From an uncultured Gammaproteobacteria bacterium (lineage in GTDB: Bacteria; Patescibacteriota; Patescibacteriia; Magasanikbacterales; GWA2-37-8): 64,000 nt of DNA. The notes under the pieces were generated by a model. It saw nothing but the letters and a program-made list of their open reading frames with translations. It did no database searches and was not told the DNA's origin. Shown piece after piece: positions 1 to 64,000 of this stretch. Where the stretch lies: contig CAZEDL010000006.1 in the NCBI GenBank assembly GCA_964510885.1, positions 12,531-76,530 on the forward strand. Direction: 5' to 3'. The number at the start of each line of letters is the position of its first letter. Position 1 is the first letter of the stretch. The translations under genes were made by a program, and so were the position numbers.

Positions 1-78
1 ATCGTGGTGGCGGTGGCCATTGAAACCTACAAGCAGATTGAATCACAGTTGACTGTCTACGAATACGACCGGATATAA
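1..78 (+). CDS. secY: 3' end of preprotein translocase SecY (partial, start outside window)
   Basis: In-frame from position 1 to TAA at 76-78, giving the tail ...IVVAVAIETYKQIESQLTVYEYDRI. adk and map follow, as in the conserved spc-operon order secY-adk-map. An intrinsic terminator hairpin lies at 98-124. Confidence 0.5.
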   Translation: MVVAVAIETYKQIESQLTVYEYDRI

Positions 79-97
79 AAGTAAAATTAACGAGAGA

Positions 98-124
98 GAG
101 CAAGTTAACGCTTGCTCTTTTTTA
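98..124 (+). terminator. Rho-independent terminator after secY (GAGCAAG-loop-CTTGCTC followed by a T run)
   Basis: Seen in sequence: a 7-bp GC-containing stem followed by TTTTTT. Confidence 0.55.
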
Positions 125-235
125 ATCAGAATCATCTTGCCGGAAGTAGTAGTGTTTGCTATTATTGGCAGGGTTTAGGAGGGGATATATCGGCTTCTAG
201 ACCAGGGATGAATTCCGATATTTTCTGAAATTCTT

Positions 236-895
236 ATGAAAAAAATCCTTATTTTAATGGGGCCGCCCGGAAGCGGCAAGGGGACGCAGGCGAAAAAAAT
301 TGCTGCTAAATTTAAGTATGGCCATATTTCGACCGGTGATTTACTGCGGTCATTGCAGCAGAGCCCGTCGATCGCCCCCGATGAACAACAGGCGCTCGAA
401 GAGATGAAGGCCGGGCGTCTAGTTCCAGACTGGCTGATCTATCGACTGGCGTTTCGCGCCATTGATTCGTATCTATTAGCTGGACAGGGAGTAGTGTTAG
501 ACGGTGCGATTCGTAATCTCGCCCAAGCCGAAAGCTATGATACCTATTTTAAAGATCATAATTTGACAGATGAGGTCGCAGTTATAGAAATCGCGCTTCC
601 AGACAATGAATCATTTGATCGCCTCGCCAAACGTCGCATTTGCGCGAAGTGTGGAGAAATTGTGGCGTTTACTGATGTGCCCCCTACCATCTGCCCGGCC
701 TGTTCAGGAGAGCTTAAAGCCCGCGCCGATGACGCCCCGGCAGTGGTCGAGAAACGAATCGCCGAGCAGGGCAATCGCGCCATCGAGCCGCTTCGGCAGT
801 ATTATGACACGCAAAAACGTCTGATTACGATAGATGGTAAGCAGCCCGTGCCAGTGGTCGAAGCTGATTTGCAGTCTATTATCATGAAGAGTTAA
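236..895 (+). CDS. adk: Adenylate kinase with zinc-binding lid
   Basis: P-loop GPPGSGKGTQ, the GDLLR motif, and a lid bearing CxxC...CxxC (CAKCGE...CPAC). 219 aa. Confidence 0.95.
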   Translation: MKKILILMGPPGSGKGTQAKKIAAKFKYGHISTGDLLRSLQQSPSIAPDEQQALEEMKAGRLVPDWLIYRLAFRAIDSYLLAGQGVVLDGAIRNLAQAESYDTYFKDHNLTDEVAVIEIALPDNESFDRLAKRRICAKCGEIVAFTDVPPTICPACSGELKARADDAPAVVEKRIAEQGNRAIEPLRQYYDTQKRLITIDGKQPVPVVEADLQSIIMKS

Positions 896-906
896 TACTC
901 GCTGGT

Positions 907-1755
907 ATGCATATCAAAACCGGAGAAGCAATCAAACAAATCAAGGCCGGCGGTAAGCTGATGGGCCGAATTTTGCATGAATTGCAAGTCGCAGCCCGCG
1001 CCGGACACTCAACGCTTGAAGTCGATGCCTCAGCCGAAACAAAAATTCGCAAAGCCGGCGGTACCCCAATTTTTAAAGGTTACACGACCAGCGTCACTGA
1101 TATTCCATTTCCGTCAACTATTTGTGCTTCGCTTAATACCGAATTAGTTCATGCCATTGCGCGCCCCGATGTTGTCCTAAAAGACGGCGATATTTTTAGC
1201 ATTGATATTGGCATGGGATACCCGGCAAAAAAATCAAAATTCCAAATTCCAAATTCAAAATTCCCTCGTGGCGGGTACGTTACCGACACCGCCATAACTT
1301 TTGCGATTGGCACCATTCCCGAAGCTACCAAAAAATTACTAGCGGTTACTAAACAGGCACTCGAAGAGGGGATTAAAGCCGCCAAACCAGGCAACAGCAT
1401 TGCCGCCATCGGTAAAGCGGTTGAAACATACGTCCGCTCCCAAGGTAATTATGGTATTGTTGAAGATTTGGTTGGCCACGGGGTTGGCTATGCCTTGCAC
1501 GAAGCACCGCATATTCCCAATTACTACGACCCCGGCCTTGAATCGCTGATTTTAAAACCTGGTATGGTGATTGCCATTGAGCCTATGATCTCTATGTCAG
1601 GCGAACACCGTGTCCGCACCAAAGCTGATGGCTGGACTATCGAAATGAAAGACAAATCGCTCTGTGCTCATTTTGAACATACCGTAATTATTACCGAGAA
1701 GGGGAATATTGTAGCCACGCGCCGCCCTGGTGAAGATAAAGAAAAATTGTGGTAA
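907..1755 (+). CDS. map: Methionine aminopeptidase type I
   Basis: M24A family motifs (GHGVG, metal-binding D/H/E residues); length 282 aa; located after adk. Confidence 0.93.
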   Translation: MHIKTGEAIKQIKAGGKLMGRILHELQVAARAGHSTLEVDASAETKIRKAGGTPIFKGYTTSVTDIPFPSTICASLNTELVHAIARPDVVLKDGDIFSIDIGMGYPAKKSKFQIPNSKFPRGGYVTDTAITFAIGTIPEATKKLLAVTKQALEEGIKAAKPGNSIAAIGKAVETYVRSQGNYGIVEDLVGHGVGYALHEAPHIPNYYDPGLESLILKPGMVIAIEPMISMSGEHRVRTKADGWTIEMKDKSLCAHFEHTVIITEKGNIVATRRPGEDKEKLW

Positions 1756-1762
1756 TGAGCCT

Positions 1763-2170
1763 ATGAAAATCATCGGTCTTGATTATGGTACGAATCGCAT
1801 TGGCCTCGCCTGGAGCGATACCGCGCTCGGGGTAGTTCTCCCGTTCGGAGTTATTGAAGTAAAACCATCCAAAACACCAGGCAGCAACCAACAAGACCGC
1901 CTTTTTAAAAAAGTAATCGATCTCATCAAAAGCGAACATATCGACGCGGTAGTTATTGGTCTGCCCATTAGTCTAACCGGCCAAGAAAACCGCAACACTT
2001 CTCGGGTGAAAGAATTGGCGTTTGAAATTCAAAAACAGACCAACCTGCCTATCGCTCTGTCCGATGAGCGATTTTCTTCACAGCAAGCCGATAGCGTCGG
2101 CCCTGGTGTCAGCCGCGACGAGCGATCAGCGATGATTATATTGCAGTCTTATCTTGATAAGAAAAAATAA
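1763..2170 (+). CDS. ruvX: Holliday-junction resolvase-like RNase YqgF/RuvX
   Basis: The MKIIGLDYGTNRIGLAWSD N-terminus is typical of YqgF. The ORF-track start at 1730 overlaps map, so the internal ATG at 1763 is preferred. Confidence 0.85.
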   Translation: MKIIGLDYGTNRIGLAWSDTALGVVLPFGVIEVKPSKTPGSNQQDRLFKKVIDLIKSEHIDAVVIGLPISLTGQENRNTSRVKELAFEIQKQTNLPIALSDERFSSQQADSVGPGVSRDERSAMIILQSYLDKKK

Positions 2171-2250
2171 AATACAATTTTGGCAAACACCAAACGATTT
2201 CTATTCTGCACGTCCTGCCGTTCATCTTGTCCTGAGTATACAATGCTTCT

Positions 2251-2952
2251 ATGCACGCCATCATTCTGTCGCGCCACGATGTCCGCGAATTCGACCAGCG
2301 GATTGTGTGTTATACCCGCGAAGCTGGCAAGCGCGAATACATCGCCCGTGGTGTTAAAAAAATAACCAGCAAATTATCATCATCACTCGAACCATCGCTA
2401 TACGTCACAATTGCCTATGCAGCGGGCGCCGAGCGTGATTATGTAATAAATGCTGAAATTGAATCGCCTCGGGTAAATCTGCGCTCGGATGCTACAACTC
2501 TCTTGCTTGCACGCACTAGTTTACGCATAGTAGACGAGGCAGTTACTAATCCCGAATCCGACCCGCGCCTATTTGATTTTTTAGAAAGCTGGTTAACATA
2601 TCTCGATTCCGATAACAATATACTGTTTTCAGACACGGTATTATCTGGATTTATTATCCGCTTCATGGCCTATCTAGGTTTTGCACCCCGCCTTGATGAG
2701 TGCTCAGTTTGCCAAACCATAATGACTGATGGATATTTTTCGCTAGCGAGCGGGGGAGTGGTGCATAGTACGTGTTATCAAAAACCCCCGACGCTGCGTG
2801 ATGTGGTGTATGACATTTCCGCCAGCGATCTAAGTCTGCTTAAAAATATGCGTGACACCAGCTGGGTACTGCTTGGTGAACAATCAAGCAGTCAAAAAAT
2901 TAACCAGCTAGTACGCAATTTTTTGGCTTACTATAGCGAAAAAAAGGCTTAA
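2251..2952 (+). CDS. recO: DNA repair protein RecO
   Basis: RecO N-terminal OB-fold region followed by a C-terminal Cys cluster (CSVC...C); 233 aa. Confidence 0.8.
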   Translation: MHAIILSRHDVREFDQRIVCYTREAGKREYIARGVKKITSKLSSSLEPSLYVTIAYAAGAERDYVINAEIESPRVNLRSDATTLLLARTSLRIVDEAVTNPESDPRLFDFLESWLTYLDSDNNILFSDTVLSGFIIRFMAYLGFAPRLDECSVCQTIMTDGYFSLASGGVVHSTCYQKPPTLRDVVYDISASDLSLLKNMRDTSWVLLGEQSSSQKINQLVRNFLAYYSEKKA

Positions 2953-3096
2953 ATCAAATTATCGTATCGGTGGCGTTGCTAAAAGTTGTTGCCATCGACA
3001 TCTGATCTTTCATTAAAAATCTTGCCTATTATAATCAGTTCCGCTAGAATAAAATTCTGCCAATTATTTTCAATAAAAATATTTATTTCGGTGTAT

Positions 3097-4389
3097 ATGG
3101 ATATTCTTATCAGTCAATGTGCAGCTCATGTAGGCGAAACCGTTACCATAAAAGGCTGGCTTTATAACAAACGATCGTCCGGCCCGATTAGCTTTCTTGA
3201 AATTCGTGATGGCTCAGGATTTATTCAAGCGGTAGCGGTGCAAAAAAGTGTGGCAGCCGACGTGTGGTCGGCGCTTGAAGCGGTAACCCAAGAATCATCA
3301 CTCACGCTCACCGGTACGATTTCCAAACATCCCAAAAAAGATGATGTATTTGAGTTACAAGTTACCGGCGCCACAGTGTTGCAACAAGCCGTTGATTATC
3401 CGATCGCCAAAAAAGACCATGGCCCGGATTTTCTGATGGACAATCGTCATCTGTGGCTGCGCAGCAAACGCCAGTGGGCCATATTGCGCATCCGCGACAC
3501 GATCATCATGGCCATCCAGGAATATTTGCACACGCAGAATTTTATTCGCATTGATTCACCAATTTTTACCCCCAATGCCTGTGAAGGTACCACCACGCTA
3601 TTTGCAGTGCCGTATTTTGACCTCGGCTCCGCTTATATGTCTCAATCAGGCCAGCTCTATATCGAAGCTGCCATTGCCTCGGTCGGTCGCTGCTATGATT
3701 TTGGCCCAGTGTTCCGCGCCGAAAAAAGCAAAACCAAACGTCACCTCACCGAATTTTGGATGATGGATGCCGAAGCTGCCTTCATGGAACATGAAGGCAA
3801 TGTAGCGTTGCAAGAAAGGCTCGTCCGCCACCTCATCCGCCGCTGCCTTGAATCGTGCCAAACGGAGTTGCTGCTACTCGAGCGCAACCTCGACACCCTA
3901 AAAGCCGCTGATGCACCCTTCACGCGCTACACGTACGAACAGGCTATTGCCAAATTGCACGAGCTCGGCTCAGATATTAAATTCGGCGATGACCTCGGCA
4001 ACGATGACGAAGGCCTCCTGACCAAAGACAGCGCGGTGCCAGTATTTATCGAAAAGTGGCCAAAGAGTATCAAACCCTTCTACATGAAAACCGACCCAAG
4101 TGATGCCACTCGCGTGTTCAATGATGATCTGATCGCTACCGAAGGTGGAGGAGAACTCATTGGCGGCAGCCAACGCGAAGAAAACGTCGATATCTTACTC
4201 GCTCGTATAAAAGAAGAGGGGTTAAACCAGGCTGATTATGAATGGTATCTCGACACCCGTCGCTTTGGAGGTGTGCCGCATGCCGGCTTTGGTATCGGCC
4301 TTGAGCGCGTGGTACGCTGGATTTCCGGAGTCGAACATATTCGCGAGTGCATACCGTTCCCGCGGACGATTGGGCGCCTTAGACCTTAA
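3097..4389 (+). CDS. asnS: Asparaginyl-tRNA synthetase (class IIb; an archaeal-type AspRS is not fully excluded)
   Basis: Class II motifs FRAEKSKTKRHLTEFWMMDAE and GGSQRE. SGQL (rather than SPQL) and EFWM favour AsnRS. The preferred start is the internal ATG at 3097; the ORF-track start is 2986. Confidence 0.75.
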   Translation: MDILISQCAAHVGETVTIKGWLYNKRSSGPISFLEIRDGSGFIQAVAVQKSVAADVWSALEAVTQESSLTLTGTISKHPKKDDVFELQVTGATVLQQAVDYPIAKKDHGPDFLMDNRHLWLRSKRQWAILRIRDTIIMAIQEYLHTQNFIRIDSPIFTPNACEGTTTLFAVPYFDLGSAYMSQSGQLYIEAAIASVGRCYDFGPVFRAEKSKTKRHLTEFWMMDAEAAFMEHEGNVALQERLVRHLIRRCLESCQTELLLLERNLDTLKAADAPFTRYTYEQAIAKLHELGSDIKFGDDLGNDDEGLLTKDSAVPVFIEKWPKSIKPFYMKTDPSDATRVFNDDLIATEGGGELIGGSQREENVDILLARIKEEGLNQADYEWYLDTRRFGGVPHAGFGIGLERVVRWISGVEHIRECIPFPRTIGRLRP

Positions 4390-4403
4390 TAAACAAACCA
4401 AAA

Positions 4404-4431
4404 AATTCCCGCTCTCAGGCGGGAATTTTTA
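4404..4431. terminator. Bidirectional intrinsic terminator (AATTCCCGC-loop-GCGGGAATT followed by a T run) between asnS and a convergent gene
   Basis: Seen in sequence. Confidence 0.6.
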
Positions 4432-4458
4432 TCTTCTAACATCTAATAATGTACTATC

Positions 4459-5424
4459 TTAGCGCTGTGGTTCAAGGGTAATCACCGCCACCTCAGGCGG
4501 AGTAAATAACCGAAGCGGCGCGCCCGATTCACTGGTTCCAACCGTAGTAAAAATTGGTACCTTATTCCAAAAATTCAGCCAGCGATAAAAGCCTGTTCCG
4601 AGCCTAGACTCAACCTGCCCAAGTGGACCAAGCCATGGAAGCCATAGCTGCCCACCATGAGTATGGCCGGACACTTCAAGATCAGGCAGCGGCAAATCTT
4701 TCGGCCAAAATAAAATCCCGTCTGGATTATGACTAATCTGGATCAACGGGGTATGTGGTGGCCACTTTTTTAAGGCTGAAAAATCAAACTGCTGGCGGTA
4801 CACTTCATCCATGCCAAATAAACAAATAACCTGCTGCTTGATCGTAGGACATTCTAATTCGTTGACCAATAATGGCACATTAAGCTCAGCCAGCCGGGCA
4901 GACACGAGGGTAGATTTATCATAGTTAGTTTGGTAATCATAGGCCCGGTAGCCATATTCATGATTACCAAGCACGGCATAGACGGGTAACTTTTCAGCCA
5001 ATGCGCGCAAAGGTGAGAGGTATACGCTCTCGTCTTCCACCCCTTCATTTACCGTATAGTCGCCAGCGAGTAGAACCAGATCTGGGTTAATCGAGAGTAT
5101 AGTAGTGACCACTTTTTGTATCCATGCTTCTCGTTTGTGCTCACCGGCATGCAGATCAGAAACCACTACCACCCTAACGGGCTCTTTAATCCCGTTGATA
5201 GGGATGGATACCCGGTGTACCCGCAGCCAATTAGGCTCAATAAATCGGACATAGATGCCGAGTACAATAATAAGGCCTATAACAACTAAGAGGCCATAAG
5301 CCAAAAGCGGCCTACGCCCCAGCCAGGAGCGTTTATTTTTTCGGTCGCGGTTAAAAAAATAGGCGAGTAAAGCCAATACTCCTATGCCACCATACAGAAT
5401 TATTAAATACGGATTCAAATCCAT
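4459..5424 (-). CDS. Membrane-anchored calcineurin-like metallophosphoesterase
   Basis: Two N-terminal TM helices; DLH...GDY...GNHEY...GHTH phosphoesterase motifs. Confidence 0.8.
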   Translation of the reverse strand: MDLNPYLIILYGGIGVLALLAYFFNRDRKNKRSWLGRRPLLAYGLLVVIGLIIVLGIYVRFIEPNWLRVHRVSIPINGIKEPVRVVVVSDLHAGEHKREAWIQKVVTTILSINPDLVLLAGDYTVNEGVEDESVYLSPLRALAEKLPVYAVLGNHEYGYRAYDYQTNYDKSTLVSARLAELNVPLLVNELECPTIKQQVICLFGMDEVYRQQFDFSALKKWPPHTPLIQISHNPDGILFWPKDLPLPDLEVSGHTHGGQLWLPWLGPLGQVESRLGTGFYRWLNFWNKVPIFTTVGTSESGAPLRLFTPPEVAVITLEPQR

Positions 5425-5427
5425 AGT

Positions 5428-5658
5428 CTAATCAATATACCGAAAGCGGGGGACAGTGGCTCCATTATATTCTACCGTTTGCAAAAATTCTTCCTTCGGC
5501 CTAATAAACCAAGCTTCATTCCCAACCTCAGGATGATTATACAAGGCCTTATACACCACCTGTTTTTCTAGTGTTTCATGATGATATGCCTCACCAAGGA
5601 CTTCGTAAAAATTACCTTTGTAATGTTGGTAGCGGCCAAGCTTAATATGGTCAGTCAT
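5428..5658 (-). CDS. DUF1653-like small protein
   Basis: The motif YQHYKGNFYEV...YKALYN...WFIRP resembles DUF1653. The stop lies 4 nt from the downstream gene, so it is probably co-transcribed. Confidence 0.55.
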   Translation of the reverse strand: MTDHIKLGRYQHYKGNFYEVLGEAYHHETLEKQVVYKALYNHPEVGNEAWFIRPKEEFLQTVEYNGATVPRFRYID

Positions 5659-6055
5659 AAGAAAAAAAGTTTTTTAACTATACCAAAAAAATAAGCTATC
5701 GTCTACGTAAAATAAATAAAAACCCTTAAATTATAAGGGTTGTCTAGTTGCAGACGAAATAAAGTATTATCTGATCCAGAGTTTTGATATTTTTGAGTGT
5801 TTAAAGGTGTGTCTAGTCTTTATAGCTTTATAATATGAAGTTTTTATACAGTAGAAATATTATTTTGCAGTTAGATGTTTAGAGTTTTCTCTTATAGTTC
5901 CTGTACGAGAACAGAAGCTATAAGAGAATCGACGGTTGGGTAAGAAAAGAAACGGACCGTCGCGCCGTGTCATGAAGGCAAGAATTTTCACCTGACCTAG
6001 GTTTTCACCTAGGTCTACCTAGTCGCCCCCTCCTTAAGAATACGACGCGGTTTGG

Positions 6056-7843
6056 TTACTTGGCCAGCTCGGCCTCCCGCAGGATGCGCTCAACCTGGCC
6101 ATTGGTGATGGGGTGGTAGCCGGCCTTAACCTGTTCAAAGACGCGCCGCGCCCAGGCCAGGCCCTGGACGGTCTTCGCCTTGGCCCGCATCAGCGGGAGG
6201 ACGTACTTCATCCGGCCGCCCTCGACCAGGAAGCGCTCGATCTGGTCGTCCACCGCCGTGTAGCCGGACTCGACGGCGAGGAGGAGGAACGCCCACTTGA
6301 TCTCGGCGAAGCGGTTGGTGCTGAGGTTGAACTCGATGTCGAGCTTGGCGACGAACTCCGGGGTGGCCGGGCGCGGTAGCAGTTCCAGGTAAAGCGTCCA
6401 CTGCGGGTCGGACCAGGCCTGGCCGACCTCGCGGGGCGGGATGATGGACTGCTCAGCGTACCGCGCGACGTCGTCGATGAGCAACGACTCGATCTTCGGA
6501 GCGTTCTCGGGCCAGCCTGGCTCGTAGACGTAGCGCCAGGCCTGGACCTGCTCCAGCGCACCCGGCAACTCGGAGGCCACGAAGTCGAGGAAGGTGGCGG
6601 TATCGATGGCCGTGAAGCGGAACCGGGCGATGTAGGCCCGGATGAACCGGTCGAAGCGCTCACGCCCGACCCTCTCCTCGATGGCCCGGATGAACATCGC
6701 CCCCTCGAAGTACGGCACCCGCGAGAAGATGTCGTCGGGGTCGACGGCGCAGGAGATGTGGGTGGACAGGGCGGTAAGCTCGGGAGTGCCGGTCGTGATG
6801 AAGTGGTGGCAGTCCCGGCTGAACTCTCGGCCACGCAGGGCCATCTGCAGGAGGGCCGCGTCGCGGCCATGGAGCGCCTCGTAGATGCGCCACTCGATGT
6901 AGGTCGTCCAGCCCTCGTTGAGCCAGAACGACCGCCAGTCGGCATTGCCGATCAAGTTGCCGGTCCAGGAGTGGGCCAGCTCGTGGCCGACGACAGCCGC
7001 GCCGCCGGGGATTAGGGTGGGTGTCAGGAAGGTGAGCCGCGGGTTCTCCATGCCCCCGTAGGGGAAGGAGGGCGGCAGGATCAACAGGTCGAACCGCTCC
7101 CAGTCGTACGGGCCGAAGAGCCCCTCGGCCACGTCCATCATCTGTCCGACCTGGGCGAACTCAGCAGCCGCCGCGTCGACCAGCTCCACCTCGGACCAGA
7201 CGCGGCAGCGATCGGTGATGTCGCGCGACACCAGGTCGCCGACGGCGATGGCCATGAGGTAGGCCGGGATGCGCTGGGGCATACGGTATCGCTCGATCGC
7301 GAGCTCGCCCTGCTCCTCGCGGCCGAGGTGGTTGGCCGCCATGAGCGCGCGCAGCGCCTTTGGCACCGTGATCTCCGCCGAGTAGCTGAAGCGGATATTG
7401 GGGGTGTTCTGGCACGGCACCAGGCTCGGTGCGTGCAGGGCCTGGAATTGGGTGAACAGGTATGGGTGCCGCTTGCCCTTGGTCTGCTCAGCGCTGAGCC
7501 ACTGGATGCCGCTGGCCTCAGGCGAGGTGTGGTAGCGGATATTGACCCGGGGCTCGTCCTCGGGGACCATGACGTTCAGCCGCTGGCCTAGGACCGGCTT
7601 CGACTCGTGGAGCTGGAACTCCAGGGTCTGACCGGAGTTGTCGGTGACGGCTTCGATGGTGAGGTCCCGGACGTCGAGATCGACCGTGCCGCCCTGGCCG
7701 AAGTCGATAGTGGCGGTGCAGCTAATCGTCCTGGTGGCGAAGTTGATCTGGGCCTGCAGGTGCAGGTGGGTCATCGTCGGCTGACCCGGGCCGTAGTATG
7801 AATGCGGATCGCGCTTGATTGCTGGCATCTGCATCATGCACAT
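6056..7843 (-). CDS. M1-family zinc aminopeptidase (leukotriene A4 hydrolase/aminopeptidase N-like); high-GC gene
   Basis: HELAHSWTGNL...WLNEGWTTY is the HEXXH-(18)-E gluzincin M1 signature. GC is about 66% against about 50% in flanking DNA. The likely start is MCMMQM at 7843, preceded by GGAGAG; the ORF track extends to 7912. Confidence 0.85.
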   Translation of the reverse strand: MCMMQMPAIKRDPHSYYGPGQPTMTHLHLQAQINFATRTISCTATIDFGQGGTVDLDVRDLTIEAVTDNSGQTLEFQLHESKPVLGQRLNVMVPEDEPRVNIRYHTSPEASGIQWLSAEQTKGKRHPYLFTQFQALHAPSLVPCQNTPNIRFSYSAEITVPKALRALMAANHLGREEQGELAIERYRMPQRIPAYLMAIAVGDLVSRDITDRCRVWSEVELVDAAAAEFAQVGQMMDVAEGLFGPYDWERFDLLILPPSFPYGGMENPRLTFLTPTLIPGGAAVVGHELAHSWTGNLIGNADWRSFWLNEGWTTYIEWRIYEALHGRDAALLQMALRGREFSRDCHHFITTGTPELTALSTHISCAVDPDDIFSRVPYFEGAMFIRAIEERVGRERFDRFIRAYIARFRFTAIDTATFLDFVASELPGALEQVQAWRYVYEPGWPENAPKIESLLIDDVARYAEQSIIPPREVGQAWSDPQWTLYLELLPRPATPEFVAKLDIEFNLSTNRFAEIKWAFLLLAVESGYTAVDDQIERFLVEGGRMKYVLPLMRAKAKTVQGLAWARRVFEQVKAGYHPITNGQVERILREAELAK

Positions 7844-8054
7844 GTTGCTCTCCAATGCTGCCCCAACAGCAAGTTGATACGGGGGTGAGTGTGGTTGATT
7901 ATTCAACACCACTCAGCCCCGTATTCTTCAAAGAACAACATGATATATAAGCACTTGTCGCACTGAATGTCAATCGAGAGATAGTCAATATCAGCAATTA
8001 AATTTTCTAAATAAATAGAGGATTATTTTTTGTCACCCTTGATTCGATTCTTAC

Positions 8055-8100
8055 TTTGCAAATAACAAATACAGCTCCCCTGAAGGAAGCTGTATTTGTT
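8055..8100. terminator. Perfect 13-bp inverted repeat hairpin (AACAAATACAGCT...AGCTGTATTTGTT) downstream of tRNA-Leu
   Basis: Seen in sequence; a likely terminator for the tRNA transcript on the minus strand. Confidence 0.5.
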
Positions 8101-8104
8101 ATAG

Positions 8105-8186
8105 TGCCCAGAGAGAGAATCGAACTCTCATGACCGAAGTCGCGGGATTTTGAGTCCCGTGCGTCTACCAATTCCGCCATCTGGGC
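8105..8186 (-). tRNA. tRNA-Leu (anticodon CAA), class II with long variable arm
   Basis: The reverse complement gives GCCCAGA acceptor, a D-arm TGGCGGAATTGGTAGACGC identical to the E. coli tRNA-Leu D-arm, an anticodon loop CUCAAAA, a long variable arm, a T-arm GAGAGTTCGATTCTCTC and discriminator A. No encoded CCA. Confidence 0.9.
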
Positions 8187-8261
8187 CTAGCAATAAGCTA
8201 TAAGTAGCCGCTATATTAGCGGTTTCTTTTCTCCTTGTCAATCGTATGGTATACTCTCCCC

Positions 8262-9032
8262 ATGATCATCTCTGTAGTCAATCAAAAAGGCGGTGTCGGC
8301 AAAACCACCACCGCCGTAAACCTCGCTGCCGCCCTCTCCGAAGCCGGCAAATTTGTCTTACTGGTCGATCTTGATCCGCAAGGCAACGCCACCTCGGGCC
8401 TCGGGCTTAAAAGCGGGGAGCTAGAGCATGGGCTATACCATGCGTTAGTCGGTGCCCGTCGCTTGCACGACGTAGTGAAAAATACGGCGCATGCCGGGCT
8501 ACGGTTGGTTCCAGCCACACCTGATCTCGCTGGTGCCAACGTGGAACTGGTCAATGTCGACGGTCGGGAGATGAAGTTGTCTGATCTTCTTACCGAAGTG
8601 AACCATGCCTATGATTATGTGATCATTGATTGCCCACCGTCGCTCGGGATTCTGACCCTCAATGGCCTCGTGGCTGCTGATCACATTCTCATTCCGGTCC
8701 AGGCTGAGTACTATGCGCTCGAAGGCCTGGGGCAGCTTCTTAAAACGGTTGAATTAGTCCAAACCAATCTAAAACCAAATCTGGCCGTGCTCGGCGCCGT
8801 GCTCACCATGTTCGATGCGCGCACCCGCCTGTCGGAAGAAGTAATGCAAGAACTATACAAATATTTCCCGAATAATATTTTCCGCTCAGTGGTACCCCGC
8901 ACCGTGCGCCTAGCCGAAGCCCCTAGTTTTGGCCAAAGCATTTTTCACTACGAACCAAGCGGCAAAGGGGCGAAGGCGTATGAGAGGCTTGCTAAAGAGC
9001 TACTCGATAGATTCGAAAATAGTTCTGGCTAG
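8262..9032 (+). CDS. parA: Chromosome partitioning ATPase ParA/Soj
   Basis: Deviant Walker A VVNQKGGVGKTT and ParA/MinD family features. The ATG at 8262 is preferred; the track uses a TTG at 8235. An extended -10 TGgTATACT lies immediately upstream (8248-8256), so the mRNA may be leaderless. Confidence 0.9.
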   Translation: MIISVVNQKGGVGKTTTAVNLAAALSEAGKFVLLVDLDPQGNATSGLGLKSGELEHGLYHALVGARRLHDVVKNTAHAGLRLVPATPDLAGANVELVNVDGREMKLSDLLTEVNHAYDYVIIDCPPSLGILTLNGLVAADHILIPVQAEYYALEGLGQLLKTVELVQTNLKPNLAVLGAVLTMFDARTRLSEEVMQELYKYFPNNIFRSVVPRTVRLAEAPSFGQSIFHYEPSGKGAKAYERLAKELLDRFENSSG

Positions 9033-9059
9033 GTAATACTTGCTTAATAATTCACGTTT

Positions 9060-9101
9060 AATTTTCAATTTCTAATTTTCAATATCCAAACAATTTTCAA
9101 T
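9060..9101 (+). repeat. Three perfect direct copies of AATTTTCAAT immediately upstream of the parB start
   Basis: Copies at 9060-9069, 9074-9083 and 9092-9101 (seen in sequence). Confidence 0.6.
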
Positions 9102-9104
9102 CCT

Positions 9105-9974
9105 ATGTCCCTCGGTCGCGGCCTTGGCGCCCTCATCACTCCCACCACCGGCGCCCGCAAACAAACTATCCTCTCTACCGGTTCTATGCAGAATAGTGCC
9201 GATAAAGTCTGGTCGATTCCGCTCAGTGAGATTAGTGCGGATCCGAAGCAGCCACGCCGCACCCTCAAGCCAGCCGAATTGCAAGAATTGGCTGATTCGC
9301 TCAAAACCCACGGCGTGCTGCAGCCAATTTTAGTGCGTGAAAAAGATAGCGGAGGCTACGAAATCATTGCCGGCGAACGCCGTTTCCGGGCCGCGCAATT
9401 GGCAGGCCTGTCTACCATGCCGGCATTAGTCAAAAAATTTGCCGACCGCGAACGACTTGAAGTTGCCTTGGTGGAAAATCTGCAGCGTCAGGATTTAAAT
9501 CCGATTGAAGAAGCAGCTGGCTATGACCGACTAATCAAAGAATTTGGCCTGACCCAAGAACAAGTAGCAGCCAAAGTCGGTAAAGGCCGCCCCACCGTGG
9601 CCAACTTGATCCGCCTCCTTAGTTTGCCTGAAGAAGTGAAGACTGCGCTCGTGAACGGCGATATTAACACCGGCCAAGCCCGGTCTCTCCTAGCCCTCCC
9701 AAGCAGCAGCGAACAGCTGGCTCTGCTCTCCAGCATGCGCGGCCAAAAAATTACGGTGCGCGAACTAGAATCGCAAGTACGCACCAAAACTCCGGCCGCC
9801 CCGGCTCGCCGTGACCCCAATCTCAGTTATCTCGAAGACACCCTCCGCTCTGCCCTCGGCGCCAAAACCAGCATTACGCAAAAAGGCGGCCGCGGCACGA
9901 TTACCATCCACTATCATTCGGTCGAAGAATTATCCGGTATTGTGAAAAAGATTACGGATGACAGTGTGGAATAG
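9105..9974 (+). CDS. parB: Chromosome partitioning protein ParB/Spo0J
   Basis: ParB box GERRFRAA, HTH region, 289 aa, downstream of parA. Confidence 0.9.
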   Translation: MSLGRGLGALITPTTGARKQTILSTGSMQNSADKVWSIPLSEISADPKQPRRTLKPAELQELADSLKTHGVLQPILVREKDSGGYEIIAGERRFRAAQLAGLSTMPALVKKFADRERLEVALVENLQRQDLNPIEEAAGYDRLIKEFGLTQEQVAAKVGKGRPTVANLIRLLSLPEEVKTALVNGDINTGQARSLLALPSSSEQLALLSSMRGQKITVRELESQVRTKTPAAPARRDPNLSYLEDTLRSALGAKTSITQKGGRGTITIHYHSVEELSGIVKKITDDSVE

Positions 9975-10037
9975 TGCTTCAACCTAAGAATAAGTAATAA
10001 TTAAAAAACACCCTGGTTAGGCCAGGATGTTTTTTTA

Positions 10038-11564
10038 TTATGATTTCGGCGGAGTCGGCACTTTACCGCGTTTATACGGAATAATCTGTTTTATCCAGCT
10101 ACTCAGCGACGTATTCTTCAAGGAGTTTTTAATATGCGCCCGCGCGTGGTGCGTCTTTACGGTTTTCAGCCAATCCGGGCTCGGGCCTTTGCGATTCTTG
10201 TCGATCGTGATCGCCACCACGTCGCCGCTTTTAAGCGGTGTATCAAGTGACATCAATTGATCATTCACCCGGGCACCGCTACACTGGTTGCCGATATCGC
10301 TATGAATATGATAGGCAAAATCCACCGGCGTGGCATCTTCGGGCAAATCGATCACGTCGCCCTTCGGGGTGAAGACAAAAATTCGGTTCTGGAAAAAATC
10401 TACTTTCAATTCTTCCATCCCCGACAGGTTCACCAAGATTTCCTGCTGGATTCTGGCCAGTTCCTTGGCCCAGGCCACATCACGCGGGGGCCGGCGCGAC
10501 CCTTTTTCATCATAGAGCCAATGCGCGGCCACACCGAATTCCGCTTCCGCATGCATTTCCGGGGTACGAATCTGGAATTCCACCACCTTGCCATTATCGG
10601 CAAACACCGTGGTATGGAGCGACGAATAGCCGTTCGGCTTCGGCTGCGCAATATAATCTTTAATCCGGCCTTTCAGGGGCCGCCACAATTGGTGAATGAT
10701 CCCGAGCGTGGCATAACAATCGCCCACATCACCCACAATCACGCGCAGCGCCACAATGTCATACATCTTATCCGTTTCCCAGCCTTTACGCTGCAATTTT
10801 TGAAACAAGCTATAGAGCTGTTTTTGTCGGCCGTAGACATCCATTAATTTAATATGCGCCTTAGATAATTCCGTCCGGATTCGGGCCGTTACTTTTTCGA
10901 TCGAATCGCCCTGATCTGCCAGCAGACGATCGCGGATAGTTTTAGTCCGTTCGTATTCCTTGGGATAAATATACGGGAAGGACAAATCTTCCAGAAATCC
11001 TTTGAATTCACCCATGCCGAGGCGGTGCGCGATCGGAGCATAAATCTCAAGGCTCTCGAGCGCAATTCGGTGCCGTTTTTTTTCGGGCAGAGCATCGAGC
11101 GTGGTCAAGTTGTGTGTTCGATCGGCAAATTTAATCACCATCACGCGGACATCTTCGGCCATGGCCACGAACATCTTGCGCAAATTTTCGAGGTAGCGCT
11201 CAATGCCGCGGTATTTGAGTTTGCCAAGCTTCGTAATCCCTTCGATCATTTTGGCAATATCAGCCCCGAAATTTTTTTCAATCTCGGCCAGTGTCACTGC
11301 CGTATCTTCCGGCACATCGTGCAGGAGGGTGGCCACAATAATATTCGTCTCCATGCGCATTGTGGCCAAAATCCAGGCTGCCGCCAGAGGGTGCACAATA
11401 TATGGCTCGCCGGATTTGCGGAATTGTCCCGAGTGAGCGTTGGCTGCAAAATCATAGGCCAACCGCACCATTTCAAGATCCGATGATCCGCGGTACGACC
11501 GGATTTCTTTGACCAGTTTATCAATCGTCAGATCAGCGGGGATAGTAGTGCTGCTATATGACAT
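10038..11564 (-). CDS. Bifunctional (p)ppGpp synthetase/hydrolase Rsh (RelA/SpoT homolog), short form
   Basis: HD hydrolase domain (HD...DVPED), synthetase domain (RTPEMHAEAEFGVAAHWLY) and a TGS region. At 508 aa the C-terminal ACT/RIS region appears to be missing. Confidence 0.9.
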   Translation of the reverse strand: MSYSSTTIPADLTIDKLVKEIRSYRGSSDLEMVRLAYDFAANAHSGQFRKSGEPYIVHPLAAAWILATMRMETNIIVATLLHDVPEDTAVTLAEIEKNFGADIAKMIEGITKLGKLKYRGIERYLENLRKMFVAMAEDVRVMVIKFADRTHNLTTLDALPEKKRHRIALESLEIYAPIAHRLGMGEFKGFLEDLSFPYIYPKEYERTKTIRDRLLADQGDSIEKVTARIRTELSKAHIKLMDVYGRQKQLYSLFQKLQRKGWETDKMYDIVALRVIVGDVGDCYATLGIIHQLWRPLKGRIKDYIAQPKPNGYSSLHTTVFADNGKVVEFQIRTPEMHAEAEFGVAAHWLYDEKGSRRPPRDVAWAKELARIQQEILVNLSGMEELKVDFFQNRIFVFTPKGDVIDLPEDATPVDFAYHIHSDIGNQCSGARVNDQLMSLDTPLKSGDVVAITIDKNRKGPSPDWLKTVKTHHARAHIKNSLKNTSLSSWIKQIIPYKRGKVPTPPKS

Positions 11565-11882
11565 ACAGCAAGAAAAATTTTAATTTTCGATAATAAATCT
11601 CTATGCGCAGTATAGCTTTTTAGACTAAAAATGTCTATAAATCAGTCGTTTTATGGCTAATTTTTGGGTGTAATTACCCTGTGTATAACTCCGTTGACAC
11701 CTCCTGCAGCCATGATAAGTTACATAGTATAAAAAATATGAATCTCATTCACCAAGCTCATCAATTGTTTACTAATAAGGTCAGCATCTTGCCGACCATT
11801 ATTTGCGTAAATAATTTTTACTGGACGAAGGGTGATGAGCGCATAGGTGTAGCCTGATACCAGGCCACAATCTAAAACCACA

Positions 11883-11913
11883 TCACCCTGAATCTAACGA
11901 TCAGGGTGATTTT
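11883..11913 (+). terminator. Terminator-like hairpin TCACCCTGA-loop-TCAGGGTGA followed by TTTT in a noncoding region
   Basis: Seen in sequence. No annotated gene lies upstream on the plus strand, so it could end an unannotated small transcript. Confidence 0.35.
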
Positions 11914-12078
11914 AATTAAGACTGCTCTTTCACATCTGCTAACAATTGCTTGGCCATCAGCCCATACGGGGGTTATGTACTAATGGTCGAGCGATTGTTT
12001 AGTAACTATTTTCAGGCCCATCGGCCTGAAACAGCGCTCGAAAGTCCTGGCTTGCCCAGGCATTCATAAGGAGATCCC

Positions 12079-12285
12079 ATGCCGTTCGCCACCGCTTCCC
12101 AGGAAGATCATCCTGCCACCAGCCCGATCCACCCTGCTGCCCAGGAGTCCGCCGATGCGCCCGCGGACCCTCTGTTCATCGATGAGGTCCACGAGGTCTT
12201 CAACATCCCGCGTCGGCCCTCTGGGCCTGAGGTGGGGGGTGACCCCGTGTACAAGAGGCCACGCGGAACCTACTTCGTGTCGTAA
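12079..12285 (+). CDS. Hypothetical 68-aa protein in a high-GC segment, with a strong Shine-Dalgarno
   Basis: AAGGAG lies 6 nt before the ATG. GC is about 62% with GC3 bias. No recognisable domain. This could instead be part of a structured RNA. Confidence 0.3.
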   Translation: MPFATASQEDHPATSPIHPAAQESADAPADPLFIDEVHEVFNIPRRPSGPEVGGDPVYKRPRGTYFVS

Positions 12286-12320
12286 TCATCGGCACGCAGT
12301 TCACCGCCGGACGCTCGAGC

Positions 12321-12390
12321 GCTCCGGTCTTCCGGTGTTACCGGAACTGATGAGTCCTTTCAGAATAAGATCAGGACGAAACCAAATTCG
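12321..12390 (+). ncRNA. Candidate type III hammerhead ribozyme
   Basis: GUC cleavage triplet at 12327-12329; stem I hairpin UUCCGGU-GUU-ACCGGAA at 12330-12346; CUGAUGA at 12347-12353; stem II GUCCU...AGGAC at 12354-12377; GAA at 12378-12380; then AC starting stem III. All 11 conserved core nucleotides are in canonical positions. Stem III is only about 3 bp (A-U, C-G, C-G). Confidence 0.6.
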
Positions 12391-12397
12391 TGAGTTA

Positions 12398-12426
12398 CCA
12401 GTTTGTACTGGCTTTATTTGTTTTTT
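12398..12426 (+). terminator. Hairpin ACCAGT-ttgt-ACTGG followed by a T-rich run, downstream of the hammerhead motif
   Basis: Seen in sequence. Confidence 0.4.
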
Positions 12427-12467
12427 TAAATTAAAATATAACCTATTAAAATAAAATTGCCTATAGT

Positions 12468-12896
12468 ATGTCAAAAAATAAACCTGAAGTCCCATTCTGG
12501 GATTTCCCCCCAGAAAATACCGGTTCAGTTTTGGAAGAAAATGGCAGGCCAGTGCGTGACCGAAATGCCGCGGATGTTTTTAATAAATTAGAAAGAAAGG
12601 CGAATGAATGGGGAATTGATCTTGGCTCACTAAAAATTTTAGACAGACCTGAATTGATTGCCCAGTTATTAATTGATAAAAAAGTTGCAATTGTAGCAGA
12701 CGGCCCTTTTATAAATGATCATGATATGCAGACAATAGCGGATGCTGTTGTAGAGGATTGGCGCCCGGCATCTGGCACTTTGAGCGATCACGAGCGACAA
12801 AACTTATCTGCATTAGTGTATGACTGCCTCTCTCTAAACGAAGGTGAAGAGGAATTATTGGCAGCATATAATAAAGGAATTAAAAATAAAGAGTAA
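12468..12896 (+). CDS. Hypothetical protein (142 aa, acidic, no recognised domain)
   Basis: ORF only. Confidence 0.5.
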   Translation: MSKNKPEVPFWDFPPENTGSVLEENGRPVRDRNAADVFNKLERKANEWGIDLGSLKILDRPELIAQLLIDKKVAIVADGPFINDHDMQTIADAVVEDWRPASGTLSDHERQNLSALVYDCLSLNEGEEELLAAYNKGIKNKE

Positions 12897-12931
12897 TCTA
12901 TATTATTTAATTGGTATCGTAAAATATCCTC

Positions 12932-12960
12932 TTGACAAAATCCTCAAACTGTGCTATACT
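12932..12960 (+). promoter_or_regulatory. Near-consensus sigma70 promoter TTGACA-17-TGcTATACT (extended -10)
   Basis: TTGACA at 12932-12937, TATACT at 12955-12960, TG at -15/-14. Confidence 0.6.
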
Positions 12961-12965
12961 ACCAT

Positions 12966-13056
12966 TTGTGATACAAAGAAAACCTTAGCGCCAACGTATA
13001 ACCCCACTAGTAATAGCGGGGTTATATCGTTTTAAAAGGTATAGATGGCCAAATAG
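12966..13056 (+). ncRNA. Candidate small RNA 1 (about 90 nt), promoter-to-terminator unit
   Basis: It follows the promoter at 12932-12960. It contains the hairpin AACCCC-12nt-GGGGTT (13001-13024) and ends at GGCC-AAATA-GGCC followed by TTTTTT (13037-13056). No plausible ORF and no downstream plus-strand gene. Confidence 0.4.
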
Positions 13057-13082
13057 GCCGTTTTTTGTTTAAGCGTGGTCAA

Positions 13083-13131
13083 TAAACCTCTGGATTCCCG
13101 TTAGAGTTTACCTCCAGCGTAGGCGGGGCGG
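13083..13131 (-). repeat. Palindromic repeat family A, copy 1 (GGATTCCCG...CGGGAATGACA)
   Basis: Its reverse complement (GTCATTCCCGCCCCGCCTACGCTGGAGGTAAACTCTAACGGGAATCC) is near-identical to 52126-52173. Confidence 0.7.
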
Positions 13132-13179
13132 GAATGACACTAAAAAATAGTATTCACCAAGCTTTTTTTCTTTAAACCC

Positions 13180-13207
13180 TTGCATTTTTAGCGATTTTTG
13201 CTATACT
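13180..13207 (+). promoter_or_regulatory. Second near-consensus promoter TTGCAT-16-TGcTATACT
   Basis: TTGCAT at 13180-13185, TATACT at 13202-13207, extended -10 TG. Confidence 0.55.
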
Positions 13208-13212
13208 GCGCG

Positions 13213-13306
13213 CGTAGGCCTCAATCGGGCCTTTGTATCACCTTTGGCATCAAGGCATACCCTTTGAGCCTACATTAAAAACATCCCGTGGCGGGATGTT
13301 TTTTGA
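13213..13306 (+). ncRNA. Candidate small RNA 2 (about 93 nt)
   Basis: It starts after the promoter at 13180-13207. An 8-bp closing stem GUAGGCUC...GAGCCUAC encloses a CCUUUG-repeat region. It ends at the terminator AACATCCCG-tg-GCGGGATGTT followed by TTTTTT (13280-13306), which also serves the convergent gene at 13321. Confidence 0.4.
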
Positions 13307-13320
13307 TTCTAAAGTGGGTG

Positions 13321-13797
13321 TTAGTTAAGCTTCTCTCTAACCGTCTCTCCCAATTCTTTTAACCAATTCAGCACCGATTTATAGTAAGCAATATTCAGGA
13401 GTAATAACGTAATCACCACAATCGCATCATAGCTTTGCCGCACCCAGTACCCATCTTCCAGCCGGACCCACATCCCAAACTCATCAAACGTCAGGCCAAG
13501 CCCAATGCCATAGATAAACGTCAGCCAGCGAAAGCTACGCGATCCAAGTTCCGGCCGCCGCATAATAAAATAAAATCCGACCAGTACCAGAATTACTACC
13601 CCATAGGTAAAATGGTGGATGTGCACCCCGCGGATGGTCAAGAAAAAATTCGGTACCAAGTTATCAAGCACGAGGTATACGAACATGCGCGAGATAAAAA
13701 AGGTCACCAAAAAAGAAAAGGCAATAATGCCAATCAGGCGGCGATTACTGGGGGTATTGTATTCTTTGAGTTCCATGTTTTTTACAATAATTGTCAT
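13321..13797 (-). CDS. Hypothetical integral membrane protein (4 predicted TM helices)
   Basis: ORF with hydrophobic segments; no recognised motif. Confidence 0.5.
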   Translation of the reverse strand: MTIIVKNMELKEYNTPSNRRLIGIIAFSFLVTFFISRMFVYLVLDNLVPNFFLTIRGVHIHHFTYGVVILVLVGFYFIMRRPELGSRSFRWLTFIYGIGLGLTFDEFGMWVRLEDGYWVRQSYDAIVVITLLLLNIAYYKSVLNWLKELGETVREKLN

Positions 13798-13825
13798 CTC
13801 CGTGTAGGCGAAAACTACACTCGAC

Positions 13826-13916
13826 TGTCATCCTGAGCGTTAGCGAAGGATCCCTTAACGCTAACTTCATCGATGCTTTTGATTTTAAGCGATTCTTCGT
13901 TTCACTCAGAATGACA
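13826..13916. repeat. MITE-like repeat family B, copy 1 (about 91 bp; TIRs TGTCATCCTGAG...CTCAGAATGACA)
   Basis: The left 35 bp is near-identical to 52203-52237, and the terminal inverted repeats match. Confidence 0.7.
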
Positions 13917-13937
13917 AGTTGATTGCGATGTGTGACT

Positions 13938-13964
13938 GGATTCCCGCTTTCGCGGGAATGACAA
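13938..13964. repeat. Repeat family A, short copy (GGATTCCCGC-tttc-GCGGGAATGACA)
   Basis: It shares the GGATTCCCGC/GCGGGAAT palindrome. Confidence 0.55.
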
Positions 13965-13990
13965 GGAGTTGAATGAAGCTAAGATCGTGC

Positions 13991-16219
13991 TTATTCGGTA
14001 ACTGGCGCATCTTTTTTAAATCCACACTCTTTGCTACTGCACGCAATCACGCCTTTAGCTTTGAAGGTTAGAAGTGATTGGCAATTCGGGCACTTTTCCC
14101 CATTCGGCCGATCCCACATGGCAAATTTACAGTCCGGGTAGCGATTACAGGCAAAGAATAATTTGCCGCGCTTGCTTTTCTTTTGCACGAGTTCACCCTC
14201 CTTGCACTCCGGGCAGGGGATATTAAGTTTAGTTTCAATCTTTTTGATAAATTTACAGTCCGGATACTTGGAGCACCCGAGGAACGGCCCGAACCGGCCA
14301 TGCTTGATCGCGAGCGGTGCGCCGCATTTTTCACACGTCTCATGGCTCATTTCCACGCCGCCAAGTGCGGCTGCTTCTTCGGCGAGTGGCTTGGTGTTTT
14401 TACAGTCCGGATAACCACTGCAAGCCATGAATCTGCCAAAGCGCCCACGTTTGATGATCATGGGTTTACTGCATTTATCGCACACCTCATCGGTGGCTTC
14501 CTCAGTCAATTCTTTTTTGCTGAGTTCTTTATCTTTTTTATCTAGGTTCTCTTTGAACGGGCCATAAAAATCAGCCATCACCGGCTGCCAGTTTTTGTCG
14601 CCAGCGGCAATATCATCGAGGCGCTCTTCCATTTGGGCGGTAAATTCATAATCCACCACCTGCGGGAAATGTTCGACCAGTAGGTCGTTCACGAGGTATG
14701 CAATCTCTTCCGGTTCCAGTTTTTTACGCTCATCGCGCTTCACGTAGCCACGATCTTCGATCGTAGCAATGGTCGGGGCATACGTGGACGGCCGACCAAT
14801 GCCATGTTCTTCTAAAATTTTAACAAGTGTGGCATCCGAATACCGGGCCGGTGGCTCGGTGAAATGCTGCTCGGGTGTCAGGCTCTCTTCAGTCATGGCT
14901 GTGCCGTCGGTCAGCAGCGGCAAGCTATTTTCTTTGACTTTATCTGGATACAGTTTAAGCCAACCATCGAAAATAATAGTTTGTCCGGTGGCATGAAATA
15001 CATATTTGTTGGCACTCACAATATCAAGCGAGGTGGCGTTCAACGCGGCTTCTTTCATTTGGGTGGCTACTGCCCGTTTCCAGATCAGGCTATACAGCCG
15101 ATGCTGATTGGTTTCGAGAAACGGTTTCACCACGTCCGGGGTACGCAGCGCACTCGTGGGGCGGATCGCTTCATGGGCTTCTTGTGCGTTCTTATTTTTA
15201 TTTTTAAAATGTCGCGGCTCACTCAGCTGATACGTGGCGCCAAATTCTTCACCGATCGCAGTTTGGGCTTCAGCCAAAAACAGATCCGACAAATTCACCG
15301 CGTCGGTACGCATGTAGGTGATAAGACCCACGTGCCCTTCGCTGCCAAGTTCCACCCCTTCGTACAATTGTTGTGCCAGACGCATCGTCTGCTTGGCCGA
15401 AAAGCCAAGCGTATGGTTGGCTTCCTGCTGCAAGGTAGACGTAGTGAATGGGGCCGGCGGCTGACGGGTGGTTTTTTTCTCTTCAATATTCACGGCCGTA
15501 TAGGTGGTGCCGCTAAGTGCTGTTACAATCTCATCTACTTGGGTTTTATTTTTTAAATCCAGCTTGTCCAGTTTTTTATTCGGCAAGTTGGTAAGCGTAG
15601 CAGACACGGTGTCATTTTTTCCATCTACCCCAAACAAGCCCTCGATAGTCCAGTATTCTTCAGCTACAAACGCTTTGATCTCGCGCTCGCGCTCCACGAT
15701 GAGGCGCACTGCTACCGATTGAACACGCCCGGCGGACAAGCCCCGCGCCACTTTGCGCCATAGGAATGGCGACAAATTGTATCCCACCAGGCGATCAAGC
15801 ACTCGGCGAGCTTGCTGCGCATCCACCAGTTGCAAATTAAGTCCGCGCGGATGCTCCACTGCCTTCAGCAAGGCTGCTTTGGTAATTTCATGAAAGGTGA
15901 TCCGTTTCGCTTGGTGCGGATCGATGCCAAGAATCGTCGCCAAATGCCAAGAAATGGCCTCGCCTTCGCGGTCCTCATCAGTTGCAAATAAGATCTCGTC
16001 GACTTTTTTGGCTGCCTCTTTCAGTTCTTTGGCCACTGCCGATTTATCACGGCTCACAATATACTGAGGTTCAAAATTGTGTTCCACATCCACCCCCAGC
16101 TTGCTTTTTGGCAAGTCGCGCACATGGCCGAACGATGATTTGATAATATATTTTTTTCCGAGGAAAGCGCTGATCGTTTTGGCTTTGGCTGGCGACTCTA
16201 CGATGACAAGTGTTTTCAT
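13991..16219 (-). CDS. topA: DNA topoisomerase I with C-terminal zinc ribbons
   Basis: TOPRIM N-terminus (MKTLVIVESPAKAKTI), an active-site Tyr region, and multiple C-terminal CxxC zinc-ribbon repeats; 742 aa. Confidence 0.95.
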   Translation of the reverse strand: MKTLVIVESPAKAKTISAFLGKKYIIKSSFGHVRDLPKSKLGVDVEHNFEPQYIVSRDKSAVAKELKEAAKKVDEILFATDEDREGEAISWHLATILGIDPHQAKRITFHEITKAALLKAVEHPRGLNLQLVDAQQARRVLDRLVGYNLSPFLWRKVARGLSAGRVQSVAVRLIVEREREIKAFVAEEYWTIEGLFGVDGKNDTVSATLTNLPNKKLDKLDLKNKTQVDEIVTALSGTTYTAVNIEEKKTTRQPPAPFTTSTLQQEANHTLGFSAKQTMRLAQQLYEGVELGSEGHVGLITYMRTDAVNLSDLFLAEAQTAIGEEFGATYQLSEPRHFKNKNKNAQEAHEAIRPTSALRTPDVVKPFLETNQHRLYSLIWKRAVATQMKEAALNATSLDIVSANKYVFHATGQTIIFDGWLKLYPDKVKENSLPLLTDGTAMTEESLTPEQHFTEPPARYSDATLVKILEEHGIGRPSTYAPTIATIEDRGYVKRDERKKLEPEEIAYLVNDLLVEHFPQVVDYEFTAQMEERLDDIAAGDKNWQPVMADFYGPFKENLDKKDKELSKKELTEEATDEVCDKCSKPMIIKRGRFGRFMACSGYPDCKNTKPLAEEAAALGGVEMSHETCEKCGAPLAIKHGRFGPFLGCSKYPDCKFIKKIETKLNIPCPECKEGELVQKKSKRGKLFFACNRYPDCKFAMWDRPNGEKCPNCQSLLTFKAKGVIACSSKECGFKKDAPVTE

Positions 16220-16334
16220 ATGTTGAAGTGTGAAACTTGAAATGTGAAGATGGTAATTAAATTCGTAGATCAGGATTAATCACGAATTTTAAGCTTCACA
16301 TTTAAAGAGTTGTGGTTAGTGATTGTAAGCAAGT

Positions 16335-16364
16335 TTGACAGGGCTGTCAAATGGGCCATATAAT
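16335..16364 (+). promoter_or_regulatory. Consensus sigma70 promoter TTGACA-18-TATAAT whose -35 lies inside a perfect palindrome TTGACAGGGCTGTCAA
   Basis: TTGACA at 16335-16340, TATAAT at 16359-16364, palindrome at 16335-16350. Confidence 0.55.
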
Positions 16365-16391
16365 AATGATGAGGTTTTTTCTCATTTTTTT

Positions 16392-17195
16392 ATGTCTCAG
16401 TCATCGATGAAATGGAGTCAGTATACGTTAGGGGCAATTCTTTTGGTGCTCGTGATTGTAGGGGGCACCACCCTCATTGCCACTAAGACATCACTGCTTG
16501 ATTCGCTTAAAAAATCTTCTGAACTAACAGTGCTCGGCAATAACGCCACAAGTGATCATGGACTTCCTTCGCCTCTAAGTTTTAGCGATAATATCGCTAC
16601 CGGTGTAACACATATCACGCACGGGCGCGCTGAGGTTGGGGATCTTGCCAATGGGTGGGGCACCTATAGAATCAGCGTGATCCGAGTTACTGATAATAAT
16701 GTGTATCTGCAAATTTGTCCTCCGGAGGTGAAAGGATATATGCTCTTTGGCGTCTGCCCGCGCCGCATCTATCAGGTAAATTTGACCACCAATGAATTGC
16801 GCAACACCGTCAGCGGCAATCGGGGCAATCTTGATATGGCCGAAGATATTTCCGCTGATGAAACTTGGGTGGCCGCCGGGCGCAGCGACCCAGATAGCAG
16901 CGTCGGCCCGATTACCGTCGTGGTGCAAGAGATTATTGGTGAGAGGAAATATGAGTTCCCGGTTATGAACGGATTTAATCAGATGGGTGATGTGAGGTTC
17001 TCTCCAGATGGCCGGAGCATTGCCTATGCCGCCGCTCTCGGCACTCCGGGCACTGAAGCCGGCGCAATTTTTATGATTGATATTGCCTCGGGTGTGCAGA
17101 CAGAAGTGGCAAAGAGCACTCGCCCCAACAGCTACCTACGGATTACGGGCTGGAAGGATGCGGCTACGGTGGATTATAAGGAAATCAATTTATAA
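16392..17195 (+). CDS. Membrane-anchored PD40/TolB-like beta-propeller repeat protein
   Basis: An N-terminal TM helix (LGAILLVLVIVGG) and SPDGRSIAYAA-type repeats. The start is shifted downstream of the promoter that sits inside the track's TTG-start ORF. Confidence 0.5.
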   Translation: MSQSSMKWSQYTLGAILLVLVIVGGTTLIATKTSLLDSLKKSSELTVLGNNATSDHGLPSPLSFSDNIATGVTHITHGRAEVGDLANGWGTYRISVIRVTDNNVYLQICPPEVKGYMLFGVCPRRIYQVNLTTNELRNTVSGNRGNLDMAEDISADETWVAAGRSDPDSSVGPITVVVQEIIGERKYEFPVMNGFNQMGDVRFSPDGRSIAYAAALGTPGTEAGAIFMIDIASGVQTEVAKSTRPNSYLRITGWKDAATVDYKEINL

Positions 17196-17200
17196 TTGTC

Positions 17201-18508
17201 CTATCCATTTCTAAAACGCCGGCGCTGCCAGGCGTTTTTTAATTCGCTGGCCAAAAATAGCGAACCGGTAATAAGCAGGGTGTCACTCGGCCCGAGTTTC
17301 GGTAGGAGTGAATCAAGGGCTGCACTTGGATCAAGATATAATTCAACGCGCCGAGTGCCGAGCTTTTTTTTCGCGAACGCATACACCGTGTCAGGATTCG
17401 CACTCCGTCGGTGGTGTTCGGCTGTAAACCGGGTGCACACAAAAGAGTGAGGTTGGAGAGTAGATAGCTCAGTCAGCATCGGGCCGATCGTTTTATCTTC
17501 GGCACAGCCGAATATAATATAGATTTTGCCCGGTCTACTTCTCATCATTTTTACTGTTTCTGTAGTAGCGTGAATCTTATCTGGATTATGGGCTCCATCT
17601 ATAATAATAAGTGGCCGCCGCGATACGATCTCGCAGCGCAGCGGCAGGTGCACGCGTTTCAATCCACGTCGAATAGCCGGCTCAGGAATACCACAGGCTG
17701 CGGCGACTGCACGCGCCAGGCGCGCATTGGTATGCTGATGTATCCCCGGTGCCAATAGTTTTTGACTAGCCGAACTATTGGCGTCAGATTTTTTTTCAGC
17801 CGGGGCGACGAGTGTAAATGGTGCCCCATGCTGCAGCGCGGTGCGCCTAATAATTTGTTGAATGCGCGGATCGCGTTCGGCGCTGAATACTGGTGCCTTT
17901 GAAATAATGATCCCAGCTTTTTGCACAGCGATCTTCGCGGTAGTCTTCCCAAGCACCGCCGTATGATCAAGCCCGATGTTCGTAATCACCGCTGCATCTT
18001 TATACGGAATAATATTAGTCGAGTCATATTTTCCGCCGAGGCCAACTTCAAGCACTGCCCAGGCTACCCGGCGGGCAGCAAAATAAGATAGACCAAGCGC
18101 TGTCAGAATTTCAAAATACGAAGGTGGATCAAGCGGATAAGTTTTTAGATAGTTAGTCAACGCTCTTTGTATTTTTTTTACTTCACTGACAAAATCCGCC
18201 TGGCTCATTATTTTTCCCTGCACCATAAAACTGCTCCGCGGGCCATTCAAGGCCGGAGAGGTAAATAGTCCAGTCTTTTTTCCGCCGGCGCGCCATATAG
18301 ATTCGAGCATCAGGCAGGTGGAGCCCTTGCCACTCGTGCCAGCCACATGAATGTAATGGGGGATACGCCGTTCCGGATTGCCGAGGATATTCAAAAAGCG
18401 CTGTAGCCGCTGCAAAAAATAGCGCGGATTGCGCCGATCGACCAAGTATTCTGAACGGGCTAAAGAGTGCAGTGATAACAGCCAGCGCTCGGCTTCAAGA
18501 AAAGTCAT
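17201..18508 (-). CDS. folC: Folylpolyglutamate synthase/dihydrofolate synthase (Mur ligase family)
   Basis: ATP-binding GTSGKGST and the Mur-ligase middle motif TNIGLDHT. Confidence 0.85.
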   Translation of the reverse strand: MTFLEAERWLLSLHSLARSEYLVDRRNPRYFLQRLQRFLNILGNPERRIPHYIHVAGTSGKGSTCLMLESIWRAGGKKTGLFTSPALNGPRSSFMVQGKIMSQADFVSEVKKIQRALTNYLKTYPLDPPSYFEILTALGLSYFAARRVAWAVLEVGLGGKYDSTNIIPYKDAAVITNIGLDHTAVLGKTTAKIAVQKAGIIISKAPVFSAERDPRIQQIIRRTALQHGAPFTLVAPAEKKSDANSSASQKLLAPGIHQHTNARLARAVAAACGIPEPAIRRGLKRVHLPLRCEIVSRRPLIIIDGAHNPDKIHATTETVKMMRSRPGKIYIIFGCAEDKTIGPMLTELSTLQPHSFVCTRFTAEHHRRSANPDTVYAFAKKKLGTRRVELYLDPSAALDSLLPKLGPSDTLLITGSLFLASELKNAWQRRRFRNG

Positions 18509-18640
18509 GACAGCAAAATTTTATCTAAAGTAAGCCAAAATTTTAATAAAACCTATCATAAAATAGGTTGACAAAAGTGTCAAATTATGGTATGCAAATA
18601 AGGTATTTATCCTAAAGTTAGCCAAATTATATATAATTGT

Positions 18641-19114
18641 ATGAGGCTAGAAACAAACGCTTATAACCCAAATTTGCCGGAGTCCCCAGCTAACTTTAAC
18701 TGGGACGACCTAAAAAGTAGCAAACCGCGTTATGAAGGCGATGGAGGTGAACCAGACGAGGATGAATTATTTAATGAACTATTAGATAGCGCTGATCCAG
18801 CTTGTCGAGAGCTAAAAAAACAGACAATGCGTAAATTAGAAAATAAAGTCTTATGGAAGCATCTTGATGGGCCAGATGACGCCTGGCATATGAAGCGAGA
18901 AGCCATGCAAACTCGTGCTGACGAGAGAATAAATGATTTGAGTTCGCCAGCAGGCCGGCTAAAGCGTGTCTTGATCGCTCAAAAAAGAGCTGTTTGGGAT
19001 ACAGCACACAAGACACTTGCAGCAATCCGGATTGTTGACGATTATCGTCAAGAGCGAAAAAAAATTATAGAAGAAAATAATGTAGCTCCCGATAATGAGT
19101 TATTGGCTGCCTAA
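18641..19114 (+). CDS. Hypothetical protein
   Basis: ORF preceded by a TTGACA...TATGCA promoter-like sequence; no recognisable domain. Confidence 0.45.
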   Translation: MRLETNAYNPNLPESPANFNWDDLKSSKPRYEGDGGEPDEDELFNELLDSADPACRELKKQTMRKLENKVLWKHLDGPDDAWHMKREAMQTRADERINDLSSPAGRLKRVLIAQKRAVWDTAHKTLAAIRIVDDYRQERKKIIEENNVAPDNELLAA

Positions 19115-19163
19115 CCAGAATGTACAATTAAACCCTCTTACTATACTGTAAGAGGGTTTTTAA

Positions 19164-20273
19164 TTATCTAATTAATGTTATATACCGCATCCCGCCAATA
19201 TTTTTCACGAGCCCTCTTAATTCCATTAGTGTTAAGTGGCTGTTCACAGTGGGGGCTGGTAAATGGGTGGTTTTAACTACTGTATCGATTGGCACTCCCG
19301 CCTGATCAAGGGTATTTATAATTTTTTGTTCGGTATCGGTTAGCGTAACTTTTTTAGGAGTAGTCACTAATTGTTTTACGGTGTGTAGCTGCAACTCTTC
19401 CATAATATCGTCGGCTCCTGTAACCAGTTTAGCACCTTGCGCAATCAGTCGATTGCCGCCAGCTCCAGCCTCCGAAGTGATCGGGTGGGGAATGGCAAAC
19501 ACTTCTCGGTTATAATCCAGCGCCGCTCGCGCAGTGATGAGAGCGCCGGATTCGCGCGGCGCTTCGGTGACGAGTGTCCCGAGTGTCAGCCCGGCAATAA
19601 TGCGATTGCGCGCCGGGAATGAATAGGCAGTGGGAAGAAACCCAGGTGGATATTCCGACACAATTGCGCCGCCTTCAGCTATGATCCGGGCTGCCAGCCG
19701 TCGGTGGGCACTCGGGAAAATATGACTGGTATCCACCCCCGAGCCAAGCACTGCCACGGTTTTGCCGCCGGCAGATAAGCTCGCGGTGTGTGCAATCCCG
19801 TCGATACCAAGGGCGAGGCCAGATACAATAGCAGCTCCGCTAGCTGCTAATTCACTGGCCAATCGCTCGGTCACAATCTGTCCATACTGTGTGTGCCGCC
19901 GGGTTCCCACCACCGCGATCGCCGGCGCAGCCCTAAGCGCCTCAAGTGATCCCCGCACAAATAGCGTGTGAGCCGGATCAGGAATTTCTTTGAGAAGCGG
20001 GGGATAGGCCGGGTCGGAAATTGACACTGTCGTGATGCCATGGCGATCAAGTTCAGACAATATTTGTTCTGGCGGATTCGCTTCGCGCCAGCGAATAAAG
20101 GCGTCAGCAATCTCGGCATCAAGCCCGGCAGAGAGCAGCTCCGGCAGTTCCGCTTCCCAGATATCTGGGGCAGTTTGAAAGTGACGCGTTAGTCGTTCGT
20201 AACGCCGATAAGTAATTTGAGGAAAGTGGGCCAAGGCAGCCAAATAATTCATAGATGATTGACAAAAAAACAC
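19164..20273 (-). CDS. dprA: DNA processing protein DprA (Smf)
   Basis: Rossmann-like DprA core (AVVGTRR...GLALGIDGIAH) and a C-terminal winged-helix region. Confidence 0.88.
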   Translation of the reverse strand: MFFCQSSMNYLAALAHFPQITYRRYERLTRHFQTAPDIWEAELPELLSAGLDAEIADAFIRWREANPPEQILSELDRHGITTVSISDPAYPPLLKEIPDPAHTLFVRGSLEALRAAPAIAVVGTRRHTQYGQIVTERLASELAASGAAIVSGLALGIDGIAHTASLSAGGKTVAVLGSGVDTSHIFPSAHRRLAARIIAEGGAIVSEYPPGFLPTAYSFPARNRIIAGLTLGTLVTEAPRESGALITARAALDYNREVFAIPHPITSEAGAGGNRLIAQGAKLVTGADDIMEELQLHTVKQLVTTPKKVTLTDTEQKIINTLDQAGVPIDTVVKTTHLPAPTVNSHLTLMELRGLVKNIGGMRYITLIR

Positions 20274-20311
20274 TTCACCGTCACAATACGATAGTTACTT
20301 AATACTACTAT

Positions 20312-20596
20312 ATGTCAGAGCGTGCCCCGAGGGAAGTTGATAGCCTGTTAATAAAAAGAGCCATGATTGAATTGGTGGCTCTCAGCGAAGATGGGCCGGA
20401 GCAAAAAGAGGCACGAATGCAACGATTTGAAGCTGTCGTCGGTTCCGCTGGTGTTGACCGGACTCAATTGTTACAGGCTGTGCAGACTGAAATTGATGCT
20501 CAACTTTCATCTAAAGGCTATAATGCAGAATTAGCCACTAAATTAAAATTTGCTTTAGCAAAAATTGCAGAGCTACTGGATAAGCCTACGGAATAA
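20312..20596 (+). CDS. Hypothetical small protein (94 aa)
   Basis: ORF only. Confidence 0.4.
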   Translation: MSERAPREVDSLLIKRAMIELVALSEDGPEQKEARMQRFEAVVGSAGVDRTQLLQAVQTEIDAQLSSKGYNAELATKLKFALAKIAELLDKPTE

Positions 20597-21644
20597 TAAA
20601 CAGATTTTTTTTGGGAATTTTAGACAGTACCACCGGGCCGTTTTTAGTCAGATGAACCACATCTTCCAATCTGACGCCGCCCCACTTCGGAATATAAATT
20701 CCGGGTTCAATGGTAAATACCGAATCAACCTCAATTGTATCCGGTGATCCGGGGCCAAGCACCGGCCGTTCATGGATCTCGAGGCCGACCCCGTGCCCCA
20801 GCGCATGGCCAAAATAACTGCCATACCCCTGGCTATCAATATAATCGCGAGCAACCTTGTCTATATCAGCCGCTCGCACACCCGGTTTCACCGCTGCAAG
20901 CGCCTTCTGCTGCGCATCATACACGATCTTATAGATCGTTTTTTGTTTGTCCGTAACGCGGCCAATCCCGATAGTCACCGTTTCATCAGCATGATATCCA
21001 TGGTACACGCCGCCAAAGTCAATCGTCAGTAGCTCTCCTTTTTTTATAATCTTTGACGTAGCGACGCCATGCGGCAAGGCGCCGCGCGCTCCCGAGGCGA
21101 TAATCGTATCAAAGCCGATCCGTTCCGCTCCATAGGTCAGAAGCAGTGTTTCCAGTCGCCGCCGAATTTCATATTCAGTGCGGCCCGGTTTTATTTCAGG
21201 CAATAATTTTTTGAACGCATGCCGGTTGATACGCATCGCTTCGGCCAACAGTTCCGCTTCAGCCGCGGTTTTAACGGCGCGCAATAACGCACTATCTTCA
21301 GGGAGTGGTATGAGAGTGATAGCTCGCGGTAGTTGTTTTTTGAGTCTCTCAAAACTGCCAACCGTTGTATCATCGGCAAAAAATCCTAGCCGTTTTTTGG
21401 CTGTTTTTGGCAGATGCTCTTTAATAAGTGTCGCTGGGCCATCCTTAGAATTTAAAATTTTCCATTTCGGCGCCTGCTTTTTGGCCTGAGCAAGATAGCG
21501 GAAGTCGGTGATCAGGTAACGCTGCCGCTCGGTGATAAGGGCTACGGCCGTGGTGCCAGTAAAACCACTGAGGTAGCGGATTGTGGTTATATCAGATAAA
21601 AAAATTCCGGCCAGGCGATGTGTCCGAAATAAGTGCGTAAGCAT
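20586..21644 (-). CDS. pepP: Xaa-Pro aminopeptidase (M24B family)
   Basis: HGLGHGVGLEIHE metal-binding signature and the pita-bread fold motifs. Confidence 0.85.
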   Translation of the reverse strand: MLTHLFRTHRLAGIFLSDITTIRYLSGFTGTTAVALITERQRYLITDFRYLAQAKKQAPKWKILNSKDGPATLIKEHLPKTAKKRLGFFADDTTVGSFERLKKQLPRAITLIPLPEDSALLRAVKTAAEAELLAEAMRINRHAFKKLLPEIKPGRTEYEIRRRLETLLLTYGAERIGFDTIIASGARGALPHGVATSKIIKKGELLTIDFGGVYHGYHADETVTIGIGRVTDKQKTIYKIVYDAQQKALAAVKPGVRAADIDKVARDYIDSQGYGSYFGHALGHGVGLEIHERPVLGPGSPDTIEVDSVFTIEPGIYIPKWGGVRLEDVVHLTKNGPVVLSKIPKKNLFIIP

Positions 21645-21656
21645 AAGCAGAAATAA

Positions 21657-22190
21657 TTAATGAAGCCAACTGCGGAGCCTGTCTTCAGAAGCCAAACAGC
21701 TCTGCAGCAAGGCCGTCTTTTCTGCAGTGGAAAAGTGCCCCAGCACGAACTCACTCGTCTCGATCGGGGAGTCGGTTGCGGGTGCAATCCCGAGGCGGAG
21801 CCGGGTAAATGCTTGGCTGCCGAGGTGGGTGATGATAGACACGATGCCATTGTGGCCGGCTGGTCCGCGGTCGCTGTGCCAGCGGGTTTCGCCCAGTGGG
21901 ATATCTTTATCATCGTGCACAACTAGTACATCGCCGAGGCTAAGTTTATAAAAATCGAATACTGCTCTGACTGATACACCAGATTCATTCATATACGTCT
22001 GCGGTTTGAGCAGCAGCACTTTGTGACCGTCCACGCTGCCGCTCGCCACCTCAGACTGAAATTTTTTGTCGAACGAAAAAGTGCCAAGGTTCCACCGGGC
22101 AGCCAATTCATCAAGCGCCAAAAATCCGGCGTTATGCCGAGTGTCCATATAGTCTTTGCCTGGATTGCCAAGACCAACGATAAGATTCAT
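21657..22190 (-). CDS. pth: Peptidyl-tRNA hydrolase
   Basis: N-terminal MNLIVGLGNPGKDYMDTRHNAGF is the canonical Pth signature. Confidence 0.95.
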   Translation of the reverse strand: MNLIVGLGNPGKDYMDTRHNAGFLALDELAARWNLGTFSFDKKFQSEVASGSVDGHKVLLLKPQTYMNESGVSVRAVFDFYKLSLGDVLVVHDDKDIPLGETRWHSDRGPAGHNGIVSIITHLGSQAFTRLRLGIAPATDSPIETSEFVLGHFSTAEKTALLQSCLASEDRLRSWLH

Positions 22191-22195
22191 AAATA

Positions 22196-23575
22196 TTAAT
22201 TCACGCGCTTTTTAAGCTTGGTCATTTTTATGATGATCGGTGCAGCAAAGAATCCGAACTGCTCGCGCAGGCGATTGCTGAGGTAGTGCACATACGAAAT
22301 ATGTACCGAAGTTTTGTGTTTAATAAAAATTTCAAACAGCGGCGGGCAGGTGCGCAGTTGGTGAATACTGGCAATTTCCGGGTGCCGCACTCCGAGGCCC
22401 CGGGTAGGCAAATGTTTTTTGGTGGCGGCTTTCAGGAATTTCTTTAGCGTATCTTCATCAAGCATAATCTGGCGCTCAGCCTCGGCCCTCGTAATGAGTG
22501 GGAAAATCTGGTGCACGCGATAGCCTGTTTTGGCACTCACAAACACAATTGGCGCATAACTTAGATGTGGAAATTTTTTATAGATATGTTCCTTCACTTC
22601 GTTGCGGAAGGCATCGCCATTATCATCAGCTTCATCCCATTTATTGATAATCAAAATCACGCTCTTGGTATGTTCGCGTAATAGGCCTGCCAATTGTTGG
22701 TCTTGGTCTGTCACCGGTTCAGTGGCATCAAGCACCAGCAAGATTAAATCTGCCCGGTCAATGGCTGCAATACTTTTATCAATGCCCTGGCGTTCTAGTT
22801 CGCCGGACACTTTGGTCTTGCGGCGGATACCGGCCGTATCTACGAATACTATCTGTTTGCCATCTACTTCTACCAGCGTATCATGAGGTTCGCGAGTGGT
22901 ATGCGGCATATTGCTCACTATCACCCGCTCTTCGCCGATCAGTTTGTTGAATAGCGATGATTTGCCCACATTAGGCTTGCCAACCAAGGCCACTTTTAGC
23001 GGCTCTTTATCATCCAATGTTTTCGGGCGGCGTGAACCTTTGTTAAATTTTTGAAATACCAAATCAAGGAGGTCACCGACGCTCGTGCCGTTTGCCGCCG
23101 ATACCGGCATCACTTCGCCAAGGTTCAATTTTTGCCATTCGCGGTCATACACCTGGTGGCGGCTGGCTGGGTTATCAGCCTTGTTGGCCACCACGACTAC
23201 TGGCTTCTTGGCCCGATCAGTGCGCAGGCGATTGGCCAGTTCATATTCTTGGGGAAGGATGCCATTTTGAATATCGGTCACCAGCACAATCACATCCGCT
23301 TCTTCAAGGGCTAATTCGGTTTGTTTAATAATATCATCTTCAAGCGGCACATCATCGGCAAAGGTCAGCCCACCGGTATCAATGATCCGGAATTGTTTGC
23401 CGCGCCAGGTGGCGGTGGCAATATTGCGGGTGCGAGTAGTGCCAGGAACATTTGAAACGATGGCTAAATTACGCTCTAGAATTTTGTTAAATAGTGTTGA
23501 TTTGCCCACATTCACCCGGCCAACCAGAGCCATGGTGGGGAGGCGTTGATCAATAATGGTGGCTGGGGTGCTCAT
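22196..23575 (-). CDS. der: Ribosome biogenesis GTPase Der (EngA), tandem GTPase domains plus KH
   Basis: Two G1 motifs (GRVNVGKST, GKPNVGKSS) and a C-terminal KH-like domain. Confidence 0.95.
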   Translation of the reverse strand: MSTPATIIDQRLPTMALVGRVNVGKSTLFNKILERNLAIVSNVPGTTRTRNIATATWRGKQFRIIDTGGLTFADDVPLEDDIIKQTELALEEADVIVLVTDIQNGILPQEYELANRLRTDRAKKPVVVVANKADNPASRHQVYDREWQKLNLGEVMPVSAANGTSVGDLLDLVFQKFNKGSRRPKTLDDKEPLKVALVGKPNVGKSSLFNKLIGEERVIVSNMPHTTREPHDTLVEVDGKQIVFVDTAGIRRKTKVSGELERQGIDKSIAAIDRADLILLVLDATEPVTDQDQQLAGLLREHTKSVILIINKWDEADDNGDAFRNEVKEHIYKKFPHLSYAPIVFVSAKTGYRVHQIFPLITRAEAERQIMLDEDTLKKFLKAATKKHLPTRGLGVRHPEIASIHQLRTCPPLFEIFIKHKTSVHISYVHYLSNRLREQFGFFAAPIIIKMTKLKKRVN

Positions 23576-23585
23576 GTAATAATAT

Positions 23586-25097
23586 TTAGGGGGTGAGGTA
23601 ATCCTCGCCGATAACGATTAAAAGGTCGCTGTTTGGGTCGGCCGGGCCAAGGCGGCCCGTGCTGCTAGACATATCATCTGCAGGCTGAGTTGGCAAGGCC
23701 TTGGCTTCTAGTTGTAATTCTTTTTGCAGGTCGGTTAACAGCTCTTGATTCACTGCTCCGTCAAGCAAATAAAGGCTCGTTTTGGCAACCGGTCGGATGC
23801 TACTGTTACCAACCGTGGTAACACTAAAGCCCTTACCTTCCAGCGTTTTTTTGACTCGGGCCGCCAGGCCCACTTGCCAGGTGCCGTTTTGTATTTCGAT
23901 GGTAGCCTTGGCAAAAGCCGGATTGGGCAGAGGCGTCACCGGCAGGGCAGCGCTCCCAGTTGCCACTACCGCCGGGGTGGATGTGGCGTCAAAGATCCCG
24001 AGAATAGCTGAATTTACTGGCCCGAAGGTGCCAGTTTTTGGGGTGAGCAAGAAAGCCCCACCCTCGCCGGTGGTCGGAGCCAAGAGTCCGCCCGGACTAT
24101 CGTCGATCACCAAATTTCTGATCGCATTCTGATTAGTATCTTTGGCCACGCTCGCAAGGTACATCAATTGATCGAGGCTGAGGTTGGTGGCAATATTACT
24201 GGTCAATGAATCATAAATTCCTTGCACTCGGAGCGGATTAAGATAGGTCCCCGCCGAGAGCATTTTTTCTTTCAGCGCAACCAGCACCTGCTGCTGGCGT
24301 CGTGACCGGGCAAAATCAGAACCTTCGCCATTATTGCCATGACGCGACCGAGAATAGGTCAGCGCCTGCTCGCCATTCATGGTCTGTGTACCAGCCGTGA
24401 AGCTGACCGTTTTATAAGAATCATTGGGGCCTGGATAAGAATAATCGGTAAAACTTTTGTCTACCGTAATGGTCACACCGCCCACCTGATCCACCAATTC
24501 GTTGAACGCCTTGAAATCAACCCGTAAATAGTAGGGGATAGACAATCCAAAATTATCGGCAAAAATTTGGCGGGCATAGTCACCGCCCTGGCCCGGCTGC
24601 TTAGTTTCGCCGATCGCATCGGCACTATTTATTTTGCGGTAGCCATAGCCCGGAATATTCACTGCCAGATCCCGGGGGATAGAGATCAAGGCCACTTCTT
24701 TGGTGCTTGGCTTGAAGCTTAGAATAATATTAGTATCGCTGAGGTACGCTCCATCATGGCCGCTACCGCCAATGCCAAGTAGCAGTATGTTCACCCGGTC
24801 TTCTTCTTGCCCTGCTAACACGACGCCTCCGGGAAAAATAAAATTTTTAACGGTGGTGAGCGACCAGCCAGTACCCGGTGTCAGAAATCGTCCGCTCTTC
24901 GCGTTACTGTTTCTAGATAGCAGGTGCACTGCTCCGAGGGTGGCCAGTACCACTAATACAATAAGAAAAAATCGCCGCCCCTTGTTAGGGGAAGCTGTAT
25001 CTGGTTCGGGTAATGGATTGCGTGGAGTTAAAAGATTTATGCGGTCTTGTTCATTCATAGTGAGTATAATTGTAGCATAGGATTTACGCGGTTTCAA
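23586..25097 (-). CDS. LytR-CpsA-Psr (LCP) family cell-envelope phosphotransferase
   Basis: An N-terminal TM helix, the LCP core (LLGIGGSG...DTNIILSF...ISIPRDL) and a C-terminal LytR_C-like region. Confidence 0.85.
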   Translation of the reverse strand: MKPRKSYATIILTMNEQDRINLLTPRNPLPEPDTASPNKGRRFFLIVLVVLATLGAVHLLSRNSNAKSGRFLTPGTGWSLTTVKNFIFPGGVVLAGQEEDRVNILLLGIGGSGHDGAYLSDTNIILSFKPSTKEVALISIPRDLAVNIPGYGYRKINSADAIGETKQPGQGGDYARQIFADNFGLSIPYYLRVDFKAFNELVDQVGGVTITVDKSFTDYSYPGPNDSYKTVSFTAGTQTMNGEQALTYSRSRHGNNGEGSDFARSRRQQQVLVALKEKMLSAGTYLNPLRVQGIYDSLTSNIATNLSLDQLMYLASVAKDTNQNAIRNLVIDDSPGGLLAPTTGEGGAFLLTPKTGTFGPVNSAILGIFDATSTPAVVATGSAALPVTPLPNPAFAKATIEIQNGTWQVGLAARVKKTLEGKGFSVTTVGNSSIRPVAKTSLYLLDGAVNQELLTDLQKELQLEAKALPTQPADDMSSSTGRLGPADPNSDLLIVIGEDYLTP

Positions 25098-25209
25098 CTA
25101 CAGTCGACGCTGCCTTGATTTGCTGAGTCTCATATGGTATTATTTTAATAAGACGATTCGCATATCAGAGAATTTTCCATAATTCTGTGCATGGTAAACC
25201 GCTGCTACC

Positions 25210-25283
25210 GGGTGTTTAGCTCAGTTGGTTAGAGCGTTGCGTTCACATCGCAAAGGTCACAGGTTCGAGTCCTGTAATACCCA
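25210..25283 (+). tRNA. tRNA-Val (anticodon CAC)
   Basis: GGGTGTT acceptor, GCTCAGTTGGTTAGAGC D-arm, anticodon loop UUCACAU, GGTTCGAGTCC T-arm, discriminator A. A TTGATT-17-TATTAT promoter lies upstream (about 25126-25154). Confidence 0.92.
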
Positions 25284-25392
25284 CTTATTAAGTAGTTTGT
25301 AATTAGTAGTTAGTAATTTGGGTAGAAGAATGTAAATTTTTGTATAAAGCACGTCCAAACTACTAATTACACACTCTAACTACAAATAAGTG
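25282..25392. repeat. Long AT-rich imperfect inverted repeat (arms about 35 bp: CACTTATTAAGTAGTTTGTAATTAGTAGTT...AACTACTAATTAC...AATAAGTG) starting at the tRNA-Val 3' end
   Basis: Seen in sequence; the arms are roughly 25282-25320 and 25357-25392. Confidence 0.55.
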
Positions 25393-25445
25393 CTTCTCAT
25401 TATTACAAAACTACCCATTAATAATTACCGACCACTCAAATTATT

Positions 25446-25952
25446 ATGCCTCGGGATTTAACCAAAGAAAATGCTCCGCTTGGCGAACCTGCCTTTGGGT
25501 GGGAAGTCAATGAATATGAAAAATACGACCATAGCCGCCGGTGGTATCTCATCGTTGCCGTAGTAGGCTTGGCCTTAGTAGCGTTTTCAGTCTTTTCCAC
25601 CAACTACCTGTTCGCTCTGATCATTGTGTTATTTGGCATTGTGCTCTATTTGCACGAAGCCCAGGATCCAATCCTCATCCCCTTTACAATTACCTCAACT
25701 GGTATTATACTGGGCCGGAAGTTCTATCGGTATAGCGAATTAAAAGAGTTTTGGATCATTTACGAACCGGGCGAGGTAAAAAGCCTCTATTTTAGCCTCA
25801 ATTCGGCGATTAAGCACCGGTTGCAGGTTCCACTGCTAGATAATGACCCACTCGCTATTCGGGATTTTTTGAAACAGTACCTCAAAGAAAACCTAGCCGA
25901 AGAAGACGAGCCGCTTAGCGATCGCTTGGCGCGCGTCCTAGAACTGCATTGA
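25446..25952 (+). CDS. Hypothetical membrane protein (2 TM)
   Basis: ORF with two hydrophobic helices. Confidence 0.5.
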   Translation: MPRDLTKENAPLGEPAFGWEVNEYEKYDHSRRWYLIVAVVGLALVAFSVFSTNYLFALIIVLFGIVLYLHEAQDPILIPFTITSTGIILGRKFYRYSELKEFWIIYEPGEVKSLYFSLNSAIKHRLQVPLLDNDPLAIRDFLKQYLKENLAEEDEPLSDRLARVLELH

Positions 25953-25963
25953 AAATAGTCTAA

Positions 25964-26035
25964 GCACCCGTCGTTCAACGGATAGGACACTGGCCTGCGA
26001 AGCCGGAAATTTAGGTTCGATTCCTAACGGGTGCA
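25964..26035 (+). tRNA. tRNA-Arg (anticodon read as GCG)
   Basis: Perfect 7-bp acceptor GCACCCG/CGGGTGC, T-arm TTAGGTTCGATTCCTAA, and anticodon stem CUGGC/GCCGG with loop CUGCGAA. No encoded CCA. It is followed by a strong terminator. Confidence 0.85.
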
Positions 26036-26038
26036 CAA

Positions 26039-26080
26039 ACACAATACCTCCCCAAAAGGGAGGTATTGTGTTATTTTTTT
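26039..26080 (+). terminator. Strong intrinsic terminator ACACAATACCTCCC-aaaa-GGGAGGTATTGTGT followed by T8
   Basis: Seen in sequence; it terminates the tRNA-Val/Arg region. Confidence 0.8.
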
Positions 26081-26118
26081 ACTCTTTTCACTGTCTAATC
26101 TTGTGCTATACTTTTATC

Positions 26119-28236
26119 ATGAAACCATCCGCCCCCATCACCATCCTCCCTGGTGTTGGCAAAAAAGCCGCTGACCTCCTGCATCGCCTGGGCGTCTACA
26201 CCCTTCAGGATTTATTGTATTACTTCCCATTCCGCTACGAGGACTACCGTACGATCACTCCGATTGCGAATCTCGCCAATGAAAGTTCAGTCACCATCAA
26301 AGGCAGAATTGAACTGATTGCCAACAAGCGCTCACCGCGGCGGCGCCTAAATATTACTGAAGCCTTGGTGAGCGACGGCACTGATGAAGTCAGGGTCATC
26401 TGGTTCAATCAGGCCTTCTTGGCTAGCGCTCTGCAGCCTGGTGACGAAGTTTTTTTGGCGGGAAAAATAAAGCACGATCTGCTCGGTTTGCAGCTCCAAA
26501 GCCCGCTCTATGAAAAGATATATCCGGGCCGCGAGGCGAGCTATAGTGCCCGGCTCTTGCCAGTATACCCGCTCACGAGCGGAATTACTCAAAAACAAAT
26601 GCGCAGCTTCGTGGTTGCCGCCTTGCCAGCCGCCGACGAAATTATCGATTGGCTACCACCACCCATCCGCACTGCGGAAAAATTACCCACCCTCACTGAG
26701 GCCTTGCGGGGAGTGCACTTTCCTAAAACTGATACCGAACGCACCGTAGGTACGGAACGTCTTAAATTTGACGAGTTGTTTTTGGTTCAACTCCAGGCGG
26801 TGCAGGCGCACTTGGCGCGCGCCACGCACCCGGCCCCGGCTATGGACTTTAAAGAATCTGATATTCGGTCATTTGTCGCCTCACTGCCCTTCACCTTGAC
26901 CCCAGCCCAAAAAGTGGCCGCCTGGGAAATTATGCAAGATATGGGTCGATCACTCCCGATGAATCGCTTGCTTTCAGGTGATGTTGGTTCAGGTAAAACC
27001 GTCGTAGCGGCCATGGCCCTCTATCTTGCTACCCTCCACGGCTATCAGGGAATGATCATGGCGCCGACAGAAATTTTAGCGATGCAGCATTATAGCTCGC
27101 TGCAGCGATTACTCGGAAAGTTTGCTCCGGTTGGGCTGCTTACCGGCAGCACCTGTGCGATTTCGACCAATGATTTGCCGGGCACGAGCAGGAAAGCCGC
27201 TAAAGAAGACTGGCAGCGCCGTTTTAGAGACGGGCAGATTGCAGTTGCTATTGGTACGCACGCACTCTTATCACCTGATGTCACTGCCCGCCGCCTTGGC
27301 CTGGTGGTAGTCGATGAACAGCATCGCTTTGGCGTTGATCACCGGCGGACAATTAAAGAGAAAGGGGAGACCGTACATTTTCTAAGCATGACGGCCACGC
27401 CAATCCCGCGCACCCTGGCACTAGTATTCTATGGCGATGTGGCACTCTCGACTATTCGCACCTTGCCCCCGGGTCGTAAGCCAATTATCACGCGACTAGT
27501 GGAACCAGGGAAGCGCAGTGACGCCTATCAATTTATCAGGCAACAGGTTCAAGCTGGTCGCCAGGTGTTTGTAGTCTGTCCACTTATCAGTAGCACACCT
27601 CCCGACGAATCACCCGAAGCCGAACGTATTTTGTTTACCACTGCCCCGCTGACTGCAGAAAAAAAATCAGTGCTGAGTGAATATAAAAAATTATCCGAAG
27701 AAATTTTCCCGGATCTTAAGGTGCGGTATTTACACGGTAAGATGCCATCGGCAGAAAAAGATACTATCATGCAGGATTTTAAAGAGCGTAAATTCGATAT
27801 CCTAGTATCAACCTCAGTAATTGAAGTTGGTGTGGATGTTCCAAATGCGAGCGTGATGATGATCGAAGGCGCTGATCGTTTTGGTCTGGCGCAGCTGCAT
27901 CAATTCCGGGGCCGTGTGGGTCGCTCCGATCATCAGTCATATTGCTTTTTATTTACCGATGTTGGCGCTCGCCCAATCTGGGAACGACTCCAGTTTTTTG
28001 CCAGCCATAGTAATGGTTTCACGCTGGCGGAAAAAGATTTAGAAGTGCGGGGCCCCGGGCAAGTGTATGGCGTCGCGCAGAGCGGCCTCATGCAGCTGCG
28101 CCTGGCAAAAATTGGTGACACTGAATTAATCACTCGCGCTCGGGCTGCGGCCGAGCAGGTTGCGGAGCGCATATCACAGTGGCCGCTGCTTAAAAAGCAC
28201 CTGCGAACAGTAGGGGAGGCAATTCATCTCGAATAA
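26119..28236 (+). CDS. recG: ATP-dependent DNA helicase RecG
   Basis: Wedge domain, helicase motifs (GDVGSGKT, DEQHRFG, QLHQFRGRVGR). The track's GTG start at 26068 overlaps the terminator, so the ATG at 26119 is preferred. Confidence 0.9.
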   Translation: MKPSAPITILPGVGKKAADLLHRLGVYTLQDLLYYFPFRYEDYRTITPIANLANESSVTIKGRIELIANKRSPRRRLNITEALVSDGTDEVRVIWFNQAFLASALQPGDEVFLAGKIKHDLLGLQLQSPLYEKIYPGREASYSARLLPVYPLTSGITQKQMRSFVVAALPAADEIIDWLPPPIRTAEKLPTLTEALRGVHFPKTDTERTVGTERLKFDELFLVQLQAVQAHLARATHPAPAMDFKESDIRSFVASLPFTLTPAQKVAAWEIMQDMGRSLPMNRLLSGDVGSGKTVVAAMALYLATLHGYQGMIMAPTEILAMQHYSSLQRLLGKFAPVGLLTGSTCAISTNDLPGTSRKAAKEDWQRRFRDGQIAVAIGTHALLSPDVTARRLGLVVVDEQHRFGVDHRRTIKEKGETVHFLSMTATPIPRTLALVFYGDVALSTIRTLPPGRKPIITRLVEPGKRSDAYQFIRQQVQAGRQVFVVCPLISSTPPDESPEAERILFTTAPLTAEKKSVLSEYKKLSEEIFPDLKVRYLHGKMPSAEKDTIMQDFKERKFDILVSTSVIEVGVDVPNASVMMIEGADRFGLAQLHQFRGRVGRSDHQSYCFLFTDVGARPIWERLQFFASHSNGFTLAEKDLEVRGPGQVYGVAQSGLMQLRLAKIGDTELITRARAAAEQVAERISQWPLLKKHLRTVGEAIHLE

Positions 28237-28249
28237 AAATTATAAAAAT

Positions 28250-28281
28250 AAAAATCGCCTCGAGTGGGCGATTTTTATTTT
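28250..28281. terminator. Bidirectional terminator AAAAATCGCC-tcgagt-GGCGATTTTT between recG and radA
   Basis: Seen in sequence. Confidence 0.7.
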
Positions 28282-28287
28282 GAAATA

Positions 28288-29625
28288 TTAAGCCAAGGTA
28301 ATCAACTCTTTAATATTAGTTACTCCGATTAGTTTCACATTTTTAGAGGTCGGAGATTTGGTTGGTAACCTGGTAATCACCCGTTTAATGCCAAGTAGCT
28401 CACATTCTTTGAGTCGTTTTTCAAGTTGTGCCACTGCCCGAATCTCACCACCAAGTCCGACTTCGCCCATGGCTACGAGATCAGCGCCGGCCGGTTTGTC
28501 TTTATACGCGCTTGCAACCGCCAATGCAACCGCCAGGTCGGCTCCTGGTTCGGCTGCATCAATGCCGCCAACTACGTTGATATGGACATCGTATTGCTCA
28601 AGTTGTAGCCCGGCACGCTTTTGCAGCACTGCAATCAATACGTGGAGACGGTTCAAATCAAATCCGCTTGCTTTTCGCACTGGGTAACCAAAGCCAGTGC
28701 GTGTCACGAGTGCTTGCACTTCAACTAGGAGCGGCCGTGTCCCTTCCATCAGGCAGGTCAAAATGCTTCCGGGCACATGCTCACCGCGCTCCGCAAGGAG
28801 TGCGGCCGACGGGTTAGATACTTCGCTAAGGCCCGTGCCAGTCATTTCAAGCACGGCCACTTCATCGGTCGCTCCAAAGCGATTCTTCACTGCCCTGAGC
28901 AAGCGATAGTGTCCGCGCCGCTCACCTTCCACATATAGCACTGTATCCACCAGATGTTCGAGAGTCTTTGGCCCGGCTACGGAGCCTTCTTTGGTGACAT
29001 GCCCAATAATGATGAGAGCGATGGTGTTTTGTTTAGCCACTTCGAGGAGTTTGGTGGTACAGGCGCGTACTTGGGTCATCGCCCCTGGTTCACCTTCCAC
29101 TTCATTCGAAGAAATAGTTTGAATTGAATCAATGATCGCTACGGGTGGACGCTCTTTTTTAAGCGTAGCAATAATTGTTTCGACATTTGATTCGGCGGCC
29201 AAGCGCAGTGTGGCCGGCGGCACGCCCAGTCGGTCAGCACGGAGCTTTACTTGTTGCACGGATTCCTCTCCCGAAAAATATAAGCTGTGCGGTAATGCTA
29301 ATGCCAATTGCAGAGCGAGTGTTGATTTGCCGATACCAGGTTCGCCACCAAGTAGGGTCAAGCTGCCTGGCACAATGCCGCCGCCAAACACCCGCCCGAC
29401 TTCACTCTGCGAGAGTTTCAGGCGCTGCATTGTTTCATGCTTAATGTCGGTGAGGCTGCTCAATTGTGCCGGAGCGACGGCTGAGCTGTCTGCACCAGAT
29501 CGGCTGGCAGAGGGCACCGGCTCTTTGCCGATCGTGCCCCATTTACCGCACTCTAAACAGCGCCCAATCCATTTAGTGAATTGGGCGCCGCAGTTAGAAC
29601 AGATGAAGAGCGTGGTCTGTTTCAT
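28288..29625 (-). CDS. radA: DNA repair protein RadA (Sms)
   Basis: N-terminal zinc finger CSNCGAQFTKWIGRCLECGKW, RecA-like ATPase GGEPGIGKST, and a Lon-protease-like C-terminus. Confidence 0.95.
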   Translation of the reverse strand: MKQTTLFICSNCGAQFTKWIGRCLECGKWGTIGKEPVPSASRSGADSSAVAPAQLSSLTDIKHETMQRLKLSQSEVGRVFGGGIVPGSLTLLGGEPGIGKSTLALQLALALPHSLYFSGEESVQQVKLRADRLGVPPATLRLAAESNVETIIATLKKERPPVAIIDSIQTISSNEVEGEPGAMTQVRACTTKLLEVAKQNTIALIIIGHVTKEGSVAGPKTLEHLVDTVLYVEGERRGHYRLLRAVKNRFGATDEVAVLEMTGTGLSEVSNPSAALLAERGEHVPGSILTCLMEGTRPLLVEVQALVTRTGFGYPVRKASGFDLNRLHVLIAVLQKRAGLQLEQYDVHINVVGGIDAAEPGADLAVALAVASAYKDKPAGADLVAMGEVGLGGEIRAVAQLEKRLKECELLGIKRVITRLPTKSPTSKNVKLIGVTNIKELITLA

Positions 29626-29627
29626 AC

Positions 29628-31007
29628 TTATTTTTTGTCCACGTATACGGCCGTATTAAACGATTCTAGAACTTGTTCTGGCGTCATTGTCATGATTCGC
29701 TTATTTTTATTCGATCCCGGATCATTCACTCCAATTGTCTTGTCGTTAATATATCCAGTCAAAACCACATAGTGCCCTTGGTAGGTTTTTCCCGGCAGCC
29801 CATCTTTATTAAGGCCGTTGCACGGGGCGCAGTTGAAGACGATCGGTTTACCTTGCTTTAAGAGGCCTAAAATTTCGCCTTTTTTAATCACCTTGCCAGT
29901 GAGATTTTTCCACGGCCAACCATTTTTGAGGGTGCTTGGCTGCCAGGCGCCGGTGCAACCGAGCCCCCATTTACCGGTATCAAGCGGGGTGACTGATTCG
30001 CCATAAAAAGCCAATACCATCGCGAGGCTCGTCGATCCGCAGCCGCGTCGTTGGATAGTAGTGCAATCAGTGCGGCCGACCTGCGATTCTGGAAGTGGCC
30101 AGCCCTTGTCGCCTGGTTTCATCTTGGCCCACGGCCCCTCCCACTGCGCAAAATAAGGGACATTTTGATTGCCGGTTTGCGCATCCGCCGACCCGTCTCG
30201 AGCTGGTTCATCGGCCTCATCAACGAAAATTGGCTTCTCTTTGATATAGGTGATCTTTAAAAATTTAAAATTGGTCAAATCAGGATTCACCGTATTTAAA
30301 ATTGTGAATGACCCCCACAGTATGCATAGGCCAATAATAACCTCGCCAATTTTTTGGAGCCCCTCACTTTTCATGTCTCCGCCTCCCGATATTGCGATCA
30401 TAATGCCATAACGAATCACCATGATTACCGCCACAATACTGCCAACTGCCAGTGCATATTTGTAAATCGCTATCAAGTATTCGCCTAACCACGGAACCGG
30501 TGCTGCTCCGTCGGCATCTAGGGAGCCGTCAGTTTTGCTAAATAATAAACCAGGTATGCGAATGGCGGTCCGAGGCGGTTTCAAATCTTTGGCGATTTCC
30601 GTATAGATTTTCTCGTCTTCTGTGGCTTGATTATTTTTTTCCAGACAATCTTTGAGGGTGGGGAAGCGGGGTTTATCGATGCATTTTTCTGATTCAGTGA
30701 AGCCTGCTAGACACTGGTCGCCATACAGACAAAACCCTGATGATAAGACACTATTTTTCTGATCCTCGCAAAGTTGCATCTCAGAGTAAGCTTTGATGAA
30801 CTGCTTTTCAGGATCAAGAGATTCGTCAGCGCACTTATATTCAAATAGCTGCGTCGTACAGACCGCTTCACTTTTTTCCCGGTAGGCTGATAGGCAATAA
30901 TACGTTGCCGCCGATGGCCGAGCGAATCCAAAAATGCCAACCATGGAACTAAGTACAAACAATAAGCCAAAGACGATCCGTCGGCTGGAAAAGAAGTGGT
31001 TAAACAT
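29628..31007 (-). CDS. Cys-rich extracytoplasmic protein with a central two-helix membrane hairpin and a C-terminal C39-like (papain-fold) peptidase domain
   Basis: Signal/TM N-terminus and a Cys-rich N-domain. A central hydrophobic hairpin carries SGGGDMK. The C-terminal RRGCGSTSLAMVLAFYG...GHYVVLTGY...NDP resembles C39 peptidase Cys/His/Asp motifs. Confidence 0.55.
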   Translation of the reverse strand: MFNHFFSSRRIVFGLLFVLSSMVGIFGFARPSAATYYCLSAYREKSEAVCTTQLFEYKCADESLDPEKQFIKAYSEMQLCEDQKNSVLSSGFCLYGDQCLAGFTESEKCIDKPRFPTLKDCLEKNNQATEDEKIYTEIAKDLKPPRTAIRIPGLLFSKTDGSLDADGAAPVPWLGEYLIAIYKYALAVGSIVAVIMVIRYGIMIAISGGGDMKSEGLQKIGEVIIGLCILWGSFTILNTVNPDLTNFKFLKITYIKEKPIFVDEADEPARDGSADAQTGNQNVPYFAQWEGPWAKMKPGDKGWPLPESQVGRTDCTTIQRRGCGSTSLAMVLAFYGESVTPLDTGKWGLGCTGAWQPSTLKNGWPWKNLTGKVIKKGEILGLLKQGKPIVFNCAPCNGLNKDGLPGKTYQGHYVVLTGYINDKTIGVNDPGSNKNKRIMTMTPEQVLESFNTAVYVDKK

Positions 31008-31015
31008 GTAGAAAA

Positions 31016-31675
31016 TTAAGGGGTGATAAACGACTCAAGCAGCTGGGCAAGATCAATATCTTCCTTCAAGTTTATCCATCGATTATTAATAAAAATTGTA
31101 GGATACTCGCTAATCCCAAGCTGCTGGTTAAAAGCTATCGCCGCGGTTATATGTTGCTCCGCTTCAGTCCCGGTGGCACAGCTCCACCAGGTATTCATCG
31201 GTAGTTGCAGTTGTTCGCCTGTGCGTTTCACTAACGGTTCATCGAGGTGGCTTTTTTTAGCAGCAAAAATCGCGGTCACAAATTCTGAAAAACGGCCAAT
31301 TTTTCCGGCGCAGTATGCCGCCTGATGGGCGAGAGTATTAGATTTGAGAAACAGTTTTTGTTCCGGCGCATGTTTGAAGATCAAACGAGCATCTTCGGGG
31401 TGGTTTGAAACAAAATCGGCGAGCACCATATGAATCTCGCCGCACCGGCTACAGCCGAGATCGGAAAATTCCATAATAGTGAGTGGTGCGCCAGGATTGC
31501 CGAGAACCGGCTCGGTAGCTTCGCCTGGAATGAATACCGATACGGGGCTAATGAGTGGGGCAGTCGACGGCCGAGTAGTAATCGACCAGGCCCGTTTGAT
31601 TTGCTGGATGAGTAAAACAGCAGCTCCCACGATCAAGAGGCATAAGATGAAAATCATTTTTTTATGGTGGGTCAT
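31016..31675 (-). CDS. Membrane-anchored thioredoxin-fold thiol:disulfide oxidoreductase (DsbA-like)
   Basis: An N-terminal TM helix and the CxxC active site (CSRC) in a thioredoxin-like context. Confidence 0.7.
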   Translation of the reverse strand: MTHHKKMIFILCLLIVGAAVLLIQQIKRAWSITTRPSTAPLISPVSVFIPGEATEPVLGNPGAPLTIMEFSDLGCSRCGEIHMVLADFVSNHPEDARLIFKHAPEQKLFLKSNTLAHQAAYCAGKIGRFSEFVTAIFAAKKSHLDEPLVKRTGEQLQLPMNTWWSCATGTEAEQHITAAIAFNQQLGISEYPTIFINNRWINLKEDIDLAQLLESFITP

Positions 31676-31717
31676 AGGGTGAAAGTCAAGGGGGCTTCCG
31701 TAAAGGGTCGATAGGAA

Positions 31718-32953
31718 TTATAGTTTGGCCTCAAATACACCGCGTTGGGAAGGGTCGGTAAATAATACGCGGTTATTATTTTTATCGTAAGAAATGCTGT
31801 TAATATGATAGCTGCTGTCATCGCCGAGCGGGATCGATGTCTTAAGGCCGGTGCGGAGGTCAATTTTATACAAATCATCATAACTGCCAGCCGCTGCTTC
31901 TGGGGTCATGCCGGCTCCGACTGGCAAATCACGGGGCACAGCGCAAAATAAGGTGGTATCGTCCCCAAAGCTGCATTTGTCGGCCCAGGTATTAAGTTTC
32001 AGGCTCCGGCGGCTAGCACCAATATCGTCCCCGTAGGCGCTTGCAATCCACAATTCTGGTTTGAATTCAGTGCGTGCACTATCGACGCTGTATAGCAATT
32101 GTTTGCCGGTAGGCGACCATTTCGGTTGAAAATCAAGTCCTTCTACAATGAGTGATTTAAAATTTTCACCGTTCAAACCCACCAATAATACTTCGCGCCG
32201 ATCAGCCCCAAGGGGCTGGCCGGTTTGTGATAATGCCACGGTTTGGCGGCTCGGCGACCAATCAACCGTGACTTTGTCGCCATTGTCACCAAGAGGCTCA
32301 ATTGGAATAGTGCCACTACCGTCATCGTTGGTAACAATTAGCCAGCGATTTTCTGGCGACAAGCCCATGCTTTTGGAAGCAAATTGACTGCTGTCTGGCG
32401 AGAAAGAAAAATCTTCCCAGTGCTTAGGCAAGGTAACTTGCTGCTTAGTATTAAAATTATACAGAATTTTAGAGCCGTCCGGATATTCGAGGACTGCTTT
32501 GTCACTAGTATTAGCCCAGGTCACCTTGTCTACATTATAGAATTGCTGTTCGCTGAGAAGTTTGACGCTGCCATCTGCATTTAGTTTGTAAAACCGTCCA
32601 TCGCCGGCGTTCTCATAGCGCAGATTATTGTTGGTATCAAGCGATGGTGATTTGGTGATTACATCAAGCACTCGCGATACCGGTACCGGAGCATAGAAAC
32701 TCGGAGACGGGGTTGGGATCGGCCCTGCGGTAGGAAGGCCTGAATCTGGAGTAGGGGTGCCGCCGGGGTTAGGCGTAGAGGTGCGCGGCAGGGCACCCGG
32801 GAATTGGCTTCCCGGTGTAGGTTGAGCTCCTGGAATCTGGCCTGCATTCGGTAGTACCCCTTTCACAAAAAATAAGTAATAAATCCCAAACGCCAACAAG
32901 CCGGCAATCGTCAGAACCAGCAGCAGAAGTAAGATTTTTTTGAGCGGTGACAT
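31718..32953 (-). CDS. Membrane-anchored TolB-like (PD40) beta-propeller protein with a Pro-rich linker
   Basis: An N-terminal TM helix, a P/G/T-rich low-complexity linker and repeated S(P)DG...(V/L)A propeller blades. Confidence 0.55.
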   Translation of the reverse strand: MSPLKKILLLLLVLTIAGLLAFGIYYLFFVKGVLPNAGQIPGAQPTPGSQFPGALPRTSTPNPGGTPTPDSGLPTAGPIPTPSPSFYAPVPVSRVLDVITKSPSLDTNNNLRYENAGDGRFYKLNADGSVKLLSEQQFYNVDKVTWANTSDKAVLEYPDGSKILYNFNTKQQVTLPKHWEDFSFSPDSSQFASKSMGLSPENRWLIVTNDDGSGTIPIEPLGDNGDKVTVDWSPSRQTVALSQTGQPLGADRREVLLVGLNGENFKSLIVEGLDFQPKWSPTGKQLLYSVDSARTEFKPELWIASAYGDDIGASRRSLKLNTWADKCSFGDDTTLFCAVPRDLPVGAGMTPEAAAGSYDDLYKIDLRTGLKTSIPLGDDSSYHINSISYDKNNNRVLFTDPSQRGVFEAKL

Positions 32954-32965
32954 ATGGCCAAAGAG

Positions 32966-33394
32966 TTAACTTTTTTTCTTAATTGCGTCGATGCGGTGCT
33001 TGTTTTTAAGGAGTAGATGAAAATCGTAGATCAAAGCAATTATTGGCGGGATTAGAAGCAGCCACCATAAAGAAAAACAAACACTCGTTACAGCAATAGC
33101 TTTGCGTAAGTCAGTGGAAATATTTTTAGCGTTTTTTAAGGTGTCTTTTGTTTTTTGTGCCACTGATTCAGTCTGGGTTTGTGCGTTAGCTTGGGCTTTG
33201 GCTGCCTCTAGTCGACTGGCCCATTCACGTTCTTCCCATTCATGCTCGTCCCATTCGGCCTCTTCCTGTTGTTTTTGCAGTGCTTCCTCTCGCCCTCTTT
33301 GTTGCTGTTGCAGTTCTTCTTGTCCTCGCTGGTTAGAGGGTGGAGTTTTTGATGCTCCTCCGGTACCATTTTTTGATGGGGTGCCTGATGCCAT
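32966..33394 (-). CDS. Hypothetical Q/E-rich coiled-coil protein with a C-terminal TM helix
   Basis: ORF; compositional features only. Confidence 0.4.
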   Translation of the reverse strand: MASGTPSKNGTGGASKTPPSNQRGQEELQQQQRGREEALQKQQEEAEWDEHEWEEREWASRLEAAKAQANAQTQTESVAQKTKDTLKNAKNISTDLRKAIAVTSVCFSLWWLLLIPPIIALIYDFHLLLKNKHRIDAIKKKS

Positions 33395-33395
33395 A

Positions 33396-35960
33396 TCACT
33401 TGATAATCCAGGAACGGTTATCTCGCTTTAACTGATAGCTCGATTTAATCTTTTTTTGGCCGAGCACGTCAGAGAGTAACCGTTCGATCGTGCCCCTGAC
33501 CGTGCGTCGCACATCGCGAGCCCCCCGCGTGTCTTTCGGTAATTCGGATAGTAATTGTTCCAGTAGCCGCTGGTCAGCTTTAAGCTCGGTATGGTAGGCA
33601 TCAAGCCGACTATTGAGTTGTCTGATTTCAAGTTCAGCAATGCGGACTAAATCAGCCGATGTCAGCGGGTTGAATAGCAGAATTTCATCCAGCCGATTCA
33701 GGAGCTCTACCGAAAAGAACTCTTTTAGTCTGTCCCGAAGGCGCGAGTCGCGCTCCGAGCCGTTTTCGGCAGCACCTCCAAACCCGACAGCTCCTTTCTT
33801 GGCGTCTTCCGTGCCAAATGAGGTAGTTAGTATGAGTATAGCATGTTTTAAAGAAATTTTCTTGCCCGTAGCATCGGTAATTTCGCCATTTTCAAGCATT
33901 TGTAATAGTAGCTTGGTAACTTCTTTATGGGCTTTGTCGATCTCATCAAACAAAATAACACAATGCGGATTGAGTTTGATTTTGTCAGTGAAGCGATTGC
34001 TTTCTTTGTACCCCACATAGCCAGCCGGGGAGCCGAGCAGCTTTGATACGCCGAAACTTTCATTAAATTCACTCATGTCGAGTTTGATTAGTGCTTCTCG
34101 CCCTGGATACAGCGTACTCGCTAATTGTTTGGCTAGTTCAGTTTTGCCAACACCGCTTTCACCCACAAATAAAGCCGAAAACAAAGGTCGCTCGGGATGC
34201 GATAAGCCGAGTTGAGCTTGGTAAATATGCTGGGCCAACGAACGCACCACTTGATTCTGGCCTACAATCTTGGTGAGCAGAGTGTCTTCTAAGGTATGCC
34301 AATCCCGGTTGTTCTGATGGCGTAATTCCGCCGGTGAGGTATGGATAATCCGGGCAACTTGTTCGAGGATATCTTGCTCCGTGATACTGCCGAGCAGCTT
34401 CACTTTTTTACCGGCTTTATTAGCTTTTGACTGTTTTATTTTTTCTTCAGCTTCTTTGATTTCGGCCTGCAACTGATCTTCTAATTCTTTTTGTTTTACC
34501 GCTTCGGCAAACCGGTCAGTGCTAGCCGCTTCTTCTTTGGCCAAAATAGTTTTTTCAAGCCGCTGCTGCAGCCGCGCTAGCTTGGTGTGCCAGGATGACG
34601 ATTTAATGGTTAGGCGTTTTGCTGCCGCGGTTTCATCGAGCAGATCGATAGCCTTGTCCGGCAAAAATTTATTGCTGATATATCGATCCGACAAGCGCAC
34701 TGCCATTTCTACAGCCGCATCGCTAATACTGAGTCCGTGATAGGTTTCGTAGTTTTCTTTGATACCCTTTAGGATGGCGACAGCGTCGGTGAGGCTTGGC
34801 TCTGGTACGGTCACTGGCTGAAAACGCCGCTCTAACGCCGCATCGCTTTCAATATATTTTTTAAATTCCGCCGGCGTGGTCGCCCCAATACAGCGCACAT
34901 TGCCGCGTGATAGAGCCGGTTTCAAAATATTTCCCGCATCCATGGTGCCCTGATTCGAGCCGGCCCCCACGATATTGTGAATCTCATCGATAAATAAGAT
35001 GATGTTCGGATTGGCGTTCACTTCTTCCATTACCTGCCGGAGGCGCGCTTCAAATTCACCGCGATAAATGGTGCCAGCGATGAGGAGTCCCATATCGAGC
35101 GCGTAAATTTTTTTATTCAGTAGGCTGTCTGGTACTTCTCCGGCCAGAATTTTTTTGGCCAATCCTTCGACAATGGCTGTTTTGCCGACTCCGGGCTCGC
35201 CAAGCAGAACTGGATTATTTTTGGTGCGGCGCGACAGAATTTGGATCACGCGTAAAATTTCTGCCTCGCGGCCGATCACCGGGTCGATATTTTTTTGTAA
35301 ATCAGCGCGCGTCAGGTTGGTGGCAAAAAAATCGAGCGCATTATCTTTGCCTCTGCCTTTGGGGGCTAATCCGTGATGATGATTGTGGGGGGTGTTATTC
35401 TCGAGTGGGGGCATATTGTCGGGCAGATGATCCTGGATATGCTCAACTACATCCGCCACTTCGGTCAGGCGAGGGAATTGGGTGGCGTTCGACAGCACCG
35501 TTCCAAGTTGTTTATCGACTTCAGCGGGCTTTACTCCATTAACTGATAACAGATCCATCACCACGCGATCATTAAGCTGAATCAGGCCGGACAACAAATG
35601 TTCAGTGCCAATATAGGTATGCTGGTTTGATTCCGCTACCACCATCGCTTTTTCGAGCGCCACCTTAGACGCTTCGGAGAGCGGTGGCAGTTCTTTTTCT
35701 TTGACTCCGCTGAGGCGCGAGTCGCGATGTGAAGGGGTGGTGTAAATAGCCTGCTCCAGAGTTTTGGCAGTAAGCTTGAACCGGCTAATGATTTCGGCTC
35801 CCACCGATCCTTTTTGCCCGGATAAGGCAAAAAATAAATGAATCGGTTCCACTCTTGCGGCACGCACTTCAACTGCCACCCGGATACCCCGGGCGAGGGT
35901 TTCTTTGAGATGGGTAGAAAATCGGTCTAGTAGATGCATACGCGGCCTAGAAATATTCAA
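33396..35960 (-). CDS. clpB: Clp-family AAA+ chaperone (ClpB/ClpC-like), two AAA+ modules
   Basis: Clp_N repeats, NBD1 [15 protein letters not shown], a long coiled-coil middle domain, NBD2 [12 protein letters not shown], and sensor-2/ClpB_D2-small motifs; 854 aa. Confidence 0.88.
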
Positions 35961-36042
35961 GAAATCAGTCTATTTATGGACATTAGACGCTCGTTAGTAT
36001 ACAATTTTTTTACCGCTAAGTCAAAATGAAATTTCTATCAAT

Positions 36043-37407
36043 ATGCCCGTCCCTCAGCACATTTTTAAAGCCTATGATATCCGGGGATTAGTTGTGAGCG
36101 AGCTATCGCCTGATTTGGCTTACCGGGTGGGATACTATTTTGTCGACCTGCTCAAAATCGAAACCGGCCGAGCTGATTTTAAAGGCAAAGCCGTCATAGT
36201 CGGCCGCGATATGCGCGATTCAAGCCTTCTCTTCCAAAGCCAAGTCATTGCTGGCATTCGCGACCGAGGAGTGAATGTGATTGATATCGGGCTGGTATCA
36301 ACACCCCTCTTTAACTTCGCCTGTACCGAACTTCCGGAATCAGCTGGTGGCATCATGGTCACTGCCAGCCACAATCCTGCGGAATATAATGGCTTTAAGG
36401 CGACGCTGCCAACGGGTACCTCAGTGCCCGGCGTCCAGTTCTTGCCCTGCCGTGAAATAGCGCTAACACGCTCCGTACAAACAGGCGCTCTTAGCGAGCT
36501 CGAGCCATTGCCGCTCTATCAAAATAAAATTTTTTCTTTTGTCAGTCCGGCTGTGATTAAGCCGTTGCGGGTTGTAATTGATGCCGGCAATGGCATGGCC
36601 GCGGCCACCTTTCCAGTGTGGTTGAAACAGTTGCCTGTTACAGTAGAATTTTTGTACCTGGAACCAGATGGCACCTTCCCGAATCACGAAGCTAATCCCC
36701 TTAAAACTGAAACGCTAGCAGCCCTGCAAGCTAAAGTTGTTGCCGCCAAAGCTGATTTTGGCTTTGCGCTTGATGGTGATTGTGATCGCATCGGCCTTGT
36801 CGATGAAACCGGGGCGGTGGTGGAAGCCTCGTTTGTTAGCGCGCTCCTCGGGCTTGAAGTGCTGCGTGATCATCCGGGCGCTCCTATGATCTATGGCCTC
36901 ACTTGCAGCCGCATCGTGCCGGAACTCTGGCGATCAGCCGGCGCCGCTGCCACCGAGCCATCTGCCCCAGGTCATGCCAAAATTAAAAAATTAATGAAAG
37001 ATATCGGGGCTGCCTTTGCCGGCGAGTTGTCTGGACACTTGTATTACCGTGATATTCATGATCTCGAATCATCAGACCTGTCATTATTGTATGTGCTTCG
37101 CCTCTTGTCGCGAGAAGGTCGGCCGCTTAGCGAACTACTCCAGCCACTTAAAAAATATGCCCATTCAGGCGAAATAAATTTCAAAGTCGCTGATACTGCA
37201 GCCACGCTTAATCGCCTAGAACAAGCTTTCTCGGGAGAAGCCAAGAGTGTTAATCGGTTAGACGGTCTTACGTTTGATTGTAGCTGGGGATGGTTCAATG
37301 TGCGAGCCAGCAACACCGAGCCACTCTTGCGGTTAAATGCGGAAGCCTATGATGCCTCTGATTTAGAGGAGAGACTCGCTGCTATTAGGGCAATTATTAA
37401 TTATTAA
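36043..37407 (+). CDS. Phosphoglucomutase/phosphomannomutase (alpha-D-phosphohexomutase)
   Basis: Active-site loop TASHNPAEYNGFK, metal-binding DGDCDR and a sugar-binding loop. Confidence 0.9.
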   Translation: MPVPQHIFKAYDIRGLVVSELSPDLAYRVGYYFVDLLKIETGRADFKGKAVIVGRDMRDSSLLFQSQVIAGIRDRGVNVIDIGLVSTPLFNFACTELPESAGGIMVTASHNPAEYNGFKATLPTGTSVPGVQFLPCREIALTRSVQTGALSELEPLPLYQNKIFSFVSPAVIKPLRVVIDAGNGMAAATFPVWLKQLPVTVEFLYLEPDGTFPNHEANPLKTETLAALQAKVVAAKADFGFALDGDCDRIGLVDETGAVVEASFVSALLGLEVLRDHPGAPMIYGLTCSRIVPELWRSAGAAATEPSAPGHAKIKKLMKDIGAAFAGELSGHLYYRDIHDLESSDLSLLYVLRLLSREGRPLSELLQPLKKYAHSGEINFKVADTAATLNRLEQAFSGEAKSVNRLDGLTFDCSWGWFNVRASNTEPLLRLNAEAYDASDLEERLAAIRAIINY

Positions 37408-37418
37408 TATTATTTCCT

Positions 37419-37793
37419 ATGGTTCCGCGCTCGCTACGCACCTGGTTTATTATTCACTTTGTGGTTGATCTGTTTGCCGGGCTGCCGTTGTTTATTGCCC
37501 CGAGCACAGTTAGCGAATTATTTGGCGTGCTGAGCGGAGAGCCGTTTATAGCTCGCATGTTAGCAGCGGCCTTCCTGGCCATTGGCACTACCTCACTTAT
37601 CTGCCGCAATGCTCCTCTCGACGCCTATAAAGCGTTATTAAAATTAAAAATTATTTGGTCAAGCCTGGCATTAGCAGGTTTAATGATTTCGCTCGTCAGT
37701 TCCCCGTCACCAACGATATATCTCCCCATTATAATTTTTGTGCCATTTTGGGTGGCCTGGATATACTTCTATAAAAAAATAACGGCCAAATAA
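37419..37793 (+). CDS. Hypothetical membrane protein (about 4 TM)
   Basis: ORF only. Confidence 0.45.
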   Translation: MVPRSLRTWFIIHFVVDLFAGLPLFIAPSTVSELFGVLSGEPFIARMLAAAFLAIGTTSLICRNAPLDAYKALLKLKIIWSSLALAGLMISLVSSPSPTIYLPIIIFVPFWVAWIYFYKKITAK

Positions 37794-37818
37794 AGCCGTT
37801 ATTTATATCTAGAGAAAT

Positions 37819-38709
37819 TTAAGCGCCCATCTCGCGTAATTTTTTTACCCGTTCTTCAATCGGCGGGTGAGTTGACAGGAGAGATTTTAAGCCAGCTGCT
37901 TTGAAGGGGTTGGCCAAGAATAAGTGAGCCGTCGCCTGGTTGGCAGCCCGCATCGGCTGATTTTCAGCCGCAATTTTTTCAAGCGCCCGCGCCAATCCTT
38001 CGGGGTAACGGGTCAAAAGTGCACCCGACGCATCAGCCAGATATTCACGGCGCCGAGAAATCGCCAATTTTATCAGCTCCGCGATCAGGGGGGAAATTAT
38101 GGCCAATACGATCCCGACAATCATCAGAATGCCGCCAAGCTGTCCGCCACCCCGATCGTTATCACGTCGGCCGCCAGGCCACCGGGTGCGTAAAAAAATA
38201 TTAGATAAGATGGATACTGATCCGACCAGTACGGCTACCAGCATCATGAAACGAATATCATAATTACGCACATGCGACAGTTCATGGGCCAAGACACCTT
38301 CCAATTCTTCATTTTCCAATTTTTCAAGCGCTCCCCGAGTTACCGCTACCGATGCTGTCTCTGGCTTCCGGCCGGTGGCAAAAGCATTGATGGCGGAATC
38401 TTCAATAATATAAATCTTCGGCACCGGCGTGCCCGAAGAAATCGACAGATTCTCTATCATTCGGTACAGGTAGGCATTATCGTCCTTGATGATCAGGCGA
38501 GCGCCACTCGTATACAAGGCGATTTTGTCGCCATGAAAATAAGAAATCAGCGTTGAGCCAAGCGAAATAATAATCGCGAGCCACACTCCGCTATAGGTCG
38601 GGTCGCCGGTGGTATAACTGTACACATAGCCAAGACCAATCACGACCGCGATAAATATCATGATCAGTACCACAGATCGGCGTTTGTTTGCAGTAATTTC
38701 AGAATACAT
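37819..38709 (-). CDS. htpX: Membrane zinc protease HtpX (M48)
   Basis: HELSHVRNYD, the HExxH motif in M48/HtpX topology. Confidence 0.9.
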   Translation of the reverse strand: MYSEITANKRRSVVLIMIFIAVVIGLGYVYSYTTGDPTYSGVWLAIIISLGSTLISYFHGDKIALYTSGARLIIKDDNAYLYRMIENLSISSGTPVPKIYIIEDSAINAFATGRKPETASVAVTRGALEKLENEELEGVLAHELSHVRNYDIRFMMLVAVLVGSVSILSNIFLRTRWPGGRRDNDRGGGQLGGILMIVGIVLAIISPLIAELIKLAISRRREYLADASGALLTRYPEGLARALEKIAAENQPMRAANQATAHLFLANPFKAAGLKSLLSTHPPIEERVKKLREMGA

Positions 38710-38719
38710 CTTATTTTAA

Positions 38720-39169
38720 TTAATATTTAGGATCTTTTTTTTTAGAACCTCGAAAATATCCTCCGTCTCTCCCCATACTTCCACCAGTCGGTGGAAGATA
38801 ATGTCCGCTTGCGTTCCTTCCATCACTCAAACCGCAATCTCCTTCTTCGTGGTGTCTCCGGGTAATAGTGGGGTAGGCCCCTTGAACCATTTCGCCGGTT
38901 TGTTTATTTAGTATGCTCATCTGCATTATTTCTATTGTAAATTTACTTTTGCTGCGCCCTCTTTTTATGACTAACTGACCATCTTTTTCTCCGCGACTTA
39001 CTGTCCATGTCGCTTTTGTAGCGGTGTTTGGGTCGGCGCCCATTTCTCGGATTAGTTTCACAGTTAATGCTGCGGCAACTCCAAAGTCTGCGGTCAATTT
39101 ATCAATAAGGCCGTCGTTAGAAAGTGTCACTTCCAAATTTTCAAAATTAGGTCTAAATTCACCTTCCAT
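38720..39169 (-). CDS. Hypothetical protein
   Basis: ORF only. Confidence 0.4.
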   Translation of the reverse strand: MEGEFRPNFENLEVTLSNDGLIDKLTADFGVAAALTVKLIREMGADPNTATKATWTVSRGEKDGQLVIKRGRSKSKFTIEIMQMSILNKQTGEMVQGAYPTITRRHHEEGDCGLSDGRNASGHYLPPTGGSMGRDGGYFRGSKKKDPKY

Positions 39170-39187
39170 AGTGTTTGCTTTAAGCAG

Positions 39188-39754
39188 TTAAAATTTCACC
39201 TGCACATTCTGGCGTTCACTGGCGTCAGCCTGGAAGAATTCATACTTAGTAAAGTGCATCATGCCGGCAAACAGATTAGTGGGGAAGACCTGGATCTTTG
39301 TATTGAAGTCGCGTACATTGCCGTTATAAAAGCGGCGAGAAGCTTGAATTTTATTTTCAGTGTCCGAGATTTCATCTTGGAGCTGCAAAAAATTTTGGCT
39401 GGCTTTAAGATCTGGGTAGTTTTCACTCACGGCAAACAAAGTTTTCAGCACCCCGGATAATTGGTTTTCAGCTTGTTCCTGCTCAGCCAGCGTTGCCCCC
39501 GGTTTGTTGTGCGCTGCCATGGCTGCGGTGCGCGCTTCAGTCAGCTTCACGAGCGTTTCGCGTTCATGCGTCATATAGCCCTTCACCGTTTCTACCAAAT
39601 TCGGGATCAGGTCATAGCGGCGTTTCAGCTGGACATCAATATCGCTAAAGGCTTCATCAACCCGATTTTTGCTCCGAATTAAGCCGTTATACACGCCGAT
39701 AAGGAAGATGGCGAGTATTGCCACGATGCCAAGAATGATATAAACTGCAGTCAT
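39188..39754 (-). CDS. lemA: LemA family membrane protein
   Basis: N-terminal TM helix and LemA-type conserved region (LIRSKNRVDEAFSDIDVQLKRRYDLIPNLVETVKGY...RETL), adjacent to htpX as commonly seen. Confidence 0.85.
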   Translation of the reverse strand: MTAVYIILGIVAILAIFLIGVYNGLIRSKNRVDEAFSDIDVQLKRRYDLIPNLVETVKGYMTHERETLVKLTEARTAAMAAHNKPGATLAEQEQAENQLSGVLKTLFAVSENYPDLKASQNFLQLQDEISDTENKIQASRRFYNGNVRDFNTKIQVFPTNLFAGMMHFTKYEFFQADASERQNVQVKF

Positions 39755-39857
39755 ATTATATATGTATTAATTTTGTTTAAAGTTTGAAAAAAAATAACAG
39801 TAAACAGTAAATAAAAAATCTATTTTCTGCTGTCTATTTACTGCTTGCTTTTCTCCT

Positions 39858-41051
39858 ATGATTACTCTATTGCTTTTCCTCGCCGTTCTCAGCATCCTCG
39901 TCATTTCCCATGAATACGGCCACTTTATCACGGCGCGTAAAAGCGGGATTACGGTGGAAGAGTTCGGCTTTGGTTTCCCGCCGCGGATTGTTGGCGTTCG
40001 GCGTCTCACCACGGCTACCGGTAGCAAAAAGTGGCAAGTGGTTTGGGGAAAAAATGATTCGGCCGATCAAGTGGACGGCGCCATTCTCCCTACGCTTTAT
40101 TCCCTAAATATAATCCCCCTTGGCGGTTTTGTAAAGATTAAAGGCGAAACGGCCACAGCCGCTGGAGCGGCCGATCCGGATAGCTTCACGGTCAAGCCAG
40201 CTTGGCGAAAAATGCTCGTGTTGACAGCTGGTGTTCTCATGAATGTGCTGGTCGCCTTGGTATTATTTACGGTCGGATTTATAATAGGCGTGCCGCAGAA
40301 TTTAGAGCAGCAGGCTGATGTTAGTGCTATCCCTGATCATCATGTCGAAGTTATTAGTATTTTACCCGGTTCTCCGGCTGCTGCCGCCGGCCTCCAGCCT
40401 GGCGACCAGATTATCGGTCTTGATCAAACACTTGTTCGGCCGCGTTTGCCAGAACTGCAAGCCTATATGGACGCTAAACGTGATGCTGCAGTCGAGCTGA
40501 CAGTAGAACGTAATAATGAACTGTTGTACCCGATAGTTCGTCCTACTGTGTCAGCCGAAGTGGGCCGTGCTGTTATTGGTGTCAGTATTGCTGAAGTTGG
40601 CACTGTTCGCTACCCCTGGCATCGGGCGATTTTAGAAGGGGCAAAACTCACCGGCAGCACTCTTGGTGCAATTTTTGCAGGCTTTTATGATCTCATCCGC
40701 GATCTTATTACTGGCAAAGGAGCTGGCTCAGTGGTGTCCGGCCCGGTTGGAGTTGCAGTCATGACCGGCGAAGTGGCGCGGCTTGGCTTGTCTTATCTCA
40801 TTCAATTCGTAGCCATCTTGTCGCTCAATTTAGCTGTCTTAAATATTTTACCAATCCCGGCGCTCGATGGCGGCCGCCTCCTGTTTGTGGTGCTTGCAAC
40901 TGTATTCCGTCGGCCAGTCCGCGCCCGCATCGAAGAAATTGCGCATGTCGTTGGTTTTGCTGCTTTGCTTCTCCTGGTCGTAGTGATAACTATCAAAGAC
41001 ATCAGTGGTTTTAGCGGACAAATTGTTACCTGGGTAAAAACTATTTTTTAA
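39858..41051 (+). CDS. rseP: RIP zinc metalloprotease RseP (site-2 protease, M50) with a PDZ domain
   Basis: HEYGHF (HExxH), PDZ region, and a C-terminal LDGG motif. Confidence 0.9.
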   Translation: MITLLLFLAVLSILVISHEYGHFITARKSGITVEEFGFGFPPRIVGVRRLTTATGSKKWQVVWGKNDSADQVDGAILPTLYSLNIIPLGGFVKIKGETATAAGAADPDSFTVKPAWRKMLVLTAGVLMNVLVALVLFTVGFIIGVPQNLEQQADVSAIPDHHVEVISILPGSPAAAAGLQPGDQIIGLDQTLVRPRLPELQAYMDAKRDAAVELTVERNNELLYPIVRPTVSAEVGRAVIGVSIAEVGTVRYPWHRAILEGAKLTGSTLGAIFAGFYDLIRDLITGKGAGSVVSGPVGVAVMTGEVARLGLSYLIQFVAILSLNLAVLNILPIPALDGGRLLFVVLATVFRRPVRARIEEIAHVVGFAALLLLVVVITIKDISGFSGQIVTWVKTIF

Positions 41052-41054
41052 TCT

Positions 41055-42086
41055 ATGCAAGACGATTTGAAAAAGCTGTCCGAGCGCGTGTTGTCTAACT
41101 TGAAAAGCATAGCCGCCCTGCCCGAGTTCGAACAGCTCGAATTAACCGTCTTCGGTCGCAAGCAAGGCGAGTTGGTGGAACTGCTTAAAAAAGTAAAAGA
41201 CCTGTCCGCTGACCAGAAAAAAGTGTTCGGCCAGTATGCCAACGATATTAAGCTAAAATTAGAATCTGCGTTTGCTGGCAAGCGCGCCGAGTTAACCTCT
41301 GCCGCCTGGGCTGCAGCCGCTGCCACCGAGCGCCTTGATGTCACTCAGCCAGCCGTGCCGCCACGCCGGAGGGGGCATCTGCATCCAAACACCGTGATTC
41401 AAACTGACCTAGAAGATTTTTTTACCTCGCTTGGTTTTATGATTGCCGATGGGCCTGAACTCGAGAGCGATTATTATAATTTTTCGGCTGTTAATATTCC
41501 GGCCGATCACCCCGCTCGCGACAGCCAAGACACATTCTATATCAAAAATAATTCGAGCCAAGTGATGCGTACCCACACTTCTTCCGTGCAAGTACGGGCG
41601 TTGCAAAAGTATGGTGCACCGCTCCGGGCGATTGTACCGGGCAAATGTTTCCGCAACGAAGCCACTGATGTCCGCCACGAGCACACCTTTTATCAGCTGG
41701 AAGGCCTGGTGGTAGACAAAGGTATTACCTTCAGTCATCTTAAAGGAGTGCTTGAATTAGTGGCTAAGCATTTATACGGGCCAGATACCAAAGTCCGCCT
41801 GCGGCCTAAATTCTATCCGTTTGTTGAGCCGGGCGTGAACGGTGAAGTTACCTGCTTCTTGTGCCGTGGCCAAGGATGTCGCCTGTGCAAGGGGAGTGGT
41901 TGGCTGGAAATTCTTGGTGCCGGCATGATTCATCCGAATGTACTGAAACAAGGAAATGTTGATCCTGATGTATACCAGGGCTTTGCTTTTGGCTTTGGTC
42001 TCACCCGACTCGTGATGCTCAAATATGGTATCGAAGATATTCGCCTCCTCGAAAGCGGTAATTTGAAATTTTTAGAACAGTTTTAA
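41055..42086 (+). CDS. pheS: Phenylalanyl-tRNA synthetase alpha subunit
   Basis: Class II motifs (FRNE, GxGxGxER-like). 343 aa, followed by pheT. Confidence 0.95.
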   Translation: MQDDLKKLSERVLSNLKSIAALPEFEQLELTVFGRKQGELVELLKKVKDLSADQKKVFGQYANDIKLKLESAFAGKRAELTSAAWAAAAATERLDVTQPAVPPRRRGHLHPNTVIQTDLEDFFTSLGFMIADGPELESDYYNFSAVNIPADHPARDSQDTFYIKNNSSQVMRTHTSSVQVRALQKYGAPLRAIVPGKCFRNEATDVRHEHTFYQLEGLVVDKGITFSHLKGVLELVAKHLYGPDTKVRLRPKFYPFVEPGVNGEVTCFLCRGQGCRLCKGSGWLEILGAGMIHPNVLKQGNVDPDVYQGFAFGFGLTRLVMLKYGIEDIRLLESGNLKFLEQF

Positions 42087-42098
42087 TTCTCCGGATGT

Positions 42099-44561
42099 AT
42101 GCTTATCTCTTTCAACTGGCTCAAAAAATACGTCTCTTTACCCGACTCCATAACCGCCGCCGAAGTGGCGGAAAAATTAAAACTTACCACCGTGGAAGTT
42201 GAATCAGTCCGGCCGCTCGGCGCGCATCTAGCCAATATTGTGGTCGGAAAAATTTTGACCGTTGATAAACATCCCAATGCCGACAAACTACGCGTCACCA
42301 CCGTCGATGTCGGCACGGAACGCTTGTCCATCGTGTGCGGTGGCAGCAATCTGTCCGTCGGTCAATTCGTGGCCGTGGCTAAAGTCGGTGCCAGTGTCCG
42401 TTGGCACGGCGAAGGTGAACTGATCGTGCTCGAGCCAGTCACCATTCGCGGTGTCGCTTCAGCCGGTATGATTTGCGGCGCCGATGAAATCGGTCTCCTC
42501 GATCGTTTTCCCAAAACAGATGACAAAGAAATTGTTGATCTTGGCCCCAGTGGTTTTAAACCCGGTCAGCCGCTCAGCGATGCCCTGCAGTTAAACGATA
42601 CTATTTTAGAAATTGATAATAAATCCTTGTCGCACCGCCCGGATCTCTGGGGTCACTATGGCCTCGCGCGCGAAGTGTCGGTGCTGTTCAATCGCTCGGT
42701 GCAGGAATACAAAGTTAATCCCATAAAACCAGGTAAAGAGATGAAGCTGTCTGCTACCGTTGAGAATCCCGACCTGTGTTCGCGTTATATGGGTGTAGTC
42801 CTATCAGGCATCACCGTAGCTCCCTCACCAGCCTGGCTGCGTACGGCGGTGGAATCGGTCGGCATTCGTTCGATCAACAACATCGTCGATATCACTAATT
42901 TTGTCATGAATGATCTGGGGCAGCCGCTCCATGCCTTCGATGTTGCTACCCTCGCCTCAGATAATAAAAAAATTAGCCTATCTGTTCGGGCTGCCACGCC
43001 GAGAGAACAGCTTGTGACGCTCGACGGTGTCACTCGCAGCCTCGATCCGTCCATGGTGGTAATCGCGGACAATAAACAAGCCTTGGCTCTGGCTGGTGTA
43101 ATGGGTGGGCAGGGGAGTGCAATAACATCCGCCACCACTACGATTTTGTTTGAAGCCGCCACCTTTTCCGCTGCCGCTACTCGCCATACTTCTACCACAC
43201 TCAATCTCCGCACCGATTCATCGGCCCGGTTTGAAAAAAGCCTTGACCCTAATCTGCCGGCTGTAGCTCTTGCCCGGGCGGTCGCTCTCGCCACCGAGCT
43301 CTGTCCATCGGCACGCGTCATAAGTGCCATAGCCGATGAGTACCCACGCCGCCTCAAGCCACTGCCTCTCTCGATTCCATTGTCATTATTCGAAGCCAAG
43401 ATTGGCTGTGTTATCCCCGAGAAGACGATCGTCACTACGCTGACACGGCTTGGATTTGGGGTTAAACAAAAAAAAGATCTTCTCACCGTAGTAGTACCCA
43501 CCTGGCGAGCCACCAAAGATATTAGTATTCCCGAGGATGTGGTAGAAGAAGTATTGCGCTTTTTTGGTTATACAGAGGTCCCGGCCACACTGCCAGCCTT
43601 TCCGATCAAGCCTCCTGAAATTAATCTGCTACGGCGCCTAGAACGGAGCGTAGCCGAGTTGTTGGCTCGGGAATATGGCTACACCGAAATCTATAATTAT
43701 TCATTTGTCAGTGCCGAACAGATCGCCCGGCTCGGCGACGATGTGTCTAAATACCTCGAGCTCGATAATCCAATTTCTAAAGTTAAACCGTACCTACGGC
43801 GTAATTTGTTGCCGAACCTGCTAGAAAATATCAGTGCTAATCTTGAGGCCGTGGATGCCCTGCATTTTTTTGAGATCGGTAAAGTGTTCCATGGCGACGA
43901 TGCCGGCCCGCGCGCTGCTGAAAAAAGTGACACCCTGTTGCCGCGCCAAGACAGTTGGGTCACAGCAGCCTATGTGGGGAAAAAAGACCCGGCTCCCTTT
44001 TGGGAAGCTCGCCGCCTCAGTGACGCGCTGGCAGCGTGTTTAGGAATTGCACTCAGGTATGAGCCTGCTGAAGCACGCCCCTTATTTCCATGGCAGCACC
44101 CCACTCGCACCGCTTGGTTATATGCCGGGGAATACTTGGTCGGGCGCTTATATGAACTGCATCCCGTGGCGGCAGAACGACACGGCATTCGGGAGCGGGT
44201 GGCGTTTTTATCGTTCAACCTGTCGCTCTTGGCCGAACATAACTTAGCGGGTAATCGATCTCATTCCTATAAACCCTTGTCCGATTACCCAACTGTCGTC
44301 CGCGACCTCGCCTTTGTGGTGAATAAAAAATATACTCATGCGGAACTCTCTGGCGCTTTAAGTACTGTTGATCCGCTTATAATGAGCGTAGAGTTGTTCG
44401 ATGTGTTTGAAGGTAAGCATGTTCCAGCCGGCGCCAAAAGTATGGCCTACCGCCTTACTTACAGCTCGTTAGAGCGGACGTTAACCAGTGAAGAAGTCGA
44501 TAGTATCGAAAAAAAATGTATTACCTTGCTCACCACGCAATTCAGCGCCGAGATGCGCTAG
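42099..44561 (+). CDS. pheT: Phenylalanyl-tRNA synthetase beta subunit
   Basis: tRNA-binding N-domain, B3/B4 and B5 domains, FDX-ACB C-terminus; 820 aa. Confidence 0.95.
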   Translation: MLISFNWLKKYVSLPDSITAAEVAEKLKLTTVEVESVRPLGAHLANIVVGKILTVDKHPNADKLRVTTVDVGTERLSIVCGGSNLSVGQFVAVAKVGASVRWHGEGELIVLEPVTIRGVASAGMICGADEIGLLDRFPKTDDKEIVDLGPSGFKPGQPLSDALQLNDTILEIDNKSLSHRPDLWGHYGLAREVSVLFNRSVQEYKVNPIKPGKEMKLSATVENPDLCSRYMGVVLSGITVAPSPAWLRTAVESVGIRSINNIVDITNFVMNDLGQPLHAFDVATLASDNKKISLSVRAATPREQLVTLDGVTRSLDPSMVVIADNKQALALAGVMGGQGSAITSATTTILFEAATFSAAATRHTSTTLNLRTDSSARFEKSLDPNLPAVALARAVALATELCPSARVISAIADEYPRRLKPLPLSIPLSLFEAKIGCVIPEKTIVTTLTRLGFGVKQKKDLLTVVVPTWRATKDISIPEDVVEEVLRFFGYTEVPATLPAFPIKPPEINLLRRLERSVAELLAREYGYTEIYNYSFVSAEQIARLGDDVSKYLELDNPISKVKPYLRRNLLPNLLENISANLEAVDALHFFEIGKVFHGDDAGPRAAEKSDTLLPRQDSWVTAAYVGKKDPAPFWEARRLSDALAACLGIALRYEPAEARPLFPWQHPTRTAWLYAGEYLVGRLYELHPVAAERHGIRERVAFLSFNLSLLAEHNLAGNRSHSYKPLSDYPTVVRDLAFVVNKKYTHAELSGALSTVDPLIMSVELFDVFEGKHVPAGAKSMAYRLTYSSLERTLTSEEVDSIEKKCITLLTTQFSAEMR

Positions 44562-44607
44562 GGGAGCAAATGTGGTATACTGCCTCTGTCATTAACCTAT
44601 CACCTGT

Positions 44608-44994
44608 ATGTTTGATTCCTCCAAAGATATTTTATATATCGTGATCGCCGGCTGCATTGGCATCTTCACGGCCTTTGTTTGCTGGATGTTTTACTACCTG
44701 ATTCGGATTTTGAAAAACACCAGCCAGATTATTGAAGAAATTCGAGGGCGCCTTGATGACCTGTCTGCTGCCATCGGCAGTGTTCGCGAAAAAGTTGACC
44801 AGCTCTCGGGTATTATGAACTTGTTTAGCGACGGCGTCACCGGACTTGTTAAAAAGATGGTCAGCCGCAAAGCTGATGCCTGGGTAGATAACGGCACCGA
44901 TACCCTTAATTCCGCTGCTAAAGAAGCGGTCGACAAAGCAGTCGATATGACTGCTGCCAAAATGAAAAAGATGGCCCAAAAAATTAAAAAATAA
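44608..44994 (+). CDS. Hypothetical membrane protein (N-terminal TM, coiled-coil)
   Basis: ORF only. Confidence 0.45.
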   Translation: MFDSSKDILYIVIAGCIGIFTAFVCWMFYYLIRILKNTSQIIEEIRGRLDDLSAAIGSVREKVDQLSGIMNLFSDGVTGLVKKMVSRKADAWVDNGTDTLNSAAKEAVDKAVDMTAAKMKKMAQKIKK

Positions 44995-45008
44995 ATCTTC
45001 AATAATTA

Positions 45009-45036
45009 AAAAACTTCCCTGTGTGGGAAGTTTTTT
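45009..45036. terminator. Bidirectional terminator AACTTCCC-tgtgt-GGGAAGTT followed by T6
   Basis: Seen in sequence. Confidence 0.7.
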
Positions 45037-45054
45037 AATTGATAGTTACTTAAT

Positions 45055-45924
45055 TTACTCCGTCACCGTCAATTCGCCGCCCATATCACCATGCCCTGCC
45101 CCGCAGAATGAAGAACAGAAATAAGTGAAGGTGCCTGCTTGATCCGCGATAAAATCCACGACTACACTCTTTCCGGCCGGGATCGTTTTTTTAATGTCAT
45201 ACTCCCAGATAGCAAAGCCATGTTCCACATCCTTGCTCACAATCGTAATGCGCACCCGGTCACCCTTTTTCACTGTAATGCTCGCTGGTTCAAAACTCCA
45301 CTGCTTGGCAGTGATTGTAAATTCTTTAAGGGGCGCAGCCACAGGGGCGCTCTGGCCAAGCGCTTCACCGTCACTAACGCGTGGTACTGGCACTGGATCA
45401 GTAGGTGCTACCGGAATTTTTTCCGAAGAACTAGCGTTAGTTTTTGTTGTTTCAGGCGTTTTCTCCACCGCTTTAGCGGCAGCAGCTGCTTTAACGGCCG
45501 GAATATTTTTAAGAACAAAGCTGCTCATGAGGGCCTTTCCATTGGTTACAAGTGGCGCATCAGCTTTCGGGTATTCATAGATTCCTTTTTTGCCCGTATC
45601 CCGATGCAGCATAGCAAACACGTCGCGAGTCAGGGATTTTGGCTTTGTCAATCTGACCCGGACCGATTTGCTCGTACCTCTTTTTATTTTGGCATAACCA
45701 AGTTCAGTGCCCGGCTGACCGTCAGTATTCGCGCGAATCACCAACCAGCCCTCTTCGGGGCTGTTCACTGCGCTTACCAGCACCGTATTGTTACTCGTAT
45801 TTTGGCTGACCACCGTGATTTTGGGTATGATGCTGGTTGGCGAGGCTGCCAGCACTATTGAGGTGCTAAATACCAAGCTGAGCATGCCGCCTGCCACGAA
45901 CATGAGTTCCGCAGATAAGCGCAT
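45055..45924 (-). CDS. Secreted cupredoxin-domain copper protein (COX2/CuA-like site)
   Basis: A signal peptide, and a C-terminal FTYFCSSFCGAGHGDMGGEL matching the CuA pattern CxxxCGxxHxxM. Confidence 0.6.
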   Translation of the reverse strand: MRLSAELMFVAGGMLSLVFSTSIVLAASPTSIIPKITVVSQNTSNNTVLVSAVNSPEEGWLVIRANTDGQPGTELGYAKIKRGTSKSVRVRLTKPKSLTRDVFAMLHRDTGKKGIYEYPKADAPLVTNGKALMSSFVLKNIPAVKAAAAAKAVEKTPETTKTNASSSEKIPVAPTDPVPVPRVSDGEALGQSAPVAAPLKEFTITAKQWSFEPASITVKKGDRVRITIVSKDVEHGFAIWEYDIKKTIPAGKSVVVDFIADQAGTFTYFCSSFCGAGHGDMGGELTVTE

Positions 45925-46043
45925 AGAGACTAGTAAAAATAGTAATTAATAGCGTTAGTATAGCAAATCAGATGATCCGTGCCCAGTGCTTGCGTTCCCG
46001 GTCGATTTTGATAAGATACTCGCGCGCCGCAGGCGCTCTCACT

Positions 46044-49000
46044 ATGTCTGATTTTGTCCATCTCCACGTCCACAGTCATTACTCCTTGCTTGATGCCTTG
46101 CCGCAAATTCCGGATCTCGTGTCCGAAGCTAAACGGCGCGGCTTCAAGGCTCTCGCGCTCACCGACCATGGCAACCTCTATGGCGCTATTGAATTTTACG
46201 AAGAATGTGAGAAGCAAGGGATTAAGCCTATCATCGGCGTAGAAGTCTATGTAGCGCCCGGGAGCCGGCAAGACAAGGCGACTCCACACCAAAAAATTAG
46301 TCACTTGGTTCTGCTTGCGGAAAATCGAACGGGCTACGATAACCTGATCCAGTTAGTGTCGATTGCCCAGCTTGAAGGGGTGATTGCTGGCAAAGCCTGT
46401 GTAGACAAAGACCTGCTGCGTAAGCATCATGACGGAATTATTGCCCTGTCCGGCTGCCTCGAAGGTGAACTCGGACAATTAATTTTTAAAGAAAGTAACC
46501 TCACGAAAGGTAAAGCGGCAGCACTCGAGTATCAGGATATTTTTGGGGCAAATAATTTTTTTCTCGAACTCGGTGACTTGCCGGCGCTACCCGGCCAATT
46601 CGAACTTAATGCCGGCCTCATTACCATCGCCAAAGAGACCAACATCCCCCTTGTTGTCACGCGCGACGCGCATTATCTGCATCCCGAAGACGGCGAAGCG
46701 CAGGATACGTTAGTCTGCATTCGCGATGGTGTGACTTCGGAAGAACCGAACCGTACCAGCCTGGTTGAAGTTGATTTATCGCTTGCTCCCGGGAATGTGA
46801 TCGCCGCTCGTTTCAAACATTTGCCCGAAGCGATAGCCAACACCGGCCGCATTGCCGACCGCATTGATTTAAAATTAAAGCTGAATCAGTGGCACTTTGC
46901 CGCTGTCGATTTGCCAGCTGGTGCTACCGCTGATACCTATTTGCGCCAGCTTGTCTACGAAAAATTACCCCTCCTCACCGAGATCACCGACGCCGTGCGA
47001 GAGCGAGTTGATTACGAACTCGACATTATTAGTAAAAAAGGCTACTCGCCTTACTTTTTAGTGGTGGCCGATTATGTGCAATATGCCCGCGATCACGGCA
47101 TTGTAGAAACCACTCGTGGCTCCGGTGCCGGCTCAATTGTGTCGTATGCCATGGGAATCACTACCGTCAATCCACTTTATTTCAAATTACCCTTTGAACG
47201 CTTTTTAAATCCGTTCCGCCCGAGCCCCCCTGATATCGACGCCGATTTTGCCGACGACCGCCGCGACGACATGATTGCCTATGTGACCAAAAAATATGGC
47301 GCCGACAAAGTGGCTCAGATCATCACCTTCGGAACCATGCAAGCGCGCGCTGCCGTGCGTGATGTTGGCCGGGCCCTCGGCTATTCATATTCCTTCTGTG
47401 ATCAGGTCGCCAAACTTATTCCCTTCGGCGCACAAGGCTTTCAGATGACGATCGACAAAGCGCTCGACCTTGAACCAGATCTCAAGAAATTATACCAGGC
47501 CAATCCGCAAGCGCAGCGTCTTTTGGATCTGGCGCGCAAAGTGGAAGGTTGTGCCCGCCATGCGTCGGTGCATGCGGCTGGAGTGGTAATCGCACCCACG
47601 CCACTGACTGATTTCACTCCCGTGCAGCGCGAAGCGGGTGGCGAAAAAGTGACTACTCAATATGATATGCACTCCGTGGAAGCCGCCGGACTTTTAAAAA
47701 TGGATTTTTTGGGAATCCGTAACCTCTCAATCCTCGGGCACGCTGTGGAAATCATTGAAAAAACGACCGCTCAAAAAATTGATATTCATAATCTCCCGTG
47801 GGACGATGCCAAAACGTACGCCATGCTGGCGCGCGGCGAAACTGTGGGTGTGTTTCAGCTCTCGGGCTCTGGCATGACCCGCTATCTCAAAGAACTTAAG
47901 CCAGCCAGCATCTTTGACATTATGGCCATGGTGGCGCTGTTCCGGCCCGGCCCGATGGAATCAATCCCTGAATATATCCGCCGCAAAAACCATGCTGAAT
48001 TGATTGAATATCTCGATCCGCGCATGAAAGAATATCTCGACCAGTCGCTCGGGCTGATTGTGTATCAAGATGACGTGCTCCTCACCGCTATCCATCTTGG
48101 CGGGTACAACTGGGAAGAAGCCGACAAATTTCGCAAAGCCATGGGTAAAAAAATTCCCGAAGAAATGGCCAAGCAAAAAGAAAAGTTTTTCAAAGGTTGT
48201 CGCGAATATGGCAAAGTGTCCGATCTCAAAATCCATCGTCTGTGGGAGCTGATCGAGCCCTTTGCGGCCTACGGGTTTAACAAAGCCCATGCCGCGAGCT
48301 ATGGCGTCGTCGCTTACCAAACCGCCTACCTCAAAGCTAATTTCCCGCTGCAATACATGACGGCAGTCCTCATCGCCGAAAGCGGTGATATAGAAAAAGT
48401 CCCTGAAATTATTCAGGAATGTGAGCGCATGGGCGTAAAAGTTTTACCGCCCGACATTAACGCCAGCTTCAAAAGTTTTGCCATGGTCACGCCCGAGGAT
48501 GGGGGAGAGGCCCATATTCGGTTTGGCCTGTCAGGTATTAAAAATGTTGGTGAACATATTGCGGAAGTCATCTATCGCGAACGCCAAGAGCATGGTAAAT
48601 ATAAAAATTTGGAAGATCTGCTCACACGTATCAAAGATCGCGACCTCAACAAAAAATCTTTGGAAAGTTTGATCAAATGCGGAGCCTTTGATTCCTTTGG
48701 ATTTGATCGGAATCACTTGCTCATGAATGTCGAAAACATGCTGGCCTTTTTCCGGGCAGTCCATGAAGATACCAGCTCGCGCCAGCATTCTCTTTTTGCC
48801 GGCACCGCTCTTGAAGGGGTAAAAAAGCTCCGCCTGGATCCGGCACCCGACAGCACCGAAGCCCAAAAGCTCGTCTGGGAAAAAGAGCTGCTTGGATTGT
48901 ATGTGTCCTCTCATCCATTTATTCGCTATCAGGAAATGTTTGGCGCAACTCTCACGCGCGTGACAGATCTGCCCGGGAAGCCGCGTTCGACATGGGTAGT

Positions 49001-49544
49001 GGTGGGTGGCGTGATCGATAGCACCAAAAAGAAAATTACTCGGAGCGGTAAAGCTATGATGTTTGTGACCGTGCAAGACACCAGCGGCAGCCTGGAATTA
49101 TTGGTCTTCCCCAAAACCTACGAAACCACCAAAGATATCTGGGTGCCCGGCGCGCTCGTAGCGGTGGTTGGCAAAACTGGCGATGAAGAAGGGGATGATA
49201 AATTGTTTGTAGAAAAAGCCTATGCTATCACCGAGGCCAGCGCTCCGCTATTGATTCAGCAATTATCGGCCGGTTCTGCGGGTGTTAGCTTGCGTAAACA
49301 TGCCGGCGCTTTTGGGCTCTCCGGGCCAAAAATGGTACAAACAGCAGACGGAAATATTGAAATTACATTATCAAACAGCGAAGCCGCGGCTCGCTCTAAC
49401 GCTCTCAAAGAGATCTTTAAAAAGTATCCTGGATCAGCGCAGGTTTATTTGATAGTTGGTGATAAAAAAATAAAAACAGCCTTTACTATCGAAGCCTCAG
49501 CTGTGTGTTTGCAGGAATTTAAATCTTTAGGGATAGGAGTATGA
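46044..49544 (+). CDS. dnaE: DNA polymerase III alpha subunit
   Basis: PHP domain (HLHVHSHYSLLD), palm/fingers motifs and an OB-fold. The internal ATG at 46044 is preferred. Confidence 0.95.
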   Translation: MSDFVHLHVHSHYSLLDALPQIPDLVSEAKRRGFKALALTDHGNLYGAIEFYEECEKQGIKPIIGVEVYVAPGSRQDKATPHQKISHLVLLAENRTGYDNLIQLVSIAQLEGVIAGKACVDKDLLRKHHDGIIALSGCLEGELGQLIFKESNLTKGKAAALEYQDIFGANNFFLELGDLPALPGQFELNAGLITIAKETNIPLVVTRDAHYLHPEDGEAQDTLVCIRDGVTSEEPNRTSLVEVDLSLAPGNVIAARFKHLPEAIANTGRIADRIDLKLKLNQWHFAAVDLPAGATADTYLRQLVYEKLPLLTEITDAVRERVDYELDIISKKGYSPYFLVVADYVQYARDHGIVETTRGSGAGSIVSYAMGITTVNPLYFKLPFERFLNPFRPSPPDIDADFADDRRDDMIAYVTKKYGADKVAQIITFGTMQARAAVRDVGRALGYSYSFCDQVAKLIPFGAQGFQMTIDKALDLEPDLKKLYQANPQAQRLLDLARKVEGCARHASVHAAGVVIAPTPLTDFTPVQREAGGEKVTTQYDMHSVEAAGLLKMDFLGIRNLSILGHAVEIIEKTTAQKIDIHNLPWDDAKTYAMLARGETVGVFQLSGSGMTRYLKELKPASIFDIMAMVALFRPGPMESIPEYIRRKNHAELIEYLDPRMKEYLDQSLGLIVYQDDVLLTAIHLGGYNWEEADKFRKAMGKKIPEEMAKQKEKFFKGCREYGKVSDLKIHRLWELIEPFAAYGFNKAHAASYGVVAYQTAYLKANFPLQYMTAVLIAESGDIEKVPEIIQECERMGVKVLPPDINASFKSFAMVTPEDGGEAHIRFGLSGIKNVGEHIAEVIYRERQEHGKYKNLEDLLTRIKDRDLNKKSLESLIKCGAFDSFGFDRNHLLMNVENMLAFFRAVHEDTSSRQHSLFAGTALEGVKKLRLDPAPDSTEAQKLVWEKELLGLYVSSHPFIRYQEMFGATLTRVTDLPGKPRSTWVVVGGVIDSTKKKITRSGKAMMFVTVQDTSGSLELLVFPKTYETTKDIWVPGALVAVVGKTGDEEGDDKLFVEKAYAITEASAPLLIQQLSAGSAGVSLRKHAGAFGLSGPKMVQTADGNIEITLSNSEAAARSNALKEIFKKYPGSAQVYLIVGDKKIKTAFTIEASAVCLQEFKSLGIGV

Positions 49545-49557
49545 CGTTTTCCTAAAC

Positions 49558-49587
49558 AAAAAACTGTCCACCATAGGACAGTTTTTT
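49558..49587. terminator. Bidirectional terminator AAAACTGTCC-accatag-GGACAGTTTT
   Basis: Seen in sequence. Confidence 0.7.
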
Positions 49588-49589
49588 GT

Positions 49590-50705
49590 TTACATTTTTT
49601 CAATTTCTTTATCGATCTTCCAATTCGGATCAACATGCAAATTTTTCCAGTGCGTAAATTTTTTATCCACTGCCAAGTAGTACCCTGCCGCCGCAATCAT
49701 CGCTCCATTATCCATACAGTATTTAAATGTGGGAATCTGGAATTTAGAATTTGGAATATGAATGGCGATCTGCTGTCCTAGTGTGTCGCGGAGCCTCTTG
49801 TTAGCTGCCACCCCACCCGCCAAAATAATGGTATGTGGCTGATACTGTTTTGCCGCTTTGATTGTTTTAGTCACCAGCACATCAACAATAGCCTGTTCAA
49901 AACTAGCACAAAAATCAGCTACGGTAATGGCAGCTGGTACTTGGCCAAACATGCCGGCCGGTAGAGGAGGGGGGATGAGTGACAAAGCTGCCAAGTTATG
50001 ATCTCGCAACCAATAAAGTGCCGCTGTTTTAAGGCCCGAAAAACTGAAATTAAAATTATCTTGATCCAGCATCGGCCGAGGGAAACGAATAGCGTCTGGG
50101 TTGCCTCCTAATGCCTGCTTAGAAATCTGCGGCCCGCCCGGGTAGGGGAATCCGAGCAGTTTAGCAACTTTATCAAAGCACTCACCAGCCGCATCATCCG
50201 CTGTGTGCCCGAGGCGCTCATACTCGGTATGACTCTTCATCAAAATAAGTTCGGTGTGCCCACCACTGACTAATAAAGCTAATGCCGGAAAAATAATCTC
50301 GGTATTTGGTTCTTGAGCGGTGCCAGTATTTTTAATTTCTACCGAGTGAATATGGCCTGACAAATGATTAGTAGCTACCACTCTAATATCGCGCGCAAAG
50401 CTAAGCGCTCGTGCGGCCTCTACGCCGACCACGAGCCCAGTCACAAGTCCTGGCCCTGCGGTCACTGCAATCACATCAGGTTTCAGTCGCTCTCCATTTG
50501 TACCCGTGAGCACTGCTTCAATCAGCGGCACAATTTTTTCCGCATGCATGCGTCCCGCAATTTCTGGCACCACTCCACCATACTTTTTATGAACCTCAAT
50601 TTGTGAGGCAGTTTTTTCGTTTACAACAAATAAACCCTGCTCTGAACATTCGAGCAGGGCGACTGATGTATCGTCACAAGAAGATTCGATACCGAGAACC
50701 AGCAT
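49590..50705 (-). CDS. tsaD: tRNA N6-adenosine threonylcarbamoyltransferase TsaD (Kae1/Gcp)
   Basis: MLVLGIESSCDDTSVAL N-terminus and ASKH-fold motifs. Confidence 0.93.
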   Translation of the reverse strand: MLVLGIESSCDDTSVALLECSEQGLFVVNEKTASQIEVHKKYGGVVPEIAGRMHAEKIVPLIEAVLTGTNGERLKPDVIAVTAGPGLVTGLVVGVEAARALSFARDIRVVATNHLSGHIHSVEIKNTGTAQEPNTEIIFPALALLVSGGHTELILMKSHTEYERLGHTADDAAGECFDKVAKLLGFPYPGGPQISKQALGGNPDAIRFPRPMLDQDNFNFSFSGLKTAALYWLRDHNLAALSLIPPPLPAGMFGQVPAAITVADFCASFEQAIVDVLVTKTIKAAKQYQPHTIILAGGVAANKRLRDTLGQQIAIHIPNSKFQIPTFKYCMDNGAMIAAAGYYLAVDKKFTHWKNLHVDPNWKIDKEIEKM

Positions 50706-50779
50706 AGATAGTTATATCTCAACTAGATTTGATTTCAGCAATTCGCAGCGCTGAAATGGGGAGGGTTTAGGAATCGTTA

Positions 50780-50820
50780 GGTTCCCGCTCCGCCAGCTGG
50801 CGGATGCGGCGGGGGAATCA
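50780..50820. repeat. Repeat family A-like palindromic element (GGTTCCCGC...GCGGGGGAATCA) inside a cluster of GC-rich hairpins
   Basis: It has the same architecture as 13083-13131 and 52126-52173. Confidence 0.5.
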
Positions 50821-50890
50821 GTCCCGACAAAGTCGGGACGCCCAAGGCGGCGGAAGCCACCTGGGAAAATCACCGCCGCGCGGTGATTTG

Positions 50891-50967
50891 TGTCAGAGGG
50901 GAGAATCGAACTCCCGACCTCGGGGTTATGAATCCCGTGCTCTAACCGACTGAGCTACCCTGACAGC
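50891..50967 (-). tRNA. tRNA-Met (anticodon CAT; elongator or Ile2-type, not initiator-like)
   Basis: The reverse complement gives GTCAGGG acceptor, GCTCAGTCGGTTAGAGC D-arm, anticodon loop UUCAUAA and GGGAGTTCGATTCTCCC T-arm. It lacks the three G-C pairs in the anticodon stem typical of initiator tRNA. Confidence 0.85.
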
Positions 50968-51080
50968 TGCAAAAAACAGTGAGGCCATACTATATAATTT
51001 TGGTCCAACTGTCAATCTAATTATCCTACATGGCTTAAAAAATATCTGCAAAGACGGGTTAAAAATTGTCGTTTCCAAAG

Positions 51081-51113
51081 CGACCCCCTACAGCACAGTG
51101 CTGCAGGGGGTCG
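51081..51113 (-). terminator. Perfect hairpin CGACCCCCT-ACAGCACAGTGCTG-CAGGGGGTCG downstream of the hydroxylase gene
   Basis: Seen in sequence. Confidence 0.6.
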
Positions 51114-51122
51114 GGCGGTGGC

Positions 51123-51947
51123 TTACCACCATGTAATATTGACATGACTCCAGGCCTCCCACCAACGGCTCCAGTTCCATTTCCAGGGCCAACCGTAGGT
51201 GGCCAGCCGCTTCCACCAGGGTGGCAGATGTGTGGTGCCGAAGAGTCGGTCAGCGATAGCCAAGCGACTGGTGATTTCGAGCCACATGCTCGGGCCACCC
51301 TTCATCGAGAAGCCGAACTGGCGGCCATAGCCATGGTGCAATCCATGGTGCGGGCGACAGCCAGCAATCAGCCAGCCATAAGCCCCGGTCGGCTGCCATT
51401 CGGTGTGGAGGGTAAAGTGCACCACATCGATCCACCAGGCTTTGCCGATGGCGTACGTAATGGCCGCTAGCGCCACCCGCGGGCTCAAGAACCAAAGCCA
51501 CCCGAATACCGCCCAGTCAGCGAGGACAGCTGCTGGCATTGAGCGGAGCGGGAAGAAGAGCTCGGACAGATCGCTCGGGTTCGCATGGTGCGCCCCGTGG
51601 CTCCGGCGTGGGCCACGGGGTAAGATTAGGCTCGTCCATTTCAGCACACCGCGCGGCACATGCTGCACATTGCCATGGATGAACCATTCAAGAGAGAGCT
51701 TGATGAACAGAATCAGGCCGATCGCGATGAGGGCGAGCACCCAGTGATGCGGAGTGCTGGTGAAGCGCGGTACGCGAAAAAAGGCGGCAAGATGGGTGAG
51801 GAATAGCAGGGCCAGGAACCACGGGGTCGGCTCCCTGATGATAATGGCGAGCGCCTTCTCAAAGGTGTCAGTGTTCGGAATAAAAAAGCTCGGGCTCGGC
51901 TTGGCGTTAGTCGGAGTCATGGCAAACCTCCTTGCCTTTTTTGGCAT
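51123..51947 (-). CDS. Fatty acid hydroxylase superfamily membrane protein (sterol desaturase-like; histidine boxes)
   Basis: His clusters HGAHH and HHGLHH in a multi-TM context. GC is about 57%, above the background. Confidence 0.55.
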   Translation of the reverse strand: MPKKARRFAMTPTNAKPSPSFFIPNTDTFEKALAIIIREPTPWFLALLFLTHLAAFFRVPRFTSTPHHWVLALIAIGLILFIKLSLEWFIHGNVQHVPRGVLKWTSLILPRGPRRSHGAHHANPSDLSELFFPLRSMPAAVLADWAVFGWLWFLSPRVALAAITYAIGKAWWIDVVHFTLHTEWQPTGAYGWLIAGCRPHHGLHHGYGRQFGFSMKGGPSMWLEITSRLAIADRLFGTTHLPPWWKRLATYGWPWKWNWSRWWEAWSHVNITWW

Positions 51948-52125
51948 AAAGCCGTTGTTAAAAATAGGCGAACAGATGTTCCTGTATTTTGAACAGCGGC
52001 CGTGCCGATGTAAAAGAACTGATTAATTTTAAAAAGATAAAGATAGTTCTAACCTAGCATAGCCGCTTAAGACTGTCTATAAATTAGTAGTCGAGCTTGA
52101 TGAATAGTCACCAAAAACTCGTTTT

Positions 52126-52173
52126 GTCATTCCCACCCCCGCTTACGCTGGGGGTAAACTCCGGCGGGAATCC
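52126..52173 (+). repeat. Palindromic repeat family A, copy 2
   Basis: GTCATTCCCACCCCCGCTTACGCTGGGGGTAAACTCCGGCGGGAATCC, near-identical to the reverse complement of 13083-13131. Confidence 0.7.
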
Positions 52174-52202
52174 AGTCACGCGTCATCGTACTAGGCTCAA
52201 CC

Positions 52203-52294
52203 TGTCATTCTGAGCGTTAGCGAAGAATCCCTTAAAGTTAAATTTTGGTATTAGTTTTAGCGTCAAGGGATCTTTCACTGCGTTCAGGATGACA
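52203..52294. repeat. MITE-like repeat family B, copy 2 (TIRs TGTCATTCTGAG...TCAGGATGACA)
   Basis: The left arm is near-identical to 13826-13860. The internal inverted repeats are GTCATTCTGAGCGTTAGCGAAGAATCCC and GGGATCTTTCACTGCGTTCAGGATGAC. Confidence 0.7.
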
Positions 52295-52337
52295 CTTGCC
52301 CGCCAAGCTCGTTTATGAACAATATCTCACTAATAAA

Positions 52338-52361
52338 AAATCCCGCCACCAGGCGGGATTT
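52338..52361 (-). terminator. Terminator AAATCCCGCC-acca-GGCGGGATTT for the minus-strand gene at 52378
   Basis: Seen in sequence, with a T run on the minus strand. Confidence 0.65.
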
Positions 52362-52377
52362 AATAACTAATTAAAAC

Positions 52378-52866
52378 TTATTGAGCCAAGCTGCTGTCAG
52401 CGGCCGTGGTCGCTACCGCTGTTCCACCAGTACAGCCTTTTACCGCCGTGCGGAATTGAGTCTCCGCTGCTTTTGCAGCCGTCACATGAGCCTTGACCGC
52501 AGTGCGATGACTGGTGCGATAAGTGCTCCACGCAGCTGCGATTGCTGTATTTCGAGCGCTTACTTCGGTCTGAGCCCAGGCACTAACGAGTGCTGTCTTA
52601 CGAGTTGCTAACGCACTCGCTTGCGCGCTGCTAAAAGTGGTAAAAGCACTAGCAAGAGCATCTTCACGAACCCCAACTGCTGCCCCCACACAAGCAGTAT
52701 CGAGCGTAGCTCCTGACTTACGAGCTACCTTTGCTTCCATCTTAGTTTCAAGTTTTGCATCCCGCGCTTCTAGCTTGGTTTCCATATTCAGGCCCATCGC
52801 CGCTACTGGGCTCGTCATAAGGAGCGAAGACGCTACCAACACACTACCAATAAATTTATTAAGCAT
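52378..52866 (-). CDS. Hypothetical secreted Ala/Thr-rich protein
   Basis: Signal peptide and low-complexity A/T/S-rich repeats. Confidence 0.45.
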   Translation of the reverse strand: MLNKFIGSVLVASSLLMTSPVAAMGLNMETKLEARDAKLETKMEAKVARKSGATLDTACVGAAVGVREDALASAFTTFSSAQASALATRKTALVSAWAQTEVSARNTAIAAAWSTYRTSHRTAVKAHVTAAKAAETQFRTAVKGCTGGTAVATTAADSSLAQ

Positions 52867-53016
52867 AACAAAAATAATTAACTAGTATAAAAAATAATCT
52901 GACTCGACCTTTTGTTTCTACAGTATACACTATTTTTTACCATTGGTTACAGATATAACTTTGTTTATTGCCGAAGCTCGTGGTAAGATCCGTGGAGAAA
53001 ACCCCTTATAAATGCT

Positions 53017-53625
53017 ATGAACACGCTTTCCTTTAATTCAATTCTCGCCTGGGTCGCCGCCCAAGGCTATCCACTTGTCTTCTTAGGCATGTGTGCCGAA
53101 GGCCCTGCAGTCACCGCCGCCTCGGCCTTCACCGCCGCCCTCGGTCACTTCAACCCGTGGGTTATTTTGTTATTATCGATTTTAGGCGATCTAATTCCCG
53201 ACACCATTTATTATTATATCGGCTTCTTCGGCCGCCTCAGTATGGTGAAGTGGATCGAAAAACGGGCCAAGGCCACCCCCAGCCGCCTCGATAAACTGCA
53301 CCACCTCATGCATCAAAATCATACCAAGACCATGCTTACCCTTAAATTTACACCTTTTATCGCCATTCCTGGATTTATCATGATCGGTGCCAAACGGTGG
53401 TCTTACTGGCGATTTATTTGGGTGTGTGCCCTGATCACCGTACCAAAATCTATCATCTTGGTCTTGCTTGGTTATTATGCTGGTGACTTTCTCAAACTCC
53501 ACCCCGGCTATCTGGAACGGTTCGATGTTGTTTTACTCTGCCTACTATTTTTGTTTATTGGTGTGCCATTCCTCTATTCACGCATATCAGTATATATTGC
53601 CAACCGGCTTGAGAAAAAGGTATGA
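53017..53625 (+). CDS. DedA/VTT-domain-like membrane protein (putative)
   Basis: A multi-TM 202-aa protein with a G/D/P-containing re-entrant-loop-like segment. The assignment is tentative. Its end overlaps the downstream glycosyltransferase gene by 4 nt. Confidence 0.4.
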   Translation: MNTLSFNSILAWVAAQGYPLVFLGMCAEGPAVTAASAFTAALGHFNPWVILLLSILGDLIPDTIYYYIGFFGRLSMVKWIEKRAKATPSRLDKLHHLMHQNHTKTMLTLKFTPFIAIPGFIMIGAKRWSYWRFIWVCALITVPKSIILVLLGYYAGDFLKLHPGYLERFDVVLLCLLFLFIGVPFLYSRISVYIANRLEKKV

Positions 53626-54806
53626 GGCTGGCATTGTTTTCCGACAATTTTTATCCGGAATTAAGCGGCATCACCGATTCGCTGCTCGTACTCGGCCGCG
53701 AACTGGCAGAGGCCGGCCACACCGTAGCTTTTTTTGTCCCATACTACAGTGAAAAAAATTTCTTACGCTCCAATCTATCACCCGCTGAAATATCGATCGC
53801 GCCGAGAGTCAACATCATTCGTTTGCCCTCATACCCCTTTCCCACCGGTACCCGCCAAGGCCGCCTGGTAATTCCCTGGCCACATCTGACTCTAGAAGTT
53901 GCTCGCTTCCGCCCCGATATTATTCATACCCATTTATTTTTTGGGGTGGGTCTCGTTGCGCTGCGCGCGGCCCGCGAACTTAGGGTCCCACTCCTCGGCA
54001 CCAATCACACGCTACTGTCCGAATTCATGCGTCTTAGCCCAATTGGTAAAAGTTTTCTGTCATATCTCGGCAATGCTTATGTCCGCTGGTACTACAATCA
54101 CTGTGCCGAGATTACCGTGCCCGCCACTAGCCTGCGGGAAAGCATGATCACGAGCGGAGTTACTCGGCCCATCACCATCATGGATAATCCGATTGATGCC
54201 ACTATCTTTAAACCAGTAACCGCGGCCGATAAAGCGCGCTATCGAAGCAAGTGGCAGTGCACCGGGCCGACTGTTGTCTACGCTGGCCGCCTGTCCGGCG
54301 AAAAAAATGTGGCCGCGGTGATAAGCGCCTTCACCGAAGTGGTGCGGGTCCTGCCGGAAGCAGAACTGGTGCTTGCGGGCCATGGCAGTTTGGAATCAGA
54401 CCTGCGCTCTCAAGCAGCCAAGAGCCCTGCTGACAAGCGCATTCGATTTCTCGGCACCCTTGATAAAGCCTCTTTGGCCGAAGTCTATGTGGCGAGTGAT
54501 CTGTTTGTCACGGCCAGCCCCTCCGAAAATCAACCGCTTACACTGCTGCAGGCACTGGCCACTGGTTTGCCAGCTGTTGGGGTGCGCTCTGGCGGCCTCA
54601 GCGAATATATCCGTCCGGAATATGGCCGTTTGGCCGAAGTGGGGGATACCCTCGGGTTTGCCCGCCACATCCGCTATTATTTGCAGCACCCCGAGGAGTT
54701 GTCAGTCGCCTCCACCGCCGCGATAGCTGCCTCCCATCGTTTTTCCAGCGCTGTAGTAAGCCAAAAATGGCTTACATTATACCAATCCCTGCTTAAAAAA
54801 CCTTGA
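53622..54806 (+). CDS. Glycosyltransferase family 4 (GT-B, retaining)
   Basis: An N-terminal GT4 N-domain and a C-terminal EX7E-type region (SPSENQPLTLLQALATGLP). Confidence 0.85.
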   Translation: MRLALFSDNFYPELSGITDSLLVLGRELAEAGHTVAFFVPYYSEKNFLRSNLSPAEISIAPRVNIIRLPSYPFPTGTRQGRLVIPWPHLTLEVARFRPDIIHTHLFFGVGLVALRAARELRVPLLGTNHTLLSEFMRLSPIGKSFLSYLGNAYVRWYYNHCAEITVPATSLRESMITSGVTRPITIMDNPIDATIFKPVTAADKARYRSKWQCTGPTVVYAGRLSGEKNVAAVISAFTEVVRVLPEAELVLAGHGSLESDLRSQAAKSPADKRIRFLGTLDKASLAEVYVASDLFVTASPSENQPLTLLQALATGLPAVGVRSGGLSEYIRPEYGRLAEVGDTLGFARHIRYYLQHPEELSVASTAAIAASHRFSSAVVSQKWLTLYQSLLKKP

Positions 54807-54866
54807 AATCAGTCCCTAGACTCAGGTACAATATCTCTCTATCTGATTGTACATTTGAGAGGAGTT

Positions 54867-55877
54867 ATGAAGATCAGTTTTGTTATCCCAGCCTACAACG
54901 AACAAGATTATCTCGGCCTCTGCCTTGATTCAGTCCTGCGGGAACTAAGCCGTGGCACCTATGATGCCGAGATTATTGTCGTTAACAACGCCAGCACCGA
55001 CAACACTCCGGCTGTCGCGGCTTCATTCCCGGGCGTCACCGTTGTCACCGAAACCAAAAAAGGCCTCACCGCTGCCCGCGCCGCTGGTTTTCGCGCGGCC
55101 ACGGGCGAACTAATTGCCAATATTGATGCCGATACCATGCTCCCGCCGGGCTGGCTCGCCACCGTTATGGCCGAATTTTCTAAGCGGCCAAATTTAGTGG
55201 CACTCAGCGGCCCCATGGCCTACTACGATGTCCCATTTATGACCAACCTGGCGCGCTGGACATTCTATGGCCTCGCCTACGTATCATACGTGGTTAATAA
55301 ATGCATTCTTAAAATTGGCTCACTGGTGCAAGGGGGTAACTTCGTTGTCCGCCGCTCGGCCCTGCAGCAAATCGGCGGCTATGACACCGCCTTTGAATTC
55401 TATGGCGAAGATGCCGACATGGCCCGCCGCCTCCACAAAGTCGGCGATGTCAGATTTACGTTTCGCTTGCCTATGAATAGCTCCGGCCGCCGCCTGATTG
55501 TCGAAGGCGCCTGGACTACCGCTTATCACTACGCCGCCAATTATTTCTCCACCCTAATTTTAAAAAAACCAATCACCACCACTGCCCGCGCTGTGCGCAG
55601 TGCTGACGTGGAATCGATCGCCGATACTCAGTCGCCGCTGCGCAAAACCGGATTATTTGTCGCCCTCGGCGCGGTTACTCTTGCCGTCATTGGCGCCGGA
55701 GTGCTCGTTGGTAATCAGAACATCGCCAAAAGTAATGGGGCTGTGGCTCGCGTACAACTCGCTATGCCGGCTACCACCGTGAAGCTGGCGCGCCTCGAAG
55801 ATCGTATCTCCACCAAACTACAGGAATGGTACAGCTATATAAAAGATACCGAAGTCTACGAAACGATAACTAACTAG
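54867..55877 (+). CDS. Glycosyltransferase family 2 with a C-terminal TM anchor
   Basis: N-terminal ISFVIPAYNE, a DxD region (NIDADT) and a C-terminal TM helix. The ATG at 54867 is preferred. Confidence 0.85.
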   Translation: MKISFVIPAYNEQDYLGLCLDSVLRELSRGTYDAEIIVVNNASTDNTPAVAASFPGVTVVTETKKGLTAARAAGFRAATGELIANIDADTMLPPGWLATVMAEFSKRPNLVALSGPMAYYDVPFMTNLARWTFYGLAYVSYVVNKCILKIGSLVQGGNFVVRRSALQQIGGYDTAFEFYGEDADMARRLHKVGDVRFTFRLPMNSSGRRLIVEGAWTTAYHYAANYFSTLILKKPITTTARAVRSADVESIADTQSPLRKTGLFVALGAVTLAVIGAGVLVGNQNIAKSNGAVARVQLAMPATTVKLARLEDRISTKLQEWYSYIKDTEVYETITN

Positions 55878-55887
55878 TATAAACCAT

Positions 55888-56214
55888 ATGACTAAAAAAA
55901 TTTTGTTGTTTCTACTTTTGGCAACACTAATTATCCCGGCCACCGCCTCAGCCGACACCTCGACCCCGCCAGCGATTGGGGAACTAAGCCAGCTGCTTGG
56001 CATTAGTAACGACGACATCAAAGCCGAGCTCGCGGCTGGCAAAACCGCCCTCCAGATTGCCGTCGAGCATGGGATGAGAAAAGAGGTTTATTTGAAGCGC
56101 GTCGGCGCTGCAAAATCAGTGGTCAAAACGGCTGCTAAAAAAGTAGTTAAAAAAGCCTCGGCAAAACCGGTAAAAAAGGTTCCGCCTAAAACCATTAAAC
56201 CAGTCAAAAAATAG
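55888..56214 (+). CDS. Small secreted Lys-rich hypothetical protein
   Basis: A signal peptide and a Lys/Ala/Val-rich tail. Confidence 0.4.
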   Translation: MTKKILLFLLLATLIIPATASADTSTPPAIGELSQLLGISNDDIKAELAAGKTALQIAVEHGMRKEVYLKRVGAAKSVVKTAAKKVVKKASAKPVKKVPPKTIKPVKK

Positions 56215-56351
56215 ATTCAATTCTAAATAAATAAAATCCCCGAATTAAGGGGATTTTTCAGTACCGTTATTGTATGCCAAGATTTTTGGCTGTGTTCTGA
56301 GGAGCTGCTATAAAAAATGGCTTAATTTAGCCAAAATATTGCCAAAACCCA

Positions 56352-56380
56352 TTGACAAAACCCTGTTTTTGTGGTATACT
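56352..56380 (+). promoter_or_regulatory. Near-consensus promoter TTGACA-17-TGgTATACT, upstream of the high-GC lipoprotein gene
   Basis: TTGACA at 56352-56357, TATACT at 56375-56380. It is closely similar over about 40 bp to the promoter at 12932-12960. Confidence 0.55.
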
Positions 56381-56517
56381 TATTTGTTTAGTGCCTGAGA
56401 CGTAATATCGAGCCAGTATTTTGCTAAAAATAGCTAAGTAACGCCCTATATACTACTAATCGTACTATATACCGCGGTGCCTAGCACCATAAACTGAAAA
56501 TTGATAGGAGTTCGCTG

Positions 56518-57210
56518 ATGAACAAAAAAATTGGTCAGACCCTTGCGATCCTCGCCACCCTTCTCCTCGGCGCTTGCGGCTCCACGGAGTCGGGGCCGCT
56601 GGAGAAGGATCCTGCGCCCACCGCTCCCCAGACCGTCTACGGCGCCTGCACCTCCGACTCGCAGTGCCCCGGGGGCACGTGCCAGCAGGGCGTCTGCGTG
56701 GTCGAGAAGATCATCACGGTGCCGGCTGAGCCGGTCTGTGGCATCCGCTATAGCAAGCTGGATCTGGCCCCGGTGCCCTCGCGCAGCGAGCCCGTACAGC
56801 CGACCCTCTGCTTCCGCGCCGAGCCCTCGGTCATCTCGCCGAACTGCCAGCCGGTGGCGACCAATTTCGCATTCATCTTCCGCGTCAAGAGCGAGCGCCT
56901 CGACAAAGTCAACGTGATCCCGGGTGCGACCGTCGATGGGCAGAGCGTGGCCTTCCCGCTCCTCAACGGTGGCTCGCTCGGACCGAGCGGCTGGTACTAT
57001 GTCCGCCATGAGATCGCTGGCGTTCGCGACATCGGCAACGGCCTCACCATCTGCGCGCAGTGCACCAACTGCGCCACACCCGACGATCAGCCAAAGCTCG
57101 GTGTCTACATGGAGAGTCGGCTCGAGGGCGTGACGTGGGCCAAGACGCCGACCAGCGCGACCGAGAAGAACTACAGCCTCGACCTGCCCGTGGCGCTCGG
57201 CATCTTCTAG
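56518..57210 (+). CDS. High-GC Cys-rich lipoprotein (hypothetical)
   Basis: Lipobox LLLGAC, a GGAG-type RBS, about 64% GC with strong GC3 bias, and Cys-rich segments (CTSDSQCPGGTCQQGVC, CAQCTNC). Confidence 0.6.
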   Translation: MNKKIGQTLAILATLLLGACGSTESGPLEKDPAPTAPQTVYGACTSDSQCPGGTCQQGVCVVEKIITVPAEPVCGIRYSKLDLAPVPSRSEPVQPTLCFRAEPSVISPNCQPVATNFAFIFRVKSERLDKVNVIPGATVDGQSVAFPLLNGGSLGPSGWYYVRHEIAGVRDIGNGLTICAQCTNCATPDDQPKLGVYMESRLEGVTWAKTPTSATEKNYSLDLPVALGIF

Positions 57211-57257
57211 CCTCTTTTTTACCGCACAGAGCGGTGGGAAGGCCAACTCGACTCAAA

Positions 57258-57324
57258 ACCTCGTGCCTTCCCAACTTTACTTCTAATCAACAGATTGGAG
57301 ATAAAGTTGGCACGAGGTTTTTTG
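57258..57324 (+). terminator. Long hairpin terminator (CCTCGTGCC...GGCACGAGG followed by T6) after the lipoprotein gene
   Basis: Seen in sequence. A second hairpin, AAAAATATCCCGC-taa-GGCGGGATATTTTT at 57338-57372, serves the convergent hup gene. Confidence 0.6.
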
Positions 57325-57383
57325 ATAGCTAAAAATAAAAATATCCCGCTAAGGCGGGATATTTTTTTGTTTTTTTAAGAAGC

Positions 57384-57665
57384 TTATAATACAGCATCTT
57401 TGGCAGCTTTGGCCAAGCGGAATTTAACTACGGTCTTGGCAGCGATTTTGATCGCTTCGCCAGTGGCTGGGTTGCGGCCCATGCGAGCAGCGCGTTTTAC
57501 TTTAACCATTTTACCAAAGCCTGGAAGCACGAACATGCCGGTCTTCTTAACTTCTTTGTAAGCGGTCTCAGCCACGGTGTCGAGGAACATACCGACATCC
57601 TTTTTGCTTAAACCGGTTTTGTCAGCCAACAGTGAAAGTAAGGCCGACTTCGTCATTCCTGCCAT
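57384..57665 (-). CDS. hup: Nucleoid-associated DNA-binding protein HU
   Basis: HU/IHF fold signature (GFGKF-like GFGKM, beta-arm RNPATGE). Confidence 0.9.
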   Translation of the reverse strand: MAGMTKSALLSLLADKTGLSKKDVGMFLDTVAETAYKEVKKTGMFVLPGFGKMVKVKRAARMGRNPATGEAIKIAAKTVVKFRLAKAAKDAVL

Positions 57666-57804
57666 ATAACTATATGGTTAAAAATAAATGCGAAATGGTA
57701 TTGAGAAGGGCTCAATTGTTGATATGATGCCTGTAAACACGCAGATTCGTCAAGTGCCACAAGGGTTTTGGTGTGCACTAATCGCCAAAAAGATCAAGAC
57801 CCGG

Positions 57805-58653
57805 TCATTTTTTTACAAATTCTCCGGTTTGTAATTCACGGTATGCCTCATCAATTTCTTCATCCGTATTCATCACGATCGGCCCATACCAGGCAATTGA
57901 TTCGCCAAGCGGTTTTCCTGATACTAACAAAAATCGCGCCCCCGCGCCACCCGAACGCAGCGACACCAGGTCGCCCTGGCGCTCGAATAATACAATCGAT
58001 CCCTGGCCATAATCACTATGGCCGGTGCTTAATCCCACACTACCCTGAAAAATATACAAAAAAGTGGTGTAACCCGACATGACCGGGAAATCAAGCGGCT
58101 CATTTGGCGCGAGCGTAATATCAATATACAGCGGGCTCGCCATAATATCCTGCACCGGCCCGATGGCATCTTTCACCGTGCCGGCGATCACGCGCGCTTT
58201 GGCCGCTGCCCCAATCGACACTTCGGGAATATTCTGGTTTTTCACTTCCTGATAGCGCGGCCGCATCATTTTATCTTTCTGCGGCAAATTTACCCACAAC
58301 TGAAACCCTTGAATCCCGCTCGTGCCCTCGGGCATTTCTTCGTGAATAATGCCGCTCCCCGAAGTCATCCACTGCACATCGCCGCGGCCAATCACGCCGG
58401 CATTCCCAATCGAATCCCGGTGCCGCACATCGCCGCTCAAGATATATGTCACGGTTTCTATGCCGCGATGCGGATGCATGGGGAATCCCTGCAAATAATC
58501 CATCGGATTCGGCGAGCTGAAATCATCGAATAGGAGGAACGGGTCAAAGCGGGGGACTTCGGCGTTGGCAAAGCCGCGGTGGAGGCGTACGCCCGCACCT
58601 TCTAGGGTTTGGCGGGTAGTGAGGACCGAATTGATTATTTTAGTTTGAGACAT
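57805..58653 (-). CDS. Pirin family cupin protein
   Basis: Pirin N-terminal metal-binding motif HPHRGIETVTY and a bicupin architecture. Confidence 0.88.
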   Translation of the reverse strand: MSQTKIINSVLTTRQTLEGAGVRLHRGFANAEVPRFDPFLLFDDFSSPNPMDYLQGFPMHPHRGIETVTYILSGDVRHRDSIGNAGVIGRGDVQWMTSGSGIIHEEMPEGTSGIQGFQLWVNLPQKDKMMRPRYQEVKNQNIPEVSIGAAAKARVIAGTVKDAIGPVQDIMASPLYIDITLAPNEPLDFPVMSGYTTFLYIFQGSVGLSTGHSDYGQGSIVLFERQGDLVSLRSGGAGARFLLVSGKPLGESIAWYGPIVMNTDEEIDEAYRELQTGEFVKK

Positions 58654-58695
58654 ATCGGCAATGATGCTATATTTCTAATGCATTTATTATTCTAT

Positions 58696-59514
58696 ATGAA
58701 TTTTAGTAATTTTAAAAATGTTGTCGATCAGTTTCCCGCCACCCCCACCATGCCCGCCCTCTTCATCGGCCACGGCTCCCCAGCCAATGCCCTCGAAGAC
58801 AATGCCTACACCCGAGCCTGGATTGAAATGGGAAAGAATCTCGCAAAGCCGAGTGCCATTCTTTGCATCTCCGCCCACTGGTTCACCGATGGCACCTATG
58901 TCCACGGCCGCGAGCGCCCGCAAACGATTCACGATTACTACGGCTTTCCGCCGGAGTTATATGCTATTCGCTATAATTGTCCTGGCGCCCCCGAGCTAGC
59001 CCGTGACGTACAAAAATCCGTCACCAAAACGAGTGTACTCTGGGATGAAGACTGGGGCCTTGATCACGGCTGCTGGGTGGTGATTCGACATCTGTTTCCG
59101 AATGCCGATGTCCCCGTGTTCCAGATGAGCCTTGATGCTACAAAGCCGCCGCAATTCCATTACGACCTGGCTAAAGAGCTTGCCGCGCTGCGCCGCCGTG
59201 GGGTGCTTATAGTGGGCAGTGGCAATATCGTTCACAACCTCGGCCTGATTTCATTTGATCATATAACCACACCCTATGATTGGGCGCTCGAATTTGATGA
59301 GGTATCAAAAAAATTAATTGATGACGGAAATCACCAAGCCTTAATCGATTACAAAAAATTGGGCCATGCGGCCCAACTATCTATCCCAACTCCGGATCAT
59401 TATTGGCCACTCTTGTACACGCTCGCGCTCCAAGAGCCAGGCGAGAGCGTAAACTTTTTTGCCGAAGGCCACACGCACAAAAGCATTTCTATGCGGTCAC
59501 TGATTATTAGCTAA
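58696..59514 (+). CDS. Class III extradiol ring-cleavage dioxygenase family (LigB/YgiD-like)
   Basis: MPALFIGHGSP...HG...H motifs of the DODA/YgiD family. The ATG at 58696 is chosen, though 58750 is also possible; the track start at 58609 overlaps the divergent pirin gene. Confidence 0.75.
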   Translation: MNFSNFKNVVDQFPATPTMPALFIGHGSPANALEDNAYTRAWIEMGKNLAKPSAILCISAHWFTDGTYVHGRERPQTIHDYYGFPPELYAIRYNCPGAPELARDVQKSVTKTSVLWDEDWGLDHGCWVVIRHLFPNADVPVFQMSLDATKPPQFHYDLAKELAALRRRGVLIVGSGNIVHNLGLISFDHITTPYDWALEFDEVSKKLIDDGNHQALIDYKKLGHAAQLSIPTPDHYWPLLYTLALQEPGESVNFFAEGHTHKSISMRSLIIS

Positions 59515-59520
59515 ACCTGC

Positions 59521-60900
59521 TTAGAGCAGTGAGTTTTTCCCCGCGCCCGTCACTCGTTTAATATACTCCTTCGCATGACATTTCCGCCCCGTACTCTCGC
59601 GACTCATATACCGAATACTCCCAAAAATAGCTCGTTCAAACCACGGCCGGTCATGCACCCCGCCAATTGACCAGGCGATGCCAACATACCCATTCGGATC
59701 CCGCCCATCGAGCTCGTATTTGTCATTCAGATAAATTGCAATTTTCATCGCATCCTCCGGGCTCTTGGTCCATTCCAAAATTTTCTTGGCCCAATACATA
59801 CGGAGGTATCCGTGCATTTTCCCGTGCCGCACCATTTCAGTTTGCGCCGCATTCCACAAATCATCGTGAGTTTTCGACCGTTCTAATTCCGCGTCAGTAT
59901 AGGTCACTGGTCGCTCATCTTTTTTATGCTTCTGCAATGATTCGGTAGCCCACGCCGGGAATCCCGCCGCCGTATCATACTTTTTATTATAAAAACAAAA
60001 ATTATCCGCCAGTTCACGTCGCACCACTAACTCTTCAAGAAAAGCTGTGCTTGATGGTGATGACGGGTGATGCTTCCTGACCTCCATTACAATTCGCGCG
60101 GCCGATAGCTGGCCGAAATGTAAATAGGGCGATAAATTAGACTGTCCATCAATCGCCGGGTCATTACGGCTGCTTTCGTAAGCTGATAATTTTTTGCTAA
60201 TAAAATTGCTAAGACTGTGCTCTGCTGCCCGTTCACCGGGAGTAATCCATTCCACCGGTGTTACATCCCGATTAATCTGCAGGGTTCTTTCTACCATGTC
60301 CCAATCAGTTGGCGTCGATAAAAAAGCGATTTGTTTTTTAAGCGCCGGAAATGGCTCCAAAAATTCCGGCAACTGGCTAAGTATCTTCGGCCGAAAGGTT
60401 CGTGCCGCAAATTCTTGCTTGGGCGATGCCTGCCAGCACGGCACGATGTTATGCGCATCGACTTCAAACAGGGGAATAGAAATTTTCTTTTTTACCATCT
60501 CTTTCCACTGATCATAAATCCTAAGCGGAGAAAAATCTGCCACCAGCGCCCCGGCTCGGGCGCGATCTAAAAATTCGGGAATTGCTTCTCCGGGCGACCC
60601 AAGTACAACAGAAAACGGAATCGAGAGCGACCGTAAATCACCCTCTACTTCTCGTAATCCGCGTAGCATAAAATCATACTGGCGGAGTGTCGCTTCGAGG
60701 AACGTGGGCACGAGGCAAAATACCACCTGAACAGTCGTGTTATGCTTACGGGCTAATTCCTGCGCGTAGAGCAGTGCCCAGTTATCCTGCACCCGTTGAT
60801 CCCGGCTCATCCAGTAAATAATCGGCCCTGGTCTAATGGCGTGAGTAGATAAAGTGCGAACACGTTTTGGATTAACGCTGTGTAGCCTCATAGCAAACAT
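59521..60900 (-). CDS. Class II CPD deoxyribodipyrimidine photolyase
   Basis: It is strongly similar along its length to archaeal/eukaryote-type class II photolyases (N-terminus NPKRVR...GPIIYWMSRDQRVQDNWALLYAQ; C-terminus KTHDDLWNAAQ...GKMHGYLRMYWAKKILEW...NGYVGIAWSIGGVHDRPW). Confidence 0.9.
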   Translation of the reverse strand: MFAMRLHSVNPKRVRTLSTHAIRPGPIIYWMSRDQRVQDNWALLYAQELARKHNTTVQVVFCLVPTFLEATLRQYDFMLRGLREVEGDLRSLSIPFSVVLGSPGEAIPEFLDRARAGALVADFSPLRIYDQWKEMVKKKISIPLFEVDAHNIVPCWQASPKQEFAARTFRPKILSQLPEFLEPFPALKKQIAFLSTPTDWDMVERTLQINRDVTPVEWITPGERAAEHSLSNFISKKLSAYESSRNDPAIDGQSNLSPYLHFGQLSAARIVMEVRKHHPSSPSSTAFLEELVVRRELADNFCFYNKKYDTAAGFPAWATESLQKHKKDERPVTYTDAELERSKTHDDLWNAAQTEMVRHGKMHGYLRMYWAKKILEWTKSPEDAMKIAIYLNDKYELDGRDPNGYVGIAWSIGGVHDRPWFERAIFGSIRYMSRESTGRKCHAKEYIKRVTGAGKNSLL

Positions 60901-60934
60901 GAGTGGTGTTTAAGCAACGGCCTGGCTAGAAAGC

Positions 60935-61414
60935 TCAATTTAGTCGCCAAATGCCATAGTTCAAATAGGTGGCAAAGAGGAGCCATCCTAAATACGGAAA
61001 CAACAGATACGCCGCCACCCGGGAAATCCGGTAAAAAGAGTAGATAGTTGCCAAGAGAAATAGTAGGAGCATTAAAATGACCGCAAGCCCGAGAGCTGGA
61101 TTTTGCTCGCCAAAGAACGCTATCGACCACAGCACGTTACATCCCAATTGGCAGGTAAATAGTTGTAAGGCTAAGGTGTGTTTATCATTCTTTGTCCCGC
61201 CCTGCCACACGAGGTAACTGGCTACACCCATTATAAAATAAAGTGTCGTCCACACCGGTCCAAATACCCATGGCGGGGGAGTGAGTGCTGGTTTTGCTAA
61301 ATGGGTATACCAATTAGGAATATTCGGCATCGTAAAAAGTGAGCCGATTATTCCGGCGAGTTGAGTAATCACCATTGCGCAGATAAATACTACGATTTTT
61401 TTACCTCTGTTCAT
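60935..61414 (-). CDS. tspO: TspO/MBR tryptophan-rich sensory protein
   Basis: A 5-TM, about 159-aa protein with Trp/Pro-rich motifs (PPWVFGPVWTTLY). Confidence 0.85.
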   Translation of the reverse strand: MNRGKKIVVFICAMVITQLAGIIGSLFTMPNIPNWYTHLAKPALTPPPWVFGPVWTTLYFIMGVASYLVWQGGTKNDKHTLALQLFTCQLGCNVLWSIAFFGEQNPALGLAVILMLLLFLLATIYSFYRISRVAAYLLFPYLGWLLFATYLNYGIWRLN

Positions 61415-61420
61415 ACGATA

Positions 61421-61852
61421 CTATATCCGATTCAAAATAAGATAGGCGAGTGCTGATGTCGTGCCGGCGAGTACGGTGCCCCAAGCCATATCAATCAGCG
61501 ACATCGGCACTGGCCAATTTTTTAAGGTAGACAAATTAGTTAAATCATACGCCGCATAAGCAATCAGACCGAGCAGTGCGCCACGCAACAGAGCTTCGTT
61601 CCATGAGCGGTGGGCGAGCGCCGGACTAATTACAAATAATATGAGCCCCACTGCAAACAAGGGGTAAAATAATGCTGCCGGAGCGAGGGATAAATTGTCT
61701 TTCATCAAAAATCCAATCTGCTGCCGATACAGATTTTTTGCAATCAGAGCGAGCCAGATAATATCAAGCCCGAGTAGTATTGGCAGAGTTACTAAGAATT
61801 CTTTGATCAACATAAATTCATGAATCTTAAATAGTATACCACAGCAGTACAA
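61421..61852 (-). CDS. DUF2177-like membrane protein
   Basis: A small multi-TM protein; the family assignment is tentative. Confidence 0.45.
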   Translation of the reverse strand: MYCCGILFKIHEFMLIKEFLVTLPILLGLDIIWLALIAKNLYRQQIGFLMKDNLSLAPAALFYPLFAVGLILFVISPALAHRSWNEALLRGALLGLIAYAAYDLTNLSTLKNWPVPMSLIDMAWGTVLAGTTSALAYLILNRI

Positions 61853-61892
61853 AAAACACCCTTATTGATCAAGGGTGTATAGGTAAACAAGT

Positions 61893-62555
61893 CTAACTTT
61901 GCGCTTTGTAAAAGCGTTGAATCGACAACCAGTCCCAGTAATTATTATTATGCCGCAGGCCCCACCAGGCTCTAAAAATTGAAATGCCGCTACCAATAAC
62001 AGCACCCAGGCCACCAAACAGCAGATCGTACTTGGTATCGCTAGAAATATAATTCCCCAATTCACCAGACAAGTGAGTATGCAGGATCATGTCTGCCCCG
62101 AATTCAAATAGTTCCCACATCAGGGCGCTGCCAATAACAAGTCCAAATGTAGCTGCTATCGATTGGGTCCGATTCCAACCGTACCGATCACGCAGAATAA
62201 ATGGCAGTAGCAACGCTGCCAGAAGCGGTACCAAAAAATGTAAGACTTTATCATAGGGCACGCCAAATTGATACAGCCCATATAATCCAAGCCCGCCGAG
62301 TGCATCACCTGTAAACGCTATTGCCAAAAATATCTGCAGAGAATCAACAGCCCGATTTTTATGTTCTGCGCGCAGCGCACTCTGGTGCACATGGGCGAAG
62401 CGGGGGAGAGAGTATAAAATTGTGGCGCCAATCAGCATGGCAATCCCCGTGTAGCGTACATCATACACATACCATAGCCAGTGTTTCGGCAGCAGTATAA
62501 GTGCAAGCCCGGATGTCAATAAAAAAAATTGTACACTGCGGACAAATAATTTCAT
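61893..62555 (-). CDS. Hypothetical integral membrane protein
   Basis: A multi-TM ORF with no recognised signature. Confidence 0.45.
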   Translation of the reverse strand: MKLFVRSVQFFLLTSGLALILLPKHWLWYVYDVRYTGIAMLIGATILYSLPRFAHVHQSALRAEHKNRAVDSLQIFLAIAFTGDALGGLGLYGLYQFGVPYDKVLHFLVPLLAALLLPFILRDRYGWNRTQSIAATFGLVIGSALMWELFEFGADMILHTHLSGELGNYISSDTKYDLLFGGLGAVIGSGISIFRAWWGLRHNNNYWDWLSIQRFYKAQS

Positions 62556-62665
62556 ATAATCACGCTTAAGACTGACACTCTATCTGACGAATGAACGGTG
62601 TAATTATGACAGCCGAGTATCTGTAAGTAAAAGTAAAGCCAAGATAGCTGTATTTTTATTTATTT

Positions 62666-63151
62666 CTAAATACTGTCCCACTTTACATTAGTCACTCCCG
62701 GTAACCGCAGTATGTTCACTTCTACTTGCGGACGACAACTGCACAGGGCGATCGAAATTCCTGCCCAGGCATCAATCGGTGGAATATGAATCGTGCCGTT
62801 CTCTTCGCTGAATGGCAATTGTTGCAACGCTTGTTGGCATTGCCCGCTGGTGGCGAGCACCGCCACAGTGTGCGCCTGCTCAGCCAGGGTATCACCAAGC
62901 ATCACACTGCTGGTTACCACTTCAGTCACCACTGTTTTCCTATAGCCATAACTATACATCTGTTCGCCGTTACAAAATAATAATGGATTCTGTTTTGATA
63001 CCAAGTATGTGGTTGTAGTAGGCATTATTGGGCTACTGCCCACATCTGATGGGGAATTATCTGCTGTTGGCTCGCGACTGCATCCGGCTCCAATTAGCAG
63101 TAGCGCTGCACCGACAGCCAATAAGTATAAGTAGTTTGCGTGTCTAATCAT
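62666..63151 (-). CDS. Hypothetical lipoprotein
   Basis: Lipobox LIGAGC. Confidence 0.5.
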   Translation of the reverse strand: MIRHANYLYLLAVGAALLLIGAGCSREPTADNSPSDVGSSPIMPTTTTYLVSKQNPLLFCNGEQMYSYGYRKTVVTEVVTSSVMLGDTLAEQAHTVAVLATSGQCQQALQQLPFSEENGTIHIPPIDAWAGISIALCSCRPQVEVNILRLPGVTNVKWDSI

Positions 63152-63238
63152 ACTCGTAATACTTAAGAAGTTAATTCGTCTATAGTAACCGTAGCACTGC
63201 GTTGATTAATCAGTAGTTCGCCTGTACACTGTAACCTT

Positions 63239-63676
63239 TTGGCTAAAAATAAGGTATTTATACAATATATGACGTTACACTCTTTCCATTCATACCGAGC
63301 TCGTGTGGCCATTGTACCATTCGCTCTGGCCGTTATATTATTACCAGGCACAGCCGTGGCTGCCGTCTACCCAAGCGGTATGGTCGACGCCCTGCATACC
63401 TTTGGCCGGACGATCGGATTTGCCGAAACTGATCCGGGCTTAATCATCGCCCACCTTATAAAAATCGGTCTCCAATTCGTCGGTATCATTTTGGTGGTCA
63501 TGATTATTTTTAGTGGCATCGGTTTTTTGTTTTCAGGAGGTAAAGATGAAAATATGAAAAAAGCCCGCCGCTCACTCGCTGGCACCATTATCGGCCTGAT
63601 CATCATTCTCTCGGCCTATAGCATCGTGTCGTTTATTTTTACCGCCTTCAATTCGGCGGCGTCTCCAGCCATTTAA
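63239..63676 (+). CDS. Small two-helix membrane protein with a pilin-like hairpin (SGGKDENMK loop), possibly VirB2/TrbC-like
   Basis: A signal-like N-terminus and two hydrophobic helices separated by an SGGKDENMK loop. The start may be at 63269. The same hairpin motif occurs in the 29628-31007 protein. Confidence 0.45.
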   Translation: MAKNKVFIQYMTLHSFHSYRARVAIVPFALAVILLPGTAVAAVYPSGMVDALHTFGRTIGFAETDPGLIIAHLIKIGLQFVGIILVVMIIFSGIGFLFSGGKDENMKKARRSLAGTIIGLIIILSAYSIVSFIFTAFNSAASPAI

Positions 63677-63714
63677 AAAATGCCACCACAGTGTTAGCTG
63701 TAGTGGCATATTAA

Positions 63715-63957
63715 TTACATTTTTTTGATCAGCGACCCGAGCACCCACTGCTTGTCACCAATCCGATACCACCCATTCTTCTCTTCCAAAATTCGCACCA
63801 GTTCACCTTTCTTCAATTTTTTCACAATGGTATTTTTCGTCGCCGGGCCGCTACGTACATTAATGCCCGTATCACTCGAAGTCCCGCGTTTGATCGCGAT
63901 CGCGCCCATATAGAGGGGGACGCTGCGCGTTGGCTCGACAAAAAATTGTCCCGGCAA
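63715..63957 (-). CDS. Bacterial SH3 (SH3b) domain protein (may extend beyond this ORF or the window)
   Basis: SH3_3-like motif VRSGPATKNTIVKKLKKGELVRILEEKNGWYRI. Confidence 0.5.
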   Translation of the reverse strand: MPGQFFVEPTRSVPLYMGAIAIKRGTSSDTGINVRSGPATKNTIVKKLKKGELVRILEEKNGWYRIGDKQWVLGSLIKKM

Positions 63958-64000
63958 ATTATACCCGCAACTGGCACTGCCGCCACCATCAGCCTGCAGT

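Follow-up and report, generated by a model that had tools for sequence, protein, structure and literature searches.

The segment described here is, as a whole, best explained by the acquisition of a single gene by a Magasanikbacteria-like Patescibacterium from a high-GC donor, most probably a member of the Patescibacteria itself, a reading to which we assign a probability of roughly 0.8. We analysed a 64,000-nucleotide stretch of DNA, hereafter the window. About 2 kb, carrying one gene for an M1 aminopeptidase of the LTA4H type, would have entered a genome of about 49% GC and landed in the short spacer between tRNA-Leu(CAA) and a DUF1653 gene. The insertion site was located to within tens of bases, in an ultra-small, streamlined bacterium.

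Composition and identity of the M1 gene

The original prediction held that an M1 gene of high GC, with a strong GC3 bias, is embedded in DNA of about 50% GC, and this proved correct. The GC content is 0.64–0.68 over positions 6000–7800, falls to 0.33–0.50 immediately beyond this interval and is 0.49 over the window as a whole. The coding sequence has a GC content of 0.665 and a GC3 of 0.915, compared to a GC3 of 0.504 ± 0.069 for the 54 other ORFs of the window (z ≈ 5.7), and the high-GC block stands 7.1 SD above 1,159 intervals of equal length located elsewhere, whose maximum is 0.549. Segment GC, a change-point scan and the composition profile delimit a GC-elevated block at 5955–7928, which takes in the coding sequence (0.66) as well as roughly 100 nt of flank on its 3′ side (0.53) and roughly 85 nt of leader on its 5′ side (0.51); this block is likely to represent the extent of the imported high-GC DNA. 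The synonymous-codon likelihood of the gene, expressed per codon, is −0.71 to −0.80 under genomes of 66–73% GC and −1.15 under the window's own genes. By all three measures (GC3, block GC and codon likelihood), the gene has the foreign composition of a horizontally acquired gene. Codon likelihood was discarded as an identifier of the donor: it tracks GC3 only, and Latescibacterota, Nocardioides, Vicinamibacteria and Myxococcaceae are equally good fits. The long open antisense frames that had been reported were also found, with stop-free stretches of up to about 190–210 codons. A 245-aa ORF is present in another frame on the same strand as the gene.

The extent first proposed, 6040–7920, was right in that the high-GC block is real, but the ends of the gene had to be revised: according to the ORF list and translation, and to the Pfam and NCBIfam matches, the coding sequence occupies 6056–7843 on the minus strand, with its stop codon TAA at 6058–6056. 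The mechanical ORF reaches a GTG at 7912; the start is more likely to be the ATG at 7843, giving 595 aa, or the alternative ATG at 7828, giving 590 aa. Public data contain exact gene calls for both the 590-aa form (P0001) and the 595-aa form (P0121).

The protein matches the Pfam families Peptidase_M1_N (PF17900, 49–219), Peptidase_M1 (PF01433, 257–449, E = 5e-38) and Leuk-A4-hydro_C (PF09127, 500–611), and matches TIGR02411 over its full length (2–598 of 600 positions) with a score of 437.8 bits against an equivalog cut-off of 761.7. With its three domains and about 600 aa, it is assigned from its sequence to the LTA4H-type M1 subfamily, in agreement with the identity initially given. Because the TIGR02411 score lies below the equivalog cut-off, we file it as a predicted LTA4H-like aminopeptidase and not as LTA4H proper (EC 3.3.2.6).

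The active site is intact. The zinc ligands characteristic of family M1 (HExxH-X18-E) are found as HELAH, 18 residues and E in VVGHELAHSWTGNLIGNADWRSFWLNEGW, and H282, E283, H286 and E305 are invariant across 26 homologues. The exopeptidase motif GxMEN, responsible for binding the N-terminus of the substrate, is present as GGMEN, with G259-M-E-N262 likewise invariant, and the catalytic Tyr is preserved. No signal peptide was found; the enzyme is probably cytoplasmic and would release N-terminal amino acids from imported peptides. An auxotrophic cell that lives by scavenging would benefit from such trimming, and the enzyme may bring it added peptide-scavenging capacity. To our knowledge, bacteria possess neither the leukotriene pathway nor the LTA4 substrate, and only aminopeptidase activity is therefore expected of this protein.

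The best PDB match is 3CIA, the structure of ColAP from Colwellia psychrerythraea, a cold-active, bacterial LTA4H-like M1 enzyme: residues 12–588 align with 16–604 (E = 4e-122), and the two proteins have in common the three-domain architecture, the GxMEN and HExxH-X18-E motifs and the catalytic Tyr. However, their identity is only moderate, and ColAP belongs to another phylum and branches outside the Patescibacteria clade described below (its Alteromonadales relatives are distant in the tree). Human LTA4H (e.g. 1HS6) resembles the protein in fold and domain order (E ≈ 1e-102) and through the full-length TIGR02411 alignment, but the score of 438 bits is far under the equivalog cut-off of 762.

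The empty site and the borders of the insert

A collinear relative of the window genome, L093 (GCA_964585245.1), has nine orthologues in common with the window, at 65–90% amino acid identity. As judged by blastn, positions 6595–8529 of L093 correspond to 9955–8060 of the window, and positions 8605–9776 to 5640–4487. In L093, tRNA-Leu(CAA) is followed by 76 bp and then by the DUF1653 gene, whereas the window has about 2.34–2.42 kb in between; blastn collinearity and junction alignments place the whole segment missing from L093 at 5720–8060. The M1 segment is absent from the orthologous site of this relative, and we therefore conclude that the gene was gained.

The assembly is sound across the M1 block. 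An exact-protein look-up of P0001 gave no match; P0121, a member of the Logan cluster, supplied an independent contig. This contig, L004 (SRR16481186), is identical to positions 5214–8169 of the window (100% over 2,956 bp); it spans both GC steps and reaches the Metallophos gene at one side and the tRNA at the other. The horizontal acquisition put forward in the original prediction is thus upheld by the empty site in L093, the foreign composition and the sound assembly.

Upstream, the insert is bordered by tRNA-Leu(CAA) (8104–8186, minus strand, recognized by both ARAGORN and Rfam), the tRNA-Leu gene whose proximity had been remarked upon. It is intact, has its own terminator hairpin at 8062–8102 and is separated by about 45 bp from the boundary of the insert, which it adjoins without being part of it. 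The tRNA and its terminator hairpin are kept in L093 (8400–8529); since both are intact and as in L093, the junction must lie beyond them. Downstream, the border is formed by the DUF1653 gene (5428–5658, minus strand, PF07866). The outer spacers of the insert (5720–5954 and 7929–8060) had been described as AT-rich and repeat-bearing; AT-rich they are (GC 0.25–0.36), but they carry hairpins and not repeat families, and no copies of them turned up elsewhere in the window or among the loci that were fetched. When the spacers were compared with Rfam, the tRNA was the sole match. These 130–235 bp of very AT-rich spacer on either side are left unexplained by a high-GC donor.

Several putative signals for expression of the gene, all on the minus strand, can be recognized in and around the block. 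A candidate promoter at 7945–7973 consists of TTGACA (7973–7968), a 17-nt spacer and TGc-TTATAT (7953–7945); this element was read from the sequence, and as the consensus scan scores it under its threshold, we treat it as no more than a candidate. The 5′ leader contains a hairpin with a 22-bp stem (7877–7924, inverted repeat I2, 86% complementary), and in the minimum free energy fold a further helix pairs 7943–7929 with the Shine–Dalgarno/AUG region at 7857–7843, the Shine–Dalgarno sequence being GGAGAG (7853–7848); the leader fold has an energy of −55.7 kcal/mol (z = −4.9). The idea that the 5′ hairpin is a conserved part of the transferred unit was rejected: the leaders of the nearest homologues have z ≈ 0, and the hairpins of L001 and L090 resemble tRNA terminators. 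On the 3′ side, a 9-bp hairpin with a GAAA loop (5994–6015) is found 41 nt past the stop codon, without a T-tract, and the terminator scan picked out an intrinsic terminator at 5721–5741, made up of AACCCTTATAATTTAAGGGTT and a T-run, where the insert ends distally and immediately ahead of the promoter of DUF1653. This terminator probably ends the M1 transcript; its T-tract and the ...TAGAC sequence align with the sequence past the tRNA terminator of L093. Between the two 3′ elements lies a second hairpin, at 5887–5928; the two hairpins were recognized from the sequence and from inverted repeat I5.

Relatives of the gene and its likely source

The host marker TopA has its best named matches in Ca. 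Magasanikbacteria and Patescibacteria (68–73%); judging from such sequences, the recipient is a Magasanikbacteria-like Patescibacterium of about 49% GC. For the M1 protein, a scan of genome contigs gave a broad sample of the family that did not include the closest relatives, which were fetched singly. The top matches, at 56–60% identity, come from Uhrbacteria or from MAGs with Patescibacteria-type contexts; M1 alone is common to the window and the homologue-carrying loci, which share no housekeeping genes with it. In a neighbour-joining tree, a clade of 25 sequences supported by 96.5% of the bootstraps contains the window's M1 together with all Patescibacteria-labelled sequences, and every named member belongs to the Patescibacteria, as defined by submitter labels for six MAGs and one marker check. 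Within this clade, the window's M1 groups with L087, L002, P0003 and L089 (71% bootstrap). The host of L089 is considered to be a Patescibacterium because its DnaG is 80% identical to that of a named one, and the hosts of the grouping partners are classified to phylum level only. With the named Magasanikbacteria copy, the window's M1 shares only 50% identity, and the two do not group together; nor is the window's M1 a sister of the syntenic, GC-rich Uhrbacteria group (1.5% bootstrap), and its nearest relatives all reside in genomes that are not of high GC. The clade is separate from Myxococcota, and Nocardioides, the only actinobacterium sampled, lies far away. The phylogeny points to probable intra-phylum exchange. 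It had been stated at the outset that best matches in the same lineage, with similar GC, would speak against a transfer; the best matches are indeed in the same phylum, but the GC is unlike that of the recipient.

The closest M1 homologue among 5.8 billion proteins is 60% identical at the amino acid level, and since nothing closer was found, the donor lineage is one that we infer and do not observe. The donor is probably an unsampled high-GC Patescibacterium, because Uhrbacteria-like genomes of 62–64% GC (L001, L090 and L092) carry M1 natively, in conserved synteny and with a GC3 of 0.91–0.93. GC values as high as 63% appear in the names of Uhrbacteria bins, and there are Uhrbacteria-like lineages of 57–64% GC in which the gene is native.

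Alternative explanations, proposed route and possible wider pattern

The abrupt change in GC at both junctions, in a metagenome-assembled genome, and a protein whose exact form is on record from just two contigs, one of NCBI and one of Logan, are what a misjoined high-GC piece would produce, and the original prediction had listed an assembly chimera among the possibilities. We give hardly any credence to such an assembly or binning artefact: the independent Logan contig spans both junctions without a mismatch, the flanks of the segment are syntenic in L093, as direct neighbours, which would not result from a chimeric join, and the gene is equipped with a terminator and with AT-rich regulatory flanks resembling those of the host. 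The other origin originally suggested was the high-GC host cell of an episymbiont, e.g. an actinobacterium. Some Patescibacteria live on Actinobacteria, and a GC of 0.66 with a GC3 of 0.91 would suit any genome of 66–73% GC, Nocardioides being among the best fits (−0.712 per codon). Yet this codon fit follows GC alone, the Nocardioides homologue is only about 43% identical among the matches listed and branches far off, the 56–60% matches are all from Patescibacteria or from MAGs with contexts of that type, and the gene sits in the strongly supported clade described above. Given that the named members of this clade are all Patescibacteria and that Nocardioides is far away, the host-derived origin is not supported, and we regard it as very unlikely.

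We also hold it to be unlikely that the gene was brought in by a mobile cassette, such as an integrative element directed at tRNA genes, whose recombinase has since been lost. The insert does abut tRNA-Leu, in the high-GC Uhrbacteria-like genomes M1 likewise follows a tRNA-Leu (GAG) and precedes tRNA-Val, and the gene lies between two copies, at 6036–6044 and 7920–7928, of the 9-nt inverted repeat AAGAATACG. However, the ORFs in 5660–8104 are M1, overlapping ORFs in other frames or on the opposite strand, and spacer ORFs of at most 57 aa, with no integrase or transposase among them; the last 21 nt of the tRNA do not recur in the window, even with up to three mismatches allowed, as attL/attR sites would require; and the flanks share no direct repeat better than one of 8 nt (p = 0.44). 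The tRNA and terminator, moreover, are undisturbed and match L093, so the notion of the tRNA as a classical integration landmark is not supported. AAGAATACG was rejected as a terminal repeat: it occurs three times in the window against 0.32 expected, yet shuffled flanks give p = 0.145, which is not significant, none of the other loci contains it, and no boundary motif is common to the other M1 islands. Homology between the stretches that separate tRNA-Leu from M1 in the window and in L001/L090 would have suggested a tRNA-anchored recombination, but none was seen. The insert resembles classical tRNA-associated genomic or pathogenicity islands in its deviant composition, its adjacency to a tRNA and its absence from a relative; unlike them, it consists of one gene in about 2.4 kb, without integrase, tRNA-derived direct repeats or mobility genes, and its junction lies past the tRNA's own terminator. 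Finally, the gene might be ancestral here and have been deleted from L093, its high GC being kept by a gene-specific force such as codon or mRNA selection or biased gene conversion. One empty site alone cannot polarise gain versus loss, and M1 is richer in GC than its genome in all nine Patescibacteria loci examined, deep branches included (by +0.04 to +0.175, and by at least +0.10 in five), which could hint at a gene-intrinsic cause. But L089, a member of the clade, has an M1 of ordinary GC (0.48 vs 0.44), and high GC is therefore not intrinsic to M1; in 54 genomes of other phyla M1 stays within −0.03 to +0.05 of background; the genomic context of the gene differs from lineage to lineage; the window's copy stands apart from the named Magasanikbacteria one; and no mechanism is known that holds a single gene at a GC3 of 0.9 in a genome of GC3 0.5. 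An ancestral gene is thus quite improbable.

For the preferred reading, acquisition of a single gene from a Patescibacteria donor, the most likely route would be that free DNA was taken up, DprA being encoded in the window, and then entered a non-essential spacer by illegitimate recombination, because there is no recombinase, att repeat or terminal repeat; the tRNA-Leu(CAA) gene would be a neighbour and not a target. With a GC3 still at about 0.91, the gene would have hardly ameliorated towards the recipient, which would place the transfer long after the split from L093.

The M1 insertion is a clean but ordinary gene transfer, horizontal transfer among Patescibacteria being already established. 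In the survey of Gios et al. (2025, mSystems; PMC12455944), in which transfers were detected automatically with MetaCHIP and IslandViewer, the single genes transferred into Patescibacteria mostly have Patescibacteria donors, and donors are often unsampled. The present case is like the transferred genes and islands reported there in that a streamlined Patescibacterium gained a single gene, with an intra-phylum donor inferred and competence-type uptake proposed; it differs in its explicit empty site, its independent assembly support and its extreme, unameliorated GC contrast. The term "peptidase" is absent from the main text of that paper. The present case shows that an island of deviant composition does not have to mean contamination or host origin when it is met in a Patescibacteria MAG, which bears on the use of GC anomalies for symbiont–host pairing and for MAG clean-up.

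The window may, tentatively, be regarded as one instance of a wider pattern, in the form either of rapid M1 turnover or of an unrecognised process that holds GC3. If the former were true, Patescibacteria of high GC would serve as a reservoir from which M1 is repeatedly gained, only to be lost before it ameliorates; if the latter, one gene would be held at high GC3 in streamlined genomes of intermediate GC. The nine Patescibacteria loci span deep branches of the clade (45–60% identity), with a different genomic context each time, and their GC offsets differ from those of the 54 genomes of other phyla, whose median is +0.008 (Mann–Whitney p = 4e-9).

The M1 segment and its empty site

GC content reaches 0.64-0.68 in each 400-bp window across 6001-7800, compared with 0.33-0.35 immediately left of this block, 0.43-0.47 immediately right of it and 0.49 over the whole window. 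The sole long ORF in the block (6056..7912, minus strand) is that of the M1 aminopeptidase gene, whose start is likely ATG 7843, preceded by a Shine-Dalgarno sequence (GGAGAG, 7853-7848), or else ATG 7828; both resulting lengths (595 and 590 aa) are used in public gene calls. Counted from 7828, the coding sequence has a GC content of 0.665 and a GC3 of 0.915, versus a GC3 of 0.504±0.069 for the 54 other ORFs of the window; the M1 block lies 7.1 SD out, the maximum among other windows of the same length being 0.549. The strongly GC3-biased, high-GC gene of the original prediction is thus confirmed, with a sharp step, and so is the tRNA-Leu beside it, a tRNA-Leu(CAA) at 8104-8186 (minus strand). 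Segment composition places the GC-elevated block at ≈5955-7928, and the spacers outside it are indeed very AT-rich (GC 0.25-0.36). They had also been described as repeat-bearing, but they contain hairpins only: neither repeat families nor further copies of the spacer sequences were found elsewhere.

The gene content of the window is that of a core chromosome (AsnRS, ParAB, RelA/SpoT, TopA, DnaE, PheT, RecG, ClpB and Mur ligases), and for its TopA the top named matches (68-73%) come from Ca. Magasanikbacteria and 'Patescibacteria group'. A contig of assembly GCA_964585245.1 (L093) is collinear with it, with nine orthologues 65-90% identical and the gene order RelA, ParB, ParA, tRNA-Leu(CAA), DUF1653, Metallophos. 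L093 6595-8529 aligns with window 9955-8060 and L093 8605-9776 with window 5640-4487, leaving 76 bp in L093 where the window holds about 2.4 kb. Both sequences keep tRNA-Leu(CAA) and its terminator hairpin. In L093 this terminator is followed by a T-tract and '...TAGAC', both of which recur in the window at ≈5700-5722, past a second terminator (5721-5741) located at the distal end of the insert. As judged from these alignments and from the placement of the T-tract and '...TAGAC', the insert extends over ≈5720-8060 and is made up of M1 plus spacers. Because the composition of M1 is foreign, its gain in the lineage of the window is far more parsimonious than its loss in L093. Foreign composition and an empty site in a collinear relative both bear out horizontal acquisition.

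Origin of the M1 gene

Two other explanations had been offered for the GC anomaly, namely an assembly chimera and a gene derived from an actinobacterial host. The first is very unlikely. Indeed, the 90% protein cluster of M1 has a second member, from the Logan assembly of run SRR16481186, whose contig (2,956 bp) matches window 5214-8169 at 100% identity and spans both GC steps, extending into Metallophos at one end and into tRNA-Leu at the other; moreover, the two flanks of the segment are direct neighbours in L093, an adjacency that a false join would not yield. As for the second, the best non-self matches to the M1 protein among 5.8 billion proteins are 56-60% identical, the named ones being Ca. 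Uhrbacteria, followed by Magasanikbacteria, other Patescibacteria and Myxococcota at about 48-52%. In a neighbor-joining tree of sequences from named genome loci and top matches (83 sequences, 577 columns, 200 bootstraps), the window copy and all Patescibacteria-labelled sequences form a single clade (96.5% support), apart from Myxococcota and Acidobacteriota and distant from the sole sampled actinobacterium, Nocardioides. Within this clade, the window copy clusters at 71% with three genomic loci (L087, L002 and L089) and one protein (P0003). The host of L089 is itself a Patescibacterium, as its DnaG shares 80% identity with that of a named one, and MurC points more weakly to a parcubacterial host for locus L003. 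These results leave the actinobacterial origin unsupported.

High-GC Patescibacteria exist. Three Uhrbacteria-like genomes (L001, L090 and L092, of which L092 is labelled Uhrbacteria) have a GC content of 62-64% and a conserved synteny (M1, methyltransferase, UPF0102, NusA, YidC), and their M1 genes (GC 0.68-0.69, GC3 0.91-0.93) equal the window copy in composition; the window copy does not group with this trio (1.5%). Bin names, in which the figure by convention denotes GC, reach 57, 60 and 63% for Uhrbacteria and range over 33-51% for Magasanikbacteria. Codon likelihood confirmed a donor of 66-73% GC and did not distinguish its phylum. The actual donor is an unsampled lineage.

M1 is GC-richer than its own genome at 9/9 Patescibacteria loci (+0.04 to +0.175): +0.175 in the window, +0.144 in L002, +0.138 in L011, +0.123 in L095 (named Magasanikbacteria), +0.096 in L087 and +0.04 to +0.07 at the remaining loci. 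By comparison, the offset in 54 genomes of other phyla has a median of +0.008 (range -0.027 to +0.050), versus a median of +0.081 for eight of the Patescibacteria loci (Mann-Whitney p=4e-9; L095 was added afterwards). Since the excess is found at every locus and the genomic context differs at each, M1 may have been gained repeatedly from GC-rich Patescibacteria. A survey of 125 Patescibacteria genomes described hundreds of islands and of genes transferred singly, most of which moved between members of the phylum (Gios et al. 2025, PMC12455944), and the present case is a fresh, unusually clean example of that type of transfer. Its chief value is methodological: the GC anomaly at M1 signals neither contamination nor a host-derived gene.

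Route of entry

The tRNA had been regarded as an integration landmark. Since the insert contains no integrase or transposase and no copy of the tRNA-Leu 3' end, and is not flanked by significant direct or inverted repeats, tRNA-Leu(CAA) is a neighbour, not an attachment site. No known ncRNA was found in the insert either. A 9-nt perfect inverted repeat, AAGAATACG, does flank M1 near the GC borders (6036-6044, plus strand; 7920-7928, minus strand) and occurs three times in the window versus 0.32 expected; as a bracketing repeat it was rejected (p=0.145 against shuffled flanks; missing from other M1 islands). Most likely, free DNA would have been taken up by the cell, and the M1 segment would then have joined a dispensable spacer through illegitimate recombination. 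The window encodes DprA, and uptake matches published proposals for Patescibacteria (PMC12455944).

Note that tRNA genes also accompany M1 in the Uhrbacteria-like genomes: in L001 (9766-12052) and L090 (898-3334) it is flanked by tRNA-Leu(GAG) and tRNA-Val(TAC), the three genes sharing one orientation, and tRNA-Val(TAC) alone was found in L092 (775-2723). The window likewise has tRNA-Leu (anticodon CAA) then M1, with spacers non-homologous to theirs. In L001, an ORF with a faint LAGLIDADG_3 match (9129-9803), located between HisRS and the tRNA-Leu(GAG) that directly precedes M1, could be a homing-endonuclease remnant.

The enzyme, its expression signals and other high-GC ORFs

The M1 product, a member of a well-known family, is predicted to be an intact LTA4H-like aminopeptidase, not a leukotriene hydrolase, and probably cytoplasmic, because it displays the domain order Peptidase_M1_N, Peptidase_M1, Leuk-A4-hydro_C (Pfam), aligns end-to-end with TIGR02411 (leukotriene-A4 hydrolase/aminopeptidase) at 438 bits versus a cut-off of 762, contains GxMEN, HExxH-X18-E and the catalytic Tyr (invariant in 26 homologues), and has no evident N-terminal signal peptide. 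Among solved structures, its closest match is a cold-active Colwellia aminopeptidase (3CIA, E=4e-122); human LTA4H comes next (about 1e-102).

The AT-rich spacer contains a plausible candidate promoter (TTGACA, 17 nt, TGc-TTATAT; 7973-7945). The 5' leader (7840-7989, minus strand) folds at -55.7 kcal/mol (z=-4.9 versus shuffled controls), with a 22-bp hairpin (7924-7877) inside a helix pairing 7943-7929 with the Shine-Dalgarno sequence and start codon (7857-7843), and this modelled fold could mask the ribosome-binding site. As the nearest homologues do not share this structure, we make no regulatory claim.

Further short ORFs of high GC occur in the window and in L093, at positions that the two do not share; small insertions of GC-rich DNA seem recurrent in this lineage. 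A 230-aa Cys-rich lipoprotein-like ORF at 56518-57210 (plus strand; MNKKIGQTLAILATLLLGAC...; GC 0.657, GC3 0.866), without a Pfam match, is a further candidate for a foreign high-GC gene; the longer ORF antisense to it (56446-57246, minus strand) is probably spurious. A milder outlier is a predicted membrane protein of 274 aa containing His-rich motifs (51123-51947, minus strand; GC 0.594, GC3 0.73), also without a Pfam match. Beside RelA, L093 has a 227-aa Pro/Ala-rich ORF (3812-4495, GC 0.70) missing from the window, where only a patch of ~0.60 GC is found (12001-12300); the window also lacks two L093 ORFs with a GC content of about 0.59, located between Metallophos and AsnRS (L093 9962-12148). 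Finally, L090 (GCA_964585225.1, CAZPCZ...) and L093 (GCA_964585245.1, CAZPCV...) probably derive from one study or habitat, as judged solely from their neighbouring assembly and WGS accession prefixes; donor-type and recipient-type Patescibacteria would then co-occur.

Follow-up and report, generated by a model that had tools for sequence, protein, structure and literature searches.

A type III hammerhead ribozyme motif bordering a strain-variable, GC-rich segment in a Candidatus Magasanikbacteria genome

What occupies the long gap that follows rsh in this genome, and what role could a hammerhead ribozyme motif play at the edge of the GC-rich block inside it? The stretch of DNA analysed (the window; 64,000 nucleotides) belongs to a member of Candidatus Magasanikbacteria (CPR), and the gap from rsh to the next gene, put at some 900 bp in the first-pass annotation, measures 903 bp (11565-12467). 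That annotation had read the block as a compact acquired cassette with a 68-codon open reading frame (ORF) or, alternatively, as a large structured RNA misread as an ORF. All features described here lie on the plus strand, and coordinates count from the first letter of the window. A full-text search of the literature retrieved no paper that pairs "hammerhead ribozyme" with "Patescibacteria". The genes around the gap are parA, parB, rsh, a 142-aa orphan, a membrane protein and topA; a homologue search with the 142-aa neighbour matched only itself.

The syntenic site was found in a related Magasanikbacteria MAG (L005), whose rsh is 80% identical to that of the window at the nucleotide level, with synonymous sites near saturation. 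The terminator and the 142-aa gene that lie 3' of the hammerhead in the window were both absent from L005. The block 11565-13170 is entirely missing from two more distant relatives (L006 and L007), and another genome (L004) carries an ISAs1-like IS element at the same site. Among the remaining contigs, that of L255 (rsh 83% identical at the nucleotide level) stops 50 nt before the insert and is comparable over the conserved left flank, the insert lying outside its coverage; those of L257 and L258 stop within the homologue of the 142-aa gene, and the flank of L264 is too short. The composition of the window shifts abruptly at both edges of the GC-rich block, as it would in an assembly chimera in which a GC-rich fragment of another organism was joined in silico. 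The probability of such a chimera is negligible: Logan assemblies of two separate runs (SRR16481186 and SRR16481187) match 11500-13046 and 11901-13044 at 100% identity and cross both junctions, and L005 shows the same architecture independently, which effectively refutes it.

The hammerhead is of type III and spans 12326-12383, with its predicted cleavage site between 12329 and 12330 (C17 = 12329). All invariant nucleotides of the core are present: CUGAUGA (12347-12353) supplies C3, U4, G5, A6, N7, G8 and A9, the GAA (12378-12380) of GAAA (12378-12381) supplies G12, A13 and A14, the A15.1-U16.1 pair is formed by A12381 and U12328, and H17 is C12329 in a GUC triplet. Stem I (12330-12335 with 12341-12346; 6 perfect bp, loop UGUUA) and helix II (12354-12358 with 12373-12377; 5 bp, 14-nt loop) are loop-closed, helix III (GGU 12326-12328 with ACC 12381-12383; 3 bp) is open, the G10.1-C11.1 pair is intact and no mispair lies beside the core. 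The core motif occurs once in the 64 kb, with 0.06 occurrences expected by chance, and Rfam Hammerhead_3 recovers it with an E-value of 0.019 in a local search, in agreement with the first-pass call of a hammerhead motif. Scored against RF00008, the window copy reaches 23.8 bits and the L005 copy 29.3 bits (E 5e-4), both under the gathering threshold of 48.5 because of the 14-16-nt insertion in loop 2 and the short helix III. A covariance model built from phage type III hammerheads plus the window and L005 copies, and hence trained on both, gave these two 58.7 and 58.6 bits. No second ribozyme or other Rfam ribozyme was found in 11560-12480 on either strand at E-values up to 10, and a model search of the whole window returned only this one. 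Divergent hammerheads of this sort slip past annotation at the Rfam threshold.

Just 5' of the cleavage site, folding predicts a GC-rich 9-bp hairpin (12306-12328) that overlaps the 5' strand of helix III and, after cleavage, would stand as a structure at the 3' terminus of the upstream RNA. With a helix III of 3 bp, the cleavage-competent fold lies above the minimum-free-energy fold by 7.7 kcal/mol in the window, owing to the upstream hairpin, which ties up the GGU strand, and by 1.9 kcal/mol in L005. On the 3' side stands a weak intrinsic terminator (CCAGT-ttgt-ACTGG with a T-rich tail; 12398-12427), in which a 5-bp stem with three G-C pairs (12398-12411) is followed by the T-run CTTTATTTGT, much as the first-pass annotation had described.

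The sub-threshold Rfam scores in both genomes, the 3-bp helix III and the competing hairpin would fit an inactive relic or a look-alike standing in decaying, functionless foreign DNA, a reading that we consider improbable. The core is complete, phage-class hammerheads normally have a short open helix III behind a hairpin, and outside loop 2 the window and L005 agree at all 44 positions (with a 33-nt identical stretch) despite neighbouring non-coding DNA that cannot be aligned. Every difference between the two hammerheads is confined to loop 2, and their identity begins exactly at GGUC, 4 nt 5' of the cleavage site. The syntenic conservation thus described is that of two genomes, and since their stems are identical the pair itself displays no covariation. 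Covariation appears in the wider class: once 12 type III hammerheads from phages or metagenomes are aligned with these two, 94.6% of cells pair vs 72.6% in shuffles, and nine pairs show compensatory changes among the 14 class members; the observed score was reached by none of 500 shuffles.

This hammerhead also matches the layout of the intergenic type III hammerheads of phages and prophages (Perreault et al., 2011, PMC3088659; RF00008), which have the same catalytic core and helix II (GUCC/GGAC), a 6-bp stem I with a UGUUA or UGUGUUA-type loop, a short open helix III, a stable hairpin directly 5', a stop codon ~40 nt before the cleavage site and variable neighbours. In a non-redundant set of 30 phage type III hammerheads, the 45 nt that precede the ribozyme have a folding energy of -16.5 kcal/mol vs -7.9 kcal/mol in controls (p = 5e-6), and most of these loci have a stop codon 13-60 nt 5' of the cleavage site. 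The present hammerhead differs from the phage class in its place in a CPR chromosome free of surrounding phage genes, in its loop 2 (14-16 nt in the window and L005 vs 4-6 nt), in its helix III (3 bp vs 4-5 bp), in what follows it (a terminator or promoter, whereas the phage class continues directly into the next ORF) and in scoring below the Rfam threshold. Pattern scans of viral and JGI metagenome contigs found no further copy of this hammerhead subtype, so its phage origin is argued by analogy only. Those scans did yield a viral match to the stem I plus core pattern (L003), judged to be chance; a stricter pattern and a long-loop-2 pattern each gave 0 matches in viral contigs, and the metagenome scans gave 0 and 8 matches, the eight being related only as hammerheads.

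If the ribozyme is constant, what lies ahead of it is not. A strain-variable segment of ~400 nt (11919-12325) precedes the ribozyme, with a GC-rich core at 12007-12325. GC content is 63.6% over about 12007/12010-12325, vs 37.6% in the left flank and 22.6% in the right, and only 3% of the 320-nt windows in the 64 kb reach it; the GC-rich block is therefore present as first described, but over 12040-12430 its GC content comes to 57.3% and not the ~62% claimed. Local alignment of the window and L005 inserts did not exceed shuffles on either strand or in any of the six frames, a comparison of two genomes so near synonymous saturation that "replaced" and "diverged beyond recognition" are not strictly separable. 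A conserved "leader" apparent in a MAFFT alignment of the two inserts was lost in the shuffle-controlled alignment. Both inserts are GC-rich and palindrome-rich, and both hold an ORF of 60-68 codons led by a Shine-Dalgarno-like motif. The two leader hairpins proposed in the first pass do exist, one as a perfect 9-bp inverted repeat on the left margin of the GC-rich core (12010-12031; TTTCAGGCC-catc-GGCCTGAAA) and the other as CCTGG...CCAGG at 12045-12059. A 15-nt inverted repeat (12033-12047 with 12309-12323; 87% complementary) brackets the ORF region and forms the closing helix of the minimum-free-energy fold.

These features could be those of a structured non-coding RNA of ~300-400 nt whose 3' end is set by the hammerhead and in which the ORF is incidental. 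Folding z-scores of -3.8 in the window (441 nt) and -7.6 in L005 (471 nt), vs ~0 for true GC-rich coding sequence, point this way, as do the long-range helix that encloses the ORF region in both genomes and the fact that cleavage would leave just GGUC of the ribozyme on the upstream product. We consider such an RNA unlikely, however, as the two versions share neither sequence nor demonstrable structure, Rfam matched no family besides the hammerhead in the gap of the window or of L005, and searches found neither a defined 5' end nor a second ribozyme. Moreover, over 11919-12325 the z-score is -3.2 on each strand, and folding that is equally stable on both strands indicates DNA palindromes rather than an RNA-specific fold. 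Of the first-pass proposal of a structured RNA, then, the folding energy far below shuffles survives, but it is as low on the opposite strand.

Strand-symmetric folding would suit a palindromic element acting at the DNA level, either a non-autonomous mobile element (MITE- or PATE-like) or a recombination substrate, that happens to stand beside the hammerhead, with the RNA features as by-products. The 15-nt inverted repeat bounds 12033-12323 with hairpins at either end, and the locus does take insertions, as the IS element in L004 attests. Little probability attaches to this idea all the same: in the 64-kb window plus ~1 Mb of related loci the element is present as a single copy, a target-site duplication was not seen, a transposase is absent nearby, and the window and L005 inserts have no terminal sequences in common. 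Diversity-generating retroelements (DGR), retrons and integron cassettes were dropped as candidates, the neighbourhood being devoid of a reverse transcriptase, a repeat pair and an attC-like conserved end.

Does the insert encode a protein? The first-pass annotation had reported an AAGGAG ribosome-binding site and a 68-aa ORF without recognisable domain, and on each of these counts it was right: the motif lies at 12068-12073, 5 nt ahead of the ATG at 12079, the ORF runs from 12079 to 12285, and neither Pfam (searched with all long frames of both inserts) nor PHROGs gave a match. In L005 the insert ORF likewise begins with GGAGG, a 7-nt spacer and ATG, and runs in the orientation of the ribozyme, as in the window. 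One reading is accordingly a moron-type cassette for a small protein, here an acidic, disordered protein of 68 aa with its own Shine-Dalgarno-like motif, the hammerhead processing the 3' end of its mRNA; in L005 a different small protein would occupy the same slot. The strong Shine-Dalgarno-like motif and ATG in both genomes, both in ribozyme orientation, the 44-nt distance from the stop codon to the cleavage site, which is typical of phage gene-hairpin-hammerhead units, and the pattern GC1 > GC2 < GC3 in both ORFs (0.68/0.51/0.75 in the window; 0.66/0.54/0.74 in L005) are in its favour, and we regard it as possible but doubtful. In L005 the distance from stop to cleavage site is 154 nt. The two insert ORFs are unrelated to each other, an exact look-up of the 68-aa product found no record, and word-indexed and phmmer searches found 0 homologues among 5.8 billion (clusters) and 1.84 billion (representatives) sequences, so that no coding-type conservation is seen. 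AlphaFold predicts no fold for the 68-aa product (pLDDT 61, pTM 0.11, without secondary structure), 27% of shuffled versions of the GC-rich segment contain an ORF of at least 68 codons, and the gene caller left the ORF uncalled on the Logan contigs. The resemblance in GC3 to the high-GC genes of the window, also put forward in the first pass, did not hold up, for GC3 is 0.75 in the ORF vs 0.90 in the M1 peptidase gene (6056-7912; GC1/2/3 of 0.64/0.43/0.90), which has the same overall GC.

The host, for its part, barely uses Shine-Dalgarno motifs. Such a motif precedes the listed start of only 1-2 of 54 host ORFs, rising to 6 of 54 if any in-frame start within the first 40 codons is allowed, and the exceptions that bear one include other GC-rich genes. 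In a host without Shine-Dalgarno use, a near-consensus motif and an ORF in GC-rich DNA make a weak case for a gene. The 68-codon ORF may be translated; on balance we lean slightly towards its not being a maintained, conserved protein gene, and on present evidence it should not be annotated as a protein. As far as the ORF is concerned, we give the first-pass alternative of an RNA misread as coding a slight preference over a real protein gene, given the lack of homologues and of a fold and a length that chance can supply.

The insert is most likely foreign DNA, probably derived from a donor of high GC content in which Shine-Dalgarno signals are used. We call its GC-rich part acquired because it is strain-specific and has a foreign composition and a foreign type of ribosome-binding signal. 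A search for the donor (blastn and tblastn of both inserts vs phage and plasmid collections) gave nothing but one 34-nt chance match. The first-pass notion of a compact acquired cassette holds for this GC-rich part, but not for the unit as one cassette, the hammerhead being resident and common to L005.

The left flank of the variable segment is conserved, with 72% nucleotide identity to L005 over the block 11671-11918. It contains a probable promoter, read from the sequence (11694-11721; TTGACA at 11694-11699, a 16-nt spacer and TAAGTT at 11716-11721), whose TTGACA and TAnGTT occur also in L005 and L255. This is the sole conserved promoter-like site 5' of the insert; the consensus scan missed it because its -10 hexamer is weak. 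That scan found no promoter immediately ahead of the insert, which makes transcription across the insert an assumption. Within the flank follows a conserved small ORF of 39 codons (11738-11857; MNLIHQAHQLF...KGDERIGVA), kept in L005 (38 aa) and in L255 (79% aa identity), which may encode a leader peptide. The terminator hairpin behind it (feature 11829-11918; 11882-11891 pairing with 11901-11910, then TTTTAATT) has a 10-bp stem that does not vary between the window and L005, and a stretch further 5', 11829-11837, is an alternative partner for pairing. These inverted repeats produce an attenuator-like layout, with a putative regulatory role.

The explanation that we favour, with a little more than even confidence in it as a whole, is that foreign DNA was captured at an insertion hot spot, the interval from rsh to two conserved small-RNA-like units, ahead of a phage-type hammerhead that is resident there and trims the transcript at its 3' end. 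Transcripts would arrive from upstream, their likeliest source being the conserved promoter at ~11694, and would read on past the small ORF and through the leaky, attenuator-like terminator behind it. The ribozyme, for which we infer self-cleavage in vivo, would cut itself between C12329 and U12330 and free an upstream RNA with a 2',3'-cyclic phosphate end directly 3' of the GC-rich hairpin 12306-12328, and this hairpin should protect the new end against 3' exonucleases. The ribozyme itself would remain on a fragment of ~95 nt terminating at the weak terminator 12398-12427. The insert (11919-12325) would stand outside the conserved machinery; as it is wholly different in two genomes that share the ribozyme, the latter acts like a boundary that stays fixed and a module for 3' processing. 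The locus offers a natural comparison in which one ribozyme is constant and both of its sides change, as one would expect of a 3'-end or boundary module that can be reused and is not tied to a particular gene.

Several known systems resemble parts of this arrangement. Phage morons are mosaic gene cassettes with conserved boundary sequences. They share with the present locus a unit of foreign composition with its own translation signal, set between conserved flanks and varying in content among relatives; here, unlike in morons, there is no phage backbone, the right boundary is a ribozyme and no promoter of the unit's own was detected. Prophage hammerheads flank individual genes of changing identity (PMC3088659). 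For bacterial hammerhead and twister ribozymes, whose biological role is still largely unknown, processing of 3'-UTRs or polycistronic transcripts has been proposed (PMC6765202). The 3'-UTR twister and hammerhead cases of Felletti et al. (2017), as they are presented in PMC6765202, have the same position between stop codon and terminator, and by analogy cleavage here would separate the mRNA from the terminator and determine the 3' end and the stability of the message; the cases described there follow recognisable genes, whereas the coding status of the upstream orphan ORF of our locus is doubtful. Viroid-like circular RNAs and retrozymes (PMC7761336) also combine a GC-rich, highly self-complementary segment of ~350 nt with a type III hammerhead, but the present segment is DNA-encoded at a fixed chromosomal site, and conservation between the two genomes does not extend to its body. 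With a single ribozyme and no unit repeat, there is no monomer that could be excised or circularised.

A bolder reading, to which we assign a distinctly low probability, casts the hammerhead as a cassette boundary that promotes exchange, unrelated foreign segments being captured or swapped exactly at the cleavage site. Two routes are conceivable, namely homologous recombination between copies of the conserved ~60-nt ribozyme on phages or other mobile DNA, and joining of RNAs at 5'-OH and 2',3'-cyclic-phosphate ends, with the product then copied back into DNA. If true, this would give bacterial hammerheads a role in gene shuffling, and it would account for the identity between the window and L005 starting exactly at GGUC.

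The stretch at 12326-12383 (plus strand), where the first-pass annotation had placed a hammerhead motif, holds every invariant hammerhead nucleotide: the core consists of CUGAUGA at 12347-12353 and GAA at 12378-12380, the A15.1-U16.1 pair is 12381-12328, and C17 is 12329. Stem I is a perfect 6-bp helix closed by UGUUA, stem II has 5 bp (GUCCU/AGGAC) and a 14-nt loop, and helix III is open with 3 bp (GGU/ACC). Judged from its sequence, the topology is that of a type III hammerhead that would cleave between 12329 and 12330. The window contains a single match to the core pattern, where 0.06 would be expected by chance. The Rfam model Hammerhead_3 scored this copy at 23.8 bits (local E 0.019), below the gathering score of 48.5; this threshold excepted, the candidate ribozyme has all of the sequence-defined features of type III hammerheads. 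No second hammerhead or other Rfam ribozyme was found on either strand of the gap between the RelA/SpoT homolog gene rsh and the next gene (11565-12467). When a covariance model of the hammerheads from the window and the related locus L005, together with 12 type III hammerheads from phages or metagenomes, was run on the window and 85 related loci (~0.98 Mb in total), it likewise returned no further copies. A viroid-like or retrozyme unit is ruled out by the single ribozyme and the lack of a repeat.

The source of the window is a Candidatus Magasanikbacteria (CPR/Patescibacteria) genome. A homology search with Rsh (508 aa; 10038-11564, minus strand) yielded 80 MAG loci from Magasanikbacteria and Patescibacteria, the closest having amino acid identities of 90% (L004), 87% (L005), and 76-78% (L006 and L007). 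L005, from a related Magasanikbacteria MAG, carries the same hammerhead at the syntenic position (2601-2534, minus strand; Rfam 29.3 bits, E 5e-4), with 33 nt (GGUCUUCCGGUGUUACCGGAACUGAUGAGUCCU) identical and differences in loop 2 only. Since this identity persists while the non-coding DNA on both sides cannot be aligned, it implies, at the level of sequence, that the hammerhead is under constraint. The window and L005 are the only two carriers; in a third relative, L255, the contig ends 50 nt before the insert that precedes the ribozyme. In the window the GC hairpin at 12306-12328 keeps the GGU strand out of helix III, and the active secondary structure lies 7.7 kcal/mol above the minimum-free-energy fold, so that ribozyme activity might be slow or conditional; the active fold of L005 lies only 1.9 kcal/mol above its minimum. 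The element is best filed as a previously unannotated type III, phage-type hammerhead with an expanded loop 2 in a CPR chromosome, and a paper-library search for hammerheads linked with Patescibacteria gave no match.

The DNA directly in front of the ribozyme is of a different kind. Within the gap, which measured 903 bp against the roughly 900 bp first given, the high-GC insert was confirmed at 12010-12325 (63.6% GC; flanks 37.6% on the left and 22.6% on the right), a level reached by only ~3% of 320-nt windows in the 64 kb; the originally proposed interval of 12040-12430 has 57.3% GC rather than ~62%. The two leading hairpins (9 bp at 12010-12031, and CCTGG/CCAGG) lie where they had been placed, as does the capping T-rich hairpin, found with its T-run at 12398-12427. 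That the segment is an assembly chimera had been raised as a possibility; two Logan assemblies from different runs are 100% identical across both composition junctions, which closes it. The blocks conserved between the window and L005 are 11671-11918 (a small ORF of 39 codons with its terminator hairpin, 72% identical) and 12326-12388. Between them, local alignment of 11919-12325 with L005 3067-2598 did not exceed shuffle level on the same strand, the opposite strand, or in any of six frames, and a faint "leader" similarity in a MAFFT alignment of the inserts was dropped as no better than shuffles. Both segments nevertheless contain a GC-rich core (peak over 200 nt: ~65% GC for the window, ~68% for L005) and a strong Shine-Dalgarno (SD) motif and ATG followed by 68 (window) or 60 (L005) codons in the ribozyme's orientation, bracketed in both by a long-range helix. 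Fold z-scores were -3.8 (window) and -7.6 (L005) against dinucleotide shuffles and -3.2 and -7.6 against mononucleotide shuffles, and in the latter case the opposite strand folded just as strongly; for true GC-rich coding sequence the same comparison gave ~0. Because neutral sites are near saturation at this distance (rsh is 80% identical in nucleotides between the window and L005), replacement is not fully separable from divergence beyond recognition while staying GC-rich. The DNA adjoining the ribozyme is best filed as foreign and strain-specific; as the available data contain one copy of it, a mobile repeat is not demonstrable. The onset of identity between the two genomes falls exactly on GGUC, which would fit a role of the ribozyme as the very site where cassettes are exchanged, a reading we hold to be very improbable.

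The SD-led ORF of 68 codons was found at 12079-12285 (plus strand), with AAGGAG at 12068-12073 and the ATG 5 nt on. Its product is without Pfam or PHROG match, in line with the lack of a recognisable domain stated earlier; the claim that its composition and GC3 resemble other high-GC genes failed (GC1/2/3 of 0.68/0.51/0.75 vs 0.64/0.43/0.90 in the M1 peptidase gene at 6056-7912). Coding is favored by the SD and ATG in both genomes, by a GC1 > GC2 < GC3 pattern common to the window and L005 ORFs, and by a stop codon 44 nt ahead of the cleavage site. Against it count the atypical GC3 and a length within chance, ORFs of at least 68 codons arising in 27% of shuffles of this stop-poor segment. No gene on record encodes the exact product, the gene caller on Logan contigs did not call the ORF, no homologs appeared among 5.8 billion clusters or 1.84 billion representatives (full phmmer for the latter), and there was no similarity to the L005 ORF. 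AlphaFold returned no secondary structure (pLDDT 61, pTM 0.11). Taken together, it is possible but somewhat doubtful that the ORF codes for protein. An SD-like motif stands at the listed start of 1-2 of the 54 host ORFs (those of 120 aa or more in the whole window), and at any in-frame start within the first 40 codons of 6/54, other GC-rich genes among them. Since host ORFs are thus almost without SD, the AAGGAG motif marks foreign origin and is not proof of translation by the host. The few SD-like motifs precede GC-rich, apparently acquired genes, for instance the gene at 51123-51947 and the M1 peptidase ORF, in the latter ahead of an internal ATG.

Insertions make the locus a mosaic in which a few islands, among them the hammerhead, are conserved. 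In the relatives as in the window, tRNA-Leu, parA, parB, and rsh are followed by a variable space, then by a pair of small conserved non-coding units, the gene of a 158-aa membrane protein, and topA; the whole 11565-13170 block is missing in the more distant L006 and L007. The space upstream of rsh accepts insertions, as the closest relative, L004, has an ISAs1-like IS there (a transposase gene with inverted ends, L004 1-1400), where its contig stops. L005 is without the window's terminator, and it lacks the AT-rich orphan gene for a 142-aa product (12468-12896, plus strand; 40% GC, GC3 0.31) that directly follows the hammerhead and terminator. A homolog of this gene, 33% identical over 60 aa, occupies the corresponding position in L257, and a word-indexed protein search gave no further relatives. 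L005 has, between rsh and the small ORF, a 227-aa ORF (3812-4495, minus strand; 70% GC, Ala/Pro/Gln-rich) with no window counterpart and weak PHROG matches to holin (E 8e-4) and Rz-like spanin (E 6e-3) families. The M1-family peptidase/leukotriene-A4-hydrolase-like gene (minus strand; 618 aa, 66% GC), which adjoins tRNA-Leu (8104-8186), is clearly foreign to a genome of ~49% GC.

The stretch 11694-11918 comprises a TTGACA promoter, the conserved 39-codon ORF (MNLIHQAHQLFTNKVSILPTIICVNNFYWTKGDERIGVA), and a 10-bp terminator hairpin whose 5' arm can instead pair with 11829-11837 inside the ORF, and it looks like a leader-peptide attenuator. The ORF is retained in L005 (38 aa) and in L255 (79% identity, with codon changes that are synonymous in 3 cases and non-synonymous in 8). 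A small-RNA-like unit at 12932-13066 combines a near-consensus promoter (TTGACA, 17 nt, TG-n-TATACT) with a pair of hairpins and with a terminator (13043-13063) and T-run. Identity to L005 reaches 97% in the unit's core (12968-13031), and 12952-13066 is 87% identical to L257 and L258. Its sole Rfam match, a sub-threshold rimP leader (27.3 bits vs 47), is probably spurious. In the second non-coding unit, at 13173-13305, a long hairpin and a terminator (CATCCCGTGGCGGGATG + T-run) accompany a TATACT -10 box; this unit matches no Rfam family and can be aligned even in the more distant L006, L007, L259, and L262.

For comparison we used 130 canonical hammerheads from viral contigs, including 30 non-redundant type III copies built like the one in the window, with a stem I of 5-7 bp, UGUGUUA-like loops, and a helix III that is short and open. 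In these 30, the 45 nt directly upstream fold at a mean of -16.5 kcal/mol vs -7.9 in controls 150 nt further upstream (Wilcoxon p = 5e-6). Among the 25 of these loci checked for gene context, the upstream frame mostly ends 13-60 nt ahead of the cleavage site and the next ORF usually starts ~50-90 nt past it. The window matches this phage type III layout of gene (or ORF), hairpin, and hammerhead. Many phage type III hammerheads (viral loci L102, L107, L116, L130, L133, L136, L154, L185, L193, and L194) have a near-identical hairpin, GUGUCUU(C/U)AAAGACAC, a few nt before GUC; being conserved in sequence and not merely structured, the phage hairpin is suggested to belong to the ribozyme module. 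In another viral locus, L146, five near-identical type I hammerheads lie within 4.3 kb (1892-6179), each behind a short gene-sized interval.

The sequence just ahead of the insert yielded no promoter. Transcription would probably enter at the conserved promoter-like site at 11694-11721 and cross the small ORF, whose terminator stem (11882-11910) may be disrupted by the alternative pairing in an attenuator-like arrangement. Cleavage would then leave a 2',3'-cyclic phosphate on the freed upstream RNA, directly 3' of the GC hairpin at 12306-12328, and the ribozyme would remain on a short downstream fragment ending at the weak terminator. This proposed mechanism agrees with the role suggested for bacterial and phage hammerheads, namely processing of polycistronic or 3'-UTR regions, where the flanking genes are not constant (PMC3088659, PMC6765202).

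Follow-up and report, generated by a model that had tools for sequence, protein, structure and literature searches.

Hammerheads are the commonest self-cleaving ribozymes. Type III hammerheads are found in retrozymes and viroid-like circular RNAs, where some members have a short stem III and act as dimers. Such elements need two direct-repeat copies of the ribozyme, on either side of a unit of about 0.3 to 1 kb, to free an RNA that can be circularised. The 5'-OH end left by a self-cleaving ribozyme is treated differently by bacterial RNases from a triphosphate end. In bacteria, hundreds of hammerheads are known, many of them near prophage integrase genes (PMC3088659). Multiple copies often flank genes of inconstant identity, and the long transcripts are probably cut into gene-length mRNAs; the functions of bacterial hammerheads remain unproven (PMC3088659).

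Here, we describe a motif in a 64-kb stretch of DNA (the whole stretch is called the window) for which an initial annotation had proposed a full type III hammerhead core in a high-GC intergenic segment. We find that it is very probably an additional member of this well-known RNA class. It is unusual only in that its host belongs to the Patescibacteria and that it lies where a variable, high-GC orphan gene ends.

Anatomy of the motif

The complete module occupies positions 12326-12383 of the plus strand, as delimited by the sequence itself, our own descriptor, the alignment to Rfam RF00008 and the ortholog described below (L097). Read as RNA, it is GGUC UUCCGGU GUU ACCGGAA CUGAUGA GUCCU UUCAGAAUAAGAUC AGGAC GAA ACC. 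The segment 12326-12329 holds the 5' strand of stem III (G12326-G12327-U12328, i.e., G16.3, G16.2 and U16.1) and C17 (C12329). Stem I (12330-12346) has 7 Watson-Crick bp, UUCCGGU/ACCGGAA, with 12330-12336 paired to 12340-12346 around loop 1, GUU (12337-12339). Then come the catalytic core strand CUGAUGA (12347-12353, C3 to A9) and stem II (12354-12377), in which 12354-12358 pair with 12373-12377 in 5 bp (GUCCU/AGGAC) around a loop 2 of 14 nt (12359-12372). The last segment (12378-12383) combines the core GAA (12378-12380; G12, A13 and A14) with the 3' strand of stem III (A12381-C12382-C12383; A15.1, C15.2 and C15.3). Every core position is occupied as in a hammerhead: C3 to A9, G12, A13 and A14, the A15.1-U16.1 pair (A12381-U12328) and a non-G at position 17 (C12329). 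The predicted cleavage site is C12329|U12330. The order of the elements is that of type III, with helices I and II closed by loops and helix III open, and G10.1-C11.1 is present as G12354-C12377.

The sequence and the descriptor thus agree with the initial annotation on the full core and on a 7-bp stem I and a 5-bp stem II placed as the core requires. Its reservation about a weak stem III was also justified: the stem has 3 bp, without extension, and it likewise has 3 bp in L097.

The two loops may be in tertiary contact, of the sort that supports fast cleavage at physiological Mg2+. Loop 2 contains the motif AGAAU, and sequence and folding make a distal 2-bp helix possible in the same loop. 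Loop 1, GUU, is complementary to the AAU of AGAAU, which is the sole stretch of loop 2 kept in L097, and we infer that the two could pair. Stems I and II differ in length by 2 bp, which is typical of type III hammerheads stabilised by a pseudoknot (PMC3088659).

Chance occurrence and covariance-model score

Applied to both strands of the 64-kb window, our type III descriptor returned a single site, 12326-12383. No second hammerhead was found on either strand, and a search with all Rfam families revealed no ribozyme of another class above noise in the window. Among 400 dinucleotide-preserving shuffles of the window, 11 contained a loose match of any kind and a single one reached a total of at least 15 bp, while stems of at least 7, 5 and 3 bp were never obtained together. 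On sequence statistics alone, the motif is therefore improbable by chance, yet possible in a very large scan. The earlier judgement that a chance occurrence is unlikely agrees with these shuffles, none of which was as good, and the syntenic ortholog L097 removes the doubt that was left.

The Rfam covariance-model check proposed in the initial annotation gave a divided answer. The Hammerhead_3 model (RF00008) does align to 12326-12383, with E = 0.0063 on 301 nt, but the score of 23.8 bits is under the curated gathering threshold of 48.5 bits. When the whole window was compared with all 4227 Rfam families, the hammerhead had an E value of 1.3, which corresponds to about 3e-4 for that one family. 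The gathering score is a poor judge here, because even one of the two L099 copies (see below), a Patescibacteria hammerhead of perfect build whose stem III has 7 bp, reaches only 44.7 bits. The second L099 copy (30.3 bits), L097 (29.3 bits) and L098 (25.1 bits) are below 48.5 bits as well.

Conservation at a syntenic locus

A generic type III pattern, GGTC-N(13-27)-CTGATGAGTCC-N(6-30)-GGACGAAACC, was run against 185,579 species genomes. Only four loci were found: L096, L097, L098 and L099. The first of these, in Streptomyces, was discarded as a chance match, with stem I absent and the surrounding DNA uniformly GC-rich; L098 and L099 are discussed further below. L097 is syntenic with the window. 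Its topA and membrane-protein gene have about 74% DNA identity to those of the window, the two small-RNA-like units are 79-80% identical, the 39-aa ORF with its terminator 71% and the hammerhead region 86.6%. The search of related genomes that had been suggested for this region thus yielded an ortholog at the same chromosomal position. The L097 contig (CAZPCV010000016.1) has the record title "uncultured Gammaproteobacteria bacterium," yet it is collinear with the Patescibacteria window, which suggests that it was mis-binned or mislabelled.

The ribozyme of L097 lies at 1084-1143, and the module measures 58-60 nt across the two loci. In an alignment of about 800 nt, the longest identical run is 12326-12358 (33 nt), which covers the 5' strand of stem III, C17, stem I, loop 1, the core strand and the 5' strand of stem II. 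A second identical block of 12 nt (12372-12383) covers one base of loop 2, the 3' strand of stem II, GAA and the 3' strand of stem III. The limits of identity coincide exactly with the edges of the hammerhead, starting at G16.3 and ending at C15.3. By contrast with the core and the helices, loop 2 and the flanks have changed. Loop 2 is UUCAGAAUAAGAUC (14 nt) in the window and AAUUGUAGAAUGCGAC (16 nt) in L097, both versions retaining AGAAU and a distal helix beyond an internal loop (2 bp in the window, 4-5 bp in L097); a loop that diverges while keeping these elements follows the pattern expected of a constrained structured RNA. Over about 400 nt upstream of the ribozyme the two loci have random-level identity, and their downstream flanks differ by a 31-nt indel.

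No substitution separates stems I-III of the window from those of L097, the only ortholog found, and compensatory changes that would prove the helices are therefore lacking; only the distal extension of stem II differs, and it is still paired. Between two loci whose flanking genes are only about 74% identical, DNA free of constraint has been randomised; that the ribozyme has stayed intact therefore points to purifying selection on this element itself, neither to recent transfer nor to chance. The hammerhead block was absent from the relA neighbourhoods of eight other related sequences (L029, L100, L101, L103-L105, L107 and L108) and is therefore lineage-specific. At the "empty" site of L100, relA is followed by two small-RNA units, the membrane-protein gene and topA.

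Could the motif be an inactive look-alike, that is, a chance match or decayed relic, or a conserved block with another purpose such as a DNA- or protein-binding site? The covariance-model score under the threshold, the weak stem III and the lack of compensatory substitutions between the two orthologs would all fit such a reading. Yet chance is excluded by the independent syntenic occurrence with identity confined to the ribozyme, as well as by the absence of any match of equal quality among the 400 shuffles, and a role other than that of a ribozyme would give no reason to expect that it is precisely the 13 core nucleotides and the three helices that are kept while loop 2 drifts. We regard a look-alike as highly improbable and are confident that the window motif is a genuine, conserved type III hammerhead.

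Host and gene neighbourhood

The window encodes, around the motif, parA, parB, a 508-aa RelA/SpoT homolog (10038-11564, minus strand), orphan ORFs, a membrane protein and topA. Those RelA homologs that carry a source name come from Patescibacteria or Candidatus Magasanikbacteria, and we accordingly assign the host, by its sequence, to the Patescibacteria (CPR). An exact match to the RelA of the window itself was looked for and not found. Two independently assembled short contigs match the window at 100% over 11500-13046, so the junctions in this region are real. In these contigs the 142-aa ORF described below is also 100% identical to that of the window, and they therefore bring no comparative information.

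The left conserved flank in common with L097 (11738-11917, plus strand) consists of a 39-aa ORF (11738-11857) and a terminator hairpin (11883-11909) with a T run. This ORF (MNLIHQAHQLFTNKVSILPTIICVNNFYWTKGDERIGVA) has a counterpart only in L097 (434-610, terminator included), has a well-conserved terminator hairpin behind it and gave no Pfam match. A weakly conserved leader, CAATTGCTTGGCCA ... ATTGTTTAGTAAC, follows at 11940-12005 (plus strand). It has weak similarity to L097 650-700 and is possibly the promoter or 5' UTR of the transcript of the high-GC cassette that comes next. This cassette forms an island of 62-69% GC (from about 12010-12030 to 12350) in a window of 49% GC, in line with the high-GC segment described in the initial annotation, and its 3' edge is the hammerhead.

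The island contains an SD-led orphan ORF of 68 aa (12079-12285, plus strand), with AAGGAG at 12068-12073 and GC1/2/3 of 0.68/0.51/0.75; the hammerhead starts 41 nt past its stop codon. We found no homologs of this ORF in 5.8 billion or 1.84 billion proteins, in Pfam or in PHROGs, and its exact sequence is absent from the records as a called gene. On the other side of the ribozyme, 14 nt after its end, there is an intrinsic-terminator-like hairpin, CCAGU-UUGU-ACUGG (12398-12411), with a T run (12398-12427 in all, plus strand); it falls in the 31-nt stretch missing from L097. Both the small SD-led ORF just upstream and the terminator-like hairpin just downstream had been pointed out before, and both are there.

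Further elements lie downstream. An orphan ORF of 142 aa (12468-12896, plus strand) matches only itself among 5.8 billion proteins. At L097 this ORF is missing, and the hammerhead runs straight into the first small-RNA promoter. This suggests that the ORF is a lineage-specific insertion, equipped with an AT-rich promoter-like region of its own. Next come two small-RNA-like units, adjacent and conserved (12932-13066 and 13180-13305), each with a sigma-70-type promoter and a terminator, and they are also found in L097, L029 and L100. The 11-nt GUGAUACAAAG near the 5' end of the first unit (12968-12978) is the reverse complement of the conserved CUUUGUAUCAC in the second (13231-13241). This unit-to-unit pairing is kept by two independent compensatory changes, GUAAUACAAAG/CUUUGUAUUAC in L029 and GUGAUACUAAG/CUUAGUAUCAC in L100, and within the first unit there is, in addition, a hairpin with strong covariation. 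The units could not be assigned to an Rfam family, the sole match being a weak "rimP leader" at 27 bits. Finally, short repeats of the form GTCATTCCCGCG..GCGGGAATCC occur in the window at 13819-13855, 13937-13963 and 52266-52294 and in L097 at 191-267; they have the appearance of a REP-like dispersed repeat.

Competing folds and prospects of cleavage

The sequence and its folding reveal a GC-rich palindromic hairpin, CCGGACGC-UCGA-GCGCUCCGG (12307-12327, plus strand), that overlaps the 5' end of the module. In one register this hairpin sequesters G16.2 and G16.3; in the other (12309-12325) it abuts stem III. The hammerhead fold is not the predicted minimum-energy structure at the motif. In ViennaRNA nearest-neighbour ensembles, which leave out the tertiary contacts and stabilisation of the hammerhead core, its share is about 3% for the bare 58 nt and about 1e-6 with flanks of 30-60 nt, a drop that occurs because the hairpin can capture G16.2 and G16.3. 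The same calculation gave 3e-4 to 2e-3 for L097, 0.14 for L098 and 0.44 for L099.

Hence, the ribozyme could be thought of as slow or conditional. Most transcripts would stay uncut owing to the palindromic hairpin and to a stem III of 3 bp, and cleavage would need help in opening the hairpin or in stabilising the junction, be it from a protein, temperature, Mg2+ or co-transcriptional kinetics. The reduction of the predicted hammerhead share by about four orders of magnitude in context speaks for this, as does a stem III that is short in both orthologs, and regulation has been proposed for examples of bacterial hammerheads (PMC3088659). However, the competing hairpin is not kept in L097, where the upstream flank is unrelated and has no counterpart of it, no ligand-binding or switch element is recognisable in the motif, and the thermodynamic models omit the tertiary stabilisation of the hammerhead. 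We consider a ribozyme of this kind quite unlikely. Cleavage of the window hammerhead in vivo is, on balance, probable.

Other natural hammerheads

The genomes of L098 and L099 were deposited as Patescibacteria. Their type III hammerheads are placed 70-250 nt past an ORF and ahead of AT-rich promoter-like DNA. The one in L098 lies about 245 nt past a 234-aa ORF; L099 has two, each about 70 nt past one of two paralogous genes (134 and 155 aa). Both loci are like the window in having type III order and the frame GGUC...CUGAUGAGUCC...GGACGAAACC, and L098 is also at the edge of a high-GC island. They differ from it in their unrelated stem I and loop sequences and in a longer stem III (4 and 7 bp, respectively). 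The L099 copies differ further in that they are embedded in DNA of native GC and that a gene is flanked by the pair. These copies (4869-4924 and 5594-5649) have the same orientation, are 725 nt apart and differ by one stem III base (G-U vs G-C). The pair brackets one of the paralogs, and cleavage at both would free a 725-nt RNA with 5'-OH and cyclic-phosphate ends, a candidate for circularisation.

A metagenome scan with the same generic pattern returned 66 loci with 84 matches, and stem I, which the pattern does not require, forms in most of them. Three of these loci (L057, L044 and L064) resemble the window motif in build: stem I has 7 bp and a loop of 3 nt, loop 2 has 12-15 nt, and all three are located between ORFs. 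Scanning viral contigs with the core and stem II only gave 26 loci, mainly of type II, and patterns specific for stem I had no match in the viral contigs. Some metagenome contigs (L076, at 5211-6647, L077, L093, L043 and L045) contain arrays of type III hammerheads with up to four copies at a spacing of 360-540 nt. There are no convincing ORFs between these copies, and the arrays look like tandem, retrozyme-like repeat units. In L076, the DNA just ahead of the first copy reaches 68% GC.

High-GC islands upstream of the ribozyme

Flanks on either side and the ribozyme itself are common to the window and L097, but the islands of 62-75% GC between leader and ribozyme cannot be aligned, and each is equipped with its own strong SD and small ORF. 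Such an arrangement could mean that a gene-capture or cassette slot exists here, with the hammerhead as its conserved 3' boundary, and that unrelated foreign high-GC ORFs have repeatedly entered it behind a resident leader and ahead of the ribozyme. As a component of the slot or of a mobile unit, the ribozyme would then do more than trim an mRNA. The islands have not decayed to the composition of the host although they are unalignable, which argues for separate acquisitions. The hammerhead of L098 likewise closes off, on the 3' side, an island that measures at least 950 nt and has 60-72% GC. Among 34 non-redundant type III hammerheads, an upstream GC content at least 0.10 over the locus average was seen only in the window and L097, and L098 comes next (+0.09). 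A general tendency of type III hammerheads to be preceded by GC-rich DNA was rejected, the mean upstream excess over the 34 loci being just +0.017.

On the other hand, genes for an integrase, recombinase or reverse transcriptase were not found nearby, nor was any repeated recombination site. Furthermore, high-GC orphan genes without a hammerhead are common in this genome and its relatives, and the association may be coincidental. The independent cases number only two, one formed by the window together with L097 and the other by L098. We hold a slot bounded by the ribozyme to be an unlikely explanation. In its most far-reaching form, the hammerhead of some Patescibacteria would end a fixed slot composed of a leader, a swapped SD-equipped orphan cargo of 60-75% GC and the ribozyme, making up a cassette-capture or cassette-expression system, possibly with an RNA-level step at or near the cleavage site; this we hold to be very unlikely.

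Genes of 60-71% GC, none of them with a hammerhead, are scattered through Patescibacteria DNA of 37-49% GC. In the window they are found at 6056-7912 (minus strand), 51123-51947 (minus strand) and 56518-57210 (plus strand), and in related sequences at 9084-9533 of L029, 7612-8391 of L107 and 4085-4429 of L103. They include an M1 aminopeptidase/LTA4-hydrolase-like gene and a 274-aa ORF (51123-51947). The orphans at 56518-57210 and in L029 are lipoprotein-like, with a cysteine after a hydrophobic N terminus. From its composition, this gene set looks like the outcome of frequent foreign gene acquisition in the lineage.

The four high-GC islands showed no homology to one another. Those of the window and L097 also differ in their folding. 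Relative to shuffled controls, the island of the window is mildly structured (z = -2.3) and that of L097 strongly so (z = -7.2). Beyond a 45-aa ORF, L097 has several near-perfect GC-rich hairpins of 9-15 bp (880-1083). A rod-like, viroid-style fold was rejected for both islands, as the first is only mildly structured and the second is a series of separate hairpins.

A proposed 3'-end-forming role for the ribozyme

The sequence data show the motif, that it is not random, and that it is selectively conserved as a discrete unit. We infer that transcription passes through the motif, that the RNA is cleaved in vivo and that cleavage has a 3'-end-forming or insulating role. Our preferred explanation, which we hold to be somewhat better than evenly supported in its entirety, is a cis-cleaving type III hammerhead that belongs to the cassette transcript's 3' UTR and contributes to the formation of the transcript's 3' end. 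The initial annotation had already raised the processing of the 3' end of the upstream ORF's transcript, and the layout of the locus makes this plausible. Transcription of the plus strand from the high-GC cassette (ORF 12079-12285) would produce an RNA that folds as a three-way junction, where the 2'-OH of C12329 would attack its own 3' phosphate. The resulting 5' fragment would be the mRNA of the cassette (ORF68), ending in the GC-rich hairpin followed by GGUC with a 2',3'-cyclic phosphate. The 3' fragment would begin with a 5'-OH at U12330 and contain the body of the ribozyme and the terminator. In this way, the cassette transcript would gain a defined, hairpin-capped 3' end, uncoupled from the downstream DNA. 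In L097, the conserved small-RNA promoter follows the ribozyme with no terminator between them, so the ribozyme would be the sole 3'-end-forming or insulating element there. In the window, this role would be partly redundant because a terminator follows 14 nt on.

These results have several implications. Searches of the literature turned up no paper on hammerheads in Patescibacteria or CPR, and the motif thus extends the host range of hammerheads to a group for which we found no published report. The curated thresholds of covariance models miss real, selectively conserved copies whose stem III is limited to 3 bp and whose stem II is extended. The high-GC cassettes directly upstream of the ribozyme may be a coincidence or a pointer to a cassette slot. 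One ribozyme at one locus with two unrelated, foreign-looking upstream genes, in the window and in L097, constitutes a natural comparison. If cleavage is confirmed, this pair could serve to test a role of the ribozyme as 3'-end former or insulator for newly acquired genes.

Comparison with known systems

The bacterial and phage type III hammerheads (RF00008, clan CL00010; PMC3088659) are the systems to which the window motif is closest. It has their catalytic core, GUC cleavage triplet and G10.1-C11.1 pair, with helices I and II closed and III open, and like them it is intergenic, just after a gene, with neighbours of variable identity. It differs from them in a score below the gathering threshold and a 3-bp stem III, in a stem II that continues past an internal loop into a distal helix, and in its location in a Patescibacteria chromosome without prophage or integrase context. 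The prophage-associated clusters of hammerheads (Perreault et al. 2011, PMC3088659) are a different setting: no phage, integrase or reverse-transcriptase gene is found near the motif. PHROG searches gave no significant match in its vicinity (best E 0.017-0.084), and comparison of the region with phage and plasmid DNA collections yielded chance-level matches only. The initial annotation had considered that the whole block could be the remnant of a retro-element or phage-like insertion. This alternative found no support, given these results and the lack of a second hammerhead. A retrozyme or viroid-like element was rejected, because the hammerhead is present as a single copy in 64 kb, has no flanking direct repeats and is part of a bacterial chromosome.

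Self-cleaving RNAs in untranslated regions are also represented by RiboJ, an engineered insulator of 5' UTRs, and by the glmS ribozyme, which is ligand-dependent and has a different fold. Unlike glmS, the window motif shows no evident ligand or regulatory logic. Both are functional analogies to the window motif: in each case, a self-cleaving RNA of an untranslated region separates, or in the window would separate, coding RNA from neighbouring sequence.
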